Below the pieces are notes generated by a model that worked only from the letters and a program-made list of their open reading frames with translations, was not told where the DNA came from and made no database searches. The position numbers and the translations under genes are program-made. Below, in pieces: positions 1 to 64,000 of a DNA stretch of 64,000 bases (positions within the stretch are counted from its first letter, which is position 1; each line of letters opens with the position of its first letter). The stretch is from sequence record PQ724394.1. One strand, 5' to 3'. The DNA comes from a phage.

Positions 1-519
1 CATCATCTCATCTTCATCATTAATTAATTGTAAGTTTGCTACACGGGTAGATTCAGGAAATGCTCCTGGGAACTCTTCAGGGGGAGCAGCACACAACATT
101 TTAAAGATTTCTTCCTGATAATTGTACACAAATGGTGCATCATTAATACAAAAGATATTAAATGTGCCGTAGAAGTTATAAGATGCGAAATTCCTTGCCA
201 CGTTGAAGTCTTTAGAGAAGCTCATCACGCGGTCGAATTCAATCGTAGCACCTACACACATCGTAGATTCAAGATACTTCATAGTCTTTTTAGATATACC
301 GCGATAGAGCTTATCAGGCACTACAGAAGTCAGATTCTTACGAATGATTTTGTTCAAAGTTTCTTGGATAGAATCTGGTTTATTTTCCATACACTGCCAG
401 AGAGTGCTCTGTTCTAAATCAGAATACACCTCATCAATTTCTATCTGAGTATTCTCACGGAAATCATCGCATTTGGCATTGTTGATAAATTCTGCTAATT
501 TATGGCTCGGATATAACAT
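1..519 (-). CDS. ModA/ModB-like ADP-ribosyltransferase, partial (3' end runs off window start)
   Basis: ATG at 519 preceded by GAGGAG RBS; N-terminus MLYPSHKLAEFINN...LYRGISKK; paralogous to 574-1143; YRG and S-x-S-like motifs; lies where T4 modA/modB sit relative to gene 56. Confidence 0.45.
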   Translation of the reverse strand, partial: MLYPSHKLAEFINNAKCDDFRENTQIEIDEVYSDLEQSTLWQCMENKPDSIQETLNKIIRKNLTSVVPDKLYRGISKKTMKYLESTMCVGATIEFDRVMSFSKDFNVARNFASYNFYGTFNIFCINDAPFVYNYQEEIFKMLCAAPPEEFPGAFPESTRVANLQLINDEDEMM

Positions 520-544
520 ATTATTCTCCTCAGTTGATAGAAAG

Positions 545-574
545 ATAGTACCACAAGCTTCCTTGCCTGTAAAC
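545..574 (-). promoter_or_regulatory. early promoter cassette (GTTTAC -35, TAnnAT -10)
   Basis: Copy of the recurring motif GTTTAC-N17/18-TAnnAT-AGACCTATCAAC upstream of the gene starting at 519. Confidence 0.55.
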
Positions 575-1143
575 TAAAAATCCAACATTTTTAAATGAAT
601 TATTTTGTACTCGATTTCGTATGGGTCTCTTTTGATAGTTTCGATTTCCACAATCTCAAATCGTGATAGGCTAGAGACCATGAACTCACATTCGGTTTCG
701 ACCATATCATAGAGGTCAATACGGGTTTCATCTATTTCAAGTTCGTCTACATTCCCTGCAAGAACAAGGTCAATAGCGTGGTTGTAGTAGTCAAAAATGA
801 AGGGTGCATTCCTGAGACTTAAAATAGTTTTGGTTCCATATTCCCATGCCCCTGCGAACTGACGAGCCTGAGAGTATTGTGTACTAAAAGAAGTAACCCG
901 ACCAGGAGACCACTGACATCCGACAGAAAGAACTTCAAGTTGTTCAAGTTCCATAGGGGTAATCCCACGATAAAGCTCTACAGGAACGACTGAAGTAACA
1001 TGCTTACGAACTAGTTTGTCTAGGTCGTAATGGAGGTTAGGGTCTTTTTTGGCATCCAGACATTTCTCTAACAACGCTTGTTCAGATTTTGAAAATTTGG
1101 AATTGATTCGGTCTTGATAAAGGCATTTTTGTTCGATGTTCAT
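574..1143 (-). CDS. ModA/ModB-like ADP-ribosyltransferase (R-S-E type candidate)
   Basis: 189 aa; LYRG, SFSTQ and ECE motifs; tandem paralog of the upstream ORF. Confidence 0.5.
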   Translation of the reverse strand: MNIEQKCLYQDRINSKFSKSEQALLEKCLDAKKDPNLHYDLDKLVRKHVTSVVPVELYRGITPMELEQLEVLSVGCQWSPGRVTSFSTQYSQARQFAGAWEYGTKTILSLRNAPFIFDYYNHAIDLVLAGNVDELEIDETRIDLYDMVETECEFMVSSLSRFEIVEIETIKRDPYEIEYKIIHLKMLDF

Positions 1144-1198
1144 ATGACCTCCAGTGATTTAGAGGTCATTATAACACGAAGGGAAGGGTTGTAAAACT

Positions 1199-1387
1199 TT
1201 ATTTTACCCAAGGAGCCCAGGGTGGAGGGTCTTGATAGTAAGAAGCTAGGTCGGCCAGGGCATCTTTAGGCAACTTAAAGCCGTGCTTCTGTATAATCAT
1301 ATCAAGTTCATTGACAAGGTCAATAGGCGGCTCCTGAGTTGTTTCAGGCTCAGGGTCCGGAATGACGAACATATCAAATAAGTCCAT
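1199..1387 (-). CDS. hypothetical protein (62 aa)
   Basis: ORF in the minus-strand early gene series, start overlaps next gene stop. Confidence 0.35.
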   Translation of the reverse strand: MDLFDMFVIPDPEPETTQEPPIDLVNELDMIIQKHGFKLPKDALADLASYYQDPPPWAPWVK

Positions 1388-1878
1388 TAGTAACCACCGA
1401 TAGGACCATAACCATACATACGAGCTCGTAACTTAGCATCACGAATAGCTTCTTCGGTCGGGGTAAAGCGCAGGCCTATATCAAAGTGTTTCCAAATCTG
1501 ACATTCTACTTCTATAAGGTCTTCGACGGTAGAAATCAGATAAGTACGACCTTTAAGACGTTCATTGGACATTCTATCAGTATCTTTATAGAAAATATCC
1601 GTTGTTCCTTCGGCATACGGGTCCGCCGGATAACGATAGCCTTTGATATGCAAGGCTTGAGCCACACTAAAAGGGCATCCCTCAGCAACATCAACGTTTT
1701 GATTATGGCGTACTTTCATCATAACATTTTCAGGAAGATTGATATCTTTTAAGCGCGATTCTAACTGGGTGATAGAATTCATGCCGTTGTCAACAAGGAT
1801 AAGGGCAGCCGTGGCATCATAAGGACGCGTTTGACCGGATGAATCACGCACATGGAATTCTAGTTCATAAACTTTCAT
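1387..1878 (-). CDS. hypothetical early protein (163 aa)
   Basis: Long ORF, same strand as neighbours, ATGA-type coupling with the upstream gene. Confidence 0.5.
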
Positions 1879-2028
1879 TATGTTTTCCTCTTTTTAGTTT
1901 ACCTACTAAAGGGCCATCCGGAATTTTATTTTCCTGGATGTATTTCTCGTTTTCTTCCATCATTTTACTACCAATTTTAAGAAGCAAATCCATTGCCTCT
2001 TTAGTACGTGCTTCAGCTTCTTCAATAG

Positions 2029-2229
2029 TCATGATTTATCCCCATAGATATCACGCATAATCCTAAGGGCCTCGCGCTCTAATTTCTTTTCGCGCTCTTC
2101 ACGGATACCTTTAAGAATCCATTCCTCGGATTCATGTTTCATTTCTGCGTTAGCTTGGTCTAACCAACCGTCATCAAGATAATCTCCAGGACGGTCTAGC
2201 CAATCTTTAAGCCATGATAAAGGTTTCAT
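2029..2229 (-). CDS. hypothetical protein (66 aa)
   Basis: ORF coupled to 2229-2576. Confidence 0.35.
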
Positions 2230-2576
2230 TAATCACACGAGCTTGACGAAGAGTCACAGCTTCCTGAGTCAGAATAAGACGAATCGCCGGTCCAAGAACT
2301 AACGGCAGCCGCTACTACAATAGGAGTGGTATCAATATAATTTTGCCTTTGCGCTCGCTCGTCTTTTAATTTTTCTAAACGGGCCTTTAATTTGTCGGCA
2401 TTTAAGCTCGAAGCGTGAGACCCAACATTGCCTGCTTTTTCAGGCTGACGGATAACTTCTTCCATCATACCGTCACCCATATAAACATATTCTCTTAGCT
2501 TGACATCTGAAGGCCTGATAGGGACCATGCCTTCACCTGGTTTAGTCTTGAAAAAATTCTTAAGCCAATTAATCAT
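2229..2576 (-). CDS. hypothetical protein with Ser-rich C-terminus (115 aa)
   Basis: ORF; C-terminal SSYSDSGSCDSSSSSCD low-complexity tail. Confidence 0.4.
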   Translation of the reverse strand: MINWLKNFFKTKPGEGMVPIRPSDVKLREYVYMGDGMMEEVIRQPEKAGNVGSHASSLNADKLKARLEKLKDERAQRQNYIDTTPIVVAAAVSSWTGDSSYSDSGSCDSSSSSCD

Positions 2577-2782
2577 AGGAAACCTCGTTTAAATTCAACT
2601 TTATCAATATCATCGGTCTCGTGACGGATTTCGGCGTTAAATTCGATAGAACCGTCTTCATGCATCATAAATGAATGGACAATAACTTCGGTATACCAAG
2701 GAGTATAGAAGTACTTTTTCAATACGTGATTAGCGATAATTTCATCCAAAGTTTTATTTGGTTTAATCCAACGATTTAACAT
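2573..2782 (-). CDS. hypothetical protein (69 aa)
   Basis: GAGGAG RBS upstream of ATG at 2782; early promoter cassette immediately upstream. Confidence 0.45.
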   Translation of the reverse strand: MLNRWIKPNKTLDEIIANHVLKKYFYTPWYTEVIVHSFMMHEDGSIEFNAEIRHETDDIDKVEFKRGFL

Positions 2783-2808
2783 AGTGTTCTCCTCTATAAG
2801 ATACGTCT

Positions 2809-2838
2809 ATCTTAACATGGTCTACTCGTAAAGTAAAC
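2809..2838 (-). promoter_or_regulatory. early promoter (GTTTAC-N18-TAAGAT)
   Basis: -35 GTTTAC at 2833-2838 with -10-like hexamer; upstream of gene 2573-2782. Confidence 0.5.
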
Positions 2839-2848
2839 TACTAAAACG

Positions 2849-2870
2849 AAAAAAGGAACCCGAAGGTTCC
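2849..2870 (-). terminator. intrinsic terminator
   Basis: GGAACC-TTCG-GGTTCC hairpin followed by T-run on the minus strand, after soc. Confidence 0.65.
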
Positions 2871-2876
2871 TTATAA

Positions 2877-3110
2877 TTAAACAATATCAGTTGGCGTAAA
2901 CATCGCCTCGTTCTTGGCCTTCCAGTCGGCAGCATCAGTCACTACCGTAGAATATGCTGCCTTTTCAGATGGGAAAGTCTGATAATGCGCATTAGCAATA
3001 CGATGTGCATCGGAATAGATTTCAAACGGAACTGAAACCTCAGTACCTTTAACTTCTTTACCTTCACCAGCTGCATGCGTAAAGGTTTTGATATTAACGA
3101 AACCACCCAT
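2877..3110 (-). CDS. soc: small outer capsid protein Soc
   Basis: 77 aa; recognisably similar to T4 Soc (VNIKTF...HYQTFPSEKAAYSTV); TATAAATA late promoter upstream; hairpin terminator downstream. Confidence 0.8.
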   Translation of the reverse strand: MGGFVNIKTFTHAAGEGKEVKGTEVSVPFEIYSDAHRIANAHYQTFPSEKAAYSTVVTDAADWKAKNEAMFTPTDIV

Positions 3111-3141
3111 AATTAACTCCTTTGTTGTTTAATTACAGGTG

Positions 3142-3149
3142 TATTTATA
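3142..3149 (-). promoter_or_regulatory. late promoter (TATAAATA) for soc
   Basis: Exact TATAAATA about 32 nt upstream of the soc ATG. Confidence 0.6.
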
Positions 3150-3291
3150 ACTTACAATTTGGCTGCTTTCCAAAGTTGTTCAATAATCTCTTGGTCTATT
3201 TCTTTAGTTATTTCATTACGTAATAAGGCAGTAAGGGCTTTCGCCCTTTTCTTATTCAACTTTTTGAGTTGTCGTTTATTTAAACGAGGCA

Positions 3292-3813
3292 TTAATAACC
3301 TCGGTCTTGACGAGCAAAGTTCTCGGCATTTTTCAGATAATACAGTTTAAAGATTTCTTCAGCAGTCAGACCAAGACCTTGGAACATATTCAGAACAAAG
3401 TGAAGAATATCAATCATCTCGAATTTAATTTCGAGCTGGTCTTCAGGAGACAACTCGTCAATACGACGGTTACGGAATTCACCGTGTTGAGCTTTCCAAG
3501 GCTTCCACACACTAGAGGCAGCTTTTTCGCCATTACTCATACCGCCAAGAGAAGTCAGCAGTTCACGGAATTCATCATCAATATAATCTTTCTGGTTGCG
3601 AAGCCAGTCGACAACTTGACCAGCCGTAGCTAGTTCATCGGGATTGGTGTTGAATTCTGATTTTTCAGTGGCCAGACGAACCTGTAATGATTTCTGCATA
3701 TCAAGCATAACTTGCAGAGGGTCTTTATCTTCGTGAATCAGAGCATTAAAATAAGCTTCTTCAGCTTTATCAACACCAGCAATAAGTTGAGAACATTCAT
3801 TAAAATGAGCCAT
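3292..3813 (-). CDS. 56: dCTP pyrophosphatase (dCTPase, MazG-like)
   Basis: 173 aa, same size and position as T4 gp56, adjacent to primase gene 61. Confidence 0.85.
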   Translation of the reverse strand: MAHFNECSQLIAGVDKAEEAYFNALIHEDKDPLQVMLDMQKSLQVRLATEKSEFNTNPDELATAGQVVDWLRNQKDYIDDEFRELLTSLGGMSNGEKAASSVWKPWKAQHGEFRNRRIDELSPEDQLEIKFEMIDILHFVLNMFQGLGLTAEEIFKLYYLKNAENFARQDRGY

Positions 3814-3904
3814 TATATTTTTCCTTTTTCAATTCATTAATAAGTTAGATAATTATAAACTGCTAGATTAAAGCGAATAAATATTAATTTAACAGGAGGA
3901 TAAC

Positions 3905-4105
3905 ATGGGCAGTATTTTTTACCAAATCTGGAAATTGGCAGAAAAGAAAGACAAGAAAATGATGTTAGGTTTTCTTGCGCTAGACGTATTCCTTTGGAAT
4001 CTTCTAGTAGTCCCTGTAGCCGCTAGCCAAGGGGTAGTTTTACCAGCGGTTACAATGGAACACGTGTTAAGCATAATTGGATTCTTTAGCGGAATCCCTG
4101 CTTAA
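3905..4105 (+). CDS. hypothetical small hydrophobic protein (66 aa), opposite strand
   Basis: Strong AGGAGG RBS 7 nt before ATG at 3905; hydrophobic segment; sits in the 56-61 intergenic gap. Confidence 0.35.
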   Translation: MGSIFYQIWKLAEKKDKKMMLGFLALDVFLWNLLVVPVAASQGVVLPAVTMEHVLSIIGFFSGIPA

Positions 4106-5130
4106 ATCTTGGAATATTTAGAAAGTCTCATTTTTGCCATTAGACCTTGGGCTATATTAGCTTTCATATATGCCAATACATCATTTATATCAGCTTTATC
4201 TTTCATAACCATATCATTTATATCTTTAGAAGGCCATGGAGCCTTGTCCCAGAATAGAACCCTTTCACCGGCATCAACTAGGCGTTGCATACGTTTAATT
4301 GTGTCAGGATGACGGGGTTCATTGTCCATTACCCAGGCACGAGTTTCTTTACATGGAACCATAGCCAAGTCCAACGACCCACCAGTAATTGCTATTGCGT
4401 TAGGTACGAATAATGAATCAATAGGACCTTCCATTACCCACACCAATTGACGTTCGTCAACTGTATCCATTCCATATATTTTTGTAGCTTGGTCATGAGC
4501 TTTTATTGTAATATATTTTTGTGGAGCATCTTTACGCAAGGCTCGACCCTGGAAACTTTCTATTTGTTTATCCTTATTGAAAATAGGAATAACCAAACGA
4601 GGCTCAGGCATTTCTTTAGAATAGGTCCCTGGATTCACTGAGTTAACCAATGCAGGCCATTCTTTAGTAAACCATAACCGATTCCATTTATTTTCAGGAA
4701 TGCACCGCAGAGTTACATACTTAATAATAGGATGGTCTTTCGGCATTCTATCTAATCGTTCACAGAAATTAAGCTTTTCGATTACGGGCATCTTAGCTTT
4801 AATTTTTTCAGATATCTCCACCTTAGGTGCAGCTTGTCTCCCGAACGATTGCTCTTTATGTTTCTCAAGAATATATTCGCGATATAAATCAGGCTCATAT
4901 TCGTATAGGTACTTCTTAATTCCTGCCGAATAATCACAGTTAAAACAGTGTAGCATTACAGAGCCGTCATTGGCCGGATAGGCCCAGAATCGAGCTTTGT
5001 TTTCATCTTTTTGGGAGTCACCACATACACGGCAACGACAATTTAATTTAAAATCACTACCAGTTACTTGTCTGAATTTAGGTTGGTAATTCAAGGCACG
5101 TACAGCAAATTCTCTATCGACATATGACAT
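4102..5130 (-). CDS. 61: DNA primase
   Basis: 342 aa, same length as T4 gp61; N-terminal Cys4 zinc ribbon (CRCRVC...CFNC) followed by a Toprim-like region. Confidence 0.95.
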   Translation of the reverse strand: MSYVDREFAVRALNYQPKFRQVTGSDFKLNCRCRVCGDSQKDENKARFWAYPANDGSVMLHCFNCDYSAGIKKYLYEYEPDLYREYILEKHKEQSFGRQAAPKVEISEKIKAKMPVIEKLNFCERLDRMPKDHPIIKYVTLRCIPENKWNRLWFTKEWPALVNSVNPGTYSKEMPEPRLVIPIFNKDKQIESFQGRALRKDAPQKYITIKAHDQATKIYGMDTVDERQLVWVMEGPIDSLFVPNAIAITGGSLDLAMVPCKETRAWVMDNEPRHPDTIKRMQRLVDAGERVLFWDKAPWPSKDINDMVMKDKADINDVLAYMKANIAQGLMAKMRLSKYSKI

Positions 5131-5346
5131 TATTTTTCCTTGGGCTCTAAATTAATAGAGCCATTATATCATTCGTTTTCGGATTTTTCTTTACGCTTTT
5201 TAGATGGGATTTGTTCAGGCCCTTTGTTGACGACTGCGCCCGAGGTAGTTCCGGAGGCAATATTAGATGGATTTCCACCTGCATCGCCTGCGACCATATC
5301 TTCGTTCATAACTTCTTTAAAAGATTTCATAGGCTCCTGGCCTTAT

Positions 5347-5538
5347 TTATATTACGAAAATAGCTTTATCACCATTTGCATCAGTGACTTCATATGTATC
5401 TTCGTGGTAAAGTGGAATAATCCAAGTTAAGCCATCACCTGCAATAATATGGATAGCTTCTTGGTCTTTTGATACGATTTCATATTCTTCGAATAATTCG
5501 AATACAGAAATCTTAGAGCCCGTACACATTGCAGTCAT
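5347..5538 (-). CDS. hypothetical protein (63 aa), 61.1-like position
   Basis: ORF in conserved position between 61 and 41. Confidence 0.35.
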   Translation of the reverse strand: MTAMCTGSKISVFELFEEYEIVSKDQEAIHIIAGDGLTWIIPLYHEDTYEVTDANGDKAIFVI

Positions 5539-5539
5539 A

Positions 5540-5980
5540 TTAACCTCGGTTCATAAAGGCATTAAAAATCTGGTCGTCGATTGAATAAACAGGAGCTTCC
5601 AGAATTTTCAACAGACTGTTTTTGATATACTTGCTAGGGATATCCATATTAACAGCATCGTTCAATTCATTGTCCGGGAGGATGTCTTTAAATTCAAACC
5701 CTTCAAACTCAACCTTGTCAGGAATACCATCAGCGAAAAAATAGACCAATTGGTGCATTGCATTACATGAAAATAATTTAGACCTCACCTCAATAAGTTC
5801 TTGCCAATGGTTTAATTCTCTGTTAAGAAGTTTATGGGCCATTGTAATTCTATCATCACTATCAACAAGAAAATAACCTAGGTACTGGTGGTCGTCGCTC
5901 CAAAACATCCTGTATGCTTGTGCATTTGGATTTTTACAACGAAGCTTTTTGATAACTAAATTTCTGTTAATCTTATTCAC
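5540..5980 (-). CDS. hypothetical protein (146 aa), 61.2-like position
   Basis: ORF in conserved position between 61 and 41. Confidence 0.45.
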   Translation of the reverse strand: MNKINRNLVIKKLRCKNPNAQAYRMFWSDDHQYLGYFLVDSDDRITMAHKLLNRELNHWQELIEVRSKLFSCNAMHQLVYFFADGIPDKVEFEGFEFKDILPDNELNDAVNMDIPSKYIKNSLLKILEAPVYSIDDQIFNAFMNRG

Positions 5981-6266
5981 CTGTCACCTCTTTAACAATA
6001 TTTTTGTTATCGAAATTAGCATCACAGTACAGAACATAGTTATACTGCATAACACCACTGGAAGCCAATTGGTCAGATACTTCTTTAACCATATCAGGAC
6101 GGTCGCGTTTAGTGATGTTCATGATATCAGCGTAAATCTGATGTTCAACTGACTCTTGGTCTGCAGTCATAGACCATTCACAAAGGTCTTTATCCAATCC
6201 AGCTGTAACCGGAGCTGTGCCACATGATGCTACTGTAAGGATTGCTGCGATTAATAACTTTTTCAT
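5973..6266 (-). CDS. sp: spackle periplasmic protein Sp (61.3)
   Basis: 97 aa with signal peptide; strong similarity to T4 Sp as I recall it (DKDLCEWSMTADQ...VMQYNYVLYCD); early promoter cassette upstream. Confidence 0.7.
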   Translation of the reverse strand: MKKLLIAAILTVASCGTAPVTAGLDKDLCEWSMTADQESVEHQIYADIMNITKRDRPDMVKEVSDQLASSGVMQYNYVLYCDANFDNKNIVKEVTGE

Positions 6267-6294
6267 TTTTAACTCCTCATTAGTGGATAGGTCT

Positions 6295-6324
6295 ATAGTA
6301 TCACTACCATAGACCGTTGTAAAC
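6295..6324 (-). promoter_or_regulatory. early promoter cassette
   Basis: Full conserved motif copy upstream of sp. Confidence 0.65.
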
Positions 6325-6325
6325 T

Positions 6326-6565
6326 TTATTTTAACGAATCTTCCAAATAAATTTTACGGAATTTACGTTTTGTCTGACGAATCTGACGCTTAGTAGGCTT
6401 CACAGGAAATTCGAAGAACTCTACGTATTCTTGTTCATAATCGTTGTGACCAACTGAAAGAACTAGTTCCCAGCTGCTTACGGTGCGTTGGATAAACATA
6501 TTATGCTTACCAAAAGATTTATTCCAAAAGGAGCTAGGGGTTGGCTTCATTAATACAATATTCAT
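6326..6565 (-). CDS. hypothetical protein (79 aa)
   Basis: ORF in the 61-41 interval. Confidence 0.4.
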   Translation of the reverse strand: MNIVLMKPTPSSFWNKSFGKHNMFIQRTVSSWELVLSVGHNDYEQEYVEFFEFPVKPTKRQIRQTKRKFRKIYLEDSLK

Positions 6566-6706
6566 TTATTCCTCGTCTTCATGTTTATGAGCAATTTCTT
6601 CGAATTCGCTATCGCAGTCTAAACAGGTTGCATTGTCCCAAGCATCAAATACTGCCTGGTCTTCACATACTGAACAACCACATACTACACATTCAACCTC
6701 TTCCAT

Positions 6707-6910
6707 TTAGATTTCCTCAATGCGGGCATCATATTCAAAAACTTTATTGTCATTAACAAAGGCTTTAACCAGTGCATTATTCACTTCTGCATACTGCACT
6801 GTAACCCATTCAATCATTTTTTGGTCACTAACATCCAGCGCAGTTTCTTTGGTAAACATATTACCGTTTTCAAACCAACCAATAAACACTACGTTCTCTA
6901 ATTTATACAT
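6707..6910 (-). CDS. dmd: Dmd-like antitoxin (discriminator of mRNA degradation, 61.5)
   Basis: 67 aa; resembles T4 Dmd (VVF.GWF.N..MFTKE...QYAEVNKALVKAF); conserved position just before gene 41. Confidence 0.6.
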   Translation of the reverse strand: MYKLENVVFIGWFENGNMFTKETALDVSDQKMIEWVTVQYAEVNNALVKAFVNDNKVFEYDARIEEI

Positions 6911-7240
6911 TTAGATTTCCTCACAGAAGGCCCATTCAGCGTGATAAACCGTAGCGCCTTTGGTATCATTTAAACAAACCACATCTACCGGAGCAATTAC
7001 ACGATAAAGACGAGGTTCTCCTCCCACTGAACGAGCTGCTCGTCCAGCATAAATCTTAGCCAAACCAATATCCTCAGTAAAGAACACACGGTTCAGGTTT
7101 TTCTTACGACCGGTTTCAGACAGAACTCCTGTTTCCTCAGGAGGACAAAGCATATTACCAATATTAGCAAAACTACAACTTCCGTGATAATACACTTTAT
7201 ATTCTGCTTTACAGTCGATGGTTTTCATTTTGTTCTCCAT
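6911..7240 (-). CDS. hypothetical protein; candidate Arr-family (H-G-S) mono-ADP-ribosyltransferase
   Basis: 109 aa; YYHGS at residues 17-21, downstream FFTED and PVD; early promoter cassette upstream; extra gene between dmd and 41 relative to T4. Confidence 0.5.
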   Translation of the reverse strand: MENKMKTIDCKAEYKVYYHGSCSFANIGNMLCPPEETGVLSETGRKKNLNRVFFTEDIGLAKIYAGRAARSVGGEPRLYRVIAPVDVVCLNDTKGATVYHAEWAFCEEI

Positions 7241-7253
7241 TAGTTGATAGGTC

Positions 7254-7283
7254 TATAGTATCATGCCTACAGGAGAAGTAAAC
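7254..7283 (-). promoter_or_regulatory. early promoter cassette
   Basis: Full conserved motif copy upstream of 6911-7240. Confidence 0.65.
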
Positions 7284-7292
7284 CCTTAAAAC

Positions 7293-7313
7293 AAAAAAAG
7301 GAGCCGAAGCTCC
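7293..7313 (-). terminator. intrinsic terminator after gene 41
   Basis: GGAGC-TTCG-GCTCC hairpin plus T7 run. Confidence 0.7.
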
Positions 7314-8753
7314 TTAAAATTTGATAGATGCTGCTAAATCGTCTAAATCGCTTCTATTAACACGTGACTGGCGATTGACCTCTGCTTGGCGGTTCATTTC
7401 ACCTGTGGCCTCACGAACAGTGTTCACTGGGCCTGGGTTAGAATCGTCTTCAACTTCATACCAACGTTGGTTTCCTTTCTTAACACCAATCTTAAATTTG
7501 TTGTAGTAGCTCTTATCGCCATAACGAGATTTAAGCTGCTTAATCATCTGCATACCCATCTGAGCAAACTCTTCTGTCTCGACCACACCTAACATGAAGT
7601 CTGCAGTATGTGCAATACCAAAGGATTCAGCGATATCAGCCATATCGATTTCGGCCGCAACGTTCGCACCACGAGTAGTCTGGGCTGCTGTCCATAGCAA
7701 TAATTTCTTCTCTACTGCAAGACCACGTAGTTCTTCGGCAACCATCTTAATCAATCCGTAACTGTTTTCAGAGAAAACTTTCGTACGGGATGAAGCACAG
7801 ATAGCCAAGTAGTCGACGATAACGACCTGTGGGACAAAGTTTTGTTTGAGCTTGTATTCGTTTAATAATGCACGGAATGTATCGGCATTAGCACCACCAG
7901 TAGGATATTGTTTAATCTTTAAACGACCTAAAGTAGCAGTTGAACGCCACTTATCCATCTTAGCTTTATATTCAGGCCATGAGACGTGACCATCGTCAAT
8001 ATCATCCAGTGATACATCTAGAAGGTTGGCATCGATACGCTTAGCACATACTTCCTCTGCCATCTCCATGGAGATATAAAGAACATCATAACCGGATTGA
8101 AGGTAATCAGCAGCCAATGAACACAGTCCAAGAGACTTACCTACGTTTGTTCCTGCCAACAATACGTTTTCAGTACCAAACTCAGCGCCACCCTTGGTAA
8201 TCTTATTCAGAATATTAAGACGGAATGGAACCTTACGGGCTTTATCAGAATAACTTTTAAAACGTTCTTCATAGTCATCCATCCAGTCATGGCCTAATTC
8301 AGAATCGAAACAAATCGATAATGCATCTCGCATGATATCCGGAATGGCACCAATACCTGGGAGTTTTCTATTTTGTTGCTCAACCGGAAGGTCGGCATTA
8401 GTTTGAATTTCAATAATTTTTGAAGTGGCATTATACATCGCTGCCTTCTGAACATATTTCTCTGTCTCTTTAACCAACCATTCTTGGTCTTCAGGGCCTG
8501 CATTCAGAGAATTTAAAAGCTCTTTAGCTCCTTGATGTTCAACTTCTGAAAGGGTGCTGTTATCTAATGCAATACTCAAAGCATTTTTAGAAGGCACCGC
8601 ATTATATTCATTGACATGTTTTTTGATTTCTTTGAAAAGGGTCTTTGCCGGACCCTGGTCAAAATAAGAATCATTCATATAAGGCCAGACCTTAGTGAAA
8701 TAATCACTATTGCCTAGCAGTTGAGCCAAAATAGTTTCTACCACTTCCACCAC
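7314..8753 (-). CDS. 41: replicative DNA helicase (DnaB-like)
   Basis: 479 aa; Walker A GTNVGKS; N-terminus matches T4 gp41; hairpin terminator immediately downstream. Confidence 0.95.
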   Translation of the reverse strand: MVEVVETILAQLLGNSDYFTKVWPYMNDSYFDQGPAKTLFKEIKKHVNEYNAVPSKNALSIALDNSTLSEVEHQGAKELLNSLNAGPEDQEWLVKETEKYVQKAAMYNATSKIIEIQTNADLPVEQQNRKLPGIGAIPDIMRDALSICFDSELGHDWMDDYEERFKSYSDKARKVPFRLNILNKITKGGAEFGTENVLLAGTNVGKSLGLCSLAADYLQSGYDVLYISMEMAEEVCAKRIDANLLDVSLDDIDDGHVSWPEYKAKMDKWRSTATLGRLKIKQYPTGGANADTFRALLNEYKLKQNFVPQVVIVDYLAICASSRTKVFSENSYGLIKMVAEELRGLAVEKKLLLWTAAQTTRGANVAAEIDMADIAESFGIAHTADFMLGVVETEEFAQMGMQMIKQLKSRYGDKSYYNKFKIGVKKGNQRWYEVEDDSNPGPVNTVREATGEMNRQAEVNRQSRVNRSDLDDLAASIKF

Positions 8754-9067
8754 CTCTTAGATTTAATTTTATCCAGTTCTTCTTGTATTTGCATTGTAAC
8801 ACATTTTTCTACATGAAGCGCTAGCTCTTCTTTTCGGTCTTCGGAAGGCGTTCCGAAATCAACCGACACTTTTCCATCTTTCTCAATAACAATATTCATC
8901 ACATAAACGATGTGAGCAGTGCCATCAGGCAATGTAAGCATAATTTCCTGCTTAACAGAACCCATTGACTTACGGATTATATCTAACGATTTCTCATAAT
9001 AACGAGGGTCGCTAGGACCCTCTTCAGTATCTTTAACAAAATTATCTAAATCAGATAAATCAGTCAT
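8738..9067 (-). CDS. 40: gp40-like head vertex assembly chaperone
   Basis: 109 aa ORF in conserved position between uvsX and 41. Confidence 0.5.
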   Translation of the reverse strand: MTDLSDLDNFVKDTEEGPSDPRYYEKSLDIIRKSMGSVKQEIMLTLPDGTAHIVYVMNIVIEKDGKVSVDFGTPSEDRKEELALHVEKCVTMQIQEELDKIKSKRWWKW

Positions 9068-10232
9068 CTAAATCCATCTCTTCTAAATCGTTTTCAATAT
9101 CTGCAGCACTTTGAGCGTCACCACTCAATTTAACTGCAACATTCTTAGAGACACGAGAGTTAATAAGGTCGTTCACGGCATCATCGACTTCTTTAATAGA
9201 ATTAATTGCACCAAGCTTATACTTATTCTCGATTGCTTCACGGAACGGGGCATGTTTAAACAGCGGTCCCCAGAACTCGACACAATCGGTAGCTTTAGCA
9301 CGCCATGATTTTTCTTCTTGAACCATTTCACCCGTGGTTTCATCAAGGAATGCACGATTATACCAGCCGGCTTTAGGTTTCACGACAAAGCCAATATCAG
9401 TAGCCATTTCGAGCAGACCACTAAATGGGTCGATACCACCTTCAAAGTTCACAGTAATTGGGAACGTTGATTTCTCTTTAACAGTACGAGATTTTTCGGC
9501 CTTCAGGGTGAAGTCATAACCAGTGAGCTCGGTACCATCTTTAACCTGACGTTTAGAGATAAAGAACACAGTAGAAGCAGAGTACAGAATACCAGTACCA
9601 CCACCCATAATCTCTTTAGGATACATTCCACCAATTTCCATAGCCGTATGGTTAATTGCTACACAAGGAATATCCTTGATAGTCAGATAAGGTGTTACGA
9701 TACGGAACAGAGATTTCAGAGACTTAGCTCGAGTCATATCACCTACAACTTTCTCGTTCAAAGCATCTTCGGTTTCTTTCTTAGAAGCGGTGTTACCGAT
9801 GGAGTCGATAAAGATAATAACCTTTTCGCCACGAGTAATTTCTTCTAATTGGTTGGTCATGTCAACCTTCAGTTGTTCGACTGACTGGATTGGCGTATGA
9901 ACCACACGTTCCAGGTCAACACCCATTGAACGGAAATAAGATTCTGAAGCACCGAACTCAGAGTCATAGAACAAGCAAATTGCGTCTGGATATTTCTTCA
10001 TATATGCCGCAACCATAGTTAATCCAAACAACGTTTTAAAGTGTTTAGACGGTGCAGCAAAGATTGTCAAACCTGATTGTAAGCCTGCATTCAACGCACC
10101 ACCCAATGCAATATTAAGCATAGGAATACGAGTAGGAACTTCGTCACGACCATTAAACAATTTAGATTTGGTCAGATCGGCAGTCATTTTAGAAGTAGAA
10201 GCTTTAATCAAACGGGATTTTAAATCGGACAT
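9060..10232 (-). CDS. uvsX: UvsX recombinase (RecA-like)
   Basis: 390 aa; N-terminus MSDLKSRLIKASTSK nearly identical to T4 UvsX. Confidence 0.95.
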   Translation of the reverse strand: MSDLKSRLIKASTSKMTADLTKSKLFNGRDEVPTRIPMLNIALGGALNAGLQSGLTIFAAPSKHFKTLFGLTMVAAYMKKYPDAICLFYDSEFGASESYFRSMGVDLERVVHTPIQSVEQLKVDMTNQLEEITRGEKVIIFIDSIGNTASKKETEDALNEKVVGDMTRAKSLKSLFRIVTPYLTIKDIPCVAINHTAMEIGGMYPKEIMGGGTGILYSASTVFFISKRQVKDGTELTGYDFTLKAEKSRTVKEKSTFPITVNFEGGIDPFSGLLEMATDIGFVVKPKAGWYNRAFLDETTGEMVQEEKSWRAKATDCVEFWGPLFKHAPFREAIENKYKLGAINSIKEVDDAVNDLINSRVSKNVAVKLSGDAQSAADIENDLEEMDLDD

Positions 10233-10310
10233 TATATTTTTCCATAGGCACCATTATATTTTTCTCACGTTTTTAAGATAGGGTAATTATATCACTTCAC
10301 AGTTACAGCA

Positions 10311-11204
10311 TTAAAGGACCACGTCCTCATAACGTGGCATTTCGTACTCAGAATGAATATGGGCACCGAAATAAATGAATTCAGCCAGACCAGGATGAAA
10401 TACTAAACCCGGGTTTTCATGATAAATGATATGTGGCCTTGATTTCAGAATCTGATAATATTCAACCTTACTCGGTTTGAATTTAACAATCTCTACGTCA
10501 GGACGATAGTCTTCACGCTTAAATGAATCATTCGGGTCGGTGATATAAAGACGAGCACCTTCAGCGGCAGCTTGGTCTACAACTCTTTCGAATTGATAGC
10601 ACTTATCCGAAATACGGAATGGATGGAAAATACCATCAATTTTAATAGGCGCTAGACCTTCAGAGTAACGCTCAATTACTGCAGGATTAATTACCTTTTG
10701 GTCTACAAAAATCTTATCAGAGGATGCACCTCGTGACACCAGGACGTCTTTCTGGCATTGATTCAGGACTGTAGTATAAAGTGAACGTTCAACTGAAGCC
10801 ACATCAATATCAATGAACTCGTCGATATAATAACGAGGAACTTCAGGGTCCATTGTGATATTAAAGTTGAATTGTACGGTATGAGCACCATCATAACCGG
10901 TGATATCGGTTACCAGTCCTGAGCAATCATAGTATTCGATTAGTGAATCGACTACAAACTCATTTTCAGACCAGAAATGTTTACGGGTTTCATAAGCATT
11001 TTCTTTATACCAAAGTGGTACGAAATTCAGTTCTGGGAATAATTCAATGCATTCTTTGATATCGCTCGAATTTCTAGGATAAGCCAGATAATCACCTGGA
11101 CGAGCACGATTTAAATGGAGTTGAAAATTACCGTCCTTAAGGACGGCATATTCACCTGTTTCGTAACTACGCATACTGAAAATAGGAACGATAAACAAAC
11201 TCAT
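10311..11204 (-). CDS. hypothetical protein occupying the beta-glucosyltransferase position; candidate hmC sugar transferase
   Basis: 297 aa; no recognisable similarity to T4 beta-gt; first gene of a coupled cluster with the gene-42 homolog. Confidence 0.55.
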   Translation of the reverse strand: MSLFIVPIFSMRSYETGEYAVLKDGNFQLHLNRARPGDYLAYPRNSSDIKECIELFPELNFVPLWYKENAYETRKHFWSENEFVVDSLIEYYDCSGLVTDITGYDGAHTVQFNFNITMDPEVPRYYIDEFIDIDVASVERSLYTTVLNQCQKDVLVSRGASSDKIFVDQKVINPAVIERYSEGLAPIKIDGIFHPFRISDKCYQFERVVDQAAAEGARLYITDPNDSFKREDYRPDVEIVKFKPSKVEYYQILKSRPHIIYHENPGLVFHPGLAEFIYFGAHIHSEYEMPRYEDVVL

Positions 11205-11899
11205 TTCAGGAAACCTCGGACGTAGTCAAAATCACGTTCAAACACGTGTGCACTTACCATGGTGTGGGAATATGTACCTAAACCGACACCACACTGTTCA
11301 GCAATAAATGCCATCAGTTTACCCTGCAGATAGAAATCCAGCTGCATAACAACAGCACAGTTCTGTGAACGCATATGGGTATGTGCATACAAACGTCCGT
11401 CACGAATATAATACGTTACCGAATCGGTGCAAGGATATTCTAAGGATTCGTCAGAATCAAGGAGGGCTTGGTCTTGTTCTTGGAGAATCTGGAACACAAC
11501 TCTTCGCGAGTTAGCCTTTTCTTTAAGCTCTTTAAGTAGGGCTGGGAGTTGGGCCACAATTCGAGGTCCGTAGAAAGTGTTGAAGTTTGCAGGCAATACG
11601 TCACTTTTCGGCTTATCAATGAACTTAGCAACATTAGGGTATTCCTTAAATGCTTCGGCAGCGTCAGTACCACCAGAAATCATAAATTTCCAAAAGGATT
11701 CGGCATATTCATAACTAATACGATTGATACGTGGGTCGGTGAATTTATAGGTGCTTGCATCCAGTACTTCTACCGAAGCAGAACCAATTTCATAACAACG
11801 TCCGATACGAGAATCAACTGCAAACTGTGGAGCTTCCAGGATTTCTTCGTTCATTTGTTTAAATGCATTTTCAAAACTAACAGCGGTAATGTGTTTCAT
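11201..11899 (-). CDS. 42: dCMP hydroxymethylase (thymidylate-synthase superfamily), diverged
   Basis: 232 aa; TS-like fold motifs (catalytic Cys in YPCTDS, SRRVVF, Asp at the cytosine-specifying position); position of T4 gene 42. Confidence 0.75.
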   Translation of the reverse strand: MKHITAVSFENAFKQMNEEILEAPQFAVDSRIGRCYEIGSASVEVLDASTYKFTDPRINRISYEYAESFWKFMISGGTDAAEAFKEYPNVAKFIDKPKSDVLPANFNTFYGPRIVAQLPALLKELKEKANSRRVVFQILQEQDQALLDSDESLEYPCTDSVTYYIRDGRLYAHTHMRSQNCAVVMQLDFYLQGKLMAFIAEQCGVGLGTYSHTMVSAHVFERDFDYVRGFLK

Positions 11900-12432
11900 T
11901 TATTCACCTTATTTTCAATATATTCGTTCAGACGTTTTAATTCTACCATATCAACATTAAGCAAATTATTATGGCCGTCATGATTTAAGATTTTAAACAC
12001 GTTTTCAAAACATGTTTCGTATTGCCGGATAGTTAGGTTGAACTCATCTTTGGTTAATTTAATAAGGTCGTCTTCGAAGTCTTCGTCTAACGGGTTACGA
12101 GTTAAAATAACCTCGATAACGTTAAATTCGGATTTAAACCCTTTCCAATCTTCCAGTTCTACATAAGGGTCCATTTCACCACGAAGGAATCCTGAGTAAA
12201 CAATATTACTTGGATAACCACGGTCAAGGATATAAACGAAATTAGGGTCTAAAAACTTATACAGAGTTTCAACTAAAGCCTTATCGTTATCAGTTCCTAA
12301 TGAAATACACTTGCCATTAATCTTTTTAGGAAAATCAATAAGGCGGTATTTCTTATTGGATAACAGATTTTTAATTAAAGTGGACTTCCCGGAATTATCC
12401 GGGCCGTCTATAACAATGATTTTTGGATTCAT
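11896..12432 (-). CDS. P-loop kinase (dNMP/thymidylate-kinase-like)
   Basis: 178 aa; Walker A IVIDGPDNSGKST; stop/start overlap with flanking genes. Confidence 0.65.
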   Translation of the reverse strand: MNPKIIVIDGPDNSGKSTLIKNLLSNKKYRLIDFPKKINGKCISLGTDNDKALVETLYKFLDPNFVYILDRGYPSNIVYSGFLRGEMDPYVELEDWKGFKSEFNVIEVILTRNPLDEDFEDDLIKLTKDEFNLTIRQYETCFENVFKILNHDGHNNLLNVDMVELKRLNEYIENKVNK

Positions 12433-12827
12433 GGATGATAGGCCTTATAACTATCAAGAGTTCCTTCACGAACCATTTCTTTAAAGTGGTCAGGACGGAT
12501 TGCTCGGTCATCGATGATAAAAGTATAACTCGGCTTGTGTGTAAGCAAATTGTGATATTTCAATCCAATCTTTTCAAGGTTCTTAACCAATGCAGGAACT
12601 ACTTCAACCAAGATTCGACCTGGGCCACATGAAGTCATGCCACGGGCGGTGAACAATGTAATCTCGTACCCTTCATCATAAAGCTTATTAATCATGGACA
12701 CCATTTCGGTGTCCGGTTTAAAGTTCTCATAATCACGGTCATGGTTCCAAATCGTGATTGTGTTATCGATATCAAAACATAAATGCGGCTTATTTTCTAC
12801 TCGATGCGACATTAAATTTTCTTCCAT
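12429..12827 (-). CDS. HAD-superfamily phosphatase (small)
   Basis: 132 aa; motif I FDIDNTIT, motif II LFTAR, motif III/IV K...IIDD. Confidence 0.6.
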   Translation of the reverse strand: MEENLMSHRVENKPHLCFDIDNTITIWNHDRDYENFKPDTEMVSMINKLYDEGYEITLFTARGMTSCGPGRILVEVVPALVKNLEKIGLKYHNLLTHKPSYTFIIDDRAIRPDHFKEMVREGTLDSYKAYHP

Positions 12828-14515
12828 TGTTTGTGGAGTTCAGTAGAACCTGTAGGTTTATATTTTACACCAGTTTCCTGGTCAAGCAAAACCCACTTAT
12901 CAGGACAACGAGTAATAATTTGGGCCGTGATAGGGTCACGGACTTCATCGACAAATTCACCCGTAATAAGCTTACGCTTACGAGGATGCCGCTTCAGCAG
13001 CACACTCAGTTGGTACAAACCGTTATAATAAGCACCCAGAGCTTTCAGAGGGTTATTCTTAAAGTAACCTGCCAGCGCCATCCAAATAACAGCAATCCAG
13101 AGCTTGTGCTTAAATGTGCACATAGGGATATCGTCTAAAGGCATAACCTTTTCGATATCAACGAATACACGAGTTCCGTTACGAGTTAATCCACCCCATA
13201 GAGGGTCTGAGTTAAATTTATCATAGCCATCGATAGAATAAAGCACCTTAGCTTCATCATAAATCGCAGGGCCTTTAGAACTATTACCGAAATAACCGCG
13301 TGGGTCGATGATTTTAATATCACCTTCGTCCGACAGCATAATATTACTATAGTGCGGGTCACCATGAATAAGTTGGTACGGTTCTTTATGTTCAGACAGA
13401 ATTTCTAGTGCATGGCGGAGAAGTTTTTCAGGGTCGCCTACTTTGAAATCGTTAACATGGGTAATACCCTGTGGAGCAAAGCCTTCAATCAATCCAGCAA
13501 TAGAAGCATTACGAATAAGGACCTTGTCCAATACTTCTTTCTTAACATCGGAATACCATTGTTCATCGGAAGGATTATCGATAGTTCCACCGAATGAACG
13601 TAATGCACTAATGACCTTATAAACCATGAGGACTTTAGTTTCTTTGGACATAAACCGGTAGGCATCTGCCATGGTACGACCAAAGATACGTTCCATTTTA
13701 ATGAATTCGCCTGGAGAAAAGTCTACAATGCTAGGAACGAATTCAGAATCAATAGAATTATACCAATTGATTTCTTTAGATTGAATTTCTTTACCTAATT
13801 CGTTAGTTGGTACTTTAATAGCTAGATTCTCGGTGAATTCTAATTTATTAAATTCACGATTAATTTCAGATTCTTCATGGGCCTTAGCCAGTTTCAATTT
13901 GTCACCGACATCAACTACAAAGTCTAGTTTACGTTCGGTCAAATAGACCATTGAATCCAGGTTATCAGCAAGGTCTTCACCATAATTAGAACGGTCGAAA
14001 CCTGTCCAGTTAGCCACCTGATACAAACCAACTACACCGCCACCAGTACCAATTTCACGTAAGTACGGTTCTTCAAATGTAAAACGACAGTCGGTCCCAT
14101 AGGTATAACAGTAGTCGTTACCCCATTCAACTTTATGACCGATAGGAATGATGTCACACCAGTTAAACAAGACATTATGGCCAATGATATCTTCGGCAAT
14201 GCAATCGATAGCATGGGCCGAACCATTAGCAACATCAACGTTACGAATAGTGAATTTAGGCTTATCACCAGTAATCATGTTAATGGATTTAATATAGCCT
14301 TTAACGAGGTCGTTAAATTTGCTGTGAATAACCAGAATAATTTCATCCGATTGGTTACTATACAAATCATACAAATGCTTTAATACCGTATGTTGTTTGT
14401 AGTTAACCAATACCTTCGGGATTTCGTTAGTAATTGGATACAACCGTGAGCCAAGACCTGCGCCTAAAATAACAACCTTTTTCATTATCTGTTCCTCAAG
14501 TGAATGTAGGTACAT
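12812..14515 (-). CDS. bifunctional nucleotidyltransferase / protein-kinase-like (APH/choline-kinase fold) enzyme
   Basis: 567 aa; N-terminal ILGAGLGSRL nucleotidyltransferase signature; C-terminal HGDPHYSNIM...IIDPRG kinase motif. Confidence 0.75.
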   Translation of the reverse strand: MYLHSLEEQIMKKVVILGAGLGSRLYPITNEIPKVLVNYKQHTVLKHLYDLYSNQSDEIILVIHSKFNDLVKGYIKSINMITGDKPKFTIRNVDVANGSAHAIDCIAEDIIGHNVLFNWCDIIPIGHKVEWGNDYCYTYGTDCRFTFEEPYLREIGTGGGVVGLYQVANWTGFDRSNYGEDLADNLDSMVYLTERKLDFVVDVGDKLKLAKAHEESEINREFNKLEFTENLAIKVPTNELGKEIQSKEINWYNSIDSEFVPSIVDFSPGEFIKMERIFGRTMADAYRFMSKETKVLMVYKVISALRSFGGTIDNPSDEQWYSDVKKEVLDKVLIRNASIAGLIEGFAPQGITHVNDFKVGDPEKLLRHALEILSEHKEPYQLIHGDPHYSNIMLSDEGDIKIIDPRGYFGNSSKGPAIYDEAKVLYSIDGYDKFNSDPLWGGLTRNGTRVFVDIEKVMPLDDIPMCTFKHKLWIAVIWMALAGYFKNNPLKALGAYYNGLYQLSVLLKRHPRKRKLITGEFVDEVRDPITAQIITRCPDKWVLLDQETGVKYKPTGSTELHKQWKKI

Positions 14516-14545
14516 TATACACTATTTTTAATAAATTTCTATTGC

Positions 14546-15046
14546 TTAAATCTTATCTTTACCGTATTCCATGCACTGTTCTACTGCAGCAGGCACTTTG
14601 GTCTTAAGCTTGTTGATTTGTTTCTTATAATCACGAGCCTTATCGAAGCTCTCGGTTTCGAGCATTTCGTAATAACGAGCCTCGTGGACAGAAATCTGTA
14701 AATTGATATGGTTTACACACATAGCATACAGTTTCTGCTTTTTGTACAAATCATCTTGGCGCTTCATTTCTGCCTGGTGTTTGGCTAGTACCGCTTCACG
14801 CTTAGACTCTTGTTCACGTTGGAATTCTATTTCCCTTTGAGCATATTTTGCACAGTTATTACCACATTGATTATTAGCTCGGGTATACACAAGTCCAGAA
14901 CCGGCATGGAATTTCATCTCGCCGTCGAATTGTTTCTGTTCAGCTGCAATACGAGCTTTACCAACTTCATCAGCCGAAACTGCATCACCGTATTGGACTG
15001 CGCAACCTGATAGGAGCATACTCATTGCGATAATTAACTTTTTCAT
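14546..15046 (-). CDS. lipoprotein (166 aa)
   Basis: Signal peptide with lipobox LLSGC; Lys/Glu-rich coiled region; adjacent to imm. Confidence 0.6.
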   Translation of the reverse strand: MKKLIIAMSMLLSGCAVQYGDAVSADEVGKARIAAEQKQFDGEMKFHAGSGLVYTRANNQCGNNCAKYAQREIEFQREQESKREAVLAKHQAEMKRQDDLYKKQKLYAMCVNHINLQISVHEARYYEMLETESFDKARDYKKQINKLKTKVPAAVEQCMEYGKDKI

Positions 15047-15053
15047 AATATCC

Positions 15054-15191
15054 TCAATTAAAACAGTTATACTTAATTTGTGCTATAAGAATAATCCATC
15101 CCATGATTAATGTTGGAATCATTGGAGGAATTGCCACTGCCCAATAAACGGTAAAGGCAGCCATTATAAGAAATAAAATAATTATCTTCAT
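15054..15191 (-). CDS. small hydrophobic membrane peptide (45 aa)
   Basis: ATG overlaps imm stop (ATGA); translated by hand; its stop overlaps the RBS of the lipoprotein gene. Confidence 0.35.
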   Translation of the reverse strand: MKIIILFLIMAAFTVYWAVAIPPMIPTLIMGWIILIAQIKYNCFN

Positions 15192-15424
15192 TGTTTAACG
15201 ATAATGATTTGTGCATTTGATTTACGTTCAGCGACGATAGCCCAGATTAAAGCCACTACCCAACCAATCATCGTCCATCCTAACAGGAGATTAAGGAAGA
15301 AGATTCCGACATTGCTACGGGTGCCTCGCAGAAGAGCCAGAATCCATGGTAAAAAGTAACCAATGAACATAATAAACAGAGAACCGAATCCTAAAACACC
15401 AGCACTAACGATTAAAGCTTCCAT
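15188..15424 (-). CDS. imm: Imm-like superinfection immunity membrane protein
   Basis: 78 aa, two hydrophobic helices; conserved position between 42 and 43; early promoter cassette upstream. Confidence 0.6.
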   Translation of the reverse strand: MEALIVSAGVLGFGSLFIMFIGYFLPWILALLRGTRSNVGIFFLNLLLGWTMIGWVVALIWAIVAERKSNAQIIIVKQ

Positions 15425-15454
15425 TATAATTTCCTCATGTAGTTGATAGGAAGG

Positions 15455-15484
15455 ATACTACCACGTTCCATGTGGTATGTAAAC
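15455..15484 (-). promoter_or_regulatory. early promoter (GTTTAC-N18-TAGTAT)
   Basis: Upstream of imm. Confidence 0.6.
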
Positions 15485-15486
15485 AC

Positions 15487-18198
15487 TTAAAAGTCGAACA
15501 TGTCAAATAATGTTGCTTTTTTCTCGTAGTCGATTTTAGCAGACTCAGTAAAACCTGTCAGAGGTTTGATAAAGGTCTTTTGGAACAGTACGTTGTAGTC
15601 CATCCAACGGAGGACTTGGTCACGAATCTGAATCGGAAGTTCAATACCTGACGGCCATGCCATACAAGCTTCACCGAACGGGTTGCCTTCTTTAAGTGGC
15701 AGTACATATACCTTTTCACCATCAACGATTCGAGGCATTGTCAAATCACCAGCAGAAGCACGCATGTAAGCTAAGCAACCTTTGATGTGGTACGGACATT
15801 TAGAACCAGGGAAACCACCTTCATTATATTTCTCGATGTTGTTAGCACTGGATACTGCAGCAATGCTTACATAGTCTAGTTCGTTAAATTCCTTATTAAA
15901 CTGTTTGAAATATTCTTGCAAAGAGGCCTCGCCTTCTTGAAGCATACGACGGATACATTCTTTCAGAGCTTTCTGAACCGCTTTAGGTGTACTTGATTTC
16001 TGGGTTTCGAGACCCATGATTTTCAAGTGTGGTTCGGCATAACGAGTACCTTCCATGTCCCAAACGTTCAGTGCATAACGTTTCTTGCCTGTCCAGAATC
16101 CACCAAGACCTTTAGAACCAAGTGGAGGACCAGCGATAGCTTCTCGGTCCATGAACATCAAGTGCTGTTTATTGTTCATGTATTCACACATCTCACGGAA
16201 GCCTGCATCAATAGCTGGTTCCATACGTTCACGTGCAAATTTATCTAAGAAGTCAACCCAGTGGTTGGTATCACGGAATTTGTCTTCGCCTACTTTATTG
16301 ATGATTGCATCGGCCTTAACATAAATGGAGTCGGTATCACCATAGAGCACGAACTTCTGGTTTTCAGTCTTGCACACACCATTCAGATATTCGTTAACCT
16401 TACGTTCAATCCATTGGAGGGCCATTTGACCAAACAATGTTATTGCAGTTGCGTTCCTGAGGTCATAGTAACGGAACCATACGTTACCAAGTGCACCATA
16501 AAGGGAGTTGATAAGCAATTTACGGTTAATCTGAGCAGTCATACCTGCGACTTCAGTACGTTCGGCTTTGAACAACATTTCTTTTAAAGAAGATGCTGAC
16601 AATTTTTTAATCTGGGCTTTGACTTCGTCAGAGAAGTCGAAACGATAATCAACATCCAATGGACTATCAACAGACAGATTAGGATTTTCTAATGCTTCTT
16701 TAATTAACTCACCATTACGTTGAGCTGCAAGCATATAACCTTTATGTTCTTTACGTTGTAAGAACACCTTCGTGATTTCTGTAGGAATCACACCATCACG
16801 GTCTTTATAGTACATCATGCCGTTAGGAGAGCAACTGTAGGTGTCGCTAGGACGCGGAGCAGTTCCGGCAATATATTCATGTATCGGCGCGTTTGCGAAT
16901 GTCCCTGCGATGGTCTCTGGGCTTATATTCACTTGTCGAATGATACTCGGGTACAGAGATGTAAGGTCGAAACTCATTACATATTTGTACGCGTTAGGAA
17001 TAGGTTCCTTAACGAAAGCACCCGGATAAGGTTGAACCGCATGCGATTTGGCCTGAGGAATAACTTTACCCTGTTCTTTAAGGCTATTAAAGATAATAGC
17101 GTCCCAAGTCTTAATTGGACTGAACACCGACTGAATCTGCATCTTGGCATAGTAACCCATGTCCAGACTAAGAAGAATGAACTGGCGTTTCATATCAATC
17201 TGCACAACACGATATACGTCGATAATGTTATAGGAAATATATCGTTGGTGGTTCGTCTCACGTAACTTGGAGATAGGACCATCATATTTCAACTTACCTA
17301 CTTTCAATTCATATTCAGAAACATAATCCAGAGAATAAGAAGGCTGGTTGGTGAAGCTGAATTTTTTATAAAGGTCGATATAATCCAGAACAGAGATACC
17401 GAACAGTGTAATAATTTCGCGAGCGCCGTACATGTTCTCGATAACTTTAACACGAGTCTTACGATGCGGGCTTAATCGCTTAGCAGTGTTCTCACCAAAC
17501 AGATTTTTCAGACGGTTATAAACGTATGGCACGTCAAATGATTCAACGTTCCATCCAGTCAAAATCACAGGAGTTTTCTGTTGCCAGAAATTAAGATACT
17601 CAAGCATCATTTCTTCTTCAGAATTAAACGGAAGATAAACGATTTTGTCAATGATTTCCTGTGGAACTTCGTCACCACCTTCGTCTTGGAGTTTCTCAGC
17701 GATTTTAATCGACCACTCTTCGACCGTACCATAAGGTGAAACTAAAAGGTCAAATACATAGAATTTATCATCAATCGAGTCGTAGTGAGTAATGGCATCG
17801 ATAGGATGTTTAGCCTGGGCAGGTTCAGGGAATCCATCAGGAGATGTTACCTCGATGTCGAAGTTAGCAATACGAATCTTGGAAGAATCATACTTGATTT
17901 CTTTACGATAGGTATCAGACAAATAGGCTAATTTATAGTCATCCATACCAAGGGCTTCGAGACCCATATCGTCCATGCGCTTCATCCACTGAGAAGCATC
18001 GCGCATTGAATTGAATTCTTTCTTAACACAGCCCTTACCGTAGATGTCAATATATTTTACGGCTTGCTCCGGGTTAGCATGCATAAACATTGTAGGCTTG
18101 TAAGGAACTTCACGACTACGTTCGTTACCATTTTTATCGATGTAACGTTCGAGAATATTATCACCGATTTGTTCGACTGTCAAATAGAATTCTTGCAT
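15487..18198 (-). CDS. 43: DNA polymerase (family B)
   Basis: 903 aa from MQEFYLTVEQ; YGDTDS and exonuclease FDIE motifs; high similarity to RB69 gp43 as recalled; RBS AAGGAAA before ATG at 18198. Confidence 0.97.
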   Translation of the reverse strand: MQEFYLTVEQIGDNILERYIDKNGNERSREVPYKPTMFMHANPEQAVKYIDIYGKGCVKKEFNSMRDASQWMKRMDDMGLEALGMDDYKLAYLSDTYRKEIKYDSSKIRIANFDIEVTSPDGFPEPAQAKHPIDAITHYDSIDDKFYVFDLLVSPYGTVEEWSIKIAEKLQDEGGDEVPQEIIDKIVYLPFNSEEEMMLEYLNFWQQKTPVILTGWNVESFDVPYVYNRLKNLFGENTAKRLSPHRKTRVKVIENMYGAREIITLFGISVLDYIDLYKKFSFTNQPSYSLDYVSEYELKVGKLKYDGPISKLRETNHQRYISYNIIDVYRVVQIDMKRQFILLSLDMGYYAKMQIQSVFSPIKTWDAIIFNSLKEQGKVIPQAKSHAVQPYPGAFVKEPIPNAYKYVMSFDLTSLYPSIIRQVNISPETIAGTFANAPIHEYIAGTAPRPSDTYSCSPNGMMYYKDRDGVIPTEITKVFLQRKEHKGYMLAAQRNGELIKEALENPNLSVDSPLDVDYRFDFSDEVKAQIKKLSASSLKEMLFKAERTEVAGMTAQINRKLLINSLYGALGNVWFRYYDLRNATAITLFGQMALQWIERKVNEYLNGVCKTENQKFVLYGDTDSIYVKADAIINKVGEDKFRDTNHWVDFLDKFARERMEPAIDAGFREMCEYMNNKQHLMFMDREAIAGPPLGSKGLGGFWTGKKRYALNVWDMEGTRYAEPHLKIMGLETQKSSTPKAVQKALKECIRRMLQEGEASLQEYFKQFNKEFNELDYVSIAAVSSANNIEKYNEGGFPGSKCPYHIKGCLAYMRASAGDLTMPRIVDGEKVYVLPLKEGNPFGEACMAWPSGIELPIQIRDQVLRWMDYNVLFQKTFIKPLTGFTESAKIDYEKKATLFDMFDF

Positions 18199-18255
18199 TT
18201 CATTTCCTTTATAGACGAGTGATTGTCTTTTGTTTGTTGATGAATCATTATACTC

Positions 18256-18276
18256 CAAAAAGGGACCGAAGTCCCT
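18256..18276 (-). terminator. intrinsic terminator upstream of gene 43
   Basis: AGGGAC-TTCG-GTCCCT hairpin plus T-run. Confidence 0.65.
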
Positions 18277-18280
18277 TTGC

Positions 18281-18496
18281 TTAAATTTCTATTGCCAAAC
18301 GTTTAATTGTTAGATTGCCATCTTCGTCTTTAGTTCTAATCATAGCCTGAAAGACTTGCTGACCTGGATGTAGTAACTTATGGAGGTCCTTTTGAAATTC
18401 TATTTGGAGCTCTTCGGAAAGGTCAAAAACAGTTTGAGTTGGTGAAAGCCCGTACACCTCTTTAAGACGTTCACACATTTCAATTTCAAGAATCAT
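18281..18496 (-). CDS. hypothetical protein (72 aa) between regA and 43
   Basis: ORF with ATG 1 nt after regA stop; start chosen at internal Met to avoid overlapping regA. Confidence 0.35.
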   Translation of the reverse strand: MILEIEMCERLKEVYGLSPTQTVFDLSEELQIEFQKDLHKLLHPGQQVFQAMIRTKDEDGNLTIKRLAIEI

Positions 18497-18497
18497 A

Positions 18498-18860
18498 TTA
18501 ATTACCAATGGTATACTTAGACAATAGTTCCCAGTCATTTTTCTGTTTAAAGGAAATGACACGGAAATTATTAGTAATTTCGAACAATTCAGAATCGTCT
18601 ACAATATCAATAAGTCCCCAATCCTTAAGAAGCTGGGCGATAGAATCACGGCGTTGGTAGTCTTCACCATCGATATCTACCTGGCGACCGTCCATACGCA
18701 ACATCTCTTTAAAGTGGACAATATAATACCGTCCTTGCTTTTGCAAAATGTGACAGGATTGATATAGTTTCTTTTCTTTATTATTGGCGATACCCATACG
18801 AGTCAGGGTCTCTTTCACTTTCAAGAAGTCTTCAGGTTGTTTCAGAGTAATTTCAATCAT
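18498..18860 (-). CDS. regA: translational repressor RegA
   Basis: 120 aa; MIEITLK.PEDFLKVKETLTRMGIANNK nearly identical to T4 RegA. Confidence 0.9.
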   Translation of the reverse strand: MIEITLKQPEDFLKVKETLTRMGIANNKEKKLYQSCHILQKQGRYYIVHFKEMLRMDGRQVDIDGEDYQRRDSIAQLLKDWGLIDIVDDSELFEITNNFRVISFKQKNDWELLSKYTIGN

Positions 18861-18866
18861 TTTAAT

Positions 18867-19439
18867 TTACCATTCCAATGCTTTCTTTTTCAAGTCTTTT
18901 TGTTCTTTCACATTTTTGGTTACAGATTTCAAGAACTCGTCCGTAACCAACCCTTTCATCTTCTTAAGCATTGCCGGAAGATGGCCTTTAATTTTATAAG
19001 TCTCGAGATAACGATAAGCGTCATCATTATTAATTGAATGGTATTTCATCAATAAACGAGTAATAAAAACTACACTAACTTCATCATCATGGGCCTTAGC
19101 CCATTTACCAAATCTTTTACCCTTAGGAACAGCATGTAAAAGATAATTGAAGTGACTTTGGTCGTCAAGTTTAAGACAGTTAACCATCGCGGCTTGCATA
19201 ATGCAATCTACGTGTTGGCTCAAACTATTATCTAGCCAAAATTGATTATAGTTTTCTGATTGAGCTAAGTTACGTTGTTTTTTACCGTATGTGATATCGT
19301 TCATAATGGCAAACAATTCGTTTTCAGCCTTTTCTTTAAATGAATCGGCTAAGGCTTGAATAGCAGCGTCGTTACGTTGTTTCCAAGCAACTTCATGTTC
19401 ATTCAGTTCAACGTCATCATCAAAAAGACTTATAGCCAT
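18867..19439 (-). CDS. 62: clamp loader small subunit
   Basis: 190 aa; similarity to T4 gp62; coupled to gene 44. Confidence 0.9.
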   Translation of the reverse strand: MAISLFDDDVELNEHEVAWKQRNDAAIQALADSFKEKAENELFAIMNDITYGKKQRNLAQSENYNQFWLDNSLSQHVDCIMQAAMVNCLKLDDQSHFNYLLHAVPKGKRFGKWAKAHDDEVSVVFITRLLMKYHSINNDDAYRYLETYKIKGHLPAMLKKMKGLVTDEFLKSVTKNVKEQKDLKKKALEW

Positions 19440-20389
19440 TGGAGCTCCAGAGCAAGTTGGATAAACAGATATGTCAGGTGAATTTCTGGGTTAGCAGCAA
19501 TACCATGGTATTGGTTATTTTCACCGACGATTTCATACATTCTAACAATGCTTGGTCCAGGCAATTTACCATATAGTTCGTTAGCCAATGTCATAATAAA
19601 GTTGGCATAATCATTGACATGACGTGGAGCTAATGCACGGAGTTCTTTAAAGTTTTTATCTTTCAGTGCAGCCACTACTTCATCAATAGGCGAATTGGTA
19701 TTCATTACAATACTCAAAATGCCTGTATCGATTTTACCACTTGAGGAATAACGGTCTAGTTGGTTAACTGTTTTACGGAAGTCAGGGAAGTTTTGTTTAA
19801 CTAAAGCAGCAATAACTTTAAGGTCTTCGACTTCAACATTTTCATTTTTACAAATTGCTACAGCACGATGAATCATTTCTTTCATCATGGATGTTTGGTC
19901 AGCTGGAGTGGCTTCACCAAATTTAATTACACGACAACGGGATTGAAGTGGACCGATGATACCATCAATATTGTTTGCTGTAATAATTACAGAACAGTTT
20001 GAGGAATAGGCCTCTAAGAATGAACGAAGGTGGCGTTGAGCTTCAGCTACACCAGCACGGTCGAATTCGTCAATAACAATTACCTTACGTTTACCTTCGA
20101 TAGATTTAGAAGATGCAAAACGAGTAAGTTCGTTACGAACGAAATCAATACGACAGTCAGAACCGTTAACAAACAACATGTCTGAATTTGTATCAGCACA
20201 CAATGCTTTAGCCACGGTAGTTTTACCTGTGCCTGGTGAAGCAGAGACTAGGATAATGTTAGGGATTAGGCCCTTATTAACAATGGCTTGGAGAGTTTCT
20301 TTATCATGAGCAGGCAGAATACATTCAGATAAAGTACCTGGACGATATTTCTGTTCCCACATGAATTCATTATTATTTACTGTAAGCAT
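19430..20389 (-). CDS. 44: clamp loader large subunit (AAA+)
   Basis: 319 aa; Walker A SPGTGKTT; N-terminus like T4 gp44. Confidence 0.95.
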   Translation of the reverse strand: MLTVNNNEFMWEQKYRPGTLSECILPAHDKETLQAIVNKGLIPNIILVSASPGTGKTTVAKALCADTNSDMLFVNGSDCRIDFVRNELTRFASSKSIEGKRKVIVIDEFDRAGVAEAQRHLRSFLEAYSSNCSVIITANNIDGIIGPLQSRCRVIKFGEATPADQTSMMKEMIHRAVAICKNENVEVEDLKVIAALVKQNFPDFRKTVNQLDRYSSSGKIDTGILSIVMNTNSPIDEVVAALKDKNFKELRALAPRHVNDYANFIMTLANELYGKLPGPSIVRMYEIVGENNQYHGIAANPEIHLTYLFIQLALELQWL

Positions 20390-20450
20390 ATTAATTTCCT
20401 CAGGTTTGTTTTTACATTATACTCCAAGGGAGGAAATTCCTCCCTATGCT

Positions 20451-21149
20451 TTAGAACGAGTGGCTTGAGCCTGCTTCCATAGCTAATACATAAGAAGCTT
20501 GTGTACCTTCAAACTTAGCCGCAAATCGAGCATCCTGACCTTCACCACGGGCCCATAGCAATACATGGTAATCAGCCGGCATCATTTTCATATTGGTTTT
20601 GTTAATGATGAACTTAAAGTCAGGGCCATCATGGTCAGCCACGACCAGAGAATACAATGGACGTGCCAGGTCCTTATCATCAACTTGTTTGTAGCCATTG
20701 ATTACAATTTTACCGTTGTCTACGGTAATAGCAAATGTATCGATACTCAGACCAGAGGACACACGCATCAACTGTTGATAATCTTCGGCCTTCAGGTCAA
20801 AAATAACTTCAGCCACTGGGAACGGGATAGCTTTACTTGGGAATGCGATTGTGCTTGGGTCGGCAATAGGCCACTTAATTGTTGAACGTTGGTCTTTAAT
20901 AATTAATGTGGTTTGGTCTTCACTTACCGAAACTTCAGCACTTTCTGATACCAAAGACAGAATACTTAAGAAGCCATTCAAATCATAGATGGCTGCTTCT
21001 ATATCGAAGGTATCACTTACAGTAGCTTCACCATAACTTGCACCAGTAACAGATCGGGTTAGAATAGTGTTACCAGGTTTAAGCATGATACCTGGGTTGA
21101 TACTAGAGAAGTTTTTCAGAATGTTCAGGGTTTCTTTAGAGAATTTCAT
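20451..21149 (-). CDS. 45: sliding clamp
   Basis: 232 aa; similarity to T4 gp45 throughout. Confidence 0.95.
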   Translation of the reverse strand: MKFSKETLNILKNFSSINPGIMLKPGNTILTRSVTGASYGEATVSDTFDIEAAIYDLNGFLSILSLVSESAEVSVSEDQTTLIIKDQRSTIKWPIADPSTIAFPSKAIPFPVAEVIFDLKAEDYQQLMRVSSGLSIDTFAITVDNGKIVINGYKQVDDKDLARPLYSLVVADHDGPDFKFIINKTNMKMMPADYHVLLWARGEGQDARFAAKFEGTQASYVLAMEAGSSHSF

Positions 21150-21174
21150 AATGTTTCCTTATCAAGTCAAATTA

Positions 21175-21609
21175 TTAAGCAATTACGATCATTTGTTTAC
21201 GGATTGATTCAGGCAGAGATTCAATATACTCTGGAATCTTGGAAGCAATAATAGAACCGGCTTCAAGCAACTGCTCATCAGGGTCGACGCAATAATCATC
21301 TTCTAAACGTTCAGAACCGTCGCGGTCGATAACAAGTTTAGCACCTGCAGCCAAAGAATCTTTAAAGTGTTTACGCATGATTTCAATCCACTTATCAGAT
21401 ACATCGTTATCGATGATACTGTACAGCATAAACTTGGTTTCTTGTGGAAGAGACTGCAGTCGGCGTGCAGAGTCGGTATCAATATTCAGTACCCATGATT
21501 TACGGATACGGTTCTGATTATGTGGGTTGGAATCAGTACGGATGGTTTTAACTTGGATATCTTTAACGGTAACGCCATTAGAAGTAGCAAACATAATATT
21601 TTCTCTCAT
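21175..21609 (-). CDS. rpbA: RpbA-like RNA polymerase binding protein
   Basis: 144 aa ORF in rpbA position between 45 and 46. Confidence 0.5.
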   Translation of the reverse strand: MRENIMFATSNGVTVKDIQVKTIRTDSNPHNQNRIRKSWVLNIDTDSARRLQSLPQETKFMLYSIIDNDVSDKWIEIMRKHFKDSLAAGAKLVIDRDGSERLEDDYCVDPDEQLLEAGSIIASKIPEYIESLPESIRKQMIVIA

Positions 21610-21650
21610 TTAGTTGGTAAATGTATTATAAATCAATATTTTAAAGCAAT

Positions 21651-21842
21651 TTAATCAAAATACTCATAGACAAACCATGCTGGATTTCTATTTGACATGA
21701 TTGTAACATATTCTGACTTAAAAGCATTTTGGAGATAATCTTCAGTAACAAGATGTTCGTCTCCAGAGAAGTTGTTAACTAAAACATATCTCTTTATTTC
21801 TGGAACGGCCAACAAATGCTGGCCTGTTATAAAATCACTCAT
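21651..21842 (-). CDS. hypothetical protein (63 aa)
   Basis: ORF coupled to gene 46. Confidence 0.4.
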   Translation of the reverse strand: MSDFITGQHLLAVPEIKRYVLVNNFSGDEHLVTEDYLQNAFKSEYVTIMSNRNPAWFVYEYFD

Positions 21843-23521
21843 TCCATCACCGTGAATCGTCCAACTTTCTTCATTTGAAGATGTTGGCCATAAGCTTGTG
21901 GGTCATGGTCTCGGTGAGAGATAATGAACACGTTCGTATCCTCAAGGCTATTCAAGATGGTTGCAATGCTCTTAACGCCTTCAGCGTCAGTTGCACTGTC
22001 AAATACCTCATCAAGAATCAGTGTGGATATATTAACACCTGATACCCTAGAAGCAATATCACGCCATGTAAAAAGTAGTGCGATATCAATACGTGCTTTC
22101 TCACCCTGTGAAAATGAAGCATAACTAAAGTCTTCACGTCCACGTGATTTAATCGTCTCATTGAATTCTTCGTCTAGGGTAAAGACGTAGTCCGCTTCCA
22201 TAATCTTCAAATAAGAATTAATCTGCTTATTAAAGATAGGAATGTATTTCTTAATAATGGAACCTTTAATACCAGTATCCTTCAACATTTCTGTCAGAAT
22301 TCCACGATGATATTTTTCCATTACCAAGGACGATTTGGTAGAGACGATTTTATCAAGCTCTGCTTGAAGCGCAGCAATCTCTTCGGCATTACTTACAAAC
22401 TCAGCTGCTGCCTGGTCAATTAATACCTTAACCTTTTTAGCTTTCTCTACAGCAGTAATGGCTTGCTGTTTATGAGTAGCTATCTGAGATTTAATAGCCA
22501 AAGCTTTATTGCGTTGTTCGGTTACTTGGTCTTTAATGAGCTTGAGTTCTTGGTATTGCTCATTAATCTTATCCAAAGATTTTTGAAGCTCAAAGTTTTT
22601 ATCCTTAATTTTAGTAAGGATATTACCATGCTCTTCTAACCCTTGCATACACGTAGGACACTGGCCACCGGTTTCGTATAACTTAATTACCTTTGTAAAG
22701 GTTGCCATATCATTTTTGATTGCAAATCCTTTATTACTCAGGTCACTCATGGAGTTGCTAGGGTCATCACCTACGATAACATTGAGTAATTCATCAGTCA
22801 GGGATTCTATGCTCGCCTTCGCAGTCCTGGCTTCTTTAACGAGCTCATCATACATTAATTGTAGACGGGCAGCGTTCTCGCCAGATAATTTACGTTGACG
22901 TTCTTCGTTGTCATTATAAATTTTAATTTGTTGGGTAATAGAATCTTGCTTAACGTCTATTACTTGGATTTGGCTATTAGTCTCACGAATCAAAGATTTG
23001 TTCAACTTATCCATATCCGCTAATACAGAAACCTCTAAGAGGTCTTCGACGAGTTTTCTTCTTGCAGGAGTGGATAGGCCCATAAAAGGGGTATATCCAG
23101 CTGTGCCGAGTACGACGATTTGTTTGAAGCTTGCGTAGGACATTCCGATAAGCTGTTCAAATTCCGCTTGGAAGTCTTTACTGCTGGCAGATTCATCAAG
23201 ACGTTCACCGTCACAAGAGATTTCAAAAACGTTGGGTTTTTGCCCGCGTTTGATATAGTATTCTTTGCCATCATATTCCATCCACAGTTCGACCAAAAGG
23301 TCTTTCTTGTTACTTGAGTTAATCAACTGCCCTTTCTTAACATCGCGAAAAGGCTTACCGAACAGAGCAAATGTAACGGCTTCAAGGAATGTTGATTTCC
23401 CTGCACCATTTTTACCAGTGACTAAGGTCTTTTGGACCTTATCAAGTTGGATTGTAATAGGCTGCTGCCCTACCGACATAATATTTTTATACGTTACTTT
23501 CTTTAACTTAAAAGTCTTCAT
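21839..23521 (-). CDS. 46: recombination endonuclease subunit (SbcC/Rad50-like)
   Basis: about 560 aa; Walker A GKNGAGKST; long coiled-coil; start chosen at MKTFKLKKV by similarity to T4 gp46. Confidence 0.9.
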   Translation of the reverse strand: MKTFKLKKVTYKNIMSVGQQPITIQLDKVQKTLVTGKNGAGKSTFLEAVTFALFGKPFRDVKKGQLINSSNKKDLLVELWMEYDGKEYYIKRGQKPNVFEISCDGERLDESASSKDFQAEFEQLIGMSYASFKQIVVLGTAGYTPFMGLSTPARRKLVEDLLEVSVLADMDKLNKSLIRETNSQIQVIDVKQDSITQQIKIYNDNEERQRKLSGENAARLQLMYDELVKEARTAKASIESLTDELLNVIVGDDPSNSMSDLSNKGFAIKNDMATFTKVIKLYETGGQCPTCMQGLEEHGNILTKIKDKNFELQKSLDKINEQYQELKLIKDQVTEQRNKALAIKSQIATHKQQAITAVEKAKKVKVLIDQAAAEFVSNAEEIAALQAELDKIVSTKSSLVMEKYHRGILTEMLKDTGIKGSIIKKYIPIFNKQINSYLKIMEADYVFTLDEEFNETIKSRGREDFSYASFSQGEKARIDIALLFTWRDIASRVSGVNISTLILDEVFDSATDAEGVKSIATILNSLEDTNVFIISHRDHDPQAYGQHLQMKKVGRFTVME

Positions 23522-23771
23522 CGTTATAAGCATCCTTGATGCATGATTCAGCCATATGAATTAATGTTTCTGGAGTATCATCTACCATTACATTAAAGCT
23601 AAATTCCACAGCCCAATCGGTAGCAACATAAACTTTAATAAGCTCGCCGGTATCACGAGTGCTCACGGCTTCAAACCAGAACTTAATTGTACTAGGTTGG
23701 CCATCATCGTCAATAACTATACAGTCGTGTTCCAGTTCAAGTCCTGATTTTTTGAATTCATCTAAAGTCAT
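23508..23771 (-). CDS. hypothetical protein (87 aa)
   Basis: ORF between 47 and 46. Confidence 0.45.
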   Translation of the reverse strand: MTLDEFKKSGLELEHDCIVIDDDGQPSTIKFWFEAVSTRDTGELIKVYVATDWAVEFSFNVMVDDTPETLIHMAESCIKDAYNDEDF

Positions 23772-24790
23772 CGTGTAACCTCATTATAAAGTTGTGCGGC
23801 CATAGTCTTAAGGGCTTTAACGTCTTCTTCAGTGTGGCCATCAGGAAGGGCGTCGATATAATCATACATCATATCCAAGAGGGATTTAACTTCATCTTCC
23901 TCTTCAGAATCATCGATATCAACACTATTATCTACCTTAGACACAATACGTAAAGAGTGAACAACCTTTTCAAGCTCTGATTCGAACTTAGTAAGGCCGT
24001 CATCGATTTTATCGACTATAACACGAACTGCGATATTTGTAAAATCTTTGTAATCGATAGTCGCATTAGGATAATGAATCTTACGATGCCAACAGGTTTC
24101 ATTAATGATGAAATCCATTTTATGAGTTTCGGTATCGAAAATCCAGAAACCACGAGGGTCGTTCTCATCGCCTGCAGTAAGGGTCCATGGAGTACCAATG
24201 TACTTGACGTTTGCTGCATCAGAAATAGTATGGAAGTGGCCTGACCAAACTTGCTTATACTTTTTAAGGAAATCAGGTTCTAAACCATGGGATTTCATTC
24301 CTTTATAGAAATAGAAACCATTTAATTCCCAATGGCCAACACAGAAATCTGCTGTGGTATTTTTGATATGGTCCATGATATCGGTCGTGTTTTCTTCACA
24401 CATCCATGGAATCAAATCAATTTCGGTGCCATCAAAGTTAACCGTAGTAGGTTTCTCAATAACCTTGATATGGTCATATTTACCGAGAACTTCAGAAGCA
24501 GCATTAGGAGTCAAGGTATTTTTGTAGTGCATATCATGATTACCAACAATGGTATACATGGTAATGCCATTAGCTTTAAGCAAATCAGAGATTTCGCGAG
24601 CGAATTCCATACACTTATGGGTAATTGCTTTACGAACGTCAAAGATATCACCGTACTGAATCCATACAGTAATGCCATTTGCTTTAGAATAATTGATAGC
24701 GTCTTGGATACCTTGACGTTGGATATTTTGTACCCACACATCATCGGCCTTAACTCCAAGGTGCCAGTCACCTGTGTTTAATATTTTCAT
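23768..24790 (-). CDS. 47: recombination endonuclease subunit (SbcD/Mre11-like phosphoesterase)
   Basis: 340 aa from MKILNTGDWHLG; metallophosphatase motifs (GDxHD-like, GNHD). Confidence 0.9.
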   Translation of the reverse strand: MKILNTGDWHLGVKADDVWVQNIQRQGIQDAINYSKANGITVWIQYGDIFDVRKAITHKCMEFAREISDLLKANGITMYTIVGNHDMHYKNTLTPNAASEVLGKYDHIKVIEKPTTVNFDGTEIDLIPWMCEENTTDIMDHIKNTTADFCVGHWELNGFYFYKGMKSHGLEPDFLKKYKQVWSGHFHTISDAANVKYIGTPWTLTAGDENDPRGFWIFDTETHKMDFIINETCWHRKIHYPNATIDYKDFTNIAVRVIVDKIDDGLTKFESELEKVVHSLRIVSKVDNSVDIDDSEEEDEVKSLLDMMYDYIDALPDGHTEEDVKALKTMAAQLYNEVTR

Positions 24791-24930
24791 AAGCCGAGCA
24801 CCGTTATCGCAATGCAAAATAAAATTATTGAGATGAACCCATCAGGAGTAGAAAAGAATCCTATCCAACAGGCTCGTGTGAATGTGCAGAATGCCATGAA
24901 TAACACGACATATCCTAAAAGTAATTCCAT
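24787..24930 (-). CDS. small hydrophobic peptide (47 aa)
   Basis: GAGGAG RBS; stop overlaps gene 47 start; sits where T4 alpha-gt would be. Confidence 0.35.
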   Translation of the reverse strand: MELLLGYVVLFMAFCTFTRACWIGFFSTPDGFISIILFCIAITVLGL

Positions 24931-24950
24931 ATGTTCTCCTCAGTTGGTTC

Positions 24951-24976
24951 ATTTTATCATCCGAATATAAAGCAAA
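24951..24976 (-). promoter_or_regulatory. MotA-type middle promoter candidate
   Basis: TTTGCTTTA box, 11-nt spacer, TAAAAT; directly after the gene-47-upstream terminator hairpin. Confidence 0.4.
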
Positions 24977-24993
24977 AAAGGAGCCTAAGCTCC
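24974..24993 (-). terminator. intrinsic terminator
   Basis: GGAGC-TTAG-GCTCC hairpin plus T6 run. Confidence 0.65.
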
Positions 24994-25430
24994 TTTACCA
25001 ATTAATACACCATACAGAGGTTCATGAGAAGACCTGAACTTGATAGGCTTATAGGTAATAGTACCTTCATTTTCTGCTTTAATACGAGCGGCTTCAAATT
25101 GAAGTATCATCTCATTTTTGTCAGATTTAATCTTATCAAAATCCATCGAATTCGTCATTCATAAAACCTCTTAAACTTTTTCGTATTCGTCATTCATAGC
25201 TTAAAAATCCGGATGTTCGTCTTTCATTAGCCACCTGTCCATGTTATCATCGTTGCCACCACTTCTTAAGTTGATGTGAATCCACCCAAACCTTGGCTAC
25301 AGGCTCAATCCGAAAAATTTCGTCGGAATATTGCCCGACCATTTTATATTCGGTTTCAGTCTGCTTAATACAAATATTACCGTATGAGCGAAGTCTGAAG
25401 GCGGCTCCAATAAGAAGCCGTTTAAAGGGT

Positions 25431-25742
25431 TTATTTACTAGCGCCATTGATAATTTCCCAAATCTGTTTACGCGTAGTTTCCCACATAACTCTAACGATT
25501 TCGTCAGTAGTTGGTTGACGGTAAATACCACGTAATTTAATTATAGCATATTTGTAAGCTTCGAAATTGTTTTCGAGAACAGCGCCCTGAGCATGTGTAT
25601 TAAGACGCTTAATTTCACGGGCATTCTTTTTAAGAATTTTGGCAGCTTGAGAAGCGGCTTCTTTAGCATTATTCTCTTCTAAACGCTTCTGGGCTTCTTC
25701 AATTTGCTCTTCGGTCAATTGAGAAATGTCGGTGCTTTGCAT
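25431..25742 (-). CDS. hypothetical protein (103 aa)
   Basis: ORF between 47 and 55. Confidence 0.4.
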   Translation of the reverse strand: MQSTDISQLTEEQIEEAQKRLEENNAKEAASQAAKILKKNAREIKRLNTHAQGAVLENNFEAYKYAIIKLRGIYRQPTTDEIVRVMWETTRKQIWEIINGASK

Positions 25743-25743
25743 A

Positions 25744-25992
25744 TTAATCCTTGTAATTCAGTTTTATATAAAAATCTTCGTCGGTAACGTGATAGTTATA
25801 AGTTAATGTTCCTTTTTCAGCTTTAATTTCTACCGAATCAGGGTGTTTTGGGTCTATTACAATAGGAAGCTTGGCAATATCCTTAAGATACATTTTAAGA
25901 ACATAAGGAATTGCCGAATACTCTCCATCTACTTCTTCTAAAAGGCCTACCAGGTTAATCTTGAGTTCCATATAAAAAATCCAGCTCACCAA
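25744..25992 (-). CDS. hypothetical protein (82 aa)
   Basis: ORF between 47 and 55. Confidence 0.4.
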
Positions 25993-26512
25993 CTTTAGAT
26001 TCGGCGCTCTTATCAGACCCTGGCGCTTTAACTAAAGAGGTTTCGTACTGAGTCATTTTGTCGTAAATATCCTGGATAAAAGTTTCATCTGCGATACCTA
26101 CCATGTCGTCGTCATTAGCGTCATAAACGTTATGGACGAAGTAGCTGTATTTCTTTGCCATTTCTTTACGTTCTTTCTTGATACGCTGAACAAAGGCATT
26201 AAAACAAGCCATAGTGATATATGCATGTGGGTTGTCGTATTTTGTTTCGTCGAAGTTATGAAGACCTTTAATGGAAGCTTCGATTCCATCAGCAATCATT
26301 TCTTGCTTCCAAGATTGGGTATATCCGGAGAAGTTGAAACGCTTAGAAAGGCCTTCAGCAATGAGCATAATAGCCAAGCCGATAACGTCGTTCTGACGAA
26401 CTATTTTATTAGGGTCGGTATTTTCTCGGAGTTCCGTTTTCCACTGGGTAATGGCTTTCAGAAGCTCCTTATTATTTACATAGTTATTTTTAGTCAGTTT
26501 AATTTCGGTCAT
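25955..26512 (-). CDS. 55: late-transcription sigma factor
   Basis: 185 aa, same length as T4 gp55; conserved position. Confidence 0.85.
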
Positions 26513-26551
26513 TGTTACCTCAGATAACTCAAATCATAGGTCTATTATATC

Positions 26552-26579
26552 ATAGTATTTGGAGACCCGTTTAAAGCAT
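26552..26579 (-). promoter_or_regulatory. MotA-type middle promoter candidate upstream of gene 55
   Basis: ATGCTTTA box with TACTAT about 12 nt downstream. Confidence 0.4.
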
Positions 26580-26842
26580 CAGCGGAGTAAGCAATAAGCC
26601 TGAAATACGGTTTCAAGGATTTGTATGAACTCGGGATAAGAAATTGTATCAGTACATCCATGTTCGGACATATATCCGCAAAATTCTTTAAAAAGTTCCG
26701 GATAATCCCGATGGTTGTATTTGGAAATATGAGACTTCCATACTAAAGAAGTCTCACCACAAACAAACTCAACATCCATACAGTTATCTATTAAGAAAAA
26801 TCCGAGACCTTCATAAGCGAGGGTGGTGGATATGGGTTTCAT
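26579..26842 (-). CDS. hypothetical protein (87 aa)
   Basis: ORF. Confidence 0.4.
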   Translation of the reverse strand: MKPISTTLAYEGLGFFLIDNCMDVEFVCGETSLVWKSHISKYNHRDYPELFKEFCGYMSEHGCTDTISYPEFIQILETVFQAYCLLR

Positions 26843-27063
26843 TGTAGGAATCGAGCTCCTTCTAATGCATCATCAAGATTATCAAACTCATCGACGTAAT
26901 CAATACCGCCAACTTCATCTTTAGCGTATAGCCAGTACCGTTTAAATTCATATTCGATAATAAAGTGGTCACCTTCAATCTGGAGAGCCCCATCACCATT
27001 AAATTGAACTGCATAACCTGTAAAGCGGACATCATTCAGGAGTTCTTCTTTCATAGCAATCAT
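26839..27063 (-). CDS. hypothetical protein (74 aa)
   Basis: ORF coupled to the downstream gene. Confidence 0.4.
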   Translation of the reverse strand: MIAMKEELLNDVRFTGYAVQFNGDGALQIEGDHFIIEYEFKRYWLYAKDEVGGIDYVDEFDNLDDALEGARFLQ

Positions 27064-27100
27064 TCCAAGTTTTTATCGTAATTAGAGAGTTTTATTTTAA

Positions 27101-27430
27101 TCATTTCGCAGCCTTAACAATTTTCAGGTCAACGAATTTTTTCTTACGTTGATTCTTCATACGACGGATGGTTTTGTCTGTAATTTCACCCGGCTGCCAA
27201 GCTTTAGATTCGACACCAAAGGCGGCAACATCAAACTCGTCGAGAATATATTGAACCAGGATTTCACGAATACCGTTCTTACCAATTTTTTGGTCTTTAG
27301 AGTGCATAATTGGTAACAGTTCAGCAACCCATTGGTCAAGAACCTGAGGAGTTACAAAGCCGGTTTTCATCAGTTCGTTAACTTTATCGAAAGCGAAAGA
27401 GTTCAGTACGTTTTTAATAGCTTGTGACAT
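27101..27430 (-). CDS. hypothetical protein (109 aa)
   Basis: ORF; early promoter upstream; shares a 26-nt initiation region with gene 34022-34867. Confidence 0.45.
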   Translation of the reverse strand: MSQAIKNVLNSFAFDKVNELMKTGFVTPQVLDQWVAELLPIMHSKDQKIGKNGIREILVQYILDEFDVAAFGVESKAWQPGEITDKTIRRMKNQRKKKFVDLKIVKAAK

Positions 27431-27469
27431 AATAATTTCCTCAGTTTAAAATTTATAATCCGTGGGGCC

Positions 27470-27499
27470 ATTATACTCTGGTCCCAAGAGTTTGTAAAC
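27470..27499 (-). promoter_or_regulatory. early promoter (GTTTAC-N18-TATAAT)
   Basis: Upstream of 27101-27430. Confidence 0.55.
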
Positions 27500-27699
27500 T
27501 ATTTTTGTGCTAATGCACCTTTCCAGCCTTCATACATCATCGCGGCTGATATCAATATTGCTCCTGAGCATTTTGAATATTTGTTATTCCAAAACCAGTT
27601 TAGAAAAACTTCGTCATCAATACCTTGGGCTATCATGTTTTCAAAGAACTGACGACGGGCTTCAGCAATTCGTTGTGATAATTTAGATTCAGGATTCAT
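27499..27699 (-). CDS. hypothetical protein (66 aa)
   Basis: ORF. Confidence 0.35.
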   Translation of the reverse strand: MNPESKLSQRIAEARRQFFENMIAQGIDDEVFLNWFWNNKYSKCSGAILISAAMMYEGWKGALAQK

Positions 27700-27924
27700 T
27701 TAAATTTTCCAGTTACCGTTTTCATCAATAAATTCAATCCAGTCATTTACTGACCACTTAGTCGTATCGCCTTTTGGAGCAACATTTAAGGTGTATAATC
27801 CTTGTTTAAAAAGCATACGTTTGATATTCATATTTTCCTCAGCTGTAACGATAGCACTCGTTTGATTTACGTTTTGCAACTCGATGAGAAGTATTGTAAT
27901 CAGGTTCATCGTCATTGTAAACAT
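27700..27924 (-). CDS. hypothetical protein (74 aa)
   Basis: ORF. Confidence 0.35.
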   Translation of the reverse strand: MFTMTMNLITILLIELQNVNQTSAIVTAEENMNIKRMLFKQGLYTLNVAPKGDTTKWSVNDWIEFIDENGNWKI

Positions 27925-28132
27925 CTTTTTTCAGCTTTCTCACTTCTTTACGAAGTTGGCGATTCATTTCATTCTTAACTTCAGAATCAACGCCACGCAT
28001 ACGTTTCCACTTGTCAGAACGGAAGATATTTTCTTCAACTCGTTCCTGACTTACGCCGTCTGGTGCTTTACGACGTCCGGAATAATAAAAATCTTTTACA
28101 GACAATTCTTTACGACGGATAGTTTTACCCAT
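27839..28132 (-). CDS. hypothetical basic protein (97 aa)
   Basis: ORF overlapping its neighbour by 86 nt; start uncertain. Confidence 0.3.
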   Translation of the reverse strand: MGKTIRRKELSVKDFYYSGRRKAPDGVSQERVEENIFRSDKWKRMRGVDSEVKNEMNRQLRKEVRKLKKDVYNDDEPDYNTSHRVAKRKSNECYRYS

Positions 28133-28134
28133 AG

Positions 28135-28389
28135 TTACCTCAACAGTTTGTATCCAATAAGATTTTTAATGTACTGGATATCTTTGATATCCAAATCCAA
28201 CTTAAGGTCTTTCAGACGGTCGGCCAAGGTCAAAAAGGTTACATGCTTCCAATTCTTCACTGGGCAGCAATAAGTCTTAGGACCATTTGCAATTTCAATA
28301 TTCTTATCAGTGACGGTGAGAAAAATTAGGCGCTCATCATCCAGATTAAGGGTGACGACATTTTTCATTGAATGCAATTTCAGGCTCAT
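28135..28389 (-). CDS. hypothetical protein (84 aa)
   Basis: ORF. Confidence 0.4.
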   Translation of the reverse strand: MSLKLHSMKNVVTLNLDDERLIFLTVTDKNIEIANGPKTYCCPVKNWKHVTFLTLADRLKDLKLDLDIKDIQYIKNLIGYKLLR

Positions 28390-28562
28390 AATTTAATTTC
28401 CTTAGCTATCGAACAAAATACACCACGGTCACAAATCATTTTAATATTAAGGTCAATTATAGTATACCACACGTCCAGGCTAGATATTTCAGTTACTAGA
28501 ACAGCTTTGCCATTGATTGAATAATACTGGTTGACTTTAATTTCTTTATCTTGGATAGTCAT
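28386..28562 (-). CDS. hypothetical protein (58 aa)
   Basis: GAGGAG RBS and early promoter cassette upstream; translated by hand. Confidence 0.35.
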   Translation of the reverse strand: MTIQDKEIKVNQYYSINGKAVLVTEISSLDVWYTIIDLNIKMICDRGVFCSIAKEIKL

Positions 28563-28590
28563 AATGTTCTCCTCATGTGTTGATAGGATA

Positions 28591-28620
28591 GACTATAACA
28601 CGTGAGGAGAGGAAGTAAAC
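28591..28620 (-). promoter_or_regulatory. early promoter (GTTTAC-N17-TATAGT)
   Basis: Upstream of 28386-28562. Confidence 0.6.
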
Positions 28621-28621
28621 A

Positions 28622-28939
28622 CTAATCTTCAATTAAATCTCGGTCATAGCCAAGCTCAATCAAAAGGGATTTGAAGGCAGGAATATTTTCTATTTTCTTA
28701 TTATCAACAAAGATTACAGGATAGCGTATAGCTAAGCTCTTGAAGCCAGCACGTTTGGCCAATGATACTATAAGAGGCTTATCATATACTGCGCCTGACG
28801 GCGTCTGGTTAATCACAGGATAGAAAGTATATTGGATAGAAAGGGAATTTAGGAGCGATAGAACTGCAATGCACCCTGGACAGCGCATGACCGTCTCAGG
28901 GATACCGTAAATCTCAATTTTAGTTAACTTTTGGTCCAC
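28622..28939 (-). CDS. glutaredoxin/NrdH-like redoxin, probable GTG start
   Basis: Thioredoxin-fold pattern KIEIYG...CPGC; AAGGAG RBS 8 nt upstream of GTG at 28939; the longer ATG-initiated frame overlaps the neighbouring gene. Confidence 0.45.
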   Translation of the reverse strand: MDQKLTKIEIYGIPETVMRCPGCIAVLSLLNSLSIQYTFYPVINQTPSGAVYDKPLIVSLAKRAGFKSLAIRYPVIFVDNKKIENIPAFKSLLIELGYDRDLIED

Positions 28940-29216
28940 AGGAAATAACTCCTTGGTAGTCCCAAGTTTTGATAACTTCGTCTTCATTAGTTCCATACGG
29001 GATGTAAATCTGGATAAGGAACCCAGTATCATCAAAAGAGAAGTAGACAGTAGGTTTAATACCATGAATCTCTGAAAGAGCATAGATGTCCTTGAGGTCA
29101 TCTTCCTTATCTTTAAAGAATTCTGGGTTCAGGTCACAGTCATGGAAGTACCATTCTTGGCCAAACTTGTCCCAAGCGCCCCAATCAGTAGCTACATACT
29201 CTTCAAAACGTTTCAT
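28920..29216 (-). CDS. hypothetical protein (98 aa)
   Basis: ORF. Confidence 0.4.
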   Translation of the reverse strand: MKRFEEYVATDWGAWDKFGQEWYFHDCDLNPEFFKDKEDDLKDIYALSEIHGIKPTVYFSFDDTGFLIQIYIPYGTNEDEVIKTWDYQGVISCGPKVN

Positions 29217-29440
29217 TCTTTCACCTTCATCATTTTAGAAATAACACTATGAACAGACTGGATTCGTTTTTCGAACTCAGAATCTTCAAGACCCTTTTCA
29301 GTACTCAGCGCACCAATCATCACAAACAGCAATCCAAATGGGATAACCAGGATTAAAAGGCACACAATAAACAGGACAAATGTAATATTGGCCAGGATAT
29401 CAGAAGCAGCATTACGAAATTTATTCATACGATAGTCCAT
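29213..29440 (-). CDS. hypothetical membrane protein (75 aa)
   Basis: ORF with hydrophobic helix. Confidence 0.4.
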   Translation of the reverse strand: MDYRMNKFRNAASDILANITFVLFIVCLLILVIPFGLLFVMIGALSTEKGLEDSEFEKRIQSVHSVISKMMKVKE

Positions 29441-29534
29441 GTATTAGTTACAACAAATAACCATTGGGCAGGATACTCAACACCCATGCGCCGGATAATA
29501 TCATTCATAGATTCGGTTAAGGCATAAAAATTAA

Positions 29535-30008
29535 TCATTTAAGCGATTTCCTCAGTTGTTTTTTAAATGAATCGACCATTTGTTTCTTTGTGTCAGATTC
29601 ATTATAAGCCATTCCGTGTGAAAGCATTTCAGCAATCATTTCTTCCTTACCTAATCTACTGAACTCTTTGGTTTTATCAGGAACGAAATTAGGATGGATA
29701 TTGTTTTCAGTATAATCAGATTTCAGATAGACCAGCAAATTCTCTAACCATTCGAGGTAGTCAACATTTTGACCTTTAAGACCAGAACGGTTGAACTTAT
29801 GCTTCATTTGTCCTTCTGCAGCATTGCACAGGTTACATAGTAAACCACGAACCTTACCGGCTTTTGGCCCATTCAATTCATGGTCGTGGTCAAGGTGGTT
29901 ACTTTGAACATCAGGGTTTAATTCACGTTTACAAATCAAACACTTACCATGTTGTGCATCATAAAGTTTTTGTTTTTCTTCTTTGTATAGTTTGCCAGTC
30001 AACAACAT
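29535..30008 (-). CDS. 49: endonuclease VII (Holliday junction resolvase)
   Basis: 157 aa; about 90 percent identical to T4 endo VII as recalled (MLLTGKLYKEEKQK...CNLCNAAEGQMKHKF). Confidence 0.95.
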   Translation of the reverse strand: MLLTGKLYKEEKQKLYDAQHGKCLICKRELNPDVQSNHLDHDHELNGPKAGKVRGLLCNLCNAAEGQMKHKFNRSGLKGQNVDYLEWLENLLVYLKSDYTENNIHPNFVPDKTKEFSRLGKEEMIAEMLSHGMAYNESDTKKQMVDSFKKQLRKSLK

Positions 30009-30509
30009 AATAAACCCTTACCATTATTAGATAAGGGTATTTATTAAACGTTATAAAATGAGCGATGCAACCGTTTAAATTGACGAATCATCTTTTTGGT
30101 AGGACGGGTGTATAATCCTACACAAGTGGCCATAAACTGGTCAGTAGGACTTCCTTTGATAAGAAGTTTCCATACCTTGTCACCATTTAACTTTTCAGTA
30201 TAGACTAATACAGTTTTCATCAGAACGCCTTATCAGCAAAGCGGAGTTGAGCTTCAAGCCAATGGATATAATCGGCTGCGGCTTTAATTAAATCAGACTC
30301 TAGGTCAGGTAAAGAACCCGAATCCGATAACTCGTAAAGCGAATGTTCAATCAGACGGCCTTTATGACGGCCAACTTCAATTTTGGTACTCATATCCAAA
30401 CTCCATATCGATTAAATCATTGTTTGAAGGTTCATTATACTCTATTTCGGAATCGTTGTAAACTGGTTCCTCTGGCTCGGTAGTTTCCCACCGAGCGACA
30501 TACCATGGC

Positions 30510-30818
30510 TTAACGGTCACGCCACCAACTACTTACTTCAAAATCAGGCTCGCCGTTTTCCCAATACCAAGGGCCAACCGGGTGCCAATCACCATGCTCA
30601 TCTTCTTCAAATTCTTCGGATTCGAGCCCGACGTATTGCCATTGGACTTCATAAGCAATGCCGCCGATTACAACGGTGTTCTCGCCGTATGGGTGAGCTA
30701 CAACAAAGTCAATACCTTCTGCTTTAGCCAACCAAACCATATATTCATATAGTTTATATTCTAGGTCGTCTTCGGTGCCATCACCTAGAAAAATGGTTTG
30801 TTCATTTAATTCAATCAT
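30510..30818 (-). CDS. hypothetical acidic protein (102 aa)
   Basis: ORF. Confidence 0.4.
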   Translation of the reverse strand: MIELNEQTIFLGDGTEDDLEYKLYEYMVWLAKAEGIDFVVAHPYGENTVVIGGIAYEVQWQYVGLESEEFEEDEHGDWHPVGPWYWENGEPDFEVSSWWRDR

Positions 30819-30972
30819 TTAAAGTTCCAGAATGAAGCCCCAACTAGAAATAAAGGCCAACAAATCATAGACGTCAACCACCAACAAAAATCACCGGAAT
30901 CATCCAATTTAGCTAGGGTCTTAGCATAACCAATGCCGATGATAAGATACAAAACACCCAACAATAATTCAA

Positions 30973-31236
30973 TCATTTGAAATATGCTCGCAGTTGGTCA
31001 AAGCCACCAATAGAAGTTCCATCAGGAGCAAATACCTGAGGCATAGTCAAACCTACTTGAGATTCACGTCCAAGAGCAGCCAGGAGTTCAGCAATCTTCT
31101 CATCATCAAATACACCTTTTTCCGGCATCACGTTAATGAATTCGTAAGGTTGTTTCTTAACATCAAGCAGACGTTTAGCATTATCACAGAAAACACAACG
31201 GTGAATATTTGAATCGTAACCATAAACTTTAAACAT
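30973..31236 (-). CDS. nrdC: thioredoxin/glutaredoxin NrdC
   Basis: 87 aa; MFKVYGYDSNIH.CV.CDNAKRLL nearly identical to T4 NrdC. Confidence 0.9.
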   Translation of the reverse strand: MFKVYGYDSNIHRCVFCDNAKRLLDVKKQPYEFINVMPEKGVFDDEKIAELLAALGRESQVGLTMPQVFAPDGTSIGGFDQLRAYFK

Positions 31237-31237
31237 T

Positions 31238-31474
31238 TTAAATTCCTAATACTTGTTTGAATGCTTCAGAACGGTCAAGTTCTGTTCCGTATTTTTCGAG
31301 GTGTTCGTATTTTAAATCATACACATCAGATAGTATATTATTATACGAACGAGTTAAAGCAGATTTCAATACTGAATAACTGTCCGGAAATTTACCATGC
31401 TCTTTATAATAAGCCAGAGTAAGTTCGCGGACTGCCTTATCGGCAGCCTCTACATATTCTTTACGCTTTGCCAT
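31238..31474 (-). CDS. hypothetical protein (78 aa)
   Basis: ORF; start placed at internal Met to minimise overlap. Confidence 0.4.
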
Positions 31475-31772
31475 TTTCGTCTCGCTCAAATTTGTGTTTG
31501 CAATGGCGGCATTTATATCGAAGATTACTGGTTTGCCAATGGACCAATTGAACCTGTTCTGTGCCACACTTAGGACAGTTAGGAACATTCTTAGAAGCTT
31601 GTTCTCGTCGTGCGACCATAGCCATTACTGCATCCCAATTAACGGCATCACCATAATCATCACAACCATGAATTTTACCAACCAATTCAACTTCAACATC
31701 CTCGGCTTTAATAAATTTCAATAAACCGGTATTAGATGCTGAAGCAATATCTTCAGCTAAACGTTGTTTCAT
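31461..31772 (-). CDS. zinc-ribbon protein (103 aa)
   Basis: CPKCG...CRHCKHKF four-Cys ribbon. Confidence 0.45.
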
Positions 31773-32779
31773 TTCAACAGCTCCAGAGCCTGTTCAAGAC
31801 GGTCTAAACGATTGGTAGACTCTTCCCAAAGTTTCTTGGCAGCGGTATATTGGCCAGTCAGTTTTTTGTTAATAGCCAAGGCATCTTTATACGCTTTTTC
31901 TAAGGCAACGATTTCCGGTAACTTGGATTTAGTAATTGGTGTATGGGCCATGATAGGGCTGTTCAAGTCGTTAATCAAGTCTTCTAATGTAGCAGGCTCT
32001 TTATCAGTATTCACAATTTCCTCACATTTTTCTTGGTAAATTTCAGCGTCAGTTTTTGGAACAGGCCATTTGATTTCGCGAACTGTTACTAAAACTTCAT
32101 ATCCTTTCCAGCCTAAGTGGTGTTTAACTTCTTGGGTCTCATATTTCTCTACTGTATCCATCAAAGCTAAGGCTTGTTCGATAGTATTCAAGGTATCGTA
32201 AGCAATATCTTGATACTTTACAACTTCCGCATCATCTTTAGGTTTCCAACTAGGTGACCAAATAACAGAAATAATAGCTTTTCCTTTATAACTATTTGTT
32301 TTAATCATGCAATTAGCCATCGGGTGAATAGTACGACAATCACCGGAAACTATAGTTTTAGAGGCCGCTTTGAGAATTAATGCAGAGTTAGCCTTGAATT
32401 CGCTAACCCAACGTTGCGGAAATAAACTACTAGGGTCCATACCTTTAATTTTGACATAATCTTTTATGGTATCACCAAACCATTTGTAGCTAACAACATG
32501 GTTAGAACCCGGATATTTCTCTTTACCGAACTCAGAAAGGATGTCCTTATTGACCAGTCGAGAAAGCAGTCGAGAACCTTTAAATGTATCTACGATATCA
32601 GGAATAAACAAACGACCCGCTATCTTTTCGATTTCAGCTTTGAAACAGCGCGATAATGCATCATCAATTTGGTCGACCCATTTATTGATATTAGAAACTA
32701 TTACCACATATGGGGTTAATGGAGGGGTTTTGTCAGTGATATACTTAGTAAAGGCATTAATGTATTCAGTACGGGTCAT
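31769..32779 (-). CDS. hypothetical protein (336 aa)
   Basis: Long ORF; start at ATG 32779 with GAGGAG RBS; early promoter cassette upstream. Confidence 0.55.
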   Translation of the reverse strand: MTRTEYINAFTKYITDKTPPLTPYVVIVSNINKWVDQIDDALSRCFKAEIEKIAGRLFIPDIVDTFKGSRLLSRLVNKDILSEFGKEKYPGSNHVVSYKWFGDTIKDYVKIKGMDPSSLFPQRWVSEFKANSALILKAASKTIVSGDCRTIHPMANCMIKTNSYKGKAIISVIWSPSWKPKDDAEVVKYQDIAYDTLNTIEQALALMDTVEKYETQEVKHHLGWKGYEVLVTVREIKWPVPKTDAEIYQEKCEEIVNTDKEPATLEDLINDLNSPIMAHTPITKSKLPEIVALEKAYKDALAINKKLTGQYTAAKKLWEESTNRLDRLEQALELLK

Positions 32780-32807
32780 GATATTCTCCTCAGTAGTTGA
32801 TAAAAGG

Positions 32808-32837
32808 ATTATACTCCATCCGTCCTTGGATGTAAAC
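32808..32837 (-). promoter_or_regulatory. early promoter (GTTTAC-N18-TATAAT)
   Basis: Upstream of 31769-32779. Confidence 0.6.
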
Positions 32838-32838
32838 A

Positions 32839-33744
32839 CTATTTTAGAGCTAATAGTGCCGCGCTGAGCTTGTCACGCTGGTTTTCCATATTCTTGATGC
32901 GGGTCAATACGTCTTGAATGCTCTTTTTCTCATCTTCAATCTGACCATTTAAACGGTGGATTGATTCCTGAATGCTATCTGCATAATAGGTCTCAATAGG
33001 TTTCATCGTAGGGTTAGTAACAACCAAAGAATTATCAGGTTTAATTTTCCAATGATACGGTTCGGAATTGAATGGACTAGGCACAGCAGTGGTTTTGAAT
33101 TTGTCATAGGCAGCATACTGGCCTACGCTGTCACATGATACTGTAGAGGTAGCGGTAGATATACGACGTTCCATTTGTGGGTCCTTTTGTTGGGATTGAT
33201 AAGGGGCATAAGATAAAAGATATTCGCGAGTTAGTTTAACATTAAAATACACTGCATCGGCTTGCCCTGAACAATCGGCATATTCATCGGTTGTAACTTT
33301 ATACGATTCTACCGCTTTAATACGATTTAATGCTTCTTTGAATAGGGTTTTGAATGCTTCACGAAGAGCCTTATTACCTTTTGAGGTAGGACGGAAACGA
33401 ACTTGAATACCGTCAGCCAGAATATTAATGACTAGGTTATGAGCCGTAAAATTAATATTCTTGATATTAACAGGAACCGTAGAAATACGTCCTGCAGTGG
33501 CCAAGAGGTCTTTGATATTAGCCCGCAATGTTGCACCAAACAGGTGGGCTGGGCACCGGCAATAATCGTTCAAAGAACTAATATAGGTCCCTTTACGTCC
33601 TACACCATAAGTATAATTACCATTACAAATATGACCAAAGTCGGCCAGCCGATCGATAGCGATACGACGAGTCGTATCGTGGTCGTATATAGAATATTCT
33701 TTACGTGTTTTAATGTTCATATTAAAGTCCAAATAATTTTTCAT
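32839..33744 (-). CDS. hypothetical protein (301 aa)
   Basis: Long ORF, C-terminal coiled coil. Confidence 0.55.
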   Translation of the reverse strand: MKNYLDFNMNIKTRKEYSIYDHDTTRRIAIDRLADFGHICNGNYTYGVGRKGTYISSLNDYCRCPAHLFGATLRANIKDLLATAGRISTVPVNIKNINFTAHNLVINILADGIQVRFRPTSKGNKALREAFKTLFKEALNRIKAVESYKVTTDEYADCSGQADAVYFNVKLTREYLLSYAPYQSQQKDPQMERRISTATSTVSCDSVGQYAAYDKFKTTAVPSPFNSEPYHWKIKPDNSLVVTNPTMKPIETYYADSIQESIHRLNGQIEDEKKSIQDVLTRIKNMENQRDKLSAALLALK

Positions 33745-33937
33745 AGAATTTAGCGAAAGGCCATGCGATACACATTATAATGCCCACTATCCAAAACATA
33801 GGCCATGCTAAAGTAGTGAATACTGCATCATACTCATCACCGGTTTCATACGGACTATCAAACTTATGGAGCAGTACAGTAGTAATGAATCCTATCACAA
33901 AATATCCAAAAATAGAACCAATAATTAAAGTAGTCAT
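33722..33937 (-). CDS. hypothetical membrane protein (71 aa)
   Basis: Two hydrophobic helices. Confidence 0.45.
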   Translation of the reverse strand: MTTLIIGSIFGYFVIGFITTVLLHKFDSPYETGDEYDAVFTTLAWPMFWIVGIIMCIAWPFAKFYEKLFGL

Positions 33938-34021
33938 ATTAACCTATAATGTTTGAGAAAATTAGCCACAGAACACCCGTGGCTACGATTACATATCCAA
34001 GAACAGCGAGCCATTCCATAA

Positions 34022-34867
34022 TTAATCCTTAAGAAGATTTAGGATATCGATATATTTCTGACGTTCAGCCTTAGCTTTGGCATTCAGACCAGAGAGTCGG
34101 AAAATCTCATCATCTTGTTGTTGGATTGTAACATTCAAGCAAGTAAGCAAATTGCTAAAATACTCAATCTGGGCTTGATGTTTCTCATTGCTGCGCACTG
34201 GTACAGGTTCCATTTTAGGAGCTTGTTCTGAATGCTCTTCAGCCAGGTCTTTAATTTTATAAAGTTTAATACGTTGACCTACTCCAGTTTCAGCATCACC
34301 AAAACTAAGAACACCGTGCTGTTCTAATTCAGACAGGGCTAATCGGAGATGGAACTTCCAGTTGTCATATTGACAACCACTAAAAGTTGAAATGGTATAC
34401 TCATTTTCATTTCCGGGGTGGTTAACAATATTAAAGATAATCCAATCGCCTGAACCATTGGTCTTAAAGGTCATTTGTTTATCAAGACCTTTTGCAAGGC
34501 GAGCGCCAAGAGCCAGTAGACGTCGTTGGTTGGCATGAAGGTCTTGAACAACTTCGTCAAATGACATCGCAGGGATTAAACGACCGTAGAGGTCGTAGCC
34601 TTTGTTATAATTTTTAAGAATAATTTTGGCATTAGCACGAGACAACATACCTGTTTTACGAAGAGTTTTCATGACTCGGTCTTCTAACGTAAACGAACCT
34701 TTAGTCTTGTCAAAGATTTTAGTGAAGTCATCTTTAACAGTACAAACATTGAACTTGTCCCACATCATATATAGGACCTTTTCAACCACTTCTTTAGAAC
34801 TAGGAATACGGCCAAATTTAACAACTTTTTTAACTTCAGAACGAATTTGATTAATTGCTTGTGACAT
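34022..34867 (-). CDS. hypothetical protein (281 aa)
   Basis: Long ORF; MotA-type promoter upstream. Confidence 0.55.
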   Translation of the reverse strand: MSQAINQIRSEVKKVVKFGRIPSSKEVVEKVLYMMWDKFNVCTVKDDFTKIFDKTKGSFTLEDRVMKTLRKTGMLSRANAKIILKNYNKGYDLYGRLIPAMSFDEVVQDLHANQRRLLALGARLAKGLDKQMTFKTNGSGDWIIFNIVNHPGNENEYTISTFSGCQYDNWKFHLRLALSELEQHGVLSFGDAETGVGQRIKLYKIKDLAEEHSEQAPKMEPVPVRSNEKHQAQIEYFSNLLTCLNVTIQQQDDEIFRLSGLNAKAKAERQKYIDILNLLKD

Positions 34868-34904
34868 AATAATTTCCTCAGTAAGTAATTAAGAACCTAG
34901 AACC

Positions 34905-34929
34905 ATTATACCATCCTTGGTATAAAGCG
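34905..34929 (-). promoter_or_regulatory. MotA-type middle promoter candidate
   Basis: GCTTTA box, 12-nt spacer, TATAAT; upstream of 34022-34867. Confidence 0.4.
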
Positions 34930-34930
34930 T

Positions 34931-35455
34931 TTATGCGAGAACCGTCTTTAAACGCTCTTCAAATTTCTGAAGCAGAGCTTGGCGTTCAGCTCGTTGTGAT
35001 TTGTACTGCTCGATACGACCTGAAGTGAGGGCGTACTGTTCGTTTACTGATTCCCGCATAAATTCAGGAATCTCTTTACAAGCTTTGATTTCGTCAAACT
35101 TATCAATAACTGCTTGTTGTTCAGCAATCAAGTTATCGAAATAAGCGATATCTGATTTAACGTTTGCCAGGTCAGATTCAGTAGGCATTAAACGTTTATT
35201 ACGCTCGGCTTGATAAGCTTGGTTGGTTTCACGACTCCAGTGAAGAGTACGTTTTTTGTTGGTGTTTTTATAGAGCTCTACAATACCAACTGAATCGATT
35301 ACAGCAATCCAGTTCCAACGGCTTTTGTAAATCTCTCCTCCAGATACGGTAATCTCATTACCACAAGCAACATCATTAAAGAACTTGCTTTGTTTTTCAG
35401 ATTTGAAATTACCATTGTTAAAATTAATCAGTGAAAAAATATCTTTAGCGTTCAT
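34931..35455 (-). CDS. hypothetical protein (174 aa)
   Basis: GGAGG RBS; early promoter cassette upstream. Confidence 0.5.
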   Translation of the reverse strand: MNAKDIFSLINFNNGNFKSEKQSKFFNDVACGNEITVSGGEIYKSRWNWIAVIDSVGIVELYKNTNKKRTLHWSRETNQAYQAERNKRLMPTESDLANVKSDIAYFDNLIAEQQAVIDKFDEIKACKEIPEFMRESVNEQYALTSGRIEQYKSQRAERQALLQKFEERLKTVLA

Positions 35456-35480
35456 GATAACCTCCAGTAGTTGATAGGTC

Positions 35481-35510
35481 TATAGTATCATTTCTACTGG
35501 AGATGTAAAC
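35481..35510 (-). promoter_or_regulatory. early promoter cassette
   Basis: Full conserved motif copy upstream of 34931-35455. Confidence 0.65.
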
Positions 35511-35512
35511 AA

Positions 35513-35854
35513 CTAATAAAAACTTTTTTCACCGGCTTGCCCACTAAACCATGCGGATTGGGTGTTCTCTTTCCGTTGGTGTTCAATACGAATACGGTAT
35601 TCGTTCCTGATGGCGTAGAGTTCATCCCTGAAGTCGCCTGCCAACTTAACCTGCTTACGGTCTAGATTTATTAAGGCTTGGGTCTTCGCTGCCAAGAGCA
35701 GTCTCCTGTAGTCTCCTTCTTCACAATCGGTTTTATAAACTCTATTGGTATATCCGTCGATAACTTCCTTATCATAGTCCTCGACGGACCGTTTCATGGC
35801 TTTGGAAAAAGTCTGACCTGCATTAAAAAGATTGTAAATAAATTGTTCGAACAT
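35513..35854 (-). CDS. hypothetical protein (113 aa)
   Basis: ORF. Confidence 0.45.
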   Translation of the reverse strand: MFEQFIYNLFNAGQTFSKAMKRSVEDYDKEVIDGYTNRVYKTDCEEGDYRRLLLAAKTQALINLDRKQVKLAGDFRDELYAIRNEYRIRIEHQRKENTQSAWFSGQAGEKSFY

Positions 35855-35864
35855 AATTTCACCT

Positions 35865-36845
35865 TTATTTCAGAAGTGTAACTTCAGCGATTTCGCTCCA
35901 GTCATTTTTATCGGTGGCAATGAAGTCCGCCAGATAAAGAGCCGTACGCAATGATACGTTACGAAGACGAGATACATTAGCCTTCATCCATGCTAAAGCT
36001 TGATAAGTCTCAGCATCAGTCAGACCTCGGTTTTGCATCATATCAGTGGACAGGATAACGTCTTCAACACGAACCATAATCTCTTCGTTCGAGTGAACTC
36101 CGAGGTCCAAGTAAACTGAACGAGATACTAAAGCCTGGAGGTGCGGAGCAAGTTTAGTACCACGTTCTAATTCACGGTCAATATCAACGTTGGTGATGAA
36201 CACGATGGTGCCTTCGTATTCGAATTCTTTATCGATATTTTTATCATCGAGATAAGAACTTGAAGTGCTCCAGCACACCTTACGTTTCTCTCCTGTATCC
36301 AACGCCGCTTTAAGAAGGTTCAGGATATCCATGTCAGAGAATACATCAACATCATCAATAAGAAGAACACTATTAGGGCCGCGGTTATTCCAAAGCTGCT
36401 CGTAAAGACCGATTCCACTAATCTTTCCGTTGATTGATTTATATTCGATAGTTTCATTTTCGTGGGCATTTTGTAATGCTTTATCCAAAGAGTATGTTTT
36501 ACCAATACCTGCGGCACCGGAGATGATAAGGGAACGAATTTTACCATCGATGATTCCGTTAGTCATCATGTTCATTACTTTAAAACGTTTGTTGATGCGG
36601 TGTTTCATTTCTTCGGCGGATTCAGTAATCACCGCAGGAGCTTCGGCACCTTCCATTTCGATGTCACATTTGAACACCCATACACCACGTTCAACACCAT
36701 CAATCTGTACAAATACCTTACCATCACCGAGATGAGCTTCGGATTCATGAATTTTATTAGGGAACCAGGTTTTACCTGAACTCATGAACGTACCAGAGAT
36801 TTCATTACCACGATAGATACCTTTGTTGATTTTGATAGTTAACAT
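35865..36845 (-). CDS. AAA+/P-loop ATPase
   Basis: 326 aa; Walker A GAAGIGKT, Walker B LLIDDVD, sensor FITN. Confidence 0.6.
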   Translation of the reverse strand: MLTIKINKGIYRGNEISGTFMSSGKTWFPNKIHESEAHLGDGKVFVQIDGVERGVWVFKCDIEMEGAEAPAVITESAEEMKHRINKRFKVMNMMTNGIIDGKIRSLIISGAAGIGKTYSLDKALQNAHENETIEYKSINGKISGIGLYEQLWNNRGPNSVLLIDDVDVFSDMDILNLLKAALDTGEKRKVCWSTSSSYLDDKNIDKEFEYEGTIVFITNVDIDRELERGTKLAPHLQALVSRSVYLDLGVHSNEEIMVRVEDVILSTDMMQNRGLTDAETYQALAWMKANVSRLRNVSLRTALYLADFIATDKNDWSEIAEVTLLK

Positions 36846-36881
36846 TTTATTCTCCGTTTAACTCAGTAGATTTGATAGGTC

Positions 36882-36911
36882 CATAATAACATGCTCTACG
36901 AGAGTGTAAAC
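36882..36911 (-). promoter_or_regulatory. early promoter (variant cassette)
   Basis: GTTTAC at 36906-36911, variant spacer; upstream of AAA ATPase gene. Confidence 0.5.
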
Positions 36912-36930
36912 TCTTTTTTGCACTAAACCC

Positions 36931-36953
36931 AAAAAAGGACCCCGAAGGGTCCT
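36931..36953 (-). terminator. intrinsic terminator
   Basis: GGACCC-TTCG-GGGTCC hairpin plus T6 run. Confidence 0.7.
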
Positions 36954-36961
36954 AAATTTAG

Positions 36962-37972
36962 TTAACGGTAATAAGAGTTGTGGTTGTCAAGGTACACCTC
37001 TTCGACGAACTTGTCCCAGAACTTCATGTCCACCTTCGCAGGCATACCATTCTTAGCTGCCTGGATGGCCAGAACTTCAACTAAATCGACAGTATCTTCA
37101 AGAAGTTCTTGAACTTCTTTAAATGGTAATTCACCAGCTTTAATCAGCTTAATGATAGAGGCTTCACGCAATGGGAATACCAAGTCACCAGTTTGGTAGA
37201 TTTCCATCAATTGGTACCCGGCACGATAAGCATGGCTCAGAGCTTTCCAGTCAATACCTTCATTGGCTTCAGCCTTACGAGCACGTTCGCCATATTCGGC
37301 ATCGAGTTTATTCAGAGATTGCTTAAGCTCGACCAATGACAAAGTAGTTTGGTACTTACGTCCGAGGACAGTATAGAACGTTTGAGGACCTGTTTTCTCA
37401 TGGTTATGAAATACCCATTCGCAAAACTCGTTTTCAGGGAGCCTGTGCTTGATATCTTCTACCTTAGTCCGACGTAAACGATCCGGAATGCCTTCTTGAT
37501 AATCAACCCATTGTTCAGGAATCTGGTTAACAATTGCCAGTACACCACGCAGTGCAGCCAATCGAGAACCTTTAACACCATATTTAGAGGCTTGCTTACG
37601 GACGTACCCTAAATAGGCTTTCATGTTAGTTGTATAGAAACGCGAACGGTTATCTTGGATAAATTTCCATACATCAGGTAAATCAGATTTAACCACTAGT
37701 TCAGGTGGAGTGTGGAGCATATCCAGAGCAACGGTTTCGCCTTCAGCAGCCAGTTTAAAGAAATATTTCAGACTGTAAAGCTCATGGTCAACATCATCTT
37801 TAGTGTTTTTGGAAGCAGTGTTATTCGTATTCAGGTTGGTATGGTTCATTGCCGTACCTAACAGAATATCACGCGGATGCGGAACAAAGATTTCTTTAAA
37901 ATCGACATCAGATTCCGGAGTACTTGTTCCATAAAGATGGCTACCGAAGTAGCCTTTCATAACTGTTCTCAT
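36962..37972 (-). CDS. polymerase-beta-superfamily nucleotidyltransferase-like protein
   Basis: GSHLYGTSTPESDVDF (G-S-x11-D-x-D) motif; ATG at 37972 overlaps upstream stop; hairpin terminator downstream. Confidence 0.55.
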   Translation of the reverse strand: MRTVMKGYFGSHLYGTSTPESDVDFKEIFVPHPRDILLGTAMNHTNLNTNNTASKNTKDDVDHELYSLKYFFKLAAEGETVALDMLHTPPELVVKSDLPDVWKFIQDNRSRFYTTNMKAYLGYVRKQASKYGVKGSRLAALRGVLAIVNQIPEQWVDYQEGIPDRLRRTKVEDIKHRLPENEFCEWVFHNHEKTGPQTFYTVLGRKYQTTLSLVELKQSLNKLDAEYGERARKAEANEGIDWKALSHAYRAGYQLMEIYQTGDLVFPLREASIIKLIKAGELPFKEVQELLEDTVDLVEVLAIQAAKNGMPAKVDMKFWDKFVEEVYLDNHNSYYR

Positions 37973-38421
37973 TCTTTGTTCTCGAAGTGAATTACAGGAC
38001 ACATCTTAGATTTACGAGCTTTAATGTATTGGACGACGATATTTTCTTTAATTTCCTTTCCTTCACGTTTAGCTTTAATTCGTTCCCATTCCTTTTCTTC
38101 TCTACGGGCATCATACCATGCATGTAAATTCATCGCACCGAATGCTAAACCGATGGATAGCGCAATAATAAGAGCTATTGCAGTCAACCCTAAAACAAAC
38201 CCGAGGCTCAACAGAACGGGAGTACTTAATACAAAGAAATGCTCTAATACACCAGCGCCTGCAACAGTTAATCCAAAAAGCGTACTACCTACAACAACAG
38301 CACAAGCAAAACAAGCCCAAATCATTTTCCAGAAATAAGCACACAAAGAGTGCGGTCGAGAATGACTGTCATAAAAACGGTCGTGTAATTTAACGTGCCA
38401 AGAGTTTGAATTGATAATCAT
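37969..38421 (-). CDS. hypothetical membrane protein (150 aa)
   Basis: Several hydrophobic helices. Confidence 0.5.
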   Translation of the reverse strand: MIINSNSWHVKLHDRFYDSHSRPHSLCAYFWKMIWACFACAVVVGSTLFGLTVAGAGVLEHFFVLSTPVLLSLGFVLGLTAIALIIALSIGLAFGAMNLHAWYDARREEKEWERIKAKREGKEIKENIVVQYIKARKSKMCPVIHFENKE

Positions 38422-38431
38422 AATATTTTCC

Positions 38432-38992
38432 TTAAGGGTTCATAGTTGGGATAACAGAGTTCAGATAAGAGACTAAAACTTTTAGCTCGTCTTTAGTAAA
38501 TACCACTTCATTTTCACCGTCGTGTCTTTGGGTCAAGGATAGCAAATCACGACCCTGGTGTTGATACACGGATAATTCGGTATCATAATCCAGTTCTTCT
38601 TCATCACCTTCAAATGTTTCACTAGAACGAATCACCGCATCTTGACCTGGAACTTTCCATTCAACTTCAGGCTTGCATTCTTCCTGGAACAGTTTAAAAA
38701 TACATTTAAAGAAATTACTAGAATTCCTAATGCTTAGACATTCCGTATCAGTTTCGATATTAAATCCGTCTTCATTTTTATAAATCTGGGCCCATACATC
38801 GTCGTTAATATCAAACGATGCTCTATGGCGTCCATCAAGATACCCATCTTTATCCAAAACCTTTAAATCATAAAGTGGTTTAATATCTTGGATAGTTAGT
38901 ACGATTTTATCGTCTTCTTGGCAAATCTCAATAGCATTATCAACTACTTCAGCGGTCAGTTCACCAAACAGCTCAGATGTTTCGATAATCAT
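38432..38992 (-). CDS. hypothetical acidic protein (186 aa)
   Basis: ORF. Confidence 0.5.
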   Translation of the reverse strand: MIIETSELFGELTAEVVDNAIEICQEDDKIVLTIQDIKPLYDLKVLDKDGYLDGRHRASFDINDDVWAQIYKNEDGFNIETDTECLSIRNSSNFFKCIFKLFQEECKPEVEWKVPGQDAVIRSSETFEGDEEELDYDTELSVYQHQGRDLLSLTQRHDGENEVVFTKDELKVLVSYLNSVIPTMNP

Positions 38993-39002
38993 TTTTATTT
39001 CC

Positions 39003-39233
39003 TCAACGGTTATGTTTTAAAATACTATAAAGTTCTTCGACTTGGCTTGCATCCAGATAAATGACCTCGTCGTCTTGTTCCAGGACAATTCCACCTTTAA
39101 TAAGATTCCACTCTACCACTTCAACGGTCATATCATCACCAGAACCTGCTAATGTTTCAGGTTTCAAAACAATAACACCATCTTCAGAATTACCACTCGG
39201 GTCGTATAAACTCATCTCATGCTCCTGTGCCAA
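39003..39233 (-). CDS. hypothetical protein (76 aa)
   Basis: ORF. Confidence 0.4.
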   Translation of the reverse strand: MAQEHEMSLYDPSGNSEDGVIVLKPETLAGSGDDMTVEVVEWNLIKGGIVLEQDDEVIYLDASQVEELYSILKHNR

Positions 39234-39469
39234 CAGTTACGTGGCTCACGTTTAAAAATTTCATCATGCATTGACTGACAACCTATACAGTATATCACAC
39301 CTTTGATAGCTTGACGTCGTGCTTCAGGAATCTCTTCATCACAATCAAAACAATATTTAGCCGATTCACGTTCAACTGCTACTTGCTTACGGGCGTGTAC
39401 TATAGCGGCCTGTACGACCGCTTCCATTTCGAGCTGTTCAGCTCCGTCCTTAGCAAATCCAACAGCCAT
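39212..39469 (-). CDS. zinc-finger protein (85 aa)
   Basis: CFDCDEE...CIGC four-Cys motif, DksA/TraR-like arrangement. Confidence 0.4.
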   Translation of the reverse strand: MAVGFAKDGAEQLEMEAVVQAAIVHARKQVAVERESAKYCFDCDEEIPEARRQAIKGVIYCIGCQSMHDEIFKREPRNCWHRSMR

Positions 39470-39651
39470 TATGCTTTCAACTCATTAAGATACTCAACCA
39501 AGGCTGCTTTAGAGTTAGCCAAATCTCGTTTACACTGCTCTATTCCGGAATACGAATAGCCTTCGCAATGTTCTACTGCAATATCATAAGAATCGCGTTC
39601 AACATCGCTAGCAAGTTTGATAATTTTCTCAATCTGTTCAGTAGTTAACAT
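39469..39651 (-). CDS. hypothetical protein (60 aa)
   Basis: ORF. Confidence 0.35.
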   Translation of the reverse strand: MLTTEQIEKIIKLASDVERDSYDIAVEHCEGYSYSGIEQCKRDLANSKAALVEYLNELKA

Positions 39652-39655
39652 AATA

Positions 39656-39892
39656 TCACCAGTATTTGTTGATAGTAGAAATTAATTCTTGGGCTTGAGT
39701 GGTCTTCAGCTTACACCCACAACCCTTTAATGTGTCTTTAAGGAGCCATGGTTCCTTGAGCTCGTCCTTTTCTAGGCGAATTCTGTACCCTCGGTAGTCA
39801 GCAAATATACTTCGGTCGTCGAATATCTTAATCTCAAGGAGGTGGTTATTGATTTCGTATTCCAATGAAACCGTAGTACTTGTAAGTTTCAT
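39656..39892 (-). CDS. hypothetical protein (78 aa)
   Basis: Early promoter cassette upstream. Confidence 0.45.
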   Translation of the reverse strand: MKLTSTTVSLEYEINNHLLEIKIFDDRSIFADYRGYRIRLEKDELKEPWLLKDTLKGCGCKLKTTQAQELISTINKYW

Positions 39893-39919
39893 ACTGTTCT
39901 CCTCATTAGTTGATAGGTC

Positions 39920-39949
39920 TATAGTATCACGTTCCTAGAGGATGTAAAC
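39920..39949 (-). promoter_or_regulatory. early promoter cassette
   Basis: Full conserved motif copy upstream of 39656-39892. Confidence 0.65.
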
Positions 39950-39956
39950 ACTAAAA

Positions 39957-39984
39957 CGAAAAAAGGTCCCACCGAAGTGAGACC
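39957..39984 (-). terminator. intrinsic terminator
   Basis: GGTCTCAC-TTCG-GTGGGACC hairpin plus T-run. Confidence 0.65.
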
Positions 39985-39989
39985 TTTGA

Positions 39990-40376
39990 TTATTCTAACG
40001 TTAACAAATACTTAGTCTGGTAAAAGACACCAGTGATGTCGTCCAAAGTCGATTGGATGGCCTTAGGAAGATTTTTGTAGATTTTATCAGACGCTTTAAT
40101 AAGTTCATCAAGAAAATCTATGGGGTCTTTAGGCAGTTCTGAAGCAGATGGTAGTGATGCTTTATATTCTTTGCCACTAAATCCTAAATACTGTTCACTG
40201 AACTGGTCTAGTGGTCCTTGAACTTCTGTATAATAGAAGTCATATGCTTTGTGTCTTGCATAGCTTTTGGTTTCCAAATGGGCTGACTTAAAATAGGCTA
40301 AAGAAACCAACAGCCAGCCAATATAAGAATCTACTTCAGTCCCTCGACTAAGTACGAAATCATTGAATTTCATCAT
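39990..40376 (-). CDS. hypothetical protein (128 aa)
   Basis: ORF; hairpin terminator downstream. Confidence 0.45.
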   Translation of the reverse strand: MMKFNDFVLSRGTEVDSYIGWLLVSLAYFKSAHLETKSYARHKAYDFYYTEVQGPLDQFSEQYLGFSGKEYKASLPSASELPKDPIDFLDELIKASDKIYKNLPKAIQSTLDDITGVFYQTKYLLTLE

Positions 40377-40653
40377 CTACCTTCATTAGTTTAGCGTATC
40401 GTTCTCCGATAGCCCGACCTTCAATCGAGCAAGACTCTATTGTATTGCAATTTGAAATTTTCCAAGAAGCAGTTACATAAGCCCAGTAGTCTTCGGAGGC
40501 CTTTACACTAGGTTTACTCATTTGCGCATAAACTGGCATCGCACTACTAGCAAAGGCGTCCATCAATTTAGGGTCGGATTTGTTTGCTAGTGAAGATGTT
40601 GGGCTTAAACATCCAATCATAAGGATACAAGCCACTGTACGGAAAATACCCAT
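40360..40653 (-). CDS. rI: RI-like lysis inhibition regulator (periplasmic antiholin)
   Basis: 97 aa; N-terminal signal-anchor; same length and position relative to tk as T4 rI. Confidence 0.5.
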   Translation of the reverse strand: MGIFRTVACILMIGCLSPTSSLANKSDPKLMDAFASSAMPVYAQMSKPSVKASEDYWAYVTASWKISNCNTIESCSIEGRAIGERYAKLMKVDDEIQ

Positions 40654-40743
40654 ACAAAAGTCCTTTGTTATTTTATACGAATTTGCCTTTCGGCCTTAAC
40701 CGATAGCGATTACCAAAAGCTAAAGCTCTACGGTTAGTATTAC

Positions 40744-40751
40744 TATTTATA
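40744..40751 (-). promoter_or_regulatory. late promoter candidate (TATAAATA) upstream of rI
   Basis: Exact TATAAATA about 90 nt upstream of the rI-like ATG, in a structured leader. Confidence 0.35.
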
Positions 40752-41025
40752 GCTTTTTAAGCTTGCGACAATAAGAATAGAACACGTCGTTAAAATTATA
40801 TTCAACCCAATTCCTCTGTATAGGCGAGGTAATGGAAAGCATATAATGCGCTTTAATTAAATCCATCCCATTTTTATTAGGGCATTCTTTATTATTAGCA
40901 TTATACGTCGCTGCTACAACTTCTATCTCTCTTTTGTAAGCCGCATCATCCATGATGGGCGAAAGAACAATATAAGAGATGGCCACAGCGAACGCTAGAA
41001 TTAAAATCTTTGAATTTAGGTCCAT
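40747..41025 (-). CDS. hypothetical membrane-anchored protein (92 aa)
   Basis: N-terminal hydrophobic helix. Confidence 0.4.
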   Translation of the reverse strand: MDLNSKILILAFAVAISYIVLSPIMDDAAYKREIEVVAATYNANNKECPNKNGMDLIKAHYMLSITSPIQRNWVEYNFNDVFYSYCRKLKKL

Positions 41026-41032
41026 AGTACCC

Positions 41033-41605
41033 TCAACTCGTTATTTCTATCCAGTGCTTCCTGCACAATGACACGTAAGAATCGTTGCCACCTATAGAAA
41101 CTTGGGCTCCGTCCTTAATTGCGACACCATCTTGGACCCTAGCAGTCATAGTAGCTTTACGGCCGCAATGGCACACACCTTTGTACTCAACGAGTTTATC
41201 TGCCGTAGCGAGTAATTCGGCAGAACCAGGAAACAGTTTACCCTGAAAATCAGTTCTTAGCCCATAACACATAACCGGAACGTTATAATTGTCTACTATC
41301 TTTGCCAGTTGTTTTATCTGTGTAGGTTCTAAGAACTGTGCTTCATCCACAAACACACAGTGGATATCTTTTTGAGATTCAGCCCAACGATAGAACTCGT
41401 ATAGGTCCATATCTGGAGTCACTGCATTAGCCTCTTGACTAATCCCTATACGAGACGAAATGGTATGGCTTGATTCTCTATTGTCTATCGCAGGCTTTAA
41501 AAGGAGCACGCCCATACCACGTTCTTTATAATTATGGGCGGCCGTTAGCAATGAAGCGGTTTTACCGGAGTTCATTGCCGCGTAGTGAAAATAAAGTTGA
41601 GCCAT
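41033..41605 (-). CDS. tk: thymidine kinase
   Basis: 190 aa; P-loop NSGKTASLL; C-terminal CxCG zinc motif. Confidence 0.9.
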   Translation of the reverse strand: MAQLYFHYAAMNSGKTASLLTAAHNYKERGMGVLLLKPAIDNRESSHTISSRIGISQEANAVTPDMDLYEFYRWAESQKDIHCVFVDEAQFLEPTQIKQLAKIVDNYNVPVMCYGLRTDFQGKLFPGSAELLATADKLVEYKGVCHCGRKATMTARVQDGVAIKDGAQVSIGGNDSYVSLCRKHWIEITS

Positions 41606-41784
41606 ATTACCTTCTTAAAGACTATTTACATAAGCAATTAATTCATTTTCCTTTTTAGAAAACTCATCCTCTTCGCCGCCTCTCCAATCCCAATCCAGAG
41701 AGTTATCAAATTCGCATTCTATATTAAGTTCCATGAGCTCATGGATAAGCTCAAACAATTTGTCTTTCTGTTCTTTACTCAAAC

Positions 41785-41991
41785 TCATTTGGGTTCCCCA
41801 TATCGCACAAATTTAGGATGTTCGCAATAACCGGAATGAAAACCTTCACCCTTATGATTAGAACATCCTTTATTAGAACAGTACCACCAGTAATCAAATT
41901 CACATTCCATTTCATCGTTGCATAAAGCGGCGATTACTGGCCATTCGCATTTTTCACATTTGGCCGTTTTAAGAATTCGGGCTTGGCTCAT
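41785..41991 (-). CDS. hypothetical Cys-rich protein (68 aa)
   Basis: Multiple Cys/His (CEKCEW...CSNKGCSNH...C). Confidence 0.4.
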   Translation of the reverse strand: MSQARILKTAKCEKCEWPVIAALCNDEMECEFDYWWYCSNKGCSNHKGEGFHSGYCEHPKFVRYGEPK

Positions 41992-42185
41992 AATTCAATT
42001 CCGTCCATAGCCAAAATTCTTTTTCGTTGGGCCTTGAGAGCTGTTTGGGTTTTGTCATAATCTTCTTGACTACCGCTAGGCTGTAAAGCCGCTACTTTTT
42101 TGGCCAAGTGAATAAGCTTATCCAAGTTTTCAACAATACGTTCTTGTTCTTCATTCAGGCTCATAACCATTGCACCTTTAAGCAA
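41988..42185 (-). CDS. hypothetical protein (65 aa)
   Basis: ORF. Confidence 0.35.
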   Translation of the reverse strand: MLKGAMVMSLNEEQERIVENLDKLIHLAKKVAALQPSGSQEDYDKTQTALKAQRKRILAMDGIEL

Positions 42186-42373
42186 TATTCTTCTACATGC
42201 TGTTTACGTTTATTTTTATCTATAAAAGTATATTCAACATATTCACCGATATACCATTTATCCGTGTTGTGTTGGCTTTTTATAGGGCATTTAGTTACTC
42301 GGGTTTCGGTCCAGCGCCGAATAATTTCGGCTTTGTTTTTAGGGTCAAACGGATGTGGGTAGTGTGCTTTCAT
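42161..42373 (-). CDS. hypothetical protein (70 aa)
   Basis: ORF. Confidence 0.35.
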   Translation of the reverse strand: MKAHYPHPFDPKNKAEIIRRWTETRVTKCPIKSQHNTDKWYIGEYVEYTFIDKNKRKQHVEEYCLKVQWL

Positions 42374-42824
42374 AATCCACCACTATTAAATCAATATCAG
42401 GGGTAAACATGTCGATTAATTTAGAAACCTTGTCCCAATCACCGCCAGCAATACCACAACCAATGCGAGGAATATAAATTCTTGGTTTAAACAAAAGAGT
42501 TTCTGCTTGTAGATTTAATTCTATCATACAGTTTACTAAAGCACCGTAATCAAGATTAGGGCCTGGTTCGTATTGTGTATACAAGTTATAGCACATACCA
42601 AACCCTGCAGGCTTATGTTTAAAAACAATAGACATGTCGCCTAATTTATCACGAGAACCGTATTCAGTAGTGGTCTTATCAATTTCTAATATTTTAGGAT
42701 AGGCTCTTGCTAATTGACCAGCAACACCTGAACCCATAGTATGAAAACAGTTGCACCCATGTGCAATAATATTACCTTGGAGAAACAGGGCGACGATATC
42801 GCCCTTAATATAATCAATAATCAT
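42345..42824 (-). CDS. macro-domain protein (ADP-ribose binding/hydrolase family)
   Basis: 159 aa; macro motifs HGCNCF.TMGSGVAGQL and PRIGCGIAGG. Confidence 0.7.
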   Translation of the reverse strand: MIIDYIKGDIVALFLQGNIIAHGCNCFHTMGSGVAGQLARAYPKILEIDKTTTEYGSRDKLGDMSIVFKHKPAGFGMCYNLYTQYEPGPNLDYGALVNCMIELNLQAETLLFKPRIYIPRIGCGIAGGDWDKVSKLIDMFTPDIDLIVVDYESTLPTSV

Positions 42825-43177
42825 TTAGAGTTTAGCCCTCGGTTGTAAGAGTCAACGAGTCTGTCTACCATAGACGCGCACATTTCTTTGTACTTTTTAT
42901 CAGATGGAACACATTCAGTAACGTTTAGACGTTGCTCGTATCTTTTAGAAAGAGTTTTCTCTTTCATTCGGCGATGCTCGACGTCGTTCTGCCCATCTTT
43001 AAAAGCAGCTGTTATTTTTGAACTGAATTCAATAACACATTCAGTATTACTCGGATGACAATAATCTTTTGCTGTACGGGTGGCATACTCGACAATTGAA
43101 TTATTTGTATCATCAACCTGTGATGCTAATACTCCCGGAGCAATCAACATAAGCGCTATAGTCATCTGTTTAATCAT
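42821..43177 (-). CDS. secreted hypothetical protein (118 aa)
   Basis: N-terminal signal peptide. Confidence 0.45.
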   Translation of the reverse strand: MIKQMTIALMLIAPGVLASQVDDTNNSIVEYATRTAKDYCHPSNTECVIEFSSKITAAFKDGQNDVEHRRMKEKTLSKRYEQRLNVTECVPSDKKYKEMCASMVDRLVDSYNRGLNSK

Positions 43178-43717
43178 TTAATATACCGCCTCAAACATCT
43201 TTTTAGATTTTAGGTAATTGGCCTTTTCTAGAACTTCGGAAGCATATTTACTGCCTGCTTTGACATTCCAGCCCGCATTATAAGAAGCAATCGCTTTTCT
43301 CAGGTCACCTTTGTGAACATTAATCCAATAAGACAGCTCAATGTAGGCCCAAGAGGCACTGTTCTGTCGTTTTTGGACCATACGAATTATTTCTTTGTCT
43401 GACATCTTCCAACCTACCTGTTGAACACGACTTCTTAACGTAGGCAAGTAATTTTGGAACATGCCATAAGCATGGTGCTTATCTTTATTTAAACCTTGAT
43501 TAATTCCAGCAGATGATTCCTGCCATAATAATCCGGCCATTATATATCCTAATCCTTTTTGATTAGGGTTTTCTTTGAACTTTCCCGACTTTTGGTATTG
43601 TTCACCGAAAGCATACGCATAATGTAAATTATCGAGTTGTTCATTACTGAAAGTAGGCTCTACGCTATAGGCAGACATACTAACTGTCAATAGTAAAGTG
43701 GCTAATACTTTTTTCAT
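43178..43717 (-). CDS. secreted lytic-transglycosylase-like protein (SLT domain)
   Basis: Signal peptide; LWQESSAG and SYNAGW motifs. Confidence 0.55.
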   Translation of the reverse strand: MKKVLATLLLTVSMSAYSVEPTFSNEQLDNLHYAYAFGEQYQKSGKFKENPNQKGLGYIMAGLLWQESSAGINQGLNKDKHHAYGMFQNYLPTLRSRVQQVGWKMSDKEIIRMVQKRQNSASWAYIELSYWINVHKGDLRKAIASYNAGWNVKAGSKYASEVLEKANYLKSKKMFEAVY

Positions 43718-43729
43718 GAGACCTCATTA

Positions 43730-44188
43730 TTAAAGATAGATTACTTTCGTGCTGGTTTTACCTTCTAAACGTTTAGAGTTAACAAATGCCATACGACATT
43801 TTAATGAATATCCTTTATCAGGATGTTTACGATCTACGGTCATACCCAACCATAAGGTTTTATCGGTAATCTCGAGACGCAGTGGACGATACACCTTACC
43901 TGGAATAATTTCAGATTCTACGTCAGGAAGAGGCTCCTGGATTAAAAATTCATGGATTTCTTTAACATGATTGTGGAGCTTCTTGAACAAAGAGAAAACA
44001 TATTTTTCGTCAATTTCACGTTGGATAGCACGGTCCAACAAGTGATTAGAGTACTTAATAAAGAAAGCTGGGACCCCGCTCTTAATGGCGGCTTTTTTGA
44101 TGGACGCGTTAAGTTCACGAAATTCGGTTTCGAACTGACGACGTAATTTGTTGCGGCGGATGAATACTTCTGAATTAATTTCTGACAT
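43730..44188 (-). CDS. regB: RegB endoribonuclease
   Basis: 152 aa from MSEINSEVFIRRNKLRR; strong similarity to T4 RegB; the longer frame runs into the promoter cassette. Confidence 0.85.
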   Translation of the reverse strand: MSEINSEVFIRRNKLRRQFETEFRELNASIKKAAIKSGVPAFFIKYSNHLLDRAIQREIDEKYVFSLFKKLHNHVKEIHEFLIQEPLPDVESEIIPGKVYRPLRLEITDKTLWLGMTVDRKHPDKGYSLKCRMAFVNSKRLEGKTSTKVIYL

Positions 44189-44215
44189 TTTGTAATCTCC
44201 TGTAGTTGATAGGTC

Positions 44216-44245
44216 TATAGTACCACGTCTACAGGAGATGTAAAC
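44216..44245 (-). promoter_or_regulatory. early promoter cassette
   Basis: Full conserved motif copy upstream of regB. Confidence 0.65.
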
Positions 44246-44250
44246 TGCTT

Positions 44251-44529
44251 TTAGTATTTTTCCTCGGGTTGGAAAACGGAACGACAGGCCCACATGGATG
44301 CTTCTTTCAAGCGTTCGATTGCCGTGCGAATCTGGGCGAGACGTTCATGAGTGAGGTCGAATTCTTCACCACTCATTTTATCAACACCTGAGCATGTAAA
44401 GGCTTCAACGTATTCTTCTTCTAGTGCTTTAAAGATTAAGCCTAATCGAACTTCAGCATCTTTAATGGCATTCACTTTACTGATTTTATCGTCGGTATGT
44501 GGCTTGTAACCCTTGATATCTTCAATCAT
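44251..44529 (-). CDS. hypothetical protein (92 aa)
   Basis: ORF. Confidence 0.4.
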   Translation of the reverse strand: MIEDIKGYKPHTDDKISKVNAIKDAEVRLGLIFKALEEEYVEAFTCSGVDKMSGEEFDLTHERLAQIRTAIERLKEASMWACRSVFQPEEKY

Positions 44530-44744
44530 TTCGCTTCCTCATCAGATGCAATATCATATTCTACAAAACGAAGGCCATCGTATCCACCACTAACAGAGAT
44601 ATACGTAGTCGGGTAAACAATTTCTTTACCATTCCATTGGCCGCCGTCCCAACATTCCATAAAGCCTTGTTCGCCCTGTTCGTGGAACCAGTCAACAAAC
44701 ATCTTCAGAGCTTCATCAGAGCCTTCAATTGTCAATTTAGACAT
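44526..44744 (-). CDS. hypothetical protein (72 aa)
   Basis: ORF. Confidence 0.4.
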   Translation of the reverse strand: MSKLTIEGSDEALKMFVDWFHEQGEQGFMECWDGGQWNGKEIVYPTTYISVSGGYDGLRFVEYDIASDEEAK

Positions 44745-45033
44745 ATTTTTTCCAGTCAGAAATCATATGAATCTCTTGGTCATACGTCAAGAGACTGCGA
44801 GTAATAATACCCTTACACGGCCCTGAGATGAACTCGAGGGTGAAGTAAGGAACCTGTTTCATTAATCGGATGCTTGGGGCATGACATCTAAAACGAGAGC
44901 CCTTAAAGGGCCCTGACATGAATACATATTCCAATGGATAGAAATAAGCATATTCGAAATTTGCAGTAAGGTCCTCTCTTCGAACCTTACGTGAGAAATA
45001 ACAGAACTCAAAAAGCTCTTCATCAGTCATCAT
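44737..45033 (-). CDS. hypothetical protein (98 aa)
   Basis: ORF. Confidence 0.4.
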   Translation of the reverse strand: MMTDEELFEFCYFSRKVRREDLTANFEYAYFYPLEYVFMSGPFKGSRFRCHAPSIRLMKQVPYFTLEFISGPCKGIITRSLLTYDQEIHMISDWKKYV

Positions 45034-45557
45034 TGCATTCCTATCACAAAGAACAGTGGCAGAGGTTTAGAACCCTGGCACATAAATTTGTTAATCATTA
45101 CCTGGTAAGCTTCATAGAACTTATCCATCGATGGAAGGCGCATTGGCTCTTCGATAATAATCAATAATCGAGTAACTGATAGACCACGATACTTATGGAA
45201 GTTATCTTCGTCTAAAAATGAACGCACAGTATCATATACAACAAACCCAGGACCTTCTACCTGAAGGTGTGGGTGGGCCTTAGAAACCCTTTTTATTATA
45301 TTACAGATTTCTCGTGAGCGATGCGAAGAACTCGACATAACAATCACATCATTACCCTTGGAAACCCAATCAGCCGCGAACTGGGCAAGGGCACTTGTTT
45401 TACCTGTTTGACGCCCACCGTCAAGTCGAAGAGTACCAAACTCTTGCATTCTTGAAGTAGGTTCGTACCAGGTATATTGGTCTGAGTCTAAACGTTCAAT
45501 GGCGCGTTCAGCGAAGGCGTGCATTAAGGTTAGATAAATAGGGGTTAAAAATTTCAT
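45030..45557 (-). CDS. hypothetical P-loop protein (175 aa)
   Basis: Walker-A-like GGRQTGKTS and hydrophobic-Glu-Glu Walker-B-like LLIIIEEP. Confidence 0.45.
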   Translation of the reverse strand: MKFLTPIYLTLMHAFAERAIERLDSDQYTWYEPTSRMQEFGTLRLDGGRQTGKTSALAQFAADWVSKGNDVIVMSSSSHRSREICNIIKRVSKAHPHLQVEGPGFVVYDTVRSFLDEDNFHKYRGLSVTRLLIIIEEPMRLPSMDKFYEAYQVMINKFMCQGSKPLPLFFVIGMQ

Positions 45558-45704
45558 AGTGGTCTCTTAGTTGTGGGCCGTTCCTTGGCACATTAATTCG
45601 TCCCTTTCTGCATTTACCCATTACCGCACTTGGGCTCGACCTTATTACAGGTTGGCAGGAGTCCCTCACAGAATTGTGAGGTCCAGGTTGCTCCCATTTA
45701 ATTA

Positions 45705-46064
45705 TTAAAGATGGTCAAGTGCTGGGTTGTGAGGTTTTTCTGCTTTAGTAGTGTTTTTGTGCCAATCTGATTTAGAGACACGAATTGCATCAGCGCCATA
45801 AGAACTCTTAAGGATGCCTTTTTTATTGTACACACTTACTGAAGTAAGAGAATCACCGTTCCAAGTAGCATGGACGAAGTTGGATTTAGATTTAAGCTCT
45901 TTAGCCAGGCTCTGATTAGTAGCCATAGAAGCAAAATCTTTACCCGTAACTTTAAAGACTTCAGACGGGTTCAGGCCTTCTTTAGCCTTAGCCAACTGTT
46001 CAGGCGACATACCTTCATTAATGCGTTGGGTAGATTCTGTAATAAATTCTTGATAAGTTTTCAT
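45705..46064 (-). CDS. internal-protein-like head protein with capsid targeting leader
   Basis: N-terminus MKTYQEFITE|S matches the T4 internal-protein leader with prohead-protease site after Glu10. Confidence 0.55.
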   Translation of the reverse strand: MKTYQEFITESTQRINEGMSPEQLAKAKEGLNPSEVFKVTGKDFASMATNQSLAKELKSKSNFVHATWNGDSLTSVSVYNKKGILKSSYGADAIRVSKSDWHKNTTKAEKPHNPALDHL

Positions 46065-46106
46065 ATTATTCCTTAAGTTGATAGAAGTATTCTATCACGG
46101 ATTTAA

Positions 46107-46523
46107 TTAAGCGTAAATAGCCTTGCCATAGTGTTTGTACCAGGTAGGACGTTGTGCAATTTTTTCATCCAAACGGGCTTGTGAAATAGCGATAGAAGCT
46201 TCGTGAGGAACATAATCACCACGGAATTCCTGAGGAATATCACTAATGTCCTGGACTGTAGTATCCTTGATATTAAAGCCACGTTTTAAACATTCAGCTA
46301 TAAGCTCAATTTGACGCTTACGTAAAAATTCAAGCTTATCATAAAAGAATGTAACATGGCCCGTACCAAGTATAAAAGTAGGGCTGATTTTAAAATCACG
46401 AACACGTTTACCGTTAGCAACATGCTTACGAACCGCACCGAAAACACGTGGTAATTCACGGTATTCAGCCATTAAGTGTTGGTCAGCCAATTCAGATACT
46501 AAGGTAAGGTTGATACGAGTCAT
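46107..46523 (-). CDS. denV: endonuclease V (pyrimidine-dimer DNA glycosylase)
   Basis: 138 aa; essentially identical to T4 DenV as recalled ([29 protein letters not shown]). Confidence 0.95.
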
Positions 46524-46548
46524 TTTAATCTCCTGTAGTTGATAGGTC

Positions 46549-46578
46549 TATAGTATCATGCCTACTGGAGATGTAAAC
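46549..46578 (-). promoter_or_regulatory. early promoter cassette
   Basis: Full conserved motif copy upstream of denV. Confidence 0.65.
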
Positions 46579-46583
46579 TGCTT

Positions 46584-47072
46584 TTATCTATAAGCGGCCC
46601 AAGTACCTGTTTTAAAGGCGGCGATAACACGCTTGGCACGATTCGGGGTTTGCTTGTACCAACGAGACTGCGCCAGGTTAACTGCGGCGTCATCCCAACG
46701 TTTCTGTTGGAGCATACGCAGAGAGTTGGTAAACCCCGCTACACCAGCTTCACCCATTTGGAAGACCATATTAATCAATGCACAACGACGAACTTCGTCC
46801 AGCACATCATAAACTGGTTTCAATTTAGGATTACGCATTATAGCTCTACGAGCATTTTCCACTGAACGATTAAAGAGTTGTTCAGCTTCAGCCATAGTAA
46901 TACGACCATTACAAACTCGACCCATAAGCTTATCAAGTTCAGCGCGAGCAACATCTTTAGATGGGTTCTTGGTAACTAACTGGCCTATACCAATAGTCCA
47001 ATAACCTTCAGTGTCTTTATAAAGATTTAAATCAAGACCTTCGTCTTGACGTAACATATCAAAAATATCCAT
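46584..47072 (-). CDS. e: lysozyme (endolysin)
   Basis: 162 aa; matches T4 lysozyme ([16 protein letters not shown], catalytic Glu/Asp/Thr context). Confidence 0.95.
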
Positions 47073-47095
47073 AATTACCTCCTGATTATAGGAGG

Positions 47096-47103
47096 TATTT
47101 ATA
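47096..47103 (-). promoter_or_regulatory. late promoter (TATAAATA) for lysozyme gene e
   Basis: Exact TATAAATA immediately upstream of a CCTCC...GGAGG hairpin that contains the e Shine-Dalgarno. Confidence 0.65.
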
Positions 47104-47550
47104 TCAAAAGAGTGAATCTAAAACCTTAAACATCGACTGGCCCATGACGTATTCCCATTGCGGACGTTTAATCAAAGCGAAAGCGTCGAATTCTGGAATC
47201 GTACGACCATCAGGGAACGTATGGTAAGCCGTACATTTGCAATTCTTGAACTGCTCGTGTTCGACAGGCACAGTATATAAGAACAGGTGTAGATTCTTAT
47301 TGCTTGAATATTTGAACTCACCTAGGTCTTTCAGGAACGCAGGGTCGTATGCCGTGAATCCAATCTCTTCTTCGGTTTCACGCATTGCTGCTTGAATAGG
47401 CTCTTCGCCTGGTTCGACATGACCTTTAGGAATGTCCCATTTATGACGCATGTTCTCTGGATTACGAGAGCCTGTTACACGACCCATAACCAATTCTTTA
47501 TCGGCGGTCATGAACAAAATACCTGCGGATAATTCTTTAACTTTACTCAT
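47104..47550 (-). CDS. nudE: Nudix hydrolase
   Basis: Nudix box [23 protein letters not shown]; start at [10 protein letters not shown]. Confidence 0.8.
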
Positions 47551-47779
47551 CGTCTCGTTTCCATGATTGTTCAAAAATATCTCGTATAATAATTTCAACA
47601 CACGTTTCTGTTGACGGACTTTCACTATCAGATATTTGGACCATATAATCAGAAATAGGTCGGAACAAATCCAAGTCGCTTTCTAAATCTTCTTTGATTT
47701 TCTCTTCTGATGTTCCAGTGTCATAGGAATACAGATACGAATCGCATGACTCGGATTTAATATAAATCGCAATACTCAT
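47543..47779 (-). CDS. hypothetical acidic protein (78 aa)
   Basis: ORF. Confidence 0.4.
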   Translation of the reverse strand: MSIAIYIKSESCDSYLYSYDTGTSEEKIKEDLESDLDLFRPISDYMVQISDSESPSTETCVEIIIRDIFEQSWKRDDE

Positions 47780-48363
47780 TTACGGCATTCCTCAATAAAA
47801 GAGTTTAATGTATTTTTCTTAGTGATATCGTCATACACCTTTTTAACTTTAGAAATACGAAAAGGTACTTCAACAACTGCAGTCCATAAAAATGATGCGA
47901 TAAGTCCTAAGATAGCCGCAGACATCGCTGAAGCAAATAGCGTAATAGGCAGGTCATTATCCGTTGTCAGGAAAAACCCTAGGAGTGGGAAAAATAATAT
48001 CCCCATCCAAACATAGAACCTAGAACTCACTAATTTGTCGTATTCATCACTCCATGTACGAAAGCCGTATTTTTTGCTATAACAAATCAATGGGTCTGGT
48101 GTCTGTTCTTTATGGGGTTCCGGTTGCCAACCATTTACGATATATCCCATTTTATATTCCTCAATTAAAAGTTGTTTCATTTCAGCAGTACAACCTGACC
48201 AATCTATTGTACTGGCTGAAATTCCTTCATCGCCATCATCAATATTTCGCCAGGACTTTTTAATAATCATATTCTCACCACTTGGGATAATGATTCCGGC
48301 ATTTTCTGACCGACGGATGAAGTTTACATCAACACCCATGCATCCGGGTTCATAAAGGGCCAT
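47776..48363 (-). CDS. hypothetical membrane protein (195 aa)
   Basis: Two C-terminal TM helices; C-terminal FIEECRK motif. Confidence 0.45.
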   Translation of the reverse strand: MALYEPGCMGVDVNFIRRSENAGIIIPSGENMIIKKSWRNIDDGDEGISASTIDWSGCTAEMKQLLIEEYKMGYIVNGWQPEPHKEQTPDPLICYSKKYGFRTWSDEYDKLVSSRFYVWMGILFFPLLGFFLTTDNDLPITLFASAMSAAILGLIASFLWTAVVEVPFRISKVKKVYDDITKKNTLNSFIEECRK

Positions 48364-49049
48364 TACCAGCCCTCCATAGGGAATTCCAGATATACTTGAG
48401 CATTAACGCGGATTTCATTTGTAATCTTTTTAACACGGTCGGTATTACGAGACACACGACCAAACCAGCGCCAACCGTTACTTACTGCACGAGAACCTGT
48501 ATGCCATGTCTGCCAATCAAACTGGAGCAATGTGCGGTCAGGAGCATCCCACTTGGTTAGTTCATTGGACTCGATTTTTTCCAGAACTTCTTTATGCCAC
48601 TGGCGATAGATAAGTTCGCCTTCAGGAATCTGGCTAAATTGTGCAGTTCCGGTTGCAAAATAAGTAGGACACACATCAGCGTTAACAAGACCAAGAATAT
48701 GTTCAGAATGGTATCGAGGATTATCATAATCAGGTTGCCCTGCAGTAATAAAGTGTTGACCAACCGGAATATCCGGACGTGGTACATCATCATGGTGATA
48801 ACCTGGGATAGCAGGATACCAACCAGGCATAAGCATATGAACTCGAGAATCAAATACAACCTGGTCGGTGTTCCACTCATCTGGCAGGTTCATGATGAAG
48901 CTGCGAGTAATAGGGCCGCCGTTATCAAAAGCGAAGGCCAACGAACTGTTGAAGAACATAGTTTCATTTTTGATTTTATCGTTAGAAATTTTACCGGCAA
49001 AACTACCTACTGCACGAGCTTTGGAATTAAAAGTTTTCGGGCCGTTCAT
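48363..49049 (-). CDS. hypothetical protein, possible 2OG-Fe(II) oxygenase-like
   Basis: 228 aa; H-x-D (HHDD), distal His (WHTGSRA) and R-x-S spacing. Confidence 0.45.
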   Translation of the reverse strand: MNGPKTFNSKARAVGSFAGKISNDKIKNETMFFNSSLAFAFDNGGPITRSFIMNLPDEWNTDQVVFDSRVHMLMPGWYPAIPGYHHDDVPRPDIPVGQHFITAGQPDYDNPRYHSEHILGLVNADVCPTYFATGTAQFSQIPEGELIYRQWHKEVLEKIESNELTKWDAPDRTLLQFDWQTWHTGSRAVSNGWRWFGRVSRNTDRVKKITNEIRVNAQVYLEFPMEGW

Positions 49050-49063
49050 AATATTTTCCTCAA

Positions 49064-49276
49064 TTACTTTTTGTTGAAAAAGTACATTTTACCTTTAGGG
49101 GATAAGGATACACGAAGTGCGTTACCGATACCAACTGAACATTTAACCAGGTCGGCAGATTTCAATTCACCAAATGCTTGACGAAGGTCACCGTCACGAG
49201 TGTTAACCATCAGGCATTTAGCACCAGCTGCACGAACTTCGTTTAACATGTTTATTGCTTGGTTAGAAAGTTTCAT
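49064..49276 (-). CDS. hypothetical protein (70 aa)
   Basis: ATG at 49276 with RBS; the longer frame runs into the promoter-like motif. Confidence 0.4.
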   Translation of the reverse strand: MKLSNQAINMLNEVRAAGAKCLMVNTRDGDLRQAFGELKSADLVKCSVGIGNALRVSLSPKGKMYFFNKK

Positions 49277-49307
49277 TTTATTCTCCATTTCACTCTGTTG
49301 TTTTGAT

Positions 49308-49342
49308 AGGTCTATAGTATCACACCTATAGACCTTGTATAC
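49308..49342 (-). promoter_or_regulatory. promoter-like cassette variant (-35 GTATAC)
   Basis: Conserved GATACTATAGACCTATCAAAAC segment with degenerate -35; upstream of 49064-49276. Confidence 0.4.
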
Positions 49343-49354
49343 TGTTTTATGCAA

Positions 49355-50314
49355 TTATTTTTCGAAAGGACGAATTAAATGTTGATTACGCTTAAACCGG
49401 TTGATGTAGTCACTTTCACCTAGGGTCCTATACATATTCACTACAGCTTGGTAGTTTTCCCAAGCATACTCACGGAACCATCCAGAAGTAATGGAGGTAC
49501 AGACTTTTTCCAGAGCAACATGGAAGCTCACGGATGGAGAGATATTAAAGTCATTAGGAACCTGCGAACGCTCCAGAGCAAGTACACATGCTTCTTCATA
49601 AACGCCGGCCAGTTTAATAGCTTCAGGCAAAGCTTCAAACTTCTCACGTGAGGTCATGACTTCAGAACCATCCTTCATATAAAAGGTATACGCTGGACGT
49701 CCGGCTAATGCCACAGCTTCATGGATAGAGTCGTGGTCTAATGTATAAATGGTATCATTAAAGAACGATGATTTGTTTACATCCAATTTAGGATGAGAAT
49801 AGCTCAACGTTTCTTTCTGACGTTGCAGCATGATTTCTTGGAGCTCTTCATTCAAGGTTACACCTTTATTACGAAGATATTTGATGTGGGACATCGTCTT
49901 CAAAAAGAAAGGGTTGTTCTTCAAATAACGATGGCTCATTTTGATGGCCAGACAGATATCAGGTGTGGCCCAATAGAAACCCGTAAGACGGTCCTTTTTA
50001 ATATGATTTTCGGCATATTTCAGGAGACGATAACTTGAAGTGAAATCTTCGCCCTGAAGCTCACCGGTGATTTCTCGTACGTTAGTCAGGGCACGGACGA
50101 TATAAGCTTCAAAATAGGTTTCTTTACCATTGTGCATACATTTAAAGGCCTGGACATCAGGGTTATCCACAGGAACATGAGCGCCGAACATCCGGGCTTT
50201 AAATTGATTCCATGAGCCTTGGTCGGCAATAAAATCCCAATCAGAATTTTCGATATACTTACTTTCAATCAGACCAGCGTGGTGCAGTGCACGAGAACCA
50301 ATAACTAGCATCAT
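49355..50314 (-). CDS. hypothetical protein (319 aa)
   Basis: Long ORF; loose G-S...D-x-D pattern near the N-terminus. Confidence 0.5.
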   Translation of the reverse strand: MMLVIGSRALHHAGLIESKYIENSDWDFIADQGSWNQFKARMFGAHVPVDNPDVQAFKCMHNGKETYFEAYIVRALTNVREITGELQGEDFTSSYRLLKYAENHIKKDRLTGFYWATPDICLAIKMSHRYLKNNPFFLKTMSHIKYLRNKGVTLNEELQEIMLQRQKETLSYSHPKLDVNKSSFFNDTIYTLDHDSIHEAVALAGRPAYTFYMKDGSEVMTSREKFEALPEAIKLAGVYEEACVLALERSQVPNDFNISPSVSFHVALEKVCTSITSGWFREYAWENYQAVVNMYRTLGESDYINRFKRNQHLIRPFEK

Positions 50315-50516
50315 AATATTTTCCTCATTAATAAAGACGAGTTACTTCATATTTACCCAGTTCAGATTTTTTTGCTTCAATACGCGTTGCGGCTAGATTA
50401 GCAGCCTCTAGTGAAGAAAATTGGACCACTTGGGAAGTATTCTGCCTTACGCCACCTTGTGGGTGAGTAACAAAAACAATAAGAACATTATACATAATAT
50501 TTTCCTCAGAGTAAAC

Positions 50517-50756
50517 TTAAATTTCAGCAACGTAATCGTTATGCAATTCCCACATATCATCAGAATTATTCTTAATGATAGGAATTATCTCATTAGAGAT
50601 TTCTTCTGCATAAGGGTCGTTGATACAGTGGGCATCTTCAAAACGAACACCGTAATCAGACTTCTTATAGGCAAAGCCATAAATCTTTTTAAACTTGGCA
50701 CGACTAATGCGTACCGGCTCATCAGACTTATCAGACAGTGGAGAGTAATACCACAT
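50517..50756 (-). CDS. hypothetical protein (79 aa)
   Basis: GAGGAG RBS. Confidence 0.45.
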   Translation of the reverse strand: MWYYSPLSDKSDEPVRISRAKFKKIYGFAYKKSDYGVRFEDAHCINDPYAEEISNEIIPIIKNNSDDMWELHNDYVAEI

Positions 50757-50800
50757 AATGTTCTCCTCATGTTTGAGTAAGGTAATAGTAACACAAGTTT

Positions 50801-51130
50801 TTAGAGTTGTACATCACTTCTGCAATATTCTAAAAATAATTTATCGCTGTCTACTGTATCCCAACGTCTCCAAGATGGGTTCCAGACCAAAGCGTTGTCA
50901 CCACAATCATTGAGCTTAAAATGGTCATAGTACATAGCTATGTGTCTAGTCTCGTCACCAGAGAACCCTAGTATAGGCTCGCCATGGGTATGATACATAT
51001 GATGGTGCATTGAGAGGTCGCATTTATAAAACATCTCACGTTTACCACGGACGAACAAGAAAGCTTGTCCATTCATATAGAATTCTTTATCTGTTTTCAA
51101 AAGATATTTGAATACTGAATCTTTGTGCAT
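50801..51130 (-). CDS. hypothetical His-rich protein (109 aa)
   Basis: AGGAGG RBS before ATG at 51130; HHHMYHTH cluster. Confidence 0.45.
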   Translation of the reverse strand: MHKDSVFKYLLKTDKEFYMNGQAFLFVRGKREMFYKCDLSMHHHMYHTHGEPILGFSGDETRHIAMYYDHFKLNDCGDNALVWNPSWRRWDTVDSDKLFLEYCRSDVQL

Positions 51131-51161
51131 AAGTCCTCCTACCACATCCTTGTGGTTATTA

Positions 51162-51386
51162 TTAACAGCTACTTGGGTACCAGATTTTACCATCAGAGCG
51201 AGCAACGAAGGTACGACCAGCTTCTTCACCATAACAAGAGCTATTCAGCCAATCTTCAAGACGAACTTCACCGTCGTAATCATCTAGCTCAACACCAAAA
51301 TCCTGAGCAGAAGCCATATCTTTTACTTTCTTATACAGCGCAGCCAGTTCAAGAGCTGCTTTTTCTAATTCATTAATATTAGACAT
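51162..51386 (-). CDS. small protein, member of tandem family with C-terminal W-x-x-S-S-C tail
   Basis: AAGGAA RBS; ends ...KIWYPSSC. Confidence 0.5.
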   Translation of the reverse strand: MSNINELEKAALELAALYKKVKDMASAQDFGVELDDYDGEVRLEDWLNSSCYGEEAGRTFVARSDGKIWYPSSC

Positions 51387-51395
51387 TTTTATTCC

Positions 51396-51626
51396 TTAGC
51401 AAGACATAGAGGAGTTAAACCAGAAACCCTGGCCATCATTGATGCCGTAATCACTGCGAATCCAGTCATATTCTTCATATTCTTCGCTAGAAGCCGGAAT
51501 ATAACGTTGGAAACGGTCTGCGGCGTGTAAATTAAAAATTTCACCGGTTTTATCGGCCAACTGCTCGCCTTCACAGATTAGTGCACGGATTTGGTCTTCG
51601 ATTTCTTTAACAGTTTTAGCAGTCAT
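51396..51626 (-). CDS. small protein, tandem family member
   Basis: AAGG RBS; ends ...GFWFNSSMSC. Confidence 0.5.
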   Translation of the reverse strand: MTAKTVKEIEDQIRALICEGEQLADKTGEIFNLHAADRFQRYIPASSEEYEEYDWIRSDYGINDGQGFWFNSSMSC

Positions 51627-51635
51627 TTTATTACC

Positions 51636-51833
51636 TTAACATTCGTAAGAGGAGGACACCCAAGAGGTACCACTAATAGTAATACAACCGTTATAAAGCG
51701 TTATATGTCGTTCTAAGTCACGAGCACCATCAATATAGATATCAGCTTCTTCGCGTTCTTCTTTACAAATCTGAATAACGTTTTCAATAGCCGCCGCTGC
51801 GGTACGGATTGCACAATCTAATTCACGAGACAT
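51636..51833 (-). CDS. small protein, tandem family member
   Basis: AAGGAA RBS; ends ...TSWVSSSYEC. Confidence 0.5.
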   Translation of the reverse strand: MSRELDCAIRTAAAAIENVIQICKEEREEADIYIDGARDLERHITLYNGCITISGTSWVSSSYEC

Positions 51834-51842
51834 AATATTTCC

Positions 51843-52124
51843 TTAACATTCAGAAGAAGAGGACACCCAACCGCCAGTTGCGAGGTCAGTTGTATAGTCA
51901 TGAGTATTAACAATAGCCCATTCAGGATGACCATCTTCTTCCCAATGGGCAAGGTCAGCTTTCAAGGCGCCAGGAGAATAATAGTCACCGCCCATACCGC
52001 GAGCAGGGTATATATTAAAATGAGTCTCATATTTGTCTGCAATTTCCTCGGCACGACGAATAGCTTCATGAATTTCTTTTACTGCGGCCAGAAGCTCTGG
52101 ATGGTTATGATTATCATTCATCAT
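51843..52124 (-). CDS. small protein, tandem family member
   Basis: AAGGAA RBS; ends ...GGWVSSSSEC. Confidence 0.5.
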   Translation of the reverse strand: MMNDNHNHPELLAAVKEIHEAIRRAEEIADKYETHFNIYPARGMGGDYYSPGALKADLAHWEEDGHPEWAIVNTHDYTTDLATGGWVSSSSEC

Positions 52125-52133
52125 AGCTTTTCC

Positions 52134-52424
52134 TTAGCACATTGCCGAAGAGGAGACCCAGGCACCAACTGTAACGACGCCATTTTCAACTTCACCGCCA
52201 TTGTTTTCAATTTCATCTTTAAACCACTGGGAGCATTCATAACCAACAGGGTAGTAGGTACGTCCTGAGCCATAATCACCTGTTCCGAATTGAATACCGT
52301 ACTTATCGGCAATAGCTTCACATTTGGATTCGATGATATCTACTTTACCGAGCAGGGCATAGATAGCTTTTTCTGCAGATTTCTCGTCGTTGTATTCAGG
52401 GATTTCAATTTCAATTTTATTCAT
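52134..52424 (-). CDS. small protein, tandem family member
   Basis: AAGGAA RBS; ends ...GAWVSSSAMC. Confidence 0.5.
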   Translation of the reverse strand: MNKIEIEIPEYNDEKSAEKAIYALLGKVDIIESKCEAIADKYGIQFGTGDYGSGRTYYPVGYECSQWFKDEIENNGGEVENGVVTVGAWVSSSAMC

Positions 52425-52810
52425 GATTTACATTCCTTAATAAAGGTTTCAAGGTCATTACGTTTGGTTTGTTTTACATACTCATTATAATTAGCCATCT
52501 CTAAAGCATATCTCTTACGGATGGGGGCATTCAAAGCATTTGTATGGCAAATATCATACACTAGAGGGATAAAATAAGCCACGACAGCCGGAGCGATTAT
52601 CATATAGAAACCCATCTCAATAGGCATGACTCCTTCGATTGCGGCCATAACTGTGGTCATTACCAGACCAACCAGACCGCCGAGCATACCTGTGACAATT
52701 CCCGTGAATAAGGAAATAGCAATATCATATTCAGCCAATTGATAAACATGCGATGAAAGACTAGGCCGTTCCATTTTGAACCTCTTTAGCGTATTCACGG
52801 CATTCAGCAA
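52421..52810 (-). CDS. hypothetical membrane protein (129 aa)
   Basis: Hydrophobic helices; C-terminal FIKECKS. Confidence 0.45.
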   Translation of the reverse strand: MLNAVNTLKRFKMERPSLSSHVYQLAEYDIAISLFTGIVTGMLGGLVGLVMTTVMAAIEGVMPIEMGFYMIIAPAVVAYFIPLVYDICHTNALNAPIRKRYALEMANYNEYVKQTKRNDLETFIKECKS

Positions 52811-53303
52811 TAAAGCGATTAAGCTTCCGTTGTTGTTTACGACTTTCTAATGTGTACTCAGCAGTTAAGATACCAAGCTCGGCTTTATCATAATTTTTAA
52901 TATCGGTGTAAGATGGTCGACGGTCGACCATTCCAAATACATCACCATTTTCTAAAGCCACATAGCATACTAAATGGTAATCATCGTCTGCTATATTAAG
53001 AAGCACACAATCATTGCTCTCATTTAAAGAATATACTGAATAACGTAGTCCAGCGAATTCCACTCGTTGAATAGCCAGATTTACGTCAATAATTTCCAAA
53101 GCATCTTCAAAAGAAAGGTCTTCAGCTAAAGCAAAAATAAAAGGTAATTTGGTAGTATCGCCACGGCTAGATGTTCTGCTTAAGAAATCGTTTGAATAGC
53201 CTAGGTCTTGGCGAATTCTATAAAGAACTGAATTGGTTTCATGGGAAAGACCACTATTTTTAAACCAATCAATATTTGATATAAGGTTATCATATAAACT
53301 CAT
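52761..53303 (-). CDS. hypothetical protein (180 aa)
   Basis: ORF; C-terminal region contains FIAECREY. Confidence 0.45.
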   Translation of the reverse strand: MSLYDNLISNIDWFKNSGLSHETNSVLYRIRQDLGYSNDFLSRTSSRGDTTKLPFIFALAEDLSFEDALEIIDVNLAIQRVEFAGLRYSVYSLNESNDCVLLNIADDDYHLVCYVALENGDVFGMVDRRPSYTDIKNYDKAELGILTAEYTLESRKQQRKLNRFIAECREYAKEVQNGTA

Positions 53304-53351
53304 AATATTCTCCTCTCCTCCAAATAGGGAGACTTCGGTCTCCCGGTAACA

Positions 53352-53945
53352 TTACTTAAGTGAATTGATGTAGTCTTCGATATCGGCTGAAGTCGTATCC
53401 ATTCCAACTTGAGGGCCTTTAAACGTTTCTACACGCATCAGTGTATCTTCAATATCAATCTTAGTCAGTGCAGCGATTTCAACAACGTCATCAGCAGTAG
53501 CAATACCAAGGGCGGCCATATTACGAGTTTCACGGATGTACTCGAGCTTAACGGCCAGTTCCTGACGAGAGTCATCAAGTTCCTTGACCTTCAGTTTAAT
53601 TTCATTACGCATTTCGATATAATCGTCAGCTTTCTTACGAAGTTGAGTAGCTGTACGACGATAAAGGAGGCCAAGTTTAGCATGCACCTGGACATCTGCA
53701 CCTTCTTTAATCAGTTTACGAATTTCGCGTTCTTTAGAAGCAGCCAGTTGGTCTTTTTCATTTGCCAATGCACGAATGCGTTTTTCTTCATTCACAGACT
53801 TAACATGAGCAGTCTGGAGTTCGGTAATTTTATCAATCAGGGTAGAAGCAGCTTTAGTATACTGGTCTTCGATTGACAGGTTCTGAGCCATCGCGGTACC
53901 CAGTTTAGAACGGATGAATTCAACAATTTTCTTTAAAGTATTCAT
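53352..53945 (-). CDS. coiled-coil protein, possibly PspA/IM30-like
   Basis: 197 aa from [10 protein letters not shown]; heptad-rich; GAAGGAAA RBS; early promoter (GTTTAC-N18-TATAAT) upstream. Confidence 0.45.
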
Positions 53946-53988
53946 AGTATTTCCTTCAGTCGGTTGGTATTTTGTAATCCATGAGGAC

Positions 53989-54018
53989 ATTATACCCTGT
54001 CCTCTGAGGGTTGTAAAC
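53989..54018 (-). promoter_or_regulatory. early promoter (GTTTAC-N18-TATAAT)
   Basis: Textbook sigma70-like spacing upstream of 53352-53945. Confidence 0.6.
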
Positions 54019-54020
54019 AT

Positions 54021-54419
54021 TTATTTCATTTTTGCGAGGCAAATTTCATTGGCTTCCCATTGAGCTTGCTTAATAATAGCTTTGGATACAGGAACCCTTT
54101 GGCCATAAGTTTTTGACGTTGAGAGAACAATATATTTGTTTGCCTCATTATGCCAACCTAGTGATTTTTCACCATGAGTACCTTTAATCACAGCTGACAC
54201 CTCAACAGAGCAACCACCATCAGAAATCTTGGTTTCTACAATCCATTCATTTCTCTCGACAGCTTCAATTTCCGATCTCCTTTTTTCTTCATACATGGCG
54301 GCCCAATCAGTTTTTGCCAAGCTGAAAGTAAGAGCTTTCTCTAATTCTTTGGCAGCTTTTTGTTGTTCGGGTGTTAATGAATTATACAACTCTTGCATTT
54401 CTTTATCTTCGATATTCAT
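54021..54419 (-). CDS. hypothetical protein (132 aa)
   Basis: ORF. Confidence 0.45.
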   Translation of the reverse strand: MNIEDKEMQELYNSLTPEQQKAAKELEKALTFSLAKTDWAAMYEEKRRSEIEAVERNEWIVETKISDGGCSVEVSAVIKGTHGEKSLGWHNEANKYIVLSTSKTYGQRVPVSKAIIKQAQWEANEICLAKMK

Positions 54420-54476
54420 TATGCTCTCCTCAAATTATAGGCTCATAATATCTCAATCATGAGCCCATGTAAACAA

Positions 54477-54740
54477 TTATTTCATATTATTGAAATAATC
54501 TTCCGCATCAAAATCGTTATCGTGATAAACTTTGGTAGACAATTTGACGTAACCTTCGGCAGCAAACATATTAACCACAACCTTTACGGTATACCATTGT
54601 CCATCATCATTACCCATTACTGCGTAAGTTTCAAATATGGGATGGTCATCACCTATAACCTTAATATCGTTAACAGTAGCACCAAATTCTTCAGGAACGC
54701 ATTTCATAAAGAAATTAAACAATTCACCGTAATTATCCAT
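54477..54740 (-). CDS. hypothetical protein (87 aa)
   Basis: ATG at 54740; early promoter cassette upstream. Confidence 0.45.
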   Translation of the reverse strand: MDNYGELFNFFMKCVPEEFGATVNDIKVIGDDHPIFETYAVMGNDDGQWYTVKVVVNMFAAEGYVKLSTKVYHDNDFDAEDYFNNMK

Positions 54741-54774
54741 TTTACTCCCCTTCACACTGTTGTTTTGATAGGTC

Positions 54775-54804
54775 TATAGTATCACGTTTAAAGGAGGTGT
54801 AAAC
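54775..54804 (-). promoter_or_regulatory. early promoter cassette
   Basis: Conserved motif copy upstream of 54477-54740. Confidence 0.6.
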
Positions 54805-54835
54805 AACTTTGTGAAATTATTTTTAGATTAAACCC

Positions 54836-54858
54836 CCTAAAAGGAGACCGAAGTCTCC
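54836..54858 (-). terminator. intrinsic terminator (short T-run)
   Basis: GGAGAC-TTCG-GTCTCC hairpin, T4 run. Confidence 0.5.
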
Positions 54859-54863
54859 TTTCA

Positions 54864-55481
54864 CTATTTACGAGTCTTTTCGAACTGAGCTGCGTCTCCG
54901 GCCAGACGACGTGCTTGACGAAGTTTGTTATCAATTTCTTCGCGCATAGGCTGGGTGTACTTAAGGCCTTCAACTGTCAGGTAAAGACGATAGAGGTCCG
55001 GCGTGTCCAGGTTGTTAATGTGTTGGCCGTTACGAAGGGCATTGAATTCACGAACAACCTGTTTTGTTTCAGATTCGATTTCTGAAATCAAAGAAGCTAG
55101 CTGGTTATATTTTTTAACAATAGTAGTGGTGTCAAACTTGATTTTAGATTTAGGAGCTTCTTTTACAGGCTCTGCTTTAGGCGCCGGTTTCGGTGCTGCA
55201 ACTTTGGTTGGGGCTGCTGGTTTAGCAACAGGAGCTTTAGCTGGTTTAGCAGGCTTAGTAGCGCCACCGGCTACGATATCTTTAAAAGCTTTGGAAGCTT
55301 TGTAATATTCTTTCTGGCTACTAGTATCAAAACCATACATATCATAAACGTTTTTAAAGAACTCAGTAGTGGTTTTAGTCCCGGAAATTTTATCATAAGC
55401 CGCTTGCCACATATCTTTAGTCATGCGCAAGCCGGCTTCACTCAGAACGCTTTCGTTCAAAAATTCATTGTAAGTTTTCAT
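54864..55481 (-). CDS. internal-protein-like head protein (Ala/Pro/Lys-rich) with capsid targeting leader
   Basis: N-terminus MKTYNEFLNE|S; low-complexity KPAKPAKAPVAKPAAP segment; TATAAATA late promoter upstream; terminator downstream. Confidence 0.55.
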   Translation of the reverse strand: MKTYNEFLNESVLSEAGLRMTKDMWQAAYDKISGTKTTTEFFKNVYDMYGFDTSSQKEYYKASKAFKDIVAGGATKPAKPAKAPVAKPAAPTKVAAPKPAPKAEPVKEAPKSKIKFDTTTIVKKYNQLASLISEIESETKQVVREFNALRNGQHINNLDTPDLYRLYLTVEGLKYTQPMREEIDNKLRQARRLAGDAAQFEKTRK

Positions 55482-55509
55482 TATTGTTTCCTGTGTTAAT
55501 TAACTTATC

Positions 55510-55517
55510 TATTTATA
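55510..55517 (-). promoter_or_regulatory. late promoter (TATAAATA) for internal-protein-like gene
   Basis: TATAAATA about 30 nt upstream of ATG at 55481; directly follows a terminator hairpin. Confidence 0.55.
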
Positions 55518-55518
55518 C

Positions 55519-55546
55519 AAAAAAGGCCCAACCTTTTGGAAGGGCC
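55519..55546 (-). terminator. intrinsic terminator (copy 1 of duplicated cassette)
   Basis: GGCCCTTCC-AAAA-GGTTGGGCC hairpin plus T6 run. Confidence 0.65.
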
Positions 55547-55551
55547 GTAAA

Positions 55552-56106
55552 TCAGTTCTTGTAGAACCGGAACGGGTTCACGTGGAAGGCTAACATAGCT
55601 TTAGGGATTTTACGAGACAAAAGGCTCTTAAGCTTCCATCCACAGTACACGCGAAGGTAAAATGTGATTCCGCCGACCTTAAGATAAGGAACTGAAGCAA
55701 ATACACCCCAGGCATCATCATTCCACATCCATAACCAACCATGGTGGGCTTTATCAGGAGAACCTGATTCTACGTCAGGATTGCCGCGATAATGGAATTC
55801 TGAACTACAATCACGTCCTAGTTTATGATAAGCAAAGTTATAAGCTTTATTTCGCCATAGCCAAGCTACTCTCTGGAGATAAACACCACCAGGCATTTTC
55901 CTGATTTTAGCCCAACGTTTAATATGACCTTTATCGCCGTCAATTGGATTATCGTATGTCATCATCCAATCAAAACCGTATGGCAATTTACCAGTCTTTT
56001 TATTGTAGAAAGGAACCACAAAAGGCGCAAGGATAACAGCCAGAACCATAGAGATAAAATCTAGTGGGACCAACAGAATCCAACTCAAATATTTTAAAAG
56101 TTTCAT
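55552..56106 (-). CDS. hypothetical membrane-anchored protein (184 aa)
   Basis: N-terminal TM helix; flanked by duplicated terminator/late-promoter cassette. Confidence 0.5.
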   Translation of the reverse strand: MKLLKYLSWILLVPLDFISMVLAVILAPFVVPFYNKKTGKLPYGFDWMMTYDNPIDGDKGHIKRWAKIRKMPGGVYLQRVAWLWRNKAYNFAYHKLGRDCSSEFHYRGNPDVESGSPDKAHHGWLWMWNDDAWGVFASVPYLKVGGITFYLRVYCGWKLKSLLSRKIPKAMLAFHVNPFRFYKN

Positions 56107-56132
56107 ATTATTTCCTAAGTTAGTTTACTGTA

Positions 56133-56140
56133 TATTTATA
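56133..56140 (-). promoter_or_regulatory. late promoter (TATAAATA)
   Basis: TATAAATA about 28 nt upstream of ATG at 56106; part of duplicated cassette. Confidence 0.55.
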
Positions 56141-56141
56141 C

Positions 56142-56169
56142 AAAAAAGGCCCAACCTTTCGGAAGGGCC
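56142..56169 (-). terminator. intrinsic terminator (copy 2 of duplicated cassette)
   Basis: GGCCCTTCC-GAAA-GGTTGGGCC hairpin plus T6 run. Confidence 0.65.
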
Positions 56170-56189
56170 TTTAACCTAGGGTAACCTTG

Positions 56190-56480
56190 TCGGGGTTCCA
56201 CCTGCTAGGCAAGTGTTTGTACGAAACGCCGGGATTCGAACCCGGTTATTAAGCAGTTGACGCTACTCAATATTTTTTTAAAAGGCCATATCTCGACCAT
56301 ATCCGAACGTTCCGTCAAAAACGCTACTCGGCTTACGGCAAAGATATTTCCTCGAATCGATAATTCGATGCGCCGTTTCAGCTGTGATAGTAAAGAACCA
56401 GAACACAGTAAAACTGTGGGAGGAACTATACTCCAGGGAACTTCAGTCCGACGACTTACCGGTAGCGACCCGGTTTCTTG
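56190..56480 (-). ncRNA. possible small stable RNA(s) with tRNA-like T-arm, adjacent to tRNA cluster
   Basis: CCGGG-TTCGAAT-CCCGG T-arm-like element at 56229-56245 without foldable anticodon or D arms; several palindromes; analogous position to T4 stable RNAs C and D. Confidence 0.3.
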
Positions 56481-56482
56481 TT

Positions 56483-56558
56483 TGGTCGAGACAGTAGGGA
56501 TCGAACCTACGACCCAGGACTTAGAAGGTCCTTGCTCTTCCTTCTGAGCTATGCCTCG
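56483..56558 (-). tRNA. tRNA-Arg (anticodon TCT)
   Basis: Hand-folded cloverleaf: 7-bp acceptor stem, D arm GCTC/GAGC, anticodon loop CTTCTAA, T arm GTAGG-TTCGATC-CCTAC, CCA encoded. Confidence 0.8.
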
Positions 56559-56562
56559 TATT

Positions 56563-56637
56563 TGGCGGACATGCATGGATTCGAACCATGGACCAATTGA
56601 TTAACAGTCAACTGCTCTACCGCTGAGCTACACATCC
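56563..56637 (-). tRNA. tRNA-Asn (anticodon GTT)
   Basis: Hand-folded cloverleaf: acceptor stem with two G-U pairs, D arm GCTC/GAGC, anticodon loop CTGTTAA, T arm CATGG-TTCGAAT-CCATG, CCA encoded. Confidence 0.75.
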
Positions 56638-56641
56638 GAAT

Positions 56642-56715
56642 TGGTGGCCCTGGGTGGAATCGAACCACCATCCAGCGATTATGAGTCGCTCGCTTGACCG
56701 TCCAGCTACAGGGCC
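56642..56715 (-). tRNA. tRNA-Met or Ile-lysidine (anticodon CAT)
   Basis: Hand-folded cloverleaf: perfect 7-bp acceptor stem, anticodon loop CTCATAA, T arm GGTGG-TTCGATT-CCACC, CCA encoded. Confidence 0.75.
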
Positions 56716-56783
56716 TTAATTCTATTATGAAAGGCTCTTTGAGGGAAGAACCTTTGGTAATAGAGGGTATTAATGATAGAGTA

Positions 56784-56810
56784 ATAATATCACATAATTC
56801 TTAAAGCATA
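56784..56810 (-). promoter_or_regulatory. MotA-type promoter candidate upstream of tRNA cluster
   Basis: TATGCTTTA box, 12-nt spacer, TATTAT; oriented toward the tRNA genes. Confidence 0.35.
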
Positions 56811-57085
56811 TTAATGTAATCAAGTTTAATAGAAGCAATCTTCAAAGGATTTTTAAAGATGTCGTATTCGACCAACCCATTTTCATTTGCCGTATAAAAA
56901 GTAAAGTTAACAGAATTATAGCGTTGGCTGTTAACTTTGAGTTTAACATCGCTTGAACTACGGCCAATATTAACCTGTTGAACATCAAGCACAGCATCTT
57001 TGCCGTAATTTCGAATCAACAACTCAGCTGCAACCTGATCGGATTTATAGCCATTCTCTGGATTAGTAACCTTAACGTATAACAT
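56801..57085 (-). CDS. hypothetical protein (94 aa)
   Basis: ORF. Confidence 0.4.
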   Translation of the reverse strand: MLYVKVTNPENGYKSDQVAAELLIRNYGKDAVLDVQQVNIGRSSSDVKLKVNSQRYNSVNFTFYTANENGLVEYDIFKNPLKIASIKLDYINML

Positions 57086-57490
57086 TTAACCCTCGTCTAC
57101 AATAGTGTGGGTATTGGCATTAACAATCTGCCACCAGCCAAAACGATTAGAACCGTAAAGAGGCTTATTCTCGTTTTCTTTAATGATATCGCGCAGTTCA
57201 TCTTCAGAGAAGGCTTTAGCGATTAAATCAGTATACCCACCGCGTGGATAATAATTATCACCCGCAAACAAAAGGAAATTTACCTTTCCGGAAGGAACAT
57301 ATGCTTCCTTAGGATACTTGTTTCCTGCATGGTCTACCACTTCAATATAACGGTAAGGAATATCAGTACTTTCAACCCATTGCCATGCTGCAGCAGGGGA
57401 TTCAAAAGCATCTACACCTAAACGATTATCTTCATCTTTAGACGGATTATTTTCGTAATCCGCATATACATAATATTCAATGTTCATCAT
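57086..57490 (-). CDS. hypothetical protein (134 aa)
   Basis: ORF. Confidence 0.45.
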   Translation of the reverse strand: MMNIEYYVYADYENNPSKDEDNRLGVDAFESPAAAWQWVESTDIPYRYIEVVDHAGNKYPKEAYVPSGKVNFLLFAGDNYYPRGGYTDLIAKAFSEDELRDIIKENENKPLYGSNRFGWWQIVNANTHTIVDEG

Positions 57491-57672
57491 TCACCTTTAG
57501 AGATTTTATCCATAACGAAAGAGATTGAACCAATTAAGAATGCCACTACTAAAGAGATTGTATTCTCGGAAGTTGTAAGCAAATCCAACATGAATCCTGC
57601 AAACATACTAAAGCCAAAAGCAGTAACGGCGGCCAGTGCAGTAACATTTCTAATTAATTCACAACGTTTCAT
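57487..57672 (-). CDS. hypothetical membrane protein (61 aa)
   Basis: ATG at 57672; early promoter cassette upstream. Confidence 0.4.
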   Translation of the reverse strand: MKRCELIRNVTALAAVTAFGFSMFAGFMLDLLTTSENTISLVVAFLIGSISFVMDKISKGE

Positions 57673-57707
57673 TTTATTCTCCAATCACTCATTTGTTTTG
57701 ATAGGTC

Positions 57708-57737
57708 TATAGTATCATGCCTATAGACCTTGTAAAC
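57708..57737 (-). promoter_or_regulatory. early promoter cassette
   Basis: Conserved motif copy upstream of 57487-57672. Confidence 0.6.
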
Positions 57738-57749
57738 ATCTTTTTTAAA

Positions 57750-58004
57750 TTATTTTAGGTCTTCTAGACGTTTCTTCATCTTAGAGCCATTCTTAGCAAT
57801 TTCGCCAGCGTCTGAACATAGAGCCAAAAGGGCTTTAACTTTAGTCTGGTCACCTTTAAAGGAACTCGGGTCAACAGAATCAGCAAGTTCTTTAATACGC
57901 GCGAACAAACGTTCGGCTTCAGCTAAAGCAGTACCAAGTTTTACTTCCATACCGTGTGAGGATTCGGTTAGAGGTTGCGCAGAAAATTCTTGATAAGTTT
58001 TCAT
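57750..58004 (-). CDS. internal-protein-like protein with capsid targeting leader
   Basis: N-terminus MKTYQEFSAQPLTE|S. Confidence 0.5.
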   Translation of the reverse strand: MKTYQEFSAQPLTESSHGMEVKLGTALAEAERLFARIKELADSVDPSSFKGDQTKVKALLALCSDAGEIAKNGSKMKKRLEDLK

Positions 58005-58022
58005 TTTGTTCCTTAGTTTAAA

Positions 58023-58924
<902 letters not shown>

Positions 58925-58932
<8 letters not shown>

Positions 58933-59686
58933 TTTTATTTCCTAATAATTTATCAATAGTAGTGTATAGTTCAGAAAGAGTGCCGTTATTTTCAACAACA
59001 ACGTCACCAGGTAAAATTGGTAGACCCGCTTCAGTGATGTGCGAGTCTTGTACTTGACCGGTTTCAGCGCGAACTACATGAATAATCGTAGCACCCATCG
59101 CTCTGAGCGAATCAATTTCGTGTGTTTGACGAACATCAGGTACGACATAGTATTTCGCATCAGAGTATATTTTATCAAAATAGTCTAAAGCGAACAACTT
59201 AACCCAATACATCTTATCAAATTGGTTAACAATAATATCAGTCCCAAGGGTCTGCATGAGACGACGTACTGACCAATTGTTATTTTTATTTATTACTTCA
59301 AATAGCTGGTCTTTTGTTTCTTCAGACAGATATTGGACCGGGGTAAGACCATAATGATACGCGGTAAGAACATCAATTCCCGGAATAGGAAGGATATTAT
59401 TCAGCTTAACAATAGCATGTTCAAAAATATCAACCACATCATACGGTTTTAAAGGAATGATTTCTTCACGGTCATAACCGATACCTTCAAAACAATTAAA
59501 ATCTAATTTAGGCATATAGCTACGGTCGAATACAGGGTCATCAGATATGTATTCATAAGCTTCAGCCAGATACTTTTTAATAGGACCTGCGAGTTGGAAT
59601 TTTACGGAATCCATATTTTCAATTACATAGTTAGCAACGGTATCCTTACCGCTACGTTTGATTCCTACAATTGATATTAGTTTCAT
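58925..59686 (-). CDS. 1: deoxynucleoside monophosphate kinase
   Basis: P-loop GIKRSGKDT; similarity to T4 gp1. Confidence 0.9.
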
Positions 59687-60276
59687 TATTTTCTCATAGA
59701 TGGATGCATAGACATACGAGCCACACGTTGTTCGGCATACGAATCAATTTGTGGACGACCTGTAACTATTGTACCATCTATTTCTACAGCAAACGACTTG
59801 AAGTTGAATGTTGCTGTAGCGATTATAGCAGGGTCGGAATCTTCTTTATAAGAGTACTGAATCTCGGAAAGGTCGGATGGCCAACCGCCGTAGTAATGAA
59901 TGCTCATTACGATTTTCTGTTTGTTGTTATCAAGAATGTGGAGGGTAATCGCTTCAGGCAAGCCTTTAGGGTGCCAGGCTTCAGATTCATGTGTTACATA
60001 ATTGTTTAATGATAGCATCCATTTATAAACGTCCATCCATGATTTCAGCTCACGGTCTACAAGAAAGTTTACAATCAAGGGGTCGAATTCTACTGTAGAA
60101 CCTGGCAGCTTAGCACGATGTATGCCCTGGGTCGATCCAGGGACGTCTGAGATAGGAATATGGATACCCGGTAGTGTTACATCTTGCACGTTCAATTTGA
60201 ATGACTGCGTCATTCCTGAGTCACTAACCTCTAAGATAAAGTTGGTAGTGTTAGTTTGGTTAAATAAACCGTTCAT
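59686..60276 (-). CDS. 3: gp3-like tail completion / sheath stabiliser
   Basis: Position between genes 1 and 2; start at ATG 60276 with AGGAA RBS. Confidence 0.5.
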   Translation of the reverse strand: MNGLFNQTNTTNFILEVSDSGMTQSFKLNVQDVTLPGIHIPISDVPGSTQGIHRAKLPGSTVEFDPLIVNFLVDRELKSWMDVYKWMLSLNNYVTHESEAWHPKGLPEAITLHILDNNKQKIVMSIHYYGGWPSDLSEIQYSYKEDSDPAIIATATFNFKSFAVEIDGTIVTGRPQIDSYAEQRVARMSMHPSMRK

Positions 60277-60361
60277 AGGATTCCTATATTGCTTAAGTCC
60301 TAGCCAGTGTATAATGGTCCTAGGTCTGTTCCATTCAATAACTGGCTGGGATAATAGATTA

Positions 60362-61189
60362 TTATGCGTTCTTCCATACTTTCTGAGCTGAGTAACGCTT
60401 ACCTTTAGACATGAATTGCTGAAGCGGAAGCATGACCACATTAGCCCAATCAGAAGGTTTTATTTCTACTAAAGGACCCTTGATATTTCCAGGGATATAA
60501 GCCTTAATCATCACGTCAGCGCCAGCGAATCCTTTTACCTTACTCCAATCGATTTTTAATTTAGTCGAGTTCGTAATGGTAGGTGTACTCGCGTATTGCT
60601 TCAGCAATTCTTCTAGAAATTGTTGGCGCGCTTTAGGCGGAATATAGTGTAAGTTCAACCCGTACATCAGATTATGCTTACCAAGTCCAAGATAAATGAT
60701 TAAAGGATATTTGTCCCAGTAGGGTAATGTGTCCTTGTGTTTAGCATCATAGATATAAGCATAAAGCTTGCCAGGAGATGGTTTAGATACCTGGTGTCCA
60801 CGAATTCCTTTCTTTAATGTTTCTGTAAACCATTTAGCTGATTTATTGTTTACAGCAGCGCCTTCGTTAGCAATCTTATCACGAATACTCTTTCTAAAAC
60901 TATTCACCAAAATTAATTGACGTTCGGCTTTGGTCAATTTATTGCCAGGTTTCTTCTGGAGTTTTTCGACCTGTACAGCAGTTTTAATTCGACTAGAATA
61001 TCGAGACATCGCAGATGTAAAGCTAGAATACTTAATGCCTTTATCTTCAGCGAATTTCTTAGCCGAGACACCTTTGGCCTTAGCTTTGGCATATTCAACA
61101 CCTAAAGCTATCCATTGTTGCTCTGAACGAGTAGGCTTAGAACCTTTTGTGGTTTCAGTAGCCTCATTGATGTAGGAAAATATACTCAT
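60362..61189 (-). CDS. 2: gp2-like DNA end protector
   Basis: 275 aa; ATG overlaps gene 4 stop (ATGA); position. Confidence 0.6.
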
Positions 61190-61635
61190 CCTTTCCATCC
61201 TAATTTTTTCAGTGAGTTTTCAGTTATCAATCTAAAATTGATTCCCATTTTATCTGCTGTAGCTTTAGCAGCTTTCCATTTATCTTTATTTACACTCCAT
61301 GTATAATGTTCATTGATATATCTCTTTTTAGCAGCTGTAGTCATTTTAGCAGGAGCCGCCGGAGGATGGGTTTCTTTAAAAGGTTTGACTTCAAAAAAGA
61401 ATTGTTGGCCGTTATCAAACTTAACCCAGAAGTCCATAAAATATCGACGTTTCTTTCCATCAGCATTACTAAAATACGGAATAACTACCTCTTCAGAGTT
61501 CCATTGGACTACGTTAGGATGATTGTCAAGCCAACGCATGAGCCATGCTTCCCATGAGGAACGATATTGGATTTTCTTCCAGTCACCTTTATATTTTTGT
61601 AAGTTGGTAGGTTTAAATTTCCCTGAGTAAGCCAT
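61186..61635 (-). CDS. 4: head completion protein
   Basis: 149 aa; MAYSGKF...NVV.W.SE...[10 protein letters not shown] pattern like T4 gp4; divergent late promoter upstream. Confidence 0.7.
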
Positions 61636-61646
61636 AGTTGCCTCCT

Positions 61647-61654
61647 TATAAATA
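61647..61654 (+). promoter_or_regulatory. late promoter (TATAAATA) for gene 53
   Basis: TATAAATA 28 nt upstream of the gene 53 ATG. Confidence 0.65.
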
Positions 61655-61661
61655 TTAATAT

Positions 61662-61669
61662 TATTTATA
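61662..61669 (-). promoter_or_regulatory. late promoter (TATAAATA) for gene 4, divergent from the gene 53 promoter
   Basis: Reverse-complement TATAAATA 27 nt upstream of gene 4 ATG. Confidence 0.6.
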
Positions 61670-61681
61670 CTCGGAGGCCCT

Positions 61682-62284
61682 ATGCTCTTCTCATTTTTCG
61701 ATCCTATCGATTACGAATCAAAAACAGTCAAGCCAGATTCCGGCTCATTAACAAATGCCGATGTATTGAGCGTGCCGATGACTGATATATTTAGAAATTA
61801 TAAAGAATATTTTGATAGAGTGGCTAAAAATTATACACTAAAAACTTATTATATCAATGGAGCCCCGCGTCCGGAAGAATTAGCCCATCTTCTTTATGGC
61901 AATGTCCAATTATATTGGGTTTTACTGATGTGTAATAATATATACGACCCGTATTATGGATGGATTACTGGTCAAGAAGCCGCCTACCAAGCAGCCATCC
62001 AAAGATATTCTACAGCTGGTGGAAACCAGGTCCTTTACCATGTAAACGAAAAAGGCGAGAAATTCTGGAATCTTGTCAACACACCAGAAAATCCGTATAC
62101 TTGGTATGATAAAGGCGATACAGAAAAACGTTATCCTCAATACGAAGGCCCATTGGCCGCAGTAGATATTTACGAGGATGCTATTCGCAAAAATGAATAT
62201 AAGCGCGAAATAAAAATTATAGACCCTAATGATATTGAGTCTTTTATTTCTGCTCTTATTCGTGAAATGGAGAAAGCCCTCTAA
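61682..62284 (+). CDS. 53: baseplate wedge protein
   Basis: 200 aa; plus strand; TATAAATA 28 nt upstream; similarity to T4 gp53. Confidence 0.75.
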   Translation: MLFSFFDPIDYESKTVKPDSGSLTNADVLSVPMTDIFRNYKEYFDRVAKNYTLKTYYINGAPRPEELAHLLYGNVQLYWVLLMCNNIYDPYYGWITGQEAAYQAAIQRYSTAGGNQVLYHVNEKGEKFWNLVNTPENPYTWYDKGDTEKRYPQYEGPLAAVDIYEDAIRKNEYKREIKIIDPNDIESFISALIREMEKAL

Positions 62285-64000
62285 TGATTAACATGTCTGA
62301 TAATTTAAGTTGGTTCGTCGGTGTAGTTGAAGACCGAATGGACCCACTCAAACAGGGCCGAGTACGCGTACGCGTCTGGGGTATGCATCCATATGAAAAA
62401 GTACAAGGTCCCGTAAAAGGTCTTCGTACAGAAGATTTACCATGGATGTCGGTATTAATGCCTACATCTTCTGCCTCTGTTTCAGGTATCCAAACCGCTA
62501 TGACTGGTATGGTCCCAGGTACACAAGTTTACGGACACTTTCTTGATAAGTGGAAATTAAACGGGCTTGTCCTCGGCACATACGGTTCGGCTTCAAAACA
62601 AAAGGCAAATCCAAACGAAGGTTTTAGTGACCCAACAGGACAGTATCCGCTTTATTTAGGTAATGATGCCGCTGCACTAAACCGAGGTGGTGAAGTTGGA
62701 TATGATGCCACTTCTAACGTAATACAAGATGCAAACACTGATGTAGGTATTAATCCGGATGGATTAGATTTAAGCCAAGTTAAGCCTGATGATAATCCTA
62801 ATTTCACAATAGAAAACATGCTTCATCGTGATGAGGGTCTTCGTCTGAAGGTATATTGGGATACCGAAGGATACCCTACTATTGGTATAGGTCACCTTAT
62901 TACACCACAACCTATTAGAGATATGAATCAGATAAACAAAATATTATCTAATCAAATAGGCCGAGAAGTTAAAGGTAACCCTGGTGCAATATCAATGGAC
63001 GAGGCTTCCAAGTTATTCCAAGAAGACCTTAAAAAAGTTCAAAACGATATAGGTAGGCATAGTGTTGTAGGTCCTGTTTACAATAAAGAAAACCGTTCAA
63101 GACAAATGGCCCTTGAAAACATGGCTTTCCAAATGGGTTTAGGTGGGCTTGCTAAATTCCGTGGTATGCTCAGTGCAATGCTAATAGGTGATTATAAAAA
63201 GGCATTTGAGGAAGCTCGCAATTCAGTATGGTTCAACCAAACTAAAGGCCGAGCATCAAGGGTATCAATGATTATCCTTACAGGTAATATGGAATCATAT
63301 GGTATTATGGCCCCTAAAGAAAGAGAATTTAATGGCCGTTCTTATAGGATGATTCAAACCTTTGCAGCCCCTACAAATTCTGACCCTGCCGACCCGTGGA
63401 CCCCGGAAGATACAAGGATTCTTTTTAAAGAGCCGGATTCTAGTTATAAAGGCGAATACCCGTATGTCCAAACCATGCAAACTGAAGGTGGGCATATCCA
63501 AGAATTCGATAACACCCCAGGGCAAGAACGTTACCGATTAATCCACCCTACAGGTAGTTACGAAGAAGTCGCTCCTGACGGACGTAAAACTTCTAAGACA
63601 GTAGCCGATGGGTATTATATGACCCAAGGCGATTCTAATACTTATGTCGGCGGTAATAATAAAGTCAATATAGGTGGTGATGAAACCTATTATAATATGG
63701 CAAACGTTCGACGTCAAACTGACGGTTCTGAAAGCATCCATATTCGTGGTAATGAAACCAAAACAGTAGAAGGCGACGGGACCCTTATTGTTAAAGGAAA
63801 TGTTACGGTTATTGTTGAAGGCAATGCCGATATAACTGTTAAAGGTGATGCAAAAACCTTAGTCGAAGGCAACCATGATTATACAGTAAATGGAAATGTT
63901 AAGTGGTCGGTAAACGGAAACGTCGATATGACTGTTGCCGGTAATTGGTCTGAAACTATGTCGACTATGAGTTCTATTGCGTCCGGTCAATATACTATTG
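62284..64000 (+). CDS. 5: baseplate hub / tail lysozyme gp5, partial (continues beyond window end)
   Basis: ATG overlaps gene 53 stop; N-terminus NLSWFVGVVED...DLPW like T4 gp5; no stop before window end. Confidence 0.7.
   Translation, partial: MINMSDNLSWFVGVVEDRMDPLKQGRVRVRVWGMHPYEKVQGPVKGLRTEDLPWMSVLMPTSSASVSGIQTAMTGMVPGTQVYGHFLDKWKLNGLVLGTYGSASKQKANPNEGFSDPTGQYPLYLGNDAAALNRGGEVGYDATSNVIQDANTDVGINPDGLDLSQVKPDDNPNFTIENMLHRDEGLRLKVYWDTEGYPTIGIGHLITPQPIRDMNQINKILSNQIGREVKGNPGAISMDEASKLFQEDLKKVQNDIGRHSVVGPVYNKENRSRQMALENMAFQMGLGGLAKFRGMLSAMLIGDYKKAFEEARNSVWFNQTKGRASRVSMIILTGNMESYGIMAPKEREFNGRSYRMIQTFAAPTNSDPADPWTPEDTRILFKEPDSSYKGEYPYVQTMQTEGGHIQEFDNTPGQERYRLIHPTGSYEEVAPDGRKTSKTVADGYYMTQGDSNTYVGGNNKVNIGGDETYYNMANVRRQTDGSESIHIRGNETKTVEGDGTLIVKGNVTVIVEGNADITVKGDAKTLVEGNHDYTVNGNVKWSVNGNVDMTVAGNWSETMSTMSSIASGQYTI

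Follow-up and report, generated by a model that had tools for sequence, protein, structure and literature searches.

The putative late gene for a DUF7338 membrane protein in a 64,000-nt stretch of phage DNA (record PQ724394.1; the whole stretch is called the window here) lies between two direct repeats of about 40 bp, each of which combines a predicted terminator hairpin with a predicted T4-type late promoter. We put a probability of roughly 75% on the reading that these repeats are terminator plus late-promoter cassettes that also serve as exchange seams for the loss, gain and movement of the DUF7338 unit. The repeats themselves, their anatomy, the one- and two-cassette alleles at two independent loci and the homology of the module across genera are direct observations, and they are set out below before the interpretation that we place on them.

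Setting of the repeats

The window belongs to a Dhakavirus (JS98-like, Tevenvirinae). The region is 92-96% identical to Dhakavirus genomes, of which MN04, NC-G, Esco_phi_B-01, UP19 and JS98 are the closest. All genes of the region are on the minus strand, and transcription would run through dNMP kinase, 57A, 57B, two Ip genes, trna.4, trna.3 and trna.2, the tRNAs for Met, Asn and Arg, a stable-RNA-like region and the cassette module to e.8 and e.6. The features around the repeats, in that order and all on the minus strand, are:

56483..56715, minus strand: tRNA-Arg(tct), tRNA-Asn(gtt) and tRNA-Met(cat), part of the upstream transcription unit (ARAGORN, Rfam)
56175..56482, minus strand: stable-RNA-like region between tRNA-Arg and copy B, recognized by alignment, with copy B as its predicted 3' terminator
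56133..56174, minus strand: copy B, the upstream cassette (hairpin 56169-56148 with loop GAAA; T6 56147-56142; G 56141; TATAAATA 56140-56133)
55552..56106, minus strand: DUF7338 membrane-protein gene (JS98 orf136), 184 aa (Pfam DUF7338, E = 2.9e-63)
55510..55551, minus strand: copy A, the downstream cassette (hairpin 55546-55525 with loop AAAA; T6 55524-55519; G 55518; TATAAATA 55517-55510)
54864..55481, minus strand: internal-protein-like gene (JS98 orf135), 205 aa (phrog_2280), product starting MKTYNEFLNE
54843..54858, minus strand: terminator-like hairpin GGAGAC-TTCG-GTCTCC with a T-run, unrelated to the cassette, closing the orf135 unit
54803-54776, minus strand: early-type promoter for e.8, after the preceding hairpin

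A sequence-only reading had described two near-identical segments of about 40 nt at 55510-55546 and 56133-56169, bracketing a gene at 55552-56106 and preceding an internal-protein-like gene. Both coordinates and description proved accurate, with the similarity running 5 nt further (to 55551 and 56174); the bracketed frame is a real gene by its Pfam match, and the gene behind the downstream copy is indeed internal-protein-like by its family assignment and N-terminus. The DUF7338 protein has an N-terminal transmembrane helix followed by an alpha/beta domain, and homologues occur in Dhaka-, Gapriver-, Mosig-, Karam-, Gelderland-, Pseudoteven- and Slopekviruses as well as in FelixO1-like phages. 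It is the cargo of a 623-bp module made up of the late promoter, a leader, the DUF7338 gene and the hairpin.

The orf135 product is 31-35% identical to QL01_137 and e112_137, members of an Ip-like family found at the same position in other phages, and it has in common with the products of the Ip genes at 57750-58004 and 58023-58232 an MK(T/S)Y.EF N-terminus, which in T4 internal proteins is the signal for capsid targeting and for the prohead protease. Upstream, ARAGORN places a 97-nt tRNA-like call at 56219-56315, within the stable-RNA-like region, and an Rfam search of 55400-56900 returned the three tRNAs only, with nothing for the cassette or the stable-RNA region. The other terminators of the region are unrelated to the cassette in sequence.

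Anatomy of the cassette

A repeat search of the window aligns minus-strand positions 55551-55510 with 56174-56133 as 42-nt direct repeats that are 93% identical and spaced 623 bp from start to start. When 55510-55546 and 56133-56169 are compared by blastn-short, 36 of the 37 positions agree, and the sole mismatch of this core falls in the hairpin loop, which on the gene strand is AAAA in copy A and GAAA in copy B. Each copy reads, on the minus strand, GGCCCTTCC-(A/G)AAA-GGTTGGGCC, then six T residues, a single G and TATAAATA. Two matches to the 22-nt hairpin pattern are present in the window, even at up to three mismatches, where 0.00 are expected from 100 shuffles, and no third or partial copy of the cassette was found in the 64 kb, either at up to three mismatches or by blastn-short with a word size of 7. 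JS98-type genomes carry a third copy of the hairpin between uvsW.1 and uvsY.-2, outside the window, so that each genome has two full cassettes and three hairpin copies.

The predicted fold consists of five G-C pairs, a 2x2 U.U/U.U internal loop, two C-G pairs and the tetraloop, with energies of -14.5 and -19.8 kcal/mol for the two hairpins (z-scores of -2.4 and -3.2 against shuffles). The copy B hairpin and its flank are conserved in Dhaka-, Gapriver-, Mosig- and Tequatrovirus, and variation of the hairpin between genera includes one compensatory change from G-C to C-G and changes among G-C, A-T and G.T at the base of the stem.

A G+C-rich stem-loop directly before U6 has the form of an intrinsic terminator. 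A consensus terminator scan listed neither cassette hairpin, which, since it missed them because the stem is interrupted, is not evidence against their being terminators; the orthologue of copy B in Tequatrovirus e11/2 is annotated 'terminator', itself a prediction. From its position, copy B would end the tRNA/stable-RNA unit and start the DUF7338 gene, and copy A, 5 nt past the stop codon of that gene, would end it and start the internal-protein-like gene.

The promoter half of each cassette is an exact TATAAATA octamer on the gene strand, matching the T4 late promoter consensus at -13..-6 (PMC1524935). The start codon follows the cassette by 28 nt for copy A (ATG at 55481) and 26 nt for copy B (ATG at 56106), and the A+T-rich leader between TATAAATA and ATG contains, in each case, an AGGAAA Shine-Dalgarno sequence. 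Seven of the eight TATAAATA octamers in the window are in non-coding DNA 13-31 nt ahead of an ORF start, and the same spacing to the ATG recurs ahead of the lysozyme-like gene at 47103 and other genes. Late initiation at TATAAATA is thus suggested by the exact consensus, the spacing and this placement before ORF starts. It should be noted that the number of octamers is not above chance (8 observed against 6.8 expected), which leaves position and conservation as the basis of the promoter call. No -35/-10 pair was called within the repeat, save for a weak 9/12 match at chance level overlapping copy B. The copy A promoter probably serves orf135, and motif, position and conservation together point to independent late expression of both genes, as had been proposed.

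Alleles with and without the gene in Dhakavirus

Seven Dhakaviruses (IME08, dhaeg, dhabil, CLB_P2, SHP1, C6 and ESCO10) lack the gene and have a single cassette, which has the flank of copy A (the orf135 leader) on one side and that of copy B (towards the stable RNA and tRNAs) on the other. In dhaeg and IME08, for example, the promoter side of the cassette leads into the orf135 leader, and its hairpin side borders on TTTAACCTAGGG..., the flank that copy B has towards the stable RNA. Of a 161-nt probe for this empty junction, the full length is matched in IME08, SHP1, dhaeg, dhabil and CLB_P2, 95% in C6 and 90% in ESCO10; identity over the 161-nt query is 100% in five of the seven phages, 98.7% in C6 and 97.2% in ESCO10. 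Because the empty junctions are nearly identical in all seven, they possibly go back to one event and not to recurrent exchange.

The corresponding probe for the occupied junction, made up of the 5' end of orf135, the cassette and the 3' end of orf136, is matched in full in nine genomes that have the gene and both cassettes (JS98, MN04, IME281, EcWhh-1, UP19, B-01, AnYang, KIT01 and NC-G). The alignment with related phages that the sequence-only reading had proposed thus divides them into seven with one cassette and no gene and nine with two cassettes and the gene, and the suggestion that the gene was inserted or exchanged by recombination between cassettes gains support from these alleles and from those of Mosigvirus described below. 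In AnYang the same layout persists with repeats that differ by three substitutions and 2 nt in length, which indicates that the repeats are not obligatorily unstable.

Other arrangements depart from these two. Phage vB_EcoM_005 also matches the empty-junction probe and has another gene order (hairpin-promoter, a 474-nt Ip-like gene, orf136, hairpin). JS10 has hairpin-promoter-orf136-hairpin, with no TATAAATA after the second hairpin and no orf135, and in QL01 the promoter and orf136 are separated by an additional Ip-like gene. In both of these phages the hairpin and T-run are still attached to the 3' end of orf136 and the downstream TATAAATA and its gene are absent, which sets the breakpoint between the T-run and TATAAATA. 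In PSD2002 all that is left of orf136 is its first 17 nt joined to the final ~55 nt, and the 3' hairpin has been retained; such an internal deletion implies that some changes at the locus come about without use of the cassettes. Across all arrangements the hairpin consistently forms the 3' end of the orf136 unit. Judged from these comparisons, the site downstream of the tRNA/stable-RNA terminator can be described as a small hyperplastic locus.

The tRNA locus in other genera

The DUF7338 gene lies directly downstream of the tRNA cluster in four genera. In the Gaprivervirus phages VR20 and UPEC01 the hairpin is followed by TATAAAT and orf136, and the hairpin after the gene is another one; VR25, of the same genus, is without the gene, and its junction is a 13-nt GGGCTTTTTTATA common to the tails of these two different terminators. 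This indel, like the PSD2002 deletion, did not use the cassette, and only 13 nt of homology were involved. Karamvirus PG7 and Gelderlandvirus UoN_LG358_1 again have the gene after the tRNA cluster, with other hairpins. The breakpoints of JS10/QL01 and of Gaprivervirus fall in the 3' halves of terminators.

The orthologous hairpin of Tequatrovirus e11/2, GCCCCGACC-GAAA-GGTTGGGGC, has a stem without mismatches and is followed by TATAAATA; a second copy of the hairpin, with an AAAA loop, comes after the next gene, which is Ip-like, and the layout recurs in IMG/VR contigs of this type. Both AnYang and e11/2 have a homing endonuclease gene in the tRNA region.

Local sequence similarity among relatives is a fine-scale mosaic at this region and does not distinguish loss from gain. 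For the gene-less Dhakaviruses (the IME08/dhaeg allele), loss nevertheless seems more likely than a site that was never occupied, because the position after the tRNAs is conserved in Gapriver-, Karam- and Gelderlandvirus. The occurrence of the gene after the tRNA cluster in other genera, together with the AnYang layout, suggests that the arrangement is old. The sequence-only reading had taken the same layout with diverged repeats in related genomes as a mark of ancient conservation rather than recent exchange; AnYang-type genomes and the post-tRNA position in four genera bear this out in part, as regards the age of the arrangement.

A second locus in Mosigvirus

In the Mosigviruses NHEP29, LF82-x, PTE-Eco05 and FL18, a DUF7338 gene (75% aa identity) follows rI and adjoins tk. 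It lies between two copies of AGCCCCTTCCGAAAGGTTGGGGCT, the upstream one of which is followed by TTTTTGTATAAATAT. Positions 1-1467 and 2063-2571 of NHEP29 align to 3665-5131 and 5104-5612 of Av-05, and the 28-nt overlap of the two alignments in Av-05 is the single hairpin of that phage. The period of the duplication at rI is 623 bp, equal to that of the window module. The locus is occupied in 23 records, and one hairpin is found in Av-05, in RB69 and in every record sampled below those 23.

Alignment of the window module with the rI module shows the two to be homologous throughout, from one hairpin by way of TTTTTGTATAAATAT and the leader to the other hairpin, between flanks that are unrelated. 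LF82-1 has the same hairpin, T-run and GTATAAATAT at the tRNA locus and at the rI locus, 16 kb apart. The simplest reading is that a module of the window type was excised or copied between its cassettes and entered the rI terminator through the shared hairpin, and at this terminator in NHEP29/LF82-type Mosigviruses a gain is the most likely direction.

The hairpin in sequence databases

In IMG/VR, CCCTTCCRAAAGGTTGGG is found in 66 stretches from about 24 sequence contexts, in most of which the stem is extended and a T-run is present, and three paired variants of the hairpin core are found in 10, 6 and 15 stretches. A broader scan with CCCNNCCGAAAGGNNGGG returned at least 120 stretches; among the matches listed the TG/TG, CG/CG and CA/TG forms are frequent and the TT/TT form is absent. 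The U.U/U.U core, which we considered as a special element, is not clearly over-represented among related hairpins. The hairpin thus appears to be a common, generic type of terminator, and enrichment of its mismatched form is unproven. Hairpins of the CCCNNCC-GAAA-GGNNGGG type are common in phage contigs, and the cassette hairpin contains both GGGC and GCCC.

Discussion

Our data suggest a model in which the cassettes have two roles. As regulatory elements, the intrinsic terminator, with its G+C-rich hairpin and U-tract, would stop the upstream unit, and the T4-type late promoter TATAAATA, recognized by RNA polymerase modified with gp55, gp33 and gp45, would initiate transcription anew 26-28 nt ahead of the following start codon; the DUF7338 and internal-protein-like genes would then each form an insulated unit of their own, expressed late only and lying downstream of the tRNA/stable-RNA operon. 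Since the cassettes are also direct repeats of about 40 bp, exchange between them is possible, and the recombination/replication machinery of the phage, able to use very short homology, could carry it out. An intramolecular exchange would delete the 623-bp unit (promoter, leader, gene and hairpin) and leave one hybrid cassette, and an excised or donor unit could re-enter wherever the same hairpin exists, perhaps by way of a circular intermediate such as has been described for the PeSLs compared below. We infer the terminator and promoter activities, the recombination mechanism and the direction of each event from sequence comparison. What the comparison documents directly is that the one- and two-copy alleles at both loci are exact to the base and free of scars, an unusually clean natural set, and that breakpoints vary in position, lying inside the repeat, at the border of T-run and promoter, or in a 13-nt terminator tail. 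This variation favours homology-dependent over site-specific exchange.

Other explanations of the locus share some of this evidence. Direct repeats that hold a stable hairpin are classic substrates for replication slippage (copy-choice), in which a fork stalled at one hairpin would re-prime on the other copy and no circle would form, and both the 13-nt Gaprivervirus junction and the T-run breakpoint of JS10/QL01 show that very short homology suffices. Slippage would produce only local loss or duplication, however, and the presence of a homologous module at the Mosigvirus rI terminator, 16 kb off, needs ectopic or inter-genome exchange, which leaves slippage an unlikely account. It is more improbable still that the repeats are purely regulatory, with the polymorphism due to illegitimate deletion or to co-conversion by a homing endonuclease: the empty alleles at two independent loci are base-precise, each having a single hybrid cassette or hairpin without a scar, the identity of the repeats extends over positions that should be unconstrained (the U.U/U.U loop, the G spacer and the length of the T-run), and the other terminators of the region have unrelated sequences. 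Several observations do fit such a view, namely the homing endonuclease genes in the tRNA regions of AnYang and e11/2, the cassette-independent loss of orf136 from PSD2002, the occurrence of the same hairpin as a plain terminator between uvsW.1 and uvsY.-2 and the abundance of CCCNNCC-GAAA-GGNNGGG hairpins in phage contigs.

We find it scarcely credible that the hairpin is a structure-recognized recombination site, attC-like and acted on by a dedicated or co-opted nuclease or recombinase, which would make the 623-bp unit a true mobile cassette. Breakpoints fall at no single fixed position, no recombinase gene adjoins the module at any locus examined, and among related hairpins the U.U/U.U variant shows no clear excess. 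The module does have a hairpin at each end at both of its loci, the mismatched hairpin is the same at each of its three positions in Dhakavirus genomes, and Arbiol et al., who drew attention to T4 deletion endpoints at GGGC/GCCC, speculated that a recombination protein might bind stem-loops (PMC2839356). Homology-dependent exchange between cassettes, as in our model, accommodates breakpoints of varying position and the presence of the module at a second locus.

If the model is right, the locus would offer an example in three parts: a donor-like configuration in the window, precise empty sites in sister phages and a module re-inserted at a terminator in another genus. Short terminator hairpins common to several loci and genera could then provide portable homology for accessory genes that arrive ready to be expressed. 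The cargo in this case is a putative late membrane protein that is widespread in Straboviridae and FelixO1-like phages, and DUF7338 would be a gene that is dispensable yet repeatedly retained. For the engineering of JS98-type therapeutic phages, the intergenic pair may represent both a predictable site of instability and a natural landing pad.

Comparison with known systems

Like the morons of lambdoid phages, the DUF7338 module is a self-contained accessory ORF with its own predicted promoter and terminator, set between resident genes and insulated from them. Unlike morons, it has an ordinary G+C content (0.411 against a mean of 0.393, sd 0.022, for the window, in which 25% of segments are at least as G+C-rich), its promoter is a phage late promoter, which predicts expression in the lytic and not the prophage stage, and its entry would depend on a homologous hairpin and not on non-homologous capture. 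Most novel ORFs of T4-like phages were judged 'not moronic' by Nolan et al. (2006), who found late promoters before conserved late genes only; with a predicted late promoter and terminator of its own, the DUF7338 module appears to be an exception.

Integron cassettes with their attC sites are likewise single-gene units with imperfect boundary hairpins, for which excision as a circle and re-insertion are conceivable here too. The module differs from them in the lack of an integrase, in having its own promoter and in its variable breakpoints. We hold it to be quite improbable that the 623-bp unit behaves as an integrase-free, integron-like mobile cassette, which would be excised as a circle, re-integrate by recognition of structure at shared mismatched hairpins and spread in this way between loci and genera.

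Recombinational shuffling has been proposed for the polymorphic IP loci (Repoila et al., 1994, as cited in PMC2839356 and PMC4122927), and the PeSL-like elements of those loci have T4 early promoters and weak, A+T-rich stem-loops according to the account of Arbiol et al. (PMC2839356). The neighbourhood is the same here, and Ip-like genes with the MKTY.EF motif are shuffled between conserved regulatory flanks; as far as these accounts describe the IP loci, the present elements differ in their G+C-rich stem and late promoter, and in that the gene moved encodes a membrane protein and not an IP. Deletion endpoints at GGGC/GCCC motifs have been recorded in T4 (Mosig, 1998, as cited in PMC2839356).

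The closest parallel is with the PeSLs, which consist of a stem-loop terminator and a sigma70-like early promoter and are repeated in the hyperplastic regions of RB49 and phi1, where the cassettes mark the ends of indels and inverse PCR revealed mini-circles (PMC2839356). Later work extended PeSLs, and PmSLs with middle promoters, to PST/T4 and nt-1/KVP40 (PMC4122927). As in these systems, intergenic DNA contains a stem-loop terminator with a promoter, a Shine-Dalgarno sequence and a start codon immediately behind it, the unit is repeated around small non-essential ORFs, the indels of relatives end in cassettes (in both Dhakavirus and Mosigvirus), and single- and double-cassette alleles occur as predicted by excision and integration of small circles. 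The promoter, by contrast, is the late TATAAATA and is neither sigma70-like nor of the MotA type with a Mot box. Each genome has two full cassettes (three hairpin copies) and not dozens, the neighbourhood is that of tRNA and internal-protein genes, the same cargo is found at two loci in different genera, and circle formation is here a prediction. The term 'late promoter' is absent from both PMC2839356 and PMC4122927, and we found no late-promoter counterpart of PeSLs or PmSLs in the literature searched. The cassette works like a PeSL and is neither a PeSL nor a PmSL in the strict sense. Our results support its description as the late-promoter counterpart of these 'mobile regulatory cassettes', which is not a categorically new kind of element and which widens the idea of such cassettes in T4-type phages from early and middle to late promoters.

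Mosaicism and gene loss

Over positions 54477-57684, comparison of the window with the stretches L001-L008 revealed fine-scale mosaicism, with the nearest relative differing by segment among the Dhakavirus phages dhaeg, IME08, JS98 and JS10.

Nearest relative by segment
orf135/e.8 segment: dhaeg, 95%
orf136 segment: JS98/JS10, 97%
tRNA block: dhaeg/IME08, 99.5%
trna.2-.4 segment: JS98, 98.9%

In PSD2002 (L014, ~2075-2150), all that is left of the DUF7338 membrane-protein gene (JS98 orf136) is its first 17 nt joined to its last ~55 nt, with the 3' hairpin kept. This loss of the gene is an independent event in which the cassette of terminator hairpin and late promoter was not used.

Copies of the hairpin and of the promoter motif

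The terminator hairpin has a third copy, located outside the window in JS98-type genomes (JS98 itself, below, and also L064, L070, L073, L036 and L023):

L039 3702-3719 (JS98): uvsW.1 and uvsY.-2, which are convergent, have the hairpin between them, followed by a T-run; TATAAATA is absent

The IMG/VR comparison covered loci L015-L080 and L083-L190. In it, the 18-nt hairpin core CCCTTCCGAAAGGTTGGG, whose internal loop is U.U/U.U, turned up in some 24 viral contexts unrelated to each other, in nearly all cases with a T-run and a differing stem extension. In the same database, 66 stretches carry this core, as against 10, 6 and 15 for three fully paired variants; the core is absent among the listed matches to the general pattern CCCNNCCGAAAGGNNGGG. 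Within the window, two TATAAATA motifs lie on opposite strands at 61647-61669, separated by 15 nt, and each is followed after 26-27 nt by an ORF start, that of a 200-aa plus-strand ORF and that of a 149-aa minus-strand ORF; the arrangement looks like a divergent late-promoter pair.

The stable-RNA-like region

Two parts of the region between tRNA-Arg and the upstream cassette copy (56175-56482, minus strand) vary among relatives:

~56385-56435: stem-loop flanked by conserved blocks GGACTGAAGTTCCCTG and ATCACAGCTGAAACGGCGCAC (alignment A4, columns ~60-110)
56216-56363, minus strand: segment of ~148 nt with a T-arm-like GGGTTCGAATCCC

Alignment A4 contains three unrelated sequence versions of the stem-loop, one in the window, one shared by MN04, the Tequatrovirus e11/2 and PSD2002, and one shared by JS98 and dhaeg; it is a hypervariable hairpin in a stable RNA that is otherwise conserved. 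The window, MN04, PSD2002 and e11/2 all carry the ~148-nt segment, whereas JS98, dhaeg and IME08 lack precisely this stretch. The segment matches no Rfam family, and ARAGORN calls a 97-nt ‘tRNA-Phe(aaa)’ inside it, at 56219-56315. Its counterpart in T4 is probably part of the rnaC/rnaD stable-RNA region.

Follow-up and report, generated by a model that had tools for sequence, protein, structure and literature searches.

The presence of three tRNA genes on the minus strand of the phage sequence PQ724394.1, followed by 290 nt of structured sequence, raises the question of whether this locus is the remnant of a larger tRNA set or also encodes stable RNAs of its own. We analyzed the locus within a stretch of 64,000 nucleotides of this record, referred to here as the window. 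An earlier note on the same DNA had proposed a reduced tRNA set plus either a stable RNA or a decayed tRNA gene, and had correctly pointed out that T4 encodes tRNAs together with a pair of small stable RNAs in the corresponding location. Our data retain the stable RNA and speak against the decayed tRNA gene. With a probability of about 90%, the locus represents a T4-type operon of tRNAs and small stable RNAs in a Dhakavirus-like T-even phage, which would be expressed as one minus-strand transcript. All parts of this operon were identified in the window (Table 1); the transcription unit, its processing and the stability of its RNAs in the PQ724394.1 phage would follow those of T4, from which all transcript limits at the locus were transferred via homology.

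Table 1. Features of the tRNA and small stable RNA locus in the order of the predicted transcript; coordinates are those of the window.
Feature	Position	Strand	Basis
MotA-type middle promoter	56784-56808	minus	motif enrichment, conservation, T4 literature
Predicted transcribed leader with conserved hairpin (AAAGGUUCUU...AAGAGCCUUU)	56716-56783	minus	conserved with T4, RB10, ATK47
tRNA, anticodon CAT, CCA encoded	56642-56715	minus	ARAGORN; RF00005 62.6 bits
tRNA-Asn (GTT), CCA encoded	56563-56637	minus	ARAGORN; RF00005 71.0 bits
tRNA-Arg (TCT, reads AGA), CCA encoded	56483-56558	minus	ARAGORN; RF00005 63.8 bits
rnaD (T4 species 2 RNA) orthologue, 115 nt	56367-56481	minus	homology to annotated T4 and RB10 rnaD
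A/U-rich spacer GAAUUA at the rnaD/rnaC junction	56361-56366	minus	aligned with T4 spacer AAAUUA
rnaC (T4 species 1 RNA) orthologue, 141 nt, tRNA mimic	56220-56360	minus	homology, covariance model
Conserved 3' trailer with hairpin CACUUGC-CUA-GCAGGUG (56215-56199)	56170-56219	minus	conservation, fold
Predicted intrinsic operon terminator, GGCCCUUCC-GAAA-GGUUGGGCC then U6	56142-56169	minus	fold, T4 homology

The 290 nt located 3' of the tRNAs had been described as a single structured element. The region is indeed structured, but it holds two RNAs, rnaD and rnaC, and showed 84 to 95% identity to the rnaD-rnaC region of 680 phage records (at least 80% query coverage). Over the full length of T4 rnaC, 136 of 139 positions are identical (about 98%), and the window copy differs in addition by a 2-nt AA insertion, two extra A's in an A-rich linker. 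The covariance model of the rnaC family recognized a single copy in the window, with a score of 152.5 bits, and the rnaC part of the region has a folding z of -4.1. As in the T4 family, rnaC is located inside or at the end of the tRNA cluster and on the same strand, and rnaD sits between tRNA-Arg and rnaC, as expected for the rnaD family. The order of tRNA-Arg, rnaD, 6-nt spacer, rnaC, trailer and terminator is shared with T4 (rnaC/rnaD at 70908-71171 of NC_000866). The 5' arm (about 47 nt) and the 3' arm (about 22 nt) of T4 rnaD are nearly identical to those of the window; T4 rnaD is 119 nt long with a T4-type centre, whereas the rnaD of the window has 115 nt and a central hairpin of the T2/ECp13 type. 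In T4, rnaC has been detected as a discrete stable RNA by Northern blot, with a probe whose sequence matches the first 58 nt of the window's rnaC exactly (PMC9697503). Neither rnaC nor rnaD is represented by a family in Rfam, and permissive thresholds returned only chance-level matches on rnaC, rnaD and the terminator (tRNA-Sec, BjrC68, isrK and BTnc231).

The earlier note had also proposed three minus-strand tRNAs with encoded CCA between 56483 and 56715, and a Rfam covariance scan as the way to check them. ARAGORN folded all three as cloverleafs, and RF00005 accepted each of them over model positions 1-71 with a score above its gathering score of 29 bits. The tRNA-Arg resembles the RB10-type tRNA-Arg found beside rnaD and is not of the T4 type. 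The CAT anticodon of the tRNA previously assigned to methionine was confirmed, but the amino acid was not, since all 22 of the best E. coli matches listed, drawn from the head of the ranking and at intervals further down, are annotated as tRNA-Ile. This tRNA has the same anticodon arm, GCGACTCATAATCGC, as E. coli tRNA-Ile(CAT), and overall it shares 80% identity with Ile2, compared with 72% for elongator Met and 65% for initiator Met. Its acceptor pairs are G-C, G-C, C-G, C-G, C-G, U-A and G-C, and therefore include C4-G69 and C5-G68, which TilS reportedly uses to discriminate Ile2 from Met, a finding attributed to Ikeuchi and colleagues (2005). This similarity and these identity elements indicate that the gene most probably encodes an AUA-reading tRNA-Ile2 (lysidine) and not a tRNA-Met. 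It would decode AUA once the host TilS converts C34 to lysidine, while tRNA-Asn would decode AAC/AAU and tRNA-Arg AGA, so that the three tRNAs would supplement the host pool for an A+T-rich phage. The open reading frames of the window use AUA at 7.3 and AGA at 4.9 per thousand codons.

Analysis of the region upstream of the tRNAs supported the MotA-type promoter that had been noticed before. MotA middle promoters have the consensus (a/t)(a/t)(a/t)TGCTT(t/c)A near -30, a distance of 11-13 bp and a sigma-70 -10 element TAnnnT, and the letters ATATGCTTTA, N12, TATTAT at 56808-56784 fit this consensus, with the MotA box TGCTTTA at 56808-56802 and the -10 hexamer at 56789-56784 of the minus strand. 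The pattern was found 9 times in the 64-kb window against 1.4 expected, a number reached in none of 100 shuffles, and T4, RB10, ECp13 and ATK47 have the identical box, spacer and -10 hexamer at the corresponding place. In T4, a middle promoter is sited immediately upstream of the tRNA cluster (PMC2330249). The motif, its conservation and the T4 literature thus support a MotA-type promoter, whose dependence on MotA/AsiA is putative, with a predicted transcription start near 56777. The stop codon that ends the trna.2 homologue (ORF 56801-57085) shares nucleotides with the MotA box. The leader hairpin has a minimum free energy of -17.6 kcal/mol. At the other end of the locus, the trailer has hardly diverged between the window, MN04, JS98 and T4, and is retained in JS98 despite the deletion of rnaC. 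The terminator is homologous to the T4 hairpin GCCCCGACC-GAAA-GGUUGGGGC followed by U5, and was missed by a simple terminator scan because of a 2x2 internal mismatch. A stem between the 5' leader and the 3' trailer, in the style of rRNA operons, was also considered and dropped, its energy of -23.1 kcal/mol lying inside the shuffled expectation (-18.1 +/- 4.0).

In T4, the tRNAs and the species I and II RNAs derive from one precursor transcript, whose end lies past the species I RNA gene (PMC2330249). By analogy, the MotA-dependent middle promoter would drive a single minus-strand transcript, to which read-through from promoters upstream may contribute, running through the three tRNAs, rnaD and rnaC and stopping at the intrinsic terminator. 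Host tRNA-processing enzymes would cut this precursor into mature pieces: RNase P would make the 5' ends of the tRNAs, an endonuclease would cleave the A/U-rich spacers, 3' exonucleases would trim the products back to their stems, and rnaD and rnaC would build up as stable structured RNAs. RNase E, RNase III and RNase P process the precursor of the T4 tRNAs and stable RNAs, and the spacer between rnaD and rnaC is presumed, in line with the T4 literature, to be a site of endonucleolytic processing.

The eight tRNAs of the T4 operon form two subclusters with the segB homing endonuclease gene between them, whereas the window has only three (the Ile2-type CAT tRNA, Asn and Arg), all encoding CCA, and no segB; both share trna.4, trna.3 and trna.2 upstream, the sequence of the middle promoter and a single terminator after rnaC. 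The closest overall relatives are the Dhakavirus phages JS98, JS10 and IME08, which carry the same three tRNAs within flanks that are about 96-98% identical. In JS98 the spacer and rnaC are cleanly deleted, and the central hairpin of rnaD is of a third type. Within this genus, rnaC is present in the PQ724394.1 phage and MN04 and absent from JS98, JS10 and IME08. JS98 and MN04 also have two extra ORFs (orf138 and orf137) between trna.2 and the first tRNA, which are absent from the window.

To describe the fold of rnaC, we compared 27 homologues from nine phage genera, over which both the length (139-142 nt) and the fold are conserved. It was a BLAST walk seeded with an Edwardsiella/Kosakonia-type variant that supplied the informative sequences; pattern scans of viral and metagenome contigs returned only near-identical copies and one further Tegunavirus sequence. 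In Karam-, Gelderland-, Moon- and Kanagawavirus, rnaC lies amid the tRNA genes and not at the 3' end. The covariation among these sequences revealed that rnaC folds as a tRNA mimic, in which a 7-bp acceptor-like stem is stacked on a T-arm. The acceptor-like stem, P1, pairs 56359-56353 with 56228-56222 (alignment columns 2-8 and 138-144) and is contiguous with the 5-bp stem and 7-nt loop UUCGAAU of the T-arm, the perfect hairpin CCGGG-TTCGAAT-CCCGG that had been seen before and that we located at 56245-56229 of the minus strand. The earlier observation that anticodon and D arms are missing also proved correct: two hairpins stand in their place. P2 is a long irregular hairpin of 26 pairs with the apical loop UUGACG (56318-56313), followed by the A-rich linker, and P3 is a 10-bp hairpin with the 6-nt loop CGUCAA (56262-56257). 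Compensatory changes occur in 34 of the 54 pairs of the fold, and 92.5% of the cells are paired, against 38-46% when the partners are slid, a score reached in none of 500 shuffles. The acceptor-like stem changes between A-U and G-C from one sequence group to another (10 A-U versus 17 G-C), and in Tegunavirus both of its U.U mismatches are replaced by Watson-Crick pairs. The annotated 5' end of T4 rnaC lies 1 nt upstream of P1 and is not the end expected from RNase P cleavage.

The loops of P2 and P3 are exact complements in all 27 homologues, with 162 of 162 cells paired. One compensatory change replaces A-U by G-C in four Marfavirus sequences and another replaces C-G by U-A in two Tegunavirus sequences; one-sided changes were absent from the 162 cells, which none of 500 shuffles equalled. 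Two such independent events argue for a kissing loop of 6 bp, so that the two hairpins replacing the D and anticodon arms would pair with each other through their 6-nt loops. The kissing partners could be two molecules instead of one; the helices, extending some 20 bp out and 22 bp back, would permit an intramolecular kiss. While the locus itself was already known, the fold of rnaC backed by covariation, with its kissing loop, is the result added here.

The acceptor-like stem of rnaC is followed by U-A-C-A-A; CCA is not encoded, and charging is therefore unlikely. Stem position 3 is A-U or G-C, without the G3-U70 alanine pair, and there is no tag reading frame. Among the tRNA models, the best match to rnaC was tRNA-Sec, with 16.9 bits against a gathering score of 47 (E = 2). 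In the tRNA-like domain of tmRNA, in the bacterial Y-RNA-like YrlA and in the tRNA-like structures of plant viruses, an acceptor-like stem is coaxial with a T-arm while the remaining tRNA body has been replaced. In both respects rnaC is like these RNAs; it differs from them in lacking CCA, G3-U70 and a tag ORF, and is a member of none. The sole match to YrlA (RF02553) in the scan, with 26.9 bits against a gathering score of 69, fell on the tRNA genes (56607-56677) and not on rnaC or rnaD, ARAGORN found no tmRNA, and the only Rfam match of that kind was a weak permuted-tmRNA hit over the real tRNAs. A loop-loop closure like that of the rnaC body is not known from the tmRNA, YrlA or plant-virus families. 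The HIV TAR-TAR* and ColE1 RNA I/RNA II complexes are kissing loops of six base pairs; the loops of rnaC are likewise complementary throughout, with the complementarity ending at the stems, but both are contained in one 141-nt RNA.

The organization of rnaD is different: its 5' and 3' arms are invariant, the 5' arm bearing a 5-bp hairpin with a 7-nt loop (56474-56458), and the central hairpin between them is variable and in the window of the T2 type. Among the homologues compared, the centre occurs in three unrelated versions that replace one another, with indels. Of the 32 pairs in the consensus fold, 11 show compensatory changes, and 93% of its cells are paired against 33-48% with slid partners; this support is moderate because the fold was built from the very 13 sequences on which it was evaluated. 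The 3' end of rnaD resembles an acceptor strand and is followed by CCA in T4 and RB10, which suggested a second tRNA mimic; this was not supported, as the CCA is not conserved, no T-arm precedes the 3' strand and no tRNA model matched. Two hairpins of rnaD that the simple terminator scan reported, the apical one (56418-56404) and the 5' one read on the reverse strand, are in our view not terminators. The loop of the 5' hairpin contains CGCUA, complementary to the repeated UAGCG of rnaC, a motif that is not conserved across the genera having rnaC. A convergent SNP in rnaD has been reported for a T4-like phage adapting to a semi-permissive host (PMC12685909).

Other readings of the region have to be weighed against these data. 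If the 290 nt were one or more decayed tRNA genes from a larger T4-like set, with no function of their own, the perfect T-arm would be expected, as would the location of rnaC directly between tRNA genes in several genera, where a tRNA would be; one GenBank record labels the homologous stretch tRNA-Phe, and ARAGORN also called a 97-nt tRNA-Phe(aaa) at 56219-56315. However, the acceptor pairing on which that call depends lacks compensatory changes and is disrupted in 8 of 18 homologues, while the alternative stem between the 5' and 3' ends covaries, and the tRNA models gave no match at threshold. Compensatory changes in well over half of the pairs, with length and fold kept, are not the behavior of a pseudogene. 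The identity of about 98% to T4 rnaC and the compensatory changes over nine genera led us to reject this reading, which is very improbable; an ancient tRNA origin of rnaC is possible. Even less credit can be given to the annotation of hypothetical proteins over rnaC and rnaD. Many deposited genomes have CDS features here, and the window offers ORFs on the minus strand (56205-56576, 123 aa; 56278-56406, 42 aa) and on the plus strand (56257-56547), but the longest crosses two tRNA genes, the substitutions track base pairing and not codons, the interchangeable centres of rnaD with their indels do not suit a coding sequence, and T4 rnaC has been seen as RNA (PMC9697503). The chance that the region encodes small proteins is practically negligible.

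A more serious alternative confines rnaD, rnaC and the trailer to a role in cis, as a structured 3' module that shields the tRNA precursor from 3' exonucleases and guides its processing, the stable RNAs being by-products with no function in trans. This would agree with their position at the 3' end of the operon ahead of the terminator, with the clean loss of rnaC from JS98-type phages that keep trailer and terminator, and with the decades that have passed without a function being found (PMC3014915). The rnaC copies that lie mid-cluster in four genera do not fit such a role, the loops and the T-loop, invariant or covarying over nine genera, are more constrained than a protective hairpin needs, and the convergent adaptive SNP in rnaD suggests a phenotype (PMC12685909). 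We consider a purely cis-acting module unlikely on this balance, in spite of the older T4 literature, which links 3'-end processing near the species 1 RNA with the yield of some tRNAs.

Returning to the operon with two stable RNAs of its own, we tentatively suggest that rnaC, through its acceptor/T-arm module, may serve a tRNA-binding factor as ligand or decoy; the same module would allow tRNA-like processing and stability. In its strongest form, rnaC would be a dedicated tRNA mimic, an acceptor/T-arm minihelix on a rigid body locked by an intramolecular kissing loop and acting in trans as such a decoy or ligand, and to this we assign only a small probability. Possible candidates for this factor are host defence nucleases that attack tRNAs and enzymes of tRNA processing or modification. 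If so, rnaC and rnaD would be host-range determinants and not relics, and the presence or absence of rnaC inside one genus would provide a natural, ready-made experiment. Phage tRNAs counter host immunity directed at tRNAs, and for this reason a conserved tRNA mimic beside them merits attention. The role of rnaC and rnaD is expected to be accessory and host-dependent, because rnaC is deleted in JS98 and the rnaD SNP arose convergently on a semi-permissive host (PMC12685909).

The locus as such is a routine genome feature, the tRNA cluster, middle promoter and species 1 and 2 RNAs of T-even phages having been described decades ago, and the role of rnaC and rnaD is a 50-year-old question. With a fold backed by covariation, a kissing loop and a natural deletion in sister phages, the role of rnaC becomes directly testable. 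Annotation pipelines mislabel the locus, calling the Ile2-type tRNA a Met and rnaC a tRNA-Phe or a hypothetical protein. Deletions of the T4 tRNA region are viable on laboratory strains, and rnaC is dispensable in JS98-type phages.

We identify the 290 nt downstream of the three tRNA genes, by alignment, as both stable RNAs of T4, rnaD (species 2 RNA, RNAD) and rnaC (species 1 RNA, RNAC), and not as one decayed tRNA. A BLAST search of phage records with positions 56140-56482 matched 814 records, 680 of them with a single match that spans 80% or more of the query and is 84-95% identical. In properly annotated records (T4 NC_000866, RB10, ATK47), rnaD and then rnaC occupy the matched stretch, and the limits of rnaD, spacer, rnaC and trailer were set by alignment to T4. 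Rfam 15 holds no family for either RNA, and a permissive scan gave chance-level matches only. All the sequence features listed in the earlier note occur where it placed them. Its interpretation, a stable RNA or a decayed tRNA here, was largely right and needed three corrections: the stable RNA is two RNAs, there is no pseudogene, and the CAT tRNA is read as Ile2 instead of Met. Loci of this kind are already known, and the instance in the window is ordinary. In many deposited T4-like genomes, a 'hypothetical protein' CDS lies across rnaC and rnaD (the equivalent of 56220-56481).

Features of the tRNA and stable RNA locus, in minus-strand order
Feature	Position	Strand	Details
MotA-type promoter	56808-56784	minus	TGCTTTA, 12 nt, TATTAT
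tRNA, anticodon cat	56642-56715	minus	ARAGORN; Rfam tRNA model 62.6 bits
tRNA, anticodon gtt	56563-56637	minus	ARAGORN; Rfam tRNA model 71.0 bits
tRNA, anticodon tct	56483-56558	minus	ARAGORN; Rfam tRNA model 63.8 bits
rnaD	56481-56367	minus	115 nt; first base 1 nt past CCA of tRNA-Arg, as in T4
rnaD-rnaC spacer	56366-56361	minus	GAAUUA
rnaC	56360-56220	minus	141 nt; identity with T4 136/139, plus two extra A's
3' trailer	56219-56170	minus	conserved
Terminator	56169-56142	minus	hairpin and U-tract; orthologue of T4 terminator

The three minus-strand tRNAs claimed earlier were recovered by ARAGORN, and all exceed the gathering score of the Rfam tRNA covariance model (29 bits). CCA is encoded at the end of each gene, and the intergenic spacers are 4 nt long. 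For the CAT tRNA, the evidence points to tRNA-Ile2 rather than the tRNA-Met proposed before. All the best matches listed in the E. coli genome collection, in the top and lower ranks, are annotated tRNA-Ile, and E. coli tRNA-Ile(CAT) has an identical anticodon arm, GCGACTCATAATCGC. The acceptor stem carries C4-G69 and C5-G68, the same as E. coli tRNA-Ile2, the pairs of elongator tRNA-Met being U4-A69 and A5-U68, and its first seven bases, GGCCCTG, are those of T4 tRNA-Ile. In tRNA-Ile2, C34 is converted to lysidine and the tRNA reads AUA; with the CAT tRNA read as Ile2, the trio would decode AUA, AAC/AAU and AGA. The use of AUA and AGA in the 72 long ORFs of the window (7.3 and 4.9 per thousand codons) and the G+C content of 39% fit the usual view that T-even tRNAs supplement host-rare codons. 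The JS98, MN04 and RB10 records label the CAT tRNA as tRNA-Met, as most deposited T4-like genomes do for the Ile2-type tRNA.

The MotA-type promoter described upstream of the cluster also held up. Its box, spacer and -10 recur unchanged in T4, RB10, ECp13 and ATK47, in the same place directly behind trna.2, and the box-plus--10 pattern is enriched in the window, with nine sites observed against 1.4 expected, a number reached by 0 of 100 shuffles. These sites lie on both strands (13220, 21625, 24951, 30720, 33355, 42518, 52484, 55676 and 56784), and several are probably further middle promoters of the PQ724394.1 phage. In the passages of PMC2330249 that cite Broida and Abelson, the main source of T4 cluster transcription is a middle promoter immediately ahead of the tRNA genes; this transcription stops after the species I RNA gene, and both small RNAs and the tRNAs derive from its primary transcript as their precursor. 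A transcription unit like that of T4 is expected by orthology in the window phage. The T4 cluster is processed by RNase P, endonuclease cuts in A/U-rich spacers and exonucleolytic trimming; by analogy, RNase P would cut the tRNA 5' ends, the A/U-rich spacers would take the endonuclease cuts and trimming would finish the precursor. The leader between promoter and first tRNA (56716-56783) is conserved with T4 and forms a hairpin with about 17 base pairs and an energy of -17.6 kcal/mol; pairing of leader with trailer, when tested, was not above chance.

The analysis of rnaC revealed a tRNA mimic, which is no tRNA, tmRNA or YrlA. Homologues were collected by BLAST, by pattern scans of viral and metagenome contigs and with a covariance model based on the 18 sequences gathered first. 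With this model the window contains exactly one copy, scoring 152.5 bits, and 27 distinct homologues scoring 85-157 bits are recovered from Tequatro-, Mosig-, Dhaka-, Moon-, Kanagawa-, Teguna-, Karam-, Gelderland- and Marfavirus loci. The consensus fold has four parts. P1, a 7-bp acceptor-like stem, pairs the 5' end with the 3' end; its third pair is G-C in 17 sequences and A-U in 10, and its two U.U mismatches are replaced by U-A and C-G in the two Tegunavirus sequences. A long irregular hairpin (P2) takes the place of the D arm and, after an A-rich linker, a 10-bp hairpin with a 6-nt loop (P3) that of the anticodon arm. The T-arm-like hairpin CCGGG-TTCGAAT-CCCGG, seen already in the earlier reading, lies inside rnaC at 56245-56229; it is canonical (5 bp, loop UUCGAAU), and its position directly before the 3' strand of P1 is exactly that seen in tRNAs. 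Compensatory changes occur in 34 of the 54 pairs; 92.5% of cells are paired, against 38-46% with the partners slid by 1-3 columns, and 0 of 500 shuffles reached the covariation score. Compared with tRNAs, rnaC departs in model score, D arm, anticodon arm and CCA, and agrees in its acceptor/T-arm half. A 97-nt 'tRNA-Phe' called by ARAGORN was rejected: its acceptor pairing, ACGGAAC/GUUUCGU, lacks any compensatory change and is disrupted in 8 of 18 sequences. The tRNA-Phe annotation of this stretch in one GenBank record is a similar false architecture.

The P2 apical loop, UUGACG (56318-56313), and the P3 loop, CGUCAA (56262-56257), are exact reverse complements. Both loops have 6 nt in all lineages and are almost invariant, the stems flanking them covary freely, and the complementarity ends at the closing pairs. 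The two departures are both compensatory, UUGGCG/CGCCAA in four Marfavirus sequences and UUGAUG/CAUCAA in two Tegunavirus sequences; 162 of 162 cells are paired with no one-sided change, and the pairing or covariation score was reached by 0 of 500 shuffles. Since the aligning model does not contain this interaction, the alignment is not biased towards it. A kiss within one molecule is geometrically plausible, because P2 extends for about 20 bp as far as a 3-nt bulge and its apical stem, the kiss and P3 would run about 22 bp back; a kiss between molecules, giving a reciprocal dimer, is possible. We found no description of this kissing loop in the searchable literature, which leaves out the original 1970s papers.

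For rnaD, covariation gives the predicted fold moderate support, as the structure was derived from the same 13 distinct sequences. A 5' hairpin (5 bp, 7-nt loop) changes its closing pair from A-U to G-C in four sequences, and a long-range helix joins GUCGUCG with the 3' CGGCGCA, an adjacent pair switching from U-A to A-U in three. Between invariant arms, the central hairpin (56385-56435) exists in three unrelated versions (T4, T2/ECp13 and JS98 type), all able to pair. Motifs of rnaD turned up in no genera other than the T-even-like Tequatro-, Mosig- and Dhakavirus; in the remaining genera, rnaC directly follows a tRNA. An 8-mer, GAGUAGCG, occurs twice in rnaC (56320-56328 and 56259-56267), in the 5' strands of the P2 apical stem and of P3, and its UAGCG is complementary to CGCUA in the loop of the rnaD 5' hairpin; this match may be coincidence, since the repeat is missing in Karam-, Marfa- and Kosakonia-type variants.

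JS98-type Dhakaviruses (JS98, JS10, IME08) have cleanly lost the spacer and the whole rnaC (window 56220-56366 against 2652-2905 of the JS98 locus, L001) and retain rnaD, trailer and terminator; rnaC persists in the window phage and in MN04. This amounts to a natural knock-out inside a single genus, indicating that rnaC is dispensable in some settings. The trailer AACACUUGCCUAGCAGGUGGAACCCCGACAAGGUU (56170-56219) is almost invariant in the window phage, JS98, MN04 and T4, exceeds the rnaD centre in conservation and is kept where rnaC is deleted; it may be a processing site. Across genera (rnaC loci L007-L010 and L054-L061), an A-rich spacer of 5-7 nt (AAUAA, AAUUA, AACAA) follows the CCA of the preceding tRNA, and on the 3' side the stem is followed by U-N-C-A-A, whose CAA is no CCA. 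These conserved flanks (window 56361-56366 and 56215-56219) look like processing signals.

In reviews and recent papers, RNAC and RNAD are still described as RNAs of unknown role (PMC3014915, PMC9697503, PMC12685909). When the T4-like phage BW1 evolved on semi-permissive E. coli, the same rnaD SNP appeared in all three lines (PMC12685909). In rnaC, the P2 and P3 loops as well as the T-loop stay conserved through nine genera, a constraint greater than a passive hairpin would need. The main rival, a role in cis alone that serves the processing and stability of the precursor, has to be weighed against an accessory, host-dependent function in trans, in which the tRNA-like half of rnaC would engage a tRNA-binding factor. 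We favour the trans function, with low confidence, because of the rnaC deletion in the JS98 type, the convergent rnaD SNP and the nine-genus loop conservation. The remaining interest of the locus lies in the biology of the two RNAs, which the fold, the kissing loop and the natural loss of rnaC make accessible to experiment.

The nearest relatives of the region are the Dhakavirus T4-like coliphages JS98, MN04 and Esco_phi_B-01 (about 95-98% identity), and the phage collection contains no record with an identical tRNA region. The upstream neighbours of the cluster are homologues of T4 trna.4, trna.3 and trna.2, and trna.2 adjoins the promoter as it does in T4. In JS98 and MN04 the gap between trna.2 and the first tRNA (1553-2425 of their loci, L001 and L002) holds two extra ORFs of about 870 bp in total, orf138 (RB69 ORF151c-like) and orf137, and the window (56716-56800) is without both. 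The rnaD centre of the window is of the T2 type despite its Dhakavirus-like flanks. The tRNA region is mosaic in appearance, consistent with the homing-endonuclease-driven exchange reported for the T4 tRNA region (PMC2330249).
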